Assembly: GCA_031414595.1 (NCBI GenBank)
Contig: JANNVX010000116.1
Coordinates: 1 to 13,302, forward strand
Direction of reading: 5' to 3'
Origin: Deinococcales bacterium
GTDB lineage: Bacteria; Deinococcota; Deinococci; Deinococcales; JAAFIG01
DNA length: 13,302 nt
In this document: positions 1 to 13,302 of the stretch, piece after piece
Numbering within the stretch: position 1 is the first letter of the stretch
How the letters are laid out: each line of letters starts with the position of its first letter
The notes under the pieces: model-generated
Databases searched by the model: none
Told to the model about the DNA's origin: nothing
What the model saw: only the letters and a program-made list of their open reading frames with translations
Program-made: the position numbers and the translations under genes

Positions 1-112
1 GCCATATCACTTGGCGACGAGTTTTTTCTTTGGCATCTTTGCACTGTTTGTAGTGTTTCTCGAGTTCTTCAGTCGTATGGTGGGCGGTTAGAGGTGTGCC
101 TAATCTTGACAT
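1..112 (-). mobile_element. 5' part of a probable IS630-family transposase (N-terminal HTH region), running off the window start
   Basis: Not in the ORF track. Manual translation from ATG at 112: MSRLGTPLTAHHTTEELEKHYKQCKDAKEKTRRQVIW. The H-x-x-EEL-x-x-x-Y...KD...QVIW pattern resembles IS630-family transposase N-termini as I recall them. Only 37 codons are visible. Confidence 0.6.
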
Positions 113-122
113 TCCTTATTAT

Positions 123-1007
123 CTACCTAAAGTTGGTATTACTGGTTATTTCAACAAAGGCTTCCTCGAGTCCAACACCAGCCACACTTAAATCGGTAAT
201 TGGCTGCTGGGCTAAAAAAAGCTGACTTAAAATTCGTTCTGGCTCGAGCGTAAAAAAACTGATTTGATCACCAATCACACTCCAACGATTTGTATTGGCT
301 ATCGGCAACAGGTTTTCGGGGTTGGCTAACTTAAACTGCACTTTTTTACCACCCACTCTGGCTTTTATTTGGTTTGGTGTGCCGTCTGCCACAATTTTCC
401 CTTGGTTAATCACCACAATTCGGCTGGCAAGTGCATCGGCTTCCTCAAGATAATGGGTGGTTAAAACAATTGTTTTGCCTGCTTTGGCAAAACCACTCAC
501 CCTTTCCCAAAAAGTGCGTCTGGCTTCGACATCAAGCGCAGCCGTAGGCTCATCTAAAAACAGTAAATCTGGATTACCAATCATAGATAAGGCAAAGCAC
601 AAACGTTTTTTCTGCCCACCCGATAAACCAGAACTCAGTTGTGTGGCTTGTTCCTCGAGTCCAGCCAGTGCCAAAGCAGCCTTGACTGTTAGCGGCTGAT
701 TGTACTGTCGTGCAAAGAGTTCTAGCACTTCTTGGCACTTTAAGTTTGCAGGTAATTCCGAACTTTGCAGCATTGCCCCGAAACGCAATTGGGCGGCGCG
801 GTCTCGAGGCGCAAGTCCAAAAATCTTGGCTGTTCCTGTGTCTGGACTGCGTAAACCCAGCATCACCGAAATAGCCGTGGTCTTACCCGCGCCGTTTGGT
901 CCAAGCAGCGCAATTACTTCGCCTTGCTGCACTGATAAACTAACGTTTTCCAAGGCTTTAACTTTACCAAACTGCTTACTGATGTTCTTTAATTCAATCG
1001 CATTCAT
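123..1007 (-). CDS. ABC transporter ATP-binding protein (ABC-2/drug-exporter type, YvfR-like)
   Basis: Walker A GPNGAGKTT, signature LSGGQKKR, Walker B/D-loop LLFLDEPTAALD, H-loop TTHYLEEA, C-terminal LEEAF. GAGG lies upstream of the ATG. Confidence 0.95.
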   Translation of the reverse strand: MNAIELKNISKQFGKVKALENVSLSVQQGEVIALLGPNGAGKTTAISVMLGLRSPDTGTAKIFGLAPRDRAAQLRFGAMLQSSELPANLKCQEVLELFARQYNQPLTVKAALALAGLEEQATQLSSGLSGGQKKRLCFALSMIGNPDLLFLDEPTAALDVEARRTFWERVSGFAKAGKTIVLTTHYLEEADALASRIVVINQGKIVADGTPNQIKARVGGKKVQFKLANPENLLPIANTNRWSVIGDQISFFTLEPERILSQLFLAQQPITDLSVAGVGLEEAFVEITSNTNFR

Positions 1008-1054
1008 GCCCTAACCTCGAGACTTAGTTTGCCACTTTTTACTTGCCTCGAGCA

Positions 1055-1091
1055 GTGCAAGTTGTCAGGGCTTCAAGATGACAATTGTCAG
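1055..1091 (-). promoter_or_regulatory. Candidate DesR/NarL-family response-regulator binding site upstream of the ABC ATPase
   Basis: Minus strand reads CTGACAATTGTCAT (1091-1078, palindromic core TGACAATTGTCA), a 9-nt spacer, then CTGACAACTTGCAC (1068-1055). This matches the arrangement I recall for the B. subtilis des promoter. Confidence 0.6.
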
Positions 1092-1095
1092 GTAC

Positions 1096-1131
1096 AAAAA
1101 AGCAGAACTGAAAACCAGTTCTGCTTTTTTT
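1096..1131. terminator. Intrinsic terminator of secDF (bidirectional form)
   Basis: AAAAAA-GCAGAACTG-aaaac-CAGTTCTGC-TTTTTTT: perfect 9-bp stem with A/T tracts on both sides, about 35 nt after the secDF stop. Confidence 0.9.
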
Positions 1132-1164
1132 ACCTAGATTTTCTAGCTCAAGGCTTAAAGCCTT

Positions 1165-3711
1165 CTAAACCTTAGCCGCCGCTCGAGAAGCCTTCTTGCG
1201 GTTGTCCTGCCAGTCCTTAAAGAAGACTGCCATTGGCGCAACAATGTAAATACTCGAGTACGTTCCAACGATAATGCCAATCACCAAAATAAAACTAAAG
1301 TCACGCAGCACCGGACCACCCAGAATTAAAAGTGCAACCAAAGGCAGCATCGTAGCAATGCTGGTCATCAGGGTTCTCGAGAGCGTCTGGTTGATGCTGG
1401 TGTTGACAATCGCGGCGTATGGTTGTCCACGCATGACTTTTAGGTTCTCGCGGATACGGTCTGAAACAATGATGCTGTCGTTTAAGCTGTAACCAATCAG
1501 GGTCAGGACAGCCGCCACCGTGGTAATCGTAAATTCACGCCCCAAGAGGGCATACAACCCAAAACAGATAAAAACATCGTGTGCCACGGCAAAAATACTA
1601 CCAACACCAAGTACCCAGTCAAAGCGCACTGCCACATAAATCATGGTTAAACCAAGTGCGACCAGCACCGCAAGAATCGTCTTGGTGGTCAGTTCGTTAC
1701 CAACGGCTGCACCAACGGTTTCTACAGTGTCTACTTTGGCATTCTGGATTTTACTAATCGCATCTGAAATCACTTTGACTTCGTTTTTGCCGCCCGTTGC
1801 ACCGTTATCTAAAGTACGGGTACGCACTGTGAAATCCTTTAAGGCTTCGCCCGGAGTATTGCTTTCGACCACCACAATCCCGCCTTCGGTTACGCCCTCG
1901 AGTCCGCTACCGCCAACCGCAAGCCGCATTTGCTCGGAGGTGACAGTCAGTGGTGCTTTAATCAGAAGGCTTGTTCCAGCCGTGAAATCTACCCCAAAAA
2001 TAAAGCCTTTAAGAAGCATTGCCACCAAACCAAGCATTGCAAGAGCAACACTGGCAGTGGTGATGTATTTACTTAAGGACATAAAGTCAAATTTAGGCGT
2101 GGCAAACCAGTCACGCGCCTTAAACTTAAAGCGTTGTGCCATCAACTCGAGCAACCACTTGCTAAAAAACAGGTTAGAGAATGTACTGGCAATAATACCA
2201 ACTGCCAGCGTGACTGCAAAGCCTTTGACTGGTCCGGTGGCATAGTTATAAAGCGCCGCAGCCGAGATTAAATGCGAGAAATTAACATCAAAAATCGTCC
2301 AGAAGCTATTGCCAAACCCACCTTTAATCGCGGATTTTAAGGATAGCCCATCTCGTATTTCTTCTTTGATGCGCTCAAAACTAATCACGTTTCCGTCCAC
2401 CGCACTACCAATCGTTAGCACCAAACCAGCGATACCGGGCAAGGTCAGCACCGCACCAAGCCCAGCCATCATCCCGAAAATCGCTAACCCCGAAAACAAC
2501 AAGCCCAGAGCCGCCACTGTCCCAAAGAACAAACCGTAATAGGCATAGACCAGTACAAAAATTGCTGCCACACCAATTAAAGCCGCCGTTAAACCCTGAC
2601 GAATTGCATCCGCACCAAGGGTTGGTCCAATCGCACGGGTTTCAACGATATTAACGGGGATACGCAGCGCACCAGAACGCAGCACTAAGGAAAGGTCGTT
2701 GGCTTCCTCGAGCGAGAAATTACCTGTAATCTGACCACTCGCGCCAATCCGTTGATTGATACTTGGAGCGCTTTGCACAACACCGTCAAGGACAATCGCA
2801 AAGCGTTTACCGACATTTTTTCCAGTCACATCTGAAAAAACTGAAGCGCCAGACGGCGTAAGTTCAAAAGAAACGGTTGGTTGACCAAATTGGTCAAATT
2901 GGGTGGCGGCTCGAGCAATCGCTTCACCTGTTAAAAGGGCTGGCTCGAGGTCTGTGGGTAATAAATCTGCATCGCTTTTACCCTGAGCCTCTGGTTTTAA
3001 GAGCTTAAACTCGAGCTTGGCGGTTTTACCAATCAAGCTAATCGCACGGGTTTGGTCGGCTTGCGATAATCCCGGTAACTCAACCACAATCCGTTTTGTC
3101 CCCTGAATTTGCACCAAAGGCTCTGCCACACCAGTTTGATTGACACGGTTTTCAATCACATTACGAACTTGGTTTAAGTCTTCGGTAGTAAAGCCAGAAA
3201 CTTTACTGGTGTCCGCTTCGAGCAGCACCCGCAAACCACCACGTAAATCTAAACCCAACTCGAGCATTTCTGGGGCTTCTGCCACATACTCTACTTTGGC
3301 ATCCTTTAACTTGGCTTTTAATGGATTGACAATCGCTTTCCAAGTGGCTGTCGGCAGTGGTGTTTTAGCGTTGGCATTGACCACACTAAACGAAGTCCCG
3401 TTTGGTTCGACTTTGACCGATTCAATACTGGTAATCGCTCCAGTTTCGCCAAGCAACTTGGTTAAAGCGGCTGCCGTAATCGGTGTTTTAGGAGTTATTG
3501 ATAACGATTCTGTACGCGGCGCAAATGGTTTCCATAAGGCAAAAATGCTGCCTAGTACAATTGCCAGCATCACCAGACCTGTGACCAAATGGGTAGACCA
3601 AAAACTTTCTTGTGGCAAGTTCTTCTTATTGCGATTGTTGTTTTTCTCGCTCCGTTCACGGGCTTCTCGAGCCAGATTTTGAGCGCTGGAACTGCGGTTT
3701 TTTAGGGTCAT
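1165..3711 (-). CDS. secDF: Fused protein translocase subunit SecDF
   Basis: SecD motifs LGLDLRGG, RIVVELPG, IGPTLG, AVDGNVISFERIKEE. SecF motifs GVDFTAG, HDV, GYSLNDSIIVSDRIRE, TLSRT. Many TM segments. SD AAAGGA upstream of the ATG. Confidence 0.97.
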   Translation of the reverse strand: MTLKNRSSSAQNLAREARERSEKNNNRNKKNLPQESFWSTHLVTGLVMLAIVLGSIFALWKPFAPRTESLSITPKTPITAAALTKLLGETGAITSIESVKVEPNGTSFSVVNANAKTPLPTATWKAIVNPLKAKLKDAKVEYVAEAPEMLELGLDLRGGLRVLLEADTSKVSGFTTEDLNQVRNVIENRVNQTGVAEPLVQIQGTKRIVVELPGLSQADQTRAISLIGKTAKLEFKLLKPEAQGKSDADLLPTDLEPALLTGEAIARAATQFDQFGQPTVSFELTPSGASVFSDVTGKNVGKRFAIVLDGVVQSAPSINQRIGASGQITGNFSLEEANDLSLVLRSGALRIPVNIVETRAIGPTLGADAIRQGLTAALIGVAAIFVLVYAYYGLFFGTVAALGLLFSGLAIFGMMAGLGAVLTLPGIAGLVLTIGSAVDGNVISFERIKEEIRDGLSLKSAIKGGFGNSFWTIFDVNFSHLISAAALYNYATGPVKGFAVTLAVGIIASTFSNLFFSKWLLELMAQRFKFKARDWFATPKFDFMSLSKYITTASVALAMLGLVAMLLKGFIFGVDFTAGTSLLIKAPLTVTSEQMRLAVGGSGLEGVTEGGIVVVESNTPGEALKDFTVRTRTLDNGATGGKNEVKVISDAISKIQNAKVDTVETVGAAVGNELTTKTILAVLVALGLTMIYVAVRFDWVLGVGSIFAVAHDVFICFGLYALLGREFTITTVAAVLTLIGYSLNDSIIVSDRIRENLKVMRGQPYAAIVNTSINQTLSRTLMTSIATMLPLVALLILGGPVLRDFSFILVIGIIVGTYSSIYIVAPMAVFFKDWQDNRKKASRAAAKV

Positions 3712-3730
3712 AAGTTACATCCTTTAATGG

Positions 3731-3898
3731 CTACTAGCTGTTAGTAATTAGCTTCTAGCTTGTGGGGTTTTGTATAAGTTGCTTGCCTTGAAAGGAACAA
3801 AGTATAGGGCAACACGGGTTCGCCCTGCTCAGCAGTGGTTCAAAGTGATTTATGCTGATGTGCTTAATAGCTAGAAACTAGAAGCTATCAGCTAGTAG
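3731..3898. repeat. Inverted pair of degenerate 7-bp tandem repeats forming a long stem between the uORF stop and the secDF RBS
   Basis: CTACTAGCTG (3731-3740) pairs with CAGCTAGTAG (3889-3898). TAGCTTCTAG (3749-3758) pairs with CTAGAAGCTA (3878-3887). Both arms have period 7 (right arm tagctag/aaactag/aagctat/cagctag). Confidence 0.8.
3806..3828. repeat. Degenerate REP-like palindrome in the loop of the secDF leader stem
   Basis: AGGGCAACACGGGTTCGCCCTGC, similar to AGGGCGGACACGGGGGTCCGCCCCTAC at 13225-13251. Confidence 0.55.
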
Positions 3899-3902
3899 TT
3901 AA

Positions 3903-4220
3903 CTATTCGTTCCATCTCGAGAAACGCGCCAAAGTATCGGTTTGGAACGCTTCGGGGGTGGTGCTTAAAAAACGTGAGACCAGCAAAAATACTGGTGTCT
4001 CGAGGTATGCCGTGATGGTTGGAGCAAGACCTGTTTCTCGGGTCGTGTTTTGGACTTGTGTGACTGTACGAAGGTTCTCTGAAACCGTTTGTTGGTCTTG
4101 GGCTGGGCTTGAAAGGCTCGAGAGATTGTTTTTATTGGGTCGCGGTGCAGCAAACATCCCAAATGCCCAAGGTTGTAGGGCAAGGATAACAGCGAGAACT
4201 CGAGCCAGAAGGATTTGCAT
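3903..4220 (-). CDS. Small secreted or membrane-targeted uORF of secDF (105 aa); candidate translation-arrest/monitoring peptide
   Basis: From ATG 4220: MQILLARVLAVILALQPWAFG (signal-like hydrophobic N-terminus), a polar S/T/Q-rich linker, and C-terminus ...DTLARFSRWNE*. Same strand as secDF and 191 nt upstream of it. Extended -10 TGaTACAAT at 4240-4232. Confidence 0.65.
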   Translation of the reverse strand: MQILLARVLAVILALQPWAFGMFAAPRPNKNNLSSLSSPAQDQQTVSENLRTVTQVQNTTRETGLAPTITAYLETPVFLLVSRFLSTTPEAFQTDTLARFSRWNE

Positions 4221-4231
4221 AAAGCCTGCGG

Positions 4232-4240
4232 ATTGTATCA
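4232..4240 (-). promoter_or_regulatory. Extended -10 promoter element for the uORF-secDF transcript
   Basis: Minus strand TG-A-TACAAT, 11 nt upstream of ATG 4220. Confidence 0.55.
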
Positions 4241-4290
4241 GGTCTTGGGCTGCTTGGCGAATTTTACGGTTAATCCCATGTATTGTGGAG

Positions 4291-4296
4291 TACAAT
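4291..4296 (+). promoter_or_regulatory. -10 element of a leaderless transcript (class-V aminotransferase)
   Basis: TACAAT then 5 nt (aaatc) then ATG 4302. Confidence 0.6.
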
Positions 4297-4301
4297 AAAT
4301 C

Positions 4302-5903
4302 ATGGACATCACCACGGATTGGATTCGTGACAACTTAATTGGCGCAAACTCGATCATCAAGACCCCTTTTGGTCAGAGGCGTTTAACCTATGCCGATTAC
4401 ATTGCATCGGGGCGAGGTTTAACTTTTGTTGAACAAACCCTACAAAATTGTGTTTTGCCATTTTACGCCAATACCCACACCGAGGATAGCCTCACAGGTT
4501 CACGCACCACCCATTTTGCCCATGAAGCGGGCGAGTACATCAAAGCCCAACTCAACGCCCCGCAATACAAAATTGTCTTTTGTGGTTCGGGCAGCACCGC
4601 CGCGATTAAACGCATCCAAGAAATTCTGGGTTTAGCTGCACCTAGTCAGCTTAAAAAACGCCTGCTCGAGATTATGCCGCCCGACGAGCGCCCCGTGGTT
4701 TTTGTCGGTCCTTATGAGCATCACAGCAACGAGGTCTCTTGGCGCGAAAGCCTTGCCGAAGTGGTCGAGATTCCGCTTTGTCCAAAAGGTTTAATAGATT
4801 TAGATGCGCTTCGGGACGCACTCAAAGACCCTCGTTTTGCAGGTCGTCCTAAAATCGGTTCGTTTAGTGCCGCCAGCAATGTCACAGGTTTAATTTCAGA
4901 CACACGCAGTATTGCCAGATTGCTCCATGCCCAAGGCGCATATGCTTTCTTTGACTTTGCCGCCAGTGCGCCTTATGTTAAAATTGATATGCGTCCTGAT
5001 AAACCCGATGGGTACGATGCTGTTTTTATCAGCCCACACAAAATGATTGGTGGAATTGGCAGCCCCGGCATTCTGGTGTTTAATCCAAGTTTGTATCAAC
5101 TGTCCACGCCAAGCACGGCTGGCGGCGGCACAGTTACCTATGTCTCGAGCAGTGACCATGACTTTACCGATGACATTGAAGCCAGAGAAGATGCTGGCAC
5201 ACCCGCGATTCTGCAAAAAATGCGAGCCGCCTTTGGATTTTGGGTCAAAGCCCAAATTGGCACAGAGCAAATCGAAAAGAACGAAAAAAACTACATCAAA
5301 ACTGCCATTGCCCGTCTGCGCCAACACCCGAACCTCGAGATACTGGGCAACCTCGAGATGCCACGCCTTGCGGTGCTGTCATTTTTGATTCGCAGTGGCT
5401 CGAGTTACTTGCATCCACGCTTTGTGGTTAAGCTCCTGAACGACCTTTTTGGCATTCAATCTAGGGGCGGTTGTGCTTGTGCGGGTCCTTATGGGCATCG
5501 GCTGCTTGACATTGATACCGCGACCTCAGATGCCTACCGCGCCAGTGTTGGGGCAGGATTTGAAGGGATTAAACCCGGTTGGACACGGCTTAACTTTAAT
5601 TACTTCATAGACCAAACCGAATACAATTTTTTACTCGAGGCAATTGAATTTATTGCCACTTACGGCGAACGCTTTGTAACGCTTTATGATTTTAATTGGC
5701 AGACTGGTGCTTGGACACATAAACAAGACTCGAGCCAAGACGTTTCACTGTTTGATTTTGTACCAGCCACACTCGAGACCAGCCCAGCCAATTACGCCGC
5801 GTACCTTAAAGAAGCCCAAGCCATTGCGGATTCGCTCGAGAATCCAGCCGACCGTGAAATTCCAAATGGTGTGCCGACAGAACTGGTGTTCTTTAGGCAT
5901 TAG
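4302..5903 (+). CDS. Aminotransferase class V / cysteine-desulfurase-like PLP-dependent enzyme
   Basis: YADYIASGR, YANTHTE, GPYEHHSN, AASNVTG, FFDFAASAPY, PLP-lysine motif SPHKMIGG, and RGGCACAGPYGH. Confidence 0.9.
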   Translation: MDITTDWIRDNLIGANSIIKTPFGQRRLTYADYIASGRGLTFVEQTLQNCVLPFYANTHTEDSLTGSRTTHFAHEAGEYIKAQLNAPQYKIVFCGSGSTAAIKRIQEILGLAAPSQLKKRLLEIMPPDERPVVFVGPYEHHSNEVSWRESLAEVVEIPLCPKGLIDLDALRDALKDPRFAGRPKIGSFSAASNVTGLISDTRSIARLLHAQGAYAFFDFAASAPYVKIDMRPDKPDGYDAVFISPHKMIGGIGSPGILVFNPSLYQLSTPSTAGGGTVTYVSSSDHDFTDDIEAREDAGTPAILQKMRAAFGFWVKAQIGTEQIEKNEKNYIKTAIARLRQHPNLEILGNLEMPRLAVLSFLIRSGSSYLHPRFVVKLLNDLFGIQSRGGCACAGPYGHRLLDIDTATSDAYRASVGAGFEGIKPGWTRLNFNYFIDQTEYNFLLEAIEFIATYGERFVTLYDFNWQTGAWTHKQDSSQDVSLFDFVPATLETSPANYAAYLKEAQAIADSLENPADREIPNGVPTELVFFRH

Positions 5904-5906
5904 AAT
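5901..5906 (+). promoter_or_regulatory. -10 element of a leaderless transcript (P-II-like gene), overlapping the upstream stop codon
   Basis: TAGAAT then 6 nt then ATG 5913. No SD. Confidence 0.55.
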
Positions 5907-5912
5907 ACCCTT

Positions 5913-6221
5913 ATGCAAACCACTCACCTAAAACGAGTCACGATTATTGCCGAGGCACTGCTCGAGAAAGCCTTGCTGCGCGATATTAAATCTCTTGGCG
6001 CAACTGGCTACACGATCACCACGGCACGCGGCGAAGGCTCACGCGGGGTTCGAGCCTCGGATTGGGAAGGTGGCAACATCAAACTCGAGACATTGGTGTC
6101 TGAAAGCACCGCCCATAAAATTTTAGGGCAAATCTCGAGTAGTTATTTCGAGCATCACGCGGTTATTGCCTACTTAGAAAGTGTTGAAGTGGTACGCGGT
6201 GAAAAATACCTTGGAAAATAG
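5913..6221 (+). CDS. P-II-like signalling protein (SbtB-like/non-canonical P-II)
   Basis: 102 aa with KRVTIIAE, GATGYTITTARGEGSRG and NIKLETLV, ending in VEVVRGEKY. The T-loop is short and lacks the GlnB YRG..Y signature. Confidence 0.8.
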   Translation: MQTTHLKRVTIIAEALLEKALLRDIKSLGATGYTITTARGEGSRGVRASDWEGGNIKLETLVSESTAHKILGQISSSYFEHHAVIAYLESVEVVRGEKYLGK

Positions 6222-6227
6222 TAAACT
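6222..6227 (+). promoter_or_regulatory. -10 element of a leaderless vapBC transcript
   Basis: TAAACT directly after the upstream stop, then 5 nt, then ATG 6233. Confidence 0.55.
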
Positions 6228-6232
6228 AATCC

Positions 6233-6493
6233 ATGACCATTCATATAGAAGCTGATGGGACATTGAAATTACCCGCGTCTATTCTCGAGCAATTGGGGTC
6301 GAACGAAGTGGATGTGCGTCTCGAGGGAAGGGTAGTGCATCTCGAGGCAGCCCGACCTAAACGCATTTTTGAACTCGAGACCCAAGAAGAACGCAAAGCA
6401 GCTTTTGAAGCGTGGGCAAGCCGAGTGGTTCAACCAACAGGCGTTTCGCTCCCTGAAGATTGGGCGACAATCCGTGATGGGATTTACGACTAA
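6233..6493 (+). CDS. vapB: VapB-type antitoxin (AbrB/MazE-like N-terminus)
   Basis: N-terminal IHIEADGTLKLPASILEQLG looks like a swapped hairpin. C-terminus ends RDGIYD. TAATG overlap with the PIN toxin gene. Confidence 0.75.
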   Translation: MTIHIEADGTLKLPASILEQLGSNEVDVRLEGRVVHLEAARPKRIFELETQEERKAAFEAWASRVVQPTGVSLPEDWATIRDGIYD

Positions 6494-6930
6494 TGGATTT
6501 TTTAGCCGATACCAACATTATTTCTCGTTTTGTCAATCGTGATGATTTACTGCACGGGGTTGTCTTCAAGGCAATTCGAGAATTATCTATGCAAAAAAAT
6601 CGAATTGTGATTGTGCCTCAAGTCTTGTATGAATTCTGGGCAATTGCTACTCGTCCCACTGCTGCTAATGGCTTGGGTTGGTCGGTTGAACGCACCCGAG
6701 CCGAAATAGATGATTTACTGACTCAATTTACTTTACTTGCAGACGATTCACAAGTTTTTAATTATTGGCTCGAGTTGGTCACTAAGTATCAAGTCAGTGG
6801 CAAACCGAGCCATGATGCACGCTTAGTGGCGGCGATGCAAGTTCATGGTTTAACCAATTTACTGACCCTAAACACCGACGATTTTAAGCGCTTCTCGAGC
6901 ATCAATGTGTTTCATCCCAGTCAATTCTAA
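6493..6930 (+). CDS. vapC: PIN-domain toxin VapC
   Basis: FLADTNII, QVLYEFW, HDARLVAAM and LLTLNTDDF carry the conserved PIN acidic residues. Confidence 0.92.
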   Translation: MDFLADTNIISRFVNRDDLLHGVVFKAIRELSMQKNRIVIVPQVLYEFWAIATRPTAANGLGWSVERTRAEIDDLLTQFTLLADDSQVFNYWLELVTKYQVSGKPSHDARLVAAMQVHGLTNLLTLNTDDFKRFSSINVFHPSQF

Positions 6931-6942
6931 ACGGAGGAATTT

Positions 6943-8322
6943 ATGGCGCTACTGATTAAAAATGGTGAAATTGTCACAGCAGACTCGAGGTACTTCGCGG
7001 ATATTTTCGTGGAGAACGAAACAATTACGCGCATTGGCACAAATCTCGAGGTAGATGCCAACGTAGAGGTGATTGATGCTACAGGAAAACTGATTTTTCC
7101 GGGTTTCATAGACCCGCACGTCCATATTTACTTACCGTTTATGGCAACCTTTGCTAAGGATACCCACACCACAGGCAGCCAAGCAGCGCTGGTTGGTGGC
7201 ACAACCACCTTTATTGAAATGTGCTGCCCTAGCCGTAATGATGACGCGCTCGAGGGCTATCACTTGTGGAAATCCAAAGCCGAAGGCTCGAGCGCTTGTG
7301 ATTACACGTTTCATATGTCGGTCACAAAGTTTGACCAAAAAACCGAAGCACAATTGCGCGCAATTGTGGCGGATGGTATCTCGAGTTTTAAGATTTTTTT
7401 ATCGTACAAGAATTTTTTTGGTGTGGATGACAATGAAATGTACCAAACCATGACCCTAGCAAAAGAACTTGGGGTGATTGTCACGGCGCACTGCGAAAAT
7501 GCCGAATTGGTCGGGCAATTGCAACAGCACTTGCTGGCACAAAGTAAAACGGGTTCTGAATGGCATGAACCAAGCCGCCCTGAAAGTGTGGAAACTGAAG
7601 GCACAATGCGCTTTGCAACCTTCCTCGAGAATACTGGGGCAACTGGCTATGTGGTGCATCTGAGTTGTGCTGGAGCGCTCGCGCAAGCCATGGCAGCCAA
7701 GGCTCGAGGTGTGCCGATTTACATTGAAAGTGTGATACCGCATTTTCTGCTGGATAAGACCTATGCCGAACGCGAGGGCGTAGAAGGCGCAAAACACGTC
7801 ATGTCGCCGCCGCTACGGGATAAACGAAACCAAAAGGTGCTTTGGGATGCTCTGGCACAAGGTTTTATTGACACAGTTGGTACAGACCACTGCCCGTTTG
7901 ATGTGGCGCAAAAAGCCATGGGAACAAATAATTTCACGGCAATTCCAAATGGTATTCCCGCCATCGAAGACCGTGTGAATTTGCTCTACACGTATGGGGT
8001 CTCGAGGGGAACGCTGGACATTCACCGTTTTGTTGAAGCTGCCAGTACCAAAAGCGCCAAATTATTTGGCTTATTTCCACAAAAAGGCTGTATTGCGGTT
8101 GGCTCAGATGCCGACCTTGTGATTTACGACCCGAAGTACCGTGGAAAAATCAGTGCCGCCACCCAAACCGTCAACAACGACTATAACGGCTTTGAAGGCA
8201 TGGAAATAGACGGCAAACCAAGTCTGGTAACAGTCCGTGGACAAATCCAAGTCAAAGACGGCAAATTTGTTGGCGACTCGAGCCGAGGTAAATTCTTACG
8301 GCGCAAACCACAGCACTTCTAA
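6943..8322 (+). CDS. hydA: Dihydropyrimidinase / D-hydantoinase
   Basis: Amidohydrolase motifs PGFIDPHVH, GGTTT, SSFKIF (carboxylated Lys), AHCEN, VVHLS, GTDHCPF, IPNGIP, GSDADLVI. Strong SD GGAGG. Confidence 0.92.
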   Translation: MALLIKNGEIVTADSRYFADIFVENETITRIGTNLEVDANVEVIDATGKLIFPGFIDPHVHIYLPFMATFAKDTHTTGSQAALVGGTTTFIEMCCPSRNDDALEGYHLWKSKAEGSSACDYTFHMSVTKFDQKTEAQLRAIVADGISSFKIFLSYKNFFGVDDNEMYQTMTLAKELGVIVTAHCENAELVGQLQQHLLAQSKTGSEWHEPSRPESVETEGTMRFATFLENTGATGYVVHLSCAGALAQAMAAKARGVPIYIESVIPHFLLDKTYAEREGVEGAKHVMSPPLRDKRNQKVLWDALAQGFIDTVGTDHCPFDVAQKAMGTNNFTAIPNGIPAIEDRVNLLYTYGVSRGTLDIHRFVEAASTKSAKLFGLFPQKGCIAVGSDADLVIYDPKYRGKISAATQTVNNDYNGFEGMEIDGKPSLVTVRGQIQVKDGKFVGDSSRGKFLRRKPQHF

Positions 8323-8357
8323 AAAACGATGGTGCAAGTTTTTTGCACCATCGTCTT
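8321..8357. terminator. Intrinsic terminator between convergent hydA and rpoD
   Basis: ACGATGGTGCAA-gtttt-TTGCACCATCGT, a perfect 12-bp stem (8326-8354). The A-run at 8321-8326 gives a U-tract on the minus strand. Confidence 0.88.
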
Positions 8358-8371
8358 GAAAACCAGAACTT

Positions 8372-10105
8372 CTAATCCAGAAAGTCGCGCAGTTTACGGG
8401 TGCGGCTTTCATGGTATTTCAGCTTACGCAGGGCTTTATTTTCGATTTGACGAATCCGTTCACGGGTGACGTTAAAATACTGCCCAACTTCTTCAAGGGT
8501 GTGTTCGCGTCCATCTATTAAGCCCTTACGGAGTTTTAAGACCATCGCTTCGCGCTCGGTCAGTTTAGCCAGTGCCTTCTCGAGTTCTTCGGACAATAAA
8601 CTCTTGGCAGCGTTGTCCACGGGTGTATCAAGGTTGTCATCAGGGATAAAATCACCGTAGAAGCTGTCTTTCTCGTCACCAATTGGGGTCTCGAGCGAGA
8701 CAGGTTCTTGGGAAACCTTCAGAACTTCCTCGACTTTTTCGGCGTTCCAACCCGGTCCCATCTGCTCAGCAATTTCTTCAAAGCTCGGTTCACGGCTTAG
8801 TTCTTGTTGCAGTTGTCTGGCGGTGCGGGTTAGTTTGTTGATCGTTTCGACCATATGAACGGGAATACGAATGGTACGGGCTTGGTCAGCAATCGCACGG
8901 TTGATGGCTTGGCGAATCCACCATGTGGCGTAGGTGCTAAATTTATAGCGGCGTTTGTACTCGAATTTTTCGACCGCACGGATTAAGCCTTGGTTGCCTT
9001 CTTGAATTAAATCCAAAAAGCTCATGCCACGCCCCGTGTATTTCTTGGCAATTGAGACCACAAGCCGCAAATTGGCTTCGATTAAGTGCTGACGGGCGGC
9101 ATCGCCGTCTTGTCCTTTGCGTTTTAGGGTGCGGCGAGCCCGTTCTTCGGCATCGTCTGGCAATTCAGTAAAGGCTTTTTTGGCTTCTTCACCTTCTTCG
9201 ACCCGACGCGCAAGGTCAATTTCTTCTTCTAAGGTCAGCAAAGAAACCCGCCCAATTTCGTGTAGGTACTGGCGCACTGGGTCGTTGGTGCTTAAACGCC
9301 CTGTTTCTTCGGCTACCCGATTTTCTAAGTCTTCTTCTTTTTCGCCTTCTTCGTCAAAAGCCCCTTCTAAACCAGCTTCGTCATCCATCTCGAGTTCTTC
9401 ATCATCGGCTAGGTCTTCGATAAAAATACTTTCGGATTGCAAATACTGCATCAGGTCGTCAAATTCATCGGTCTCGTCTGGGTTTAAGCCAAGCTCACGC
9501 AAGGCTCTGCCCAACGCATCGGCAGCATCGGCGCTGTTGAGCATTCCATCTTTTTTGCCTTTTTTAACAAGGTCTTTAATCGCGTCAGTCTCGACCCAAG
9601 CACGTTTTTTAGCGCCAGACTTTGCGCCCGCTTCGGCTTTGCCCGCTTCTGGTTTGGCAGCACTGGTTTTTGAACTTGGTTTAGTGGTGGCTTTGGCATC
9701 TGGTTTTGCGGCAGTTGCTTTGGCTTCGGGGGTTTTTGTAACAACGGCTTTTTCTGTGGTTTTTGCGACCGGTTTTGCAGCCACAACAGTTGTGGCTTCT
9801 GGTTTTCGAGCCACGGGTTTTTTGCTAACGACAGGTTGCGGTTCGGACTGAACAACTGGTTTAGGAGATGATTTACTCATAGCAGTAGATGTTGGATTCG
9901 CTTTCTTGGTCTGAGTGGGTGGTGTAACAGCGACTGGTTTCGCGGTACTTTGGGGTTTGGTACTCGAGGCTGGTTTAGGGGCTGGTTTTATAGGAGCTTT
10001 GGAGAGACTGGTTTTAGGGGCTGGTTTTGCCGATGTTGCCGCAACTGCCTTTGCTGAGGTTGCCCCAACTGCCTTAGAAACTGGTTTTGCCTTTGCCTGT
10101 GCCAT
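8372..10105 (-). CDS. rpoD: Primary RNA polymerase sigma factor RpoD/SigA with a long basic low-complexity N-terminus
   Basis: Region 1.2 [11 protein letters not shown]; region 2 [16 protein letters not shown]...[13 protein letters not shown]; region 4 [25 protein letters not shown] and [15 protein letters not shown] resemble Thermus/Deinococcus SigA. Confidence 0.98.
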
Positions 10106-10246
10106 CTTTCCCCCTGCCTTAGAATCAAATGAGTTTGCGAACTCTTTACACGCACCATTGCCAGAAAAGTTTCACACGGCAAACTCGGCTTTAGAGCATA
10201 ACACCCTAAGCCGATAAAAATTGTCTCTCCCTCGAAAGGGATGTAA

Positions 10247-10275
10247 AGTGTACGCATCTCAACTAAAACTGTCAA
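10247..10275 (-). promoter_or_regulatory. Sigma70-type promoter of rpoD
   Basis: Minus strand TTGACA (10275-10270), 17 nt, TACACT (10252-10247). Confidence 0.8.
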
Positions 10276-10293
10276 GCGGAAAAAGGAAATCTT

Positions 10294-11637
10294 ATGCGAA
10301 TAGCCTTAATCTCAAGTGAAGTTCATCCGTATTCTAAGTCTGGTGGTCTTGCCGATGTTGCCTCGAGCTTACCAATAGCTTTGGCTGCCATGGGACACGA
10401 AGTGATCGTGGTTTCACCTTGGTATAAAACCCTAAAAAATGTCACACCCTATTATTTGTGGGATGTCGAAGCACCCAACTTAAGCAGCAAAATGGGTGTG
10501 GCGGACACCTTAGCGCATGGGGTACGCCATGTTTTTATTGGCGGCAATCTGTTTGACCGCGATAGCTATTATGGTTACTCGGATGATGTCTACCGCTTTG
10601 CCCAGTTTTGTATGGCTGTACCGCATGTGCTGCATGGGCTGCATTTTTTTCCTGATGTCTACCACTTAAACGACTGGCAATCTGGCTTGCTTGCGCCGTT
10701 ATTGCGTTTTGGCAACGTGCCAGATGCCCAACGCCGTGCCAAAACGGTACTGACCATTCATAATTTGGCGTTTCAGGGGCGTTGGAATCTCGAGGATGTG
10801 CGTGCTTGGACGGGCTTACCCGAATGGGTATCTGGACTCGAGTACAATAAAGATGCCAATTGCCTCAAAGCCGGAATTGAATACTCGGATGTCATCAGTA
10901 CCGTTTCACCGCGTTACGCTTATGAAATCACCACCCCAGAAGGCGGCTTTGGCTTAGATGGCGCATTGCGTTACCGAGGTGTGACAGGCATCCTAAACGG
11001 GATAGACACCAATTACTGGAATCCGAGTACCGACAAACATATTCCAGTCCATTACCACGACCTAGCAGGTAAACAAGCGGCTCGAGAGGCATTGTGTAAA
11101 GAATTAAACCTAGACCCTGAACGCCCAACCTTAAGCATGGTCAGCCGTTTGTCGGAGCAAAAAGGTTTAAGTATTATGTTTGGGGCGCTCGAGGAAATGG
11201 CGCAGCAGTGGAACATTGTGATTCTTGGCAGTGGCGACACGGGCGCAGAGCAAGGCTTGCAGTGGTTTATGCAGACTCGAGCCAACATTCACTTTTCAAA
11301 TGGTTTTAACGAAGCCCTAGCACACCGAATTTATGCGGGTTCAGATGCTTTTTTGATGCCGAGTTTATTTGAGCCTTGCGGCTTATCGCAACTGATTAGT
11401 ATGCGTTATGGCACATTGCCGATTGCACGGGCAGTTGGTGGTTTAATGGACACCGTACCCGAGTCAAGAGGCTATCCATTCTGGGATTACTCCAATTGGG
11501 CGCTGGCTGCTACGGCTCGTTATGCCCGTTCACAATGGCAGACTGTCGCATGGGAAGCCAAGGTTAATGAAGCCATGAACACAGATTTTTCTTGGGATAT
11601 TGCTGCACGACAGTATTTACAATTGTATAGTAGTTAA
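10294..11637 (+). CDS. glgA: Glycogen synthase (ADP-glucose, GT5)
   Basis: PYSKSGGLADV (KxGGL), HLNDWQ, TIHNLAFQG, GILNGID, PSLFEPCGLSQL, VGGLMDTV, DFSW. SD AAGGA. Confidence 0.96.
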   Translation: MRIALISSEVHPYSKSGGLADVASSLPIALAAMGHEVIVVSPWYKTLKNVTPYYLWDVEAPNLSSKMGVADTLAHGVRHVFIGGNLFDRDSYYGYSDDVYRFAQFCMAVPHVLHGLHFFPDVYHLNDWQSGLLAPLLRFGNVPDAQRRAKTVLTIHNLAFQGRWNLEDVRAWTGLPEWVSGLEYNKDANCLKAGIEYSDVISTVSPRYAYEITTPEGGFGLDGALRYRGVTGILNGIDTNYWNPSTDKHIPVHYHDLAGKQAAREALCKELNLDPERPTLSMVSRLSEQKGLSIMFGALEEMAQQWNIVILGSGDTGAEQGLQWFMQTRANIHFSNGFNEALAHRIYAGSDAFLMPSLFEPCGLSQLISMRYGTLPIARAVGGLMDTVPESRGYPFWDYSNWALAATARYARSQWQTVAWEAKVNEAMNTDFSWDIAARQYLQLYSS

Positions 11638-11939
11638 TGGGGGGCGCTTAGAGCTTTTAAGACCACATCGGGGGCATAGGCAGCCACCCGCAACAAGGCT
11701 TTTGCCGCACCACTAGGTTGGCTACGACCTTGTTCCCAATTCTCGAGTGTTCGTACACTCACACCAATCATTTTGGCAAACTTTGGACGACTAAGATGAA
11801 GTTGATTTCGCGTCATGAGTGAATTCGAGGCTTCATCAAGAACAGTTTTGCGGGTTGGCTGCATTTCGCCGCGTTCAACTGCCAACATTTCAGTCAGACT
11901 TTCCTCGAGTAGTGCCGTAAAATCTTTTATATTTTTCAT
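11634..11939 (-). CDS. higA: HigA-type XRE/HTH antitoxin
   Basis: LSRPKFAKMIGVSVRTLENWEQGRSQPSGAAKALL. Lies 8 nt downstream of the RelE-like toxin gene with SD GAGG. Overlaps the glgA end by 4 nt. Confidence 0.88.
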   Translation of the reverse strand: MKNIKDFTALLEESLTEMLAVERGEMQPTRKTVLDEASNSLMTRNQLHLSRPKFAKMIGVSVRTLENWEQGRSQPSGAAKALLRVAAYAPDVVLKALSAPH

Positions 11940-11947
11940 TGTTTCCT

Positions 11948-12262
11948 CTAAGGTAATTGGTCTACGAATTTGGCTAGAAGTTGAATTTCGTATGGCGTTA
12001 AATCACTTTTTTCGCTTTTGCTGTAAACCAATAACAAATAAATCCGACTTTGCACAACATGATGAAAATAAATAATTCGCAAACCACCGCTTTTTCCTGT
12101 TGTACGGGTTGCCCATCTGAGCTTACGACTGCCTTTGCCTTTTTTAATGACTTTTCCCGAATCCGGATTATTCAACAAATAAATCTGCAATAGCCTGAGT
12201 TCTTCGTCATTTAAGTAATCATTTATGATTCTGACAAAAGCAGCTGTTTCAAAGAACTCCAC
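11948..12262 (-). CDS. higB: HigB/RelE-family toxin (GTG start)
   Basis: EFFETAAF...NPDSGKVI...RKLRW...GKSGGLRIIYF...LLLVYSKSEKSDLT is a typical HigB-2-like pattern. Confidence 0.9.
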   Translation of the reverse strand: MEFFETAAFVRIINDYLNDEELRLLQIYLLNNPDSGKVIKKGKGSRKLRWATRTTGKSGGLRIIYFHHVVQSRIYLLLVYSKSEKSDLTPYEIQLLAKFVDQLP

Positions 12263-12267
12263 AACAA

Positions 12268-12296
12268 AATATACGCGAATTGCGTACTTTTGTCAA
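12268..12296 (-). promoter_or_regulatory. Promoter with embedded palindromic operator of higBA
   Basis: Minus strand TTGACA (12296-12291), 17 nt, TATATT (12273-12268), 5 nt, GTG. Palindrome TACGC-N5-GCGTA at 12272-12286. Confidence 0.85.
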
Positions 12297-12349
12297 AGAT
12301 TCGAGCGTACCCACACAAGCCACAGCCAAAGCTCGAGCAGAAGCAAAAT

Positions 12350-12383
12350 AAAAAACTCGAGCTTCCAAAAGTGGAGGCTCAAG
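12350..12383 (-). terminator. Probable intrinsic terminator after the second TA module
   Basis: Minus strand CTTGAGCCTCCA-cttt-TGGAAGCTCGAG followed by TTTTTT. The stem has one mismatch and one G-U pair. Confidence 0.65.
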
Positions 12384-12429
12384 CAGAAGCAACTGAAATG
12401 CTGCCATAGAAATTGTACAACAGTTAGGC

Positions 12430-12789
12430 TTACCTCATTTCGGTGGTCAGCACTTGCCCAGTTTCAAGATGACGCAGTGTAATACTCACTTCGTAACCCA
12501 TGACTTGCGCTTGCTCGAGAAGCGTAGCAACTTCGACATTTGCACCGAGCTTTTCACGATGATGCACGGCTGCTCGAGTCACTCCAAGTCGCTGTGCCAC
12601 TTCTGCCAGTGTCAAACTGGCTTGGGTTCTTGCTAAAGCCAATAATTCGGGGACAGATTCAAGTTGAGCAGGTTGCAACTCTGGAATACCACGAAGAGAA
12701 ATACTTGCATCTTCCAGAATTCCTGTTTTAAGTTGGGCTGAACCAAATTTCTGTTCAAGTTTAGCCAGCAAAACAGCGCGTTTACTCAT
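12430..12789 (-). CDS. XRE-family HTH protein, probable antitoxin
   Basis: LALARTQASLTLAEVAQRLGVTRAAVHHREK...VATLLEQAQVMGYEVSITL. ATGA overlap with the upstream toxin-like gene. Confidence 0.8.
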   Translation of the reverse strand: MSKRAVLLAKLEQKFGSAQLKTGILEDASISLRGIPELQPAQLESVPELLALARTQASLTLAEVAQRLGVTRAAVHHREKLGANVEVATLLEQAQVMGYEVSITLRHLETGQVLTTEMR

Positions 12790-13148
12790 AACTCCTCCGT
12801 TAATTGCACAAGAAACTCGAGGGCTTGATCTATTTTTAAGTTGCTCAGGGCAACCCCTGATTTTACTTCTGCTCCCGTAATGACAGCTTGATTATTTAGT
12901 ACAAAAAAGTACACTCTTGCCCCGCCTTTCTCGCCACCTCGGGCATGGCTTTTAAGTTCCCAAATTGGTAAAGCACGTAATTTCTGGGCAAACTGACAAT
13001 CCCGAACTGGATTTTGGTGCAAATCTGTGAGCATCAAAATAATTGTGCGAATTGCTTCTACTTGTCCGCGATTTGCCATCTCGAGTAAATCTTCGATAAT
13101 TGCAGATTGTTTACGTTTTTTTCGATGAGGTTGACGGAGAGCAACCAC
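12786..13148 (-). CDS. RelE/ParE-superfamily (Gp49-like) toxin, GTG start
   Basis: KLRALPIWELKS...GGARVYFF...EVK motif. Toxin-first order with an HTH partner. TAGACT -10 element 6 nt upstream (13160-13155). Confidence 0.7.
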   Translation of the reverse strand: MVALRQPHRKKRKQSAIIEDLLEMANRGQVEAIRTIILMLTDLHQNPVRDCQFAQKLRALPIWELKSHARGGEKGGARVYFFVLNNQAVITGAEVKSGVALSNLKIDQALEFLVQLTEEL

Positions 13149-13224
13149 TCTTTTAGTCTAGGTAAGGAACTGTCCAAGAATAACTTCCTGATTTCAAATA
13201 GACCAAAAACAGACAATTGGTCAC

Positions 13225-13302
13225 AGGGCGGACACGGGGGTCCGCCCCTACCTGACGTATTTTTATGGATTTTGTAGGGACAGACCCCTGTGTCTGTCCT
13301 GC
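13225..13302. repeat. Inverted doublet of GTAG-type REP palindromes (REPIN-like)
   Basis: 13251-13225 (minus) GTAGGGGCGGACCCCCGTGTCCGCCCT and 13274-13300 (plus) GTAGGGACAGACCCCTGTGTCTGTCCT, separated by 22 nt. Confidence 0.8.

Follow-up and report, generated by a model that had tools for sequence, protein, structure and literature searches.

What does the small open reading frame in front of secDF encode, and could its translation govern the gene that follows it? The stretch of DNA that we analysed, a window of 13,302 nt (43–49% G+C) from a Deinococcales bacterium, carries on its minus strand a fused secDF gene (848 aa, positions 1165..3711), identified by its Pfam matches to SecD_SecF_C (3.9e-77), SecDF_P1_head and SecD_1st. 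Directly upstream of secDF and co-oriented with it, as described in the initial annotation, runs an open frame of 105 codons (here called the uORF; 3903..4220, minus strand) that begins with ATG at 4220, ends with a TAG stop at 3905-3903, has the N- and C-termini quoted earlier, and is conserved at the protein level. Export-monitoring arrest peptides are known from a growing, patchy list of bacteria, and with each new motif another manner of jamming the ribosome has come to light. The initial annotation had taken the uORF for a candidate of this kind.

The frame stays open beyond ATG 4220, up to a TTG at 4295 that would give a product of 130 aa. Homologues start at an aligned Met, a promoter-like site occupies 4260-4232, and one relative has a stop codon just five codons upstream of the aligned Met. 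Together these features point to ATG 4220, rather than TTG 4295, as the start of the uORF.

A small ORF that accompanies secDF

Searching with the single uORF protein yielded six homologues at 58–66% identity, and as a query against 41 related genomes it matched 12 (6/7 in the genus, 11/18 in the family). Synteny was far more revealing. We collected 40 secDF loci from 40 of the 41 genomes; one lies at a contig end, which leaves 39 with upstream DNA. In 36 of these 39 loci, secDF is preceded on the same strand by an ORF of 94–134 aa, with a basic-then-hydrophobic N-terminus and a conserved tail, that ends 64–209 nt upstream of secDF. The conservation that the arrest-peptide proposal called for is thus borne out among relatives. 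The common design comprises a hydrophobic N-terminus, a variable linker of 60–100 aa and a conserved C-terminus at the stop codon.

Three of the 39 loci have no intact uORF. One (L032, in genome G014) keeps the N-terminal half and has a disrupted C-terminal half, and it is the sole disrupted locus of the 39. At the other two (L044 in G039 and L052 in G023), infB and secDF are immediate neighbours and the small ORF is missing; IF-2 domains were confirmed for L044. More generally, the gene upstream of the small ORF varies by lineage, being infB in several and a divergently oriented aminotransferase gene in the window. Since this neighbour changes from lineage to lineage, the constant partner of the small ORF is secDF.

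Profile searches extended this picture. Further loci came from profile matches in one Thermus-like genus, where a secDF-like start lies 87–137 nt past the tail in 20/20 cases. Across 251 genomes of the phylum at least 84 were positive, a lower bound because the profile missed four genomes whose ORF was found by inspection. When 1.84 billion representatives were searched exhaustively with a profile, only 25 clusters came up at E ≤ 0.001. The database members, all annotated as hypothetical, come from Thermus sp., Thermus amyloliquefaciens, Truepera radiovictrix and a Marinithermus locus tag. The uORF belongs to an order-wide Deinococcus-Thermus family that precedes secDF and is apparently undescribed.

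Two minor observations concern these loci and their surroundings. One family member (P0028) sits on an 8.4-kb metagenomic contig in a bin labelled as a cyanobacterium (Pleurocapsa sp.), which may be a binning error. SecDF of the uncultured family, in the window (3598-3711, minus strand) and at L019-L035, has a basic cytoplasmic N-terminal extension of 21–41 residues before the first membrane helix; Thermus-like SecDF and that of most other relatives (L037-L048) have only 3–5 residues there, with 27 in L047.

The peptide and its C-terminal tail

The uORF product divides into three parts. Residues 1–21 (4158..4220, minus strand) form a signal-peptide-like segment, with one Arg, a hydrophobic run, the sequence P-W-A-F-G, and small residues at −3 and −1. 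Its best 10-residue Kyte-Doolittle mean is 2.79, and every one of the 26 full-length ORFs of the secDF loci (26/26) has a hydrophobic 10-residue stretch (mean 2.1–3.3) behind a basic residue. Sequence, hydropathy and an AlphaFold2 helix predicted over residues 2–20 agree on the signal-like N-terminus that had been noted before. Residues 22–96 (3933..4157, minus strand) make up a variable, polar linker, apart from a conserved start that reads A-P-R-P...S-L-S-S-P within family f1. AlphaFold2, given an 18-row alignment, returned pTM 0.18 and mean pLDDT 60 and placed helices only at 2–20 and 96–101; with no structure predicted in mid-peptide, the earlier description of this linker as unstructured holds. 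Residues 97–105 (3906..3932, minus strand) are the candidate arrest motif, a C-terminal segment conserved in tail alignments and flush with the stop codon.

No existing family accounts for the product. Pfam and NCBIfam models gave no match to family members below E = 0.02, and the ESM Atlas offered only "hypothetical protein" clusters, with recognition under the usual mark. Predicting a complex of SecDF with the uORF product scored 0.00, which gives no answer either way. We rejected the identification as YajC, as the uORF has no PF02699 match; a weak YajC-like ORF (23.2 bits against a cut-off of 28.2) lies away from secDF on another contig of the same genome (G000 C105:5931-6068, L049). The idea that the Gly-Gly end found in relatives is ubiquitin-like or Pup-like was dropped in view of the signal-like N-terminus and the absence of a fold.

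In the window the tail reads ...L-A-R-F-S-R-W-N-E-stop. The main type, represented by 54 unique sequences, has as its last 14 residues roughly [RK]-[LR]-[FY]-L-x-[YLF]-[SGA]-R-L-Q-L-[DE]-G-G-stop. D or E at −3, G at −2, and G or A at −1 occur in 54/54; R at −7 (43/54), L at −6 (47/54) and Q at −5 (45/54) are nearly as constant. A shorter tail, [LQ]-A-R-[FY]-[SGE]-[RK]-W-x-[EL]-stop, is found in 14 unique sequences in or near the window's genus; for the genus alone it can be summed up as A-R-[FY]-[SG]-R-W-x-x-stop. Two intermediate tails, ...Y-S-R-W-Q-L-E-G-A and ...G-R-W-Q-L-E-G, join the two types. Read through these intermediates, the window's tail is evidently derived by shortening: the [FY]-x-R-[WL] core is still there, and the D/E-G-G end is gone. 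The C-terminal motif suggested earlier, L-x-x-F/L-x-R-W/L, came close to this shared core. Because the window's tail derives from a wider motif, the unit of interest is the family rather than the window's single ORF.

Two properties of the tail bear on how it might act. First, it is flush with the stop codon in every case, with all three stops in use (19 TAG, 9 TAA and 8 TGA among 36 uORFs). Such a constant junction of motif and stop would suit a stall at termination or close to it. Second, the tail codons differ freely between lineages, so the constraint falls on the peptide. Five members of the window's genus have their last 8 codons identical in DNA, and a synonymous-site test that counts the degenerate codons of invariant residues gives 7/7 there vs 12/27 elsewhere (Fisher p = 0.009), a figure to be read with the kinship of the five genomes and with the placement of two of the codons inside a CTCGAG word under genome-wide pressure. 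CTCGAG was considered as a pairing element specific to the uORF and rejected, the word being hyper-abundant throughout the genome. This palindrome occurs 67 times in the 13.3-kb window against 1.67 expected, and with 23,235 copies in the whole genome (G000, 4.49 Mb), 24 times expectation, it is the commonest hexamer. A literature search on CTCGAG as a highly iterated palindrome returned nothing relevant.

The remainder of the peptide is also constrained. Within the genus, dN/dS is 0.21–0.38 for the whole peptide, and omega in the linker is 0.20–0.48. By these ratios, the peptide is under purifying selection, its linker is not neutral, and the frame would appear to be translated. Members resembling family f1 keep a length of 102–113 aa although their identity is ~25%. 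Four metagenomic DNA runs contain a related strain that keeps both ends of the uORF and has a replaced middle.

Selection of this kind raises an alternative that we regard as unlikely, if by no means negligible. The uORF could encode a small protein, secreted or tethered to the membrane, whose action follows translation; its tail would serve as a short linear motif that a partner recognizes, for instance SecDF, a protease or some component of the envelope, and its co-transcription with secDF would reflect shared function, not control by stalling. Purifying selection on the whole peptide, linker included, speaks for such a protein, as do the most invariant residues of family f1 (P17, W18, P26, L36 and P39), which lie near the N-terminus, just after the signal segment, and not in the tail. 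However, the product has no predicted fold, belongs to no known family and is not YajC. Across the order the tail is all that is conserved, and between lineages the linker drifts in composition from polar to proline-rich.

Promoter-like site, spacer and RNA structure

A promoter-like site, recognized by consensus matching, lies just upstream of the uORF (4232..4260, minus strand). It consists of a −35 element TCGCCA, a 17-nt spacer and a TG-extended −10 element TACAAT, and the −10 word, together with its flank, is kept in 6/6 genus loci that have upstream sequence. Such a site would set the start of the transcript ~5 nt before ATG 4220. A spacer of 191 nt (3712..3902, minus strand) separates the stop of the uORF from the ATG of secDF; near its end lies the secDF Shine-Dalgarno sequence AAAGGA (3720..3725, minus strand), 8 nt before the ATG.

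In the classical model of arrest-peptide control, the stall opens a stem that hides a downstream Shine-Dalgarno site, and downstream expression rises. The initial annotation had drawn attention to a long stem that starts at the uORF stop. The inverted repeat is indeed there: two 30-nt arms (3869..3898 and 3731..3760, minus strand), 80% complementary, begin 5 nt past the stop, end 5 nt before the secDF Shine-Dalgarno site, take in most of the spacer between them and dominate its fold (z = −4.0 vs shuffles). What did not stand is any general role for it, the stem being specific to one lineage. A sister genome whose peptide is 93% identical has a 112-nt spacer without the arms, and the arms are likewise absent from a related strain in other metagenomes. 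Each arm proves to be a copy of a short, CTAGCT-rich dispersed repeat, which is found in partial form (28–50 nt, 80–93% identity) at ~11 other places in the genome, for example G000 C14:110998-111054 and C88:159081-159105. We therefore rejected the long stem as a conserved regulatory switch, given that it has no counterpart in sister genomes and that its arms recur elsewhere. A ribosome on the stop codon would cover just the first bases of this stem.

Nor did we find a general means of masking the secDF ribosome-binding site. In the window, the region from the Shine-Dalgarno site to the AUG has a predicted unpaired probability of 0.65 when the RNA is free and 0.66 once the model places a ribosome at the stop codon, so the site is predicted to be open whether or not a ribosome stands there. 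Averaged over 27 loci, the corresponding values are 0.45 and 0.47. At five loci the Shine-Dalgarno sequence does pair with sequence near the stop. Across 47 loci, duplexes that the Shine-Dalgarno region could form with the stop-proximal region (the last 45 nt of the uORF and the first 20 nt after the stop) were no stronger than those of dinucleotide shuffles, with a mean z of −0.17; z fell below −1.64 in 6/47 and was +0.84 in the window. Shine-Dalgarno duplexes were somewhat stronger with the stop-proximal region than with an upstream segment of the same ORF (21/27 loci). For 20 Thermus-like spacers, consensus folding yields one structure only, a local hairpin inside the end of the uORF, with compensatory change in 0/11 of its pairs. 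Unpaired probabilities, duplex z values and consensus structure thus leave Shine-Dalgarno sequestration by stop-proximal sequence unsupported as a general rule.

In columns 6–45 of the Thermus-like alignment (A5, 20 loci), the codons for L-Y-L-L-Y and those for L-[DE]-G-G-stop can pair with each other, stop codon included. The adjacent Leu codons of L-Y-L-L-Y are CTG in 0/39 cases; CTG is common in the nearby R-L-Q-L codons.

These RNA results also fit an exported protein that acts after its synthesis: secDF has a strong, predicted-open Shine-Dalgarno site of its own, 64–209 nt downstream of the small ORF, and neither folding nor duplex tests found a structure that masks it.

No terminator had been thought to lie before secDF, a statement that we correct here, as a consensus scan, by pattern match, picks out a G+C-rich, terminator-like hairpin with a weak T tract (3806..3826, minus strand). 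The spacer hairpin might act as an attenuator. This brings up a second alternative, in which the uORF is a leader without any sequence-specific arrest: translating ribosomes would govern whether the spacer hairpin or a termination factor is accessible, or would protect the mRNA, and would so set the transcription or translation of secDF. We consider such a leader improbable. The terminator-like hairpin, the recurrence of G+C-rich hairpins in the spacers of relatives and the presence of a promoter-like site upstream of the uORF only are all in its favor. Yet the relatives' hairpins share no conserved sequence, and most have no T tract. Moreover, a plain leader has no need of a signal-like N-terminus, a linker of conserved length or a tail conserved at the peptide level.

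That the uORF is a chance open frame, never expressed, is scarcely credible in view of its conservation as a protein among genomes that differ greatly in base composition, a dN/dS well below 1 and its fixed position before secDF in 36/39 loci, with the frame disrupted in just 1/39 (L032).

Relation to known arrest peptides and proposed mechanism

It is useful to set the family beside the arrest peptides already described. As given in the main text of PMC10987492, the screen for such peptides looked for a secDF uORF without annotation whose product begins with a signal or transmembrane segment, ends in a conserved C-terminus and has a spacer of >30 aa in between. All four in-silico features are present in our family (4/4). 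What defines such peptides is that the nascent chain stalls the ribosome that makes it, an ability that the family may share. An unannotated ORF, co-oriented and upstream of a gene of the set secA, secDF or yidC, is found at 36/39 relatives' loci and matches no family. Hydropathy reveals the N-terminal segment in 26/26 full-length ORFs, with a helix predicted at 2–20; the tail alignments supply the conserved C-terminus; and the spacer measures ~84 residues in the window, in a family whose ORFs run to 94–134 aa. The classes named in the papers on such peptides, so far as their main texts go, are SecM, MifM, VemP, ApcA, ApdA, ApdP, 19 RQH groups, uA_LPPP, uC_KYxIW and LudP.

In overall arrangement, the closest of these is VemP of Vibrio, upstream of secD2/F2. 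Like the uORF, VemP is a small ORF directly before secDF; it opens with a Sec signal at the N-terminus, continues in a long spacer and closes with a conserved stretch at the C-terminus, and the product that it regulates is SecDF, as proposed for the uORF. We found no sequence similarity between the two, and no Pfam or NCBIfam match for the uORF. The VemP stall comes while the chain is still being elongated, a few codons short of the stop, and it exposes the ribosome-binding site of secD2. The uORF, by contrast, has its motif right against the stop codon and no predicted masking structure.

At the C-terminus there is a likeness to uDF_DGMK-stop and LudP of Bacillota (PMC10987492, main text; 10.64898/2026.10.26.761930, preprint), which are also uORFs of secDF with a motif at the very C-terminus. 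Their motifs contain Asp-Gly, and the wider Deinococcota family ends in D/E-G-G-stop. For uDF_DGMK-stop, the arrest is described as involving the stop codon. However, register and residues differ, D-G-M-K-stop vs D/E-G-G-stop, and the peptides come from another phylum and share no overall similarity; the window's tail, unlike either, has no D-G at all. We therefore rejected membership in this class as its sources define it, by a D-G-M/E-K end: the window ends in R-W-N-E and the family in D/E-G-G or D/E-G-A. The proline-dependent "-stop" peptides of PMC10987492 also have a conserved motif that ends at the stop codon, but in that account they need a C-terminal proline, and the uORF has no proline in its last 14 residues. 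For these peptides the same paper shows arrest at termination in vitro. It reports termination-dependent arrest for motifs, different from that of the uORF, that abut a stop codon.

The RAPP-like family (SecM, ApcA, ApdA, ApdP and the RQH groups) shares with the uORF its overall design and type of gene neighbourhood. It differs in the arrest sequence, as the uORF has nothing resembling R-A-P-P near its C-terminus. Neither the window's tail nor any of the 68 unique tails contains an R/Q/H-A/G-P-P/G motif; the tail is non-RAPP, as first supposed, and membership in this class was rejected. We propose that the family would work most like VemP and the "-stop" classes, and that by motif it falls in none of the named classes. 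The main texts of PMC10987492, PMC7897499, PMC12992588 and the LudP preprint make no mention of Deinococcota or Thermus, and a literature search for arrest peptides or secDF monitoring substrates in these groups returned nothing relevant. Judged by those main texts, the family appears undescribed; the supplementary tables may list such clusters.

On balance, we lean toward reading the uORF as a Sec-monitoring nascent peptide of the VemP or SecM kind, a candidate member of what is probably a new class. Its operation can be pictured as follows. The promoter-like site just upstream would give a nearly leaderless transcript of uORF and secDF. The signal-like N-terminus would bring the nascent chain to the Sec translocon, and the linker of ~84 residues would span the ribosomal tunnel and reach the membrane. 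At that stage the last 9–14 residues, abutting the stop codon, would occupy the tunnel and the peptidyl-transferase centre, where they might slow the last steps of elongation or termination. Pulling by active translocation, assisted by SecDF, would end the pause. Low export capacity would then mean a longer pause and a higher output of secDF.

More tentatively, and with slightly less than even confidence, we extend this reading to the whole order: a Deinococcus-Thermus arrest-peptide family may share a motif of roughly [FY]-L-x-[YLF]-[SGA]-R-[LW]-Q-L-[DE]-G-G-stop that brings the ribosome to a halt at termination or immediately before it, with the window's genus as a natural truncation mutant (...R-W-x-x-stop). 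As the D/E-G-G end is lost in that genus, a stall that needs D/E-G-G cannot apply there.

If monitoring by this family is confirmed, it may be relevant in several respects. First, it would extend export feedback of the arrest-peptide kind to another phylum. Second, it would add a motif without proline to the list of arrest peptides. Third, it would supply a native arrest peptide for the Thermus ribosome, the one most used in structural work, and make structural study possible on cognate ribosomes. Finally, the window's short tail and the full motif offer a ready comparison that would, if stalling holds, map the residues responsible.

The window contains two other gene arrangements, both on the plus strand. 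At 4302-6221, a gene of the class-V aminotransferase fold (533 aa) has a gene for a P-II nitrogen regulator of 102 aa directly behind it. Beyond it, at 6233-6930, an 86-aa ORF that belongs to no family is followed by an overlapping ORF for a 145-aa PIN-domain protein, a pair that resembles the layout of VapBC-type toxin-antitoxin systems.
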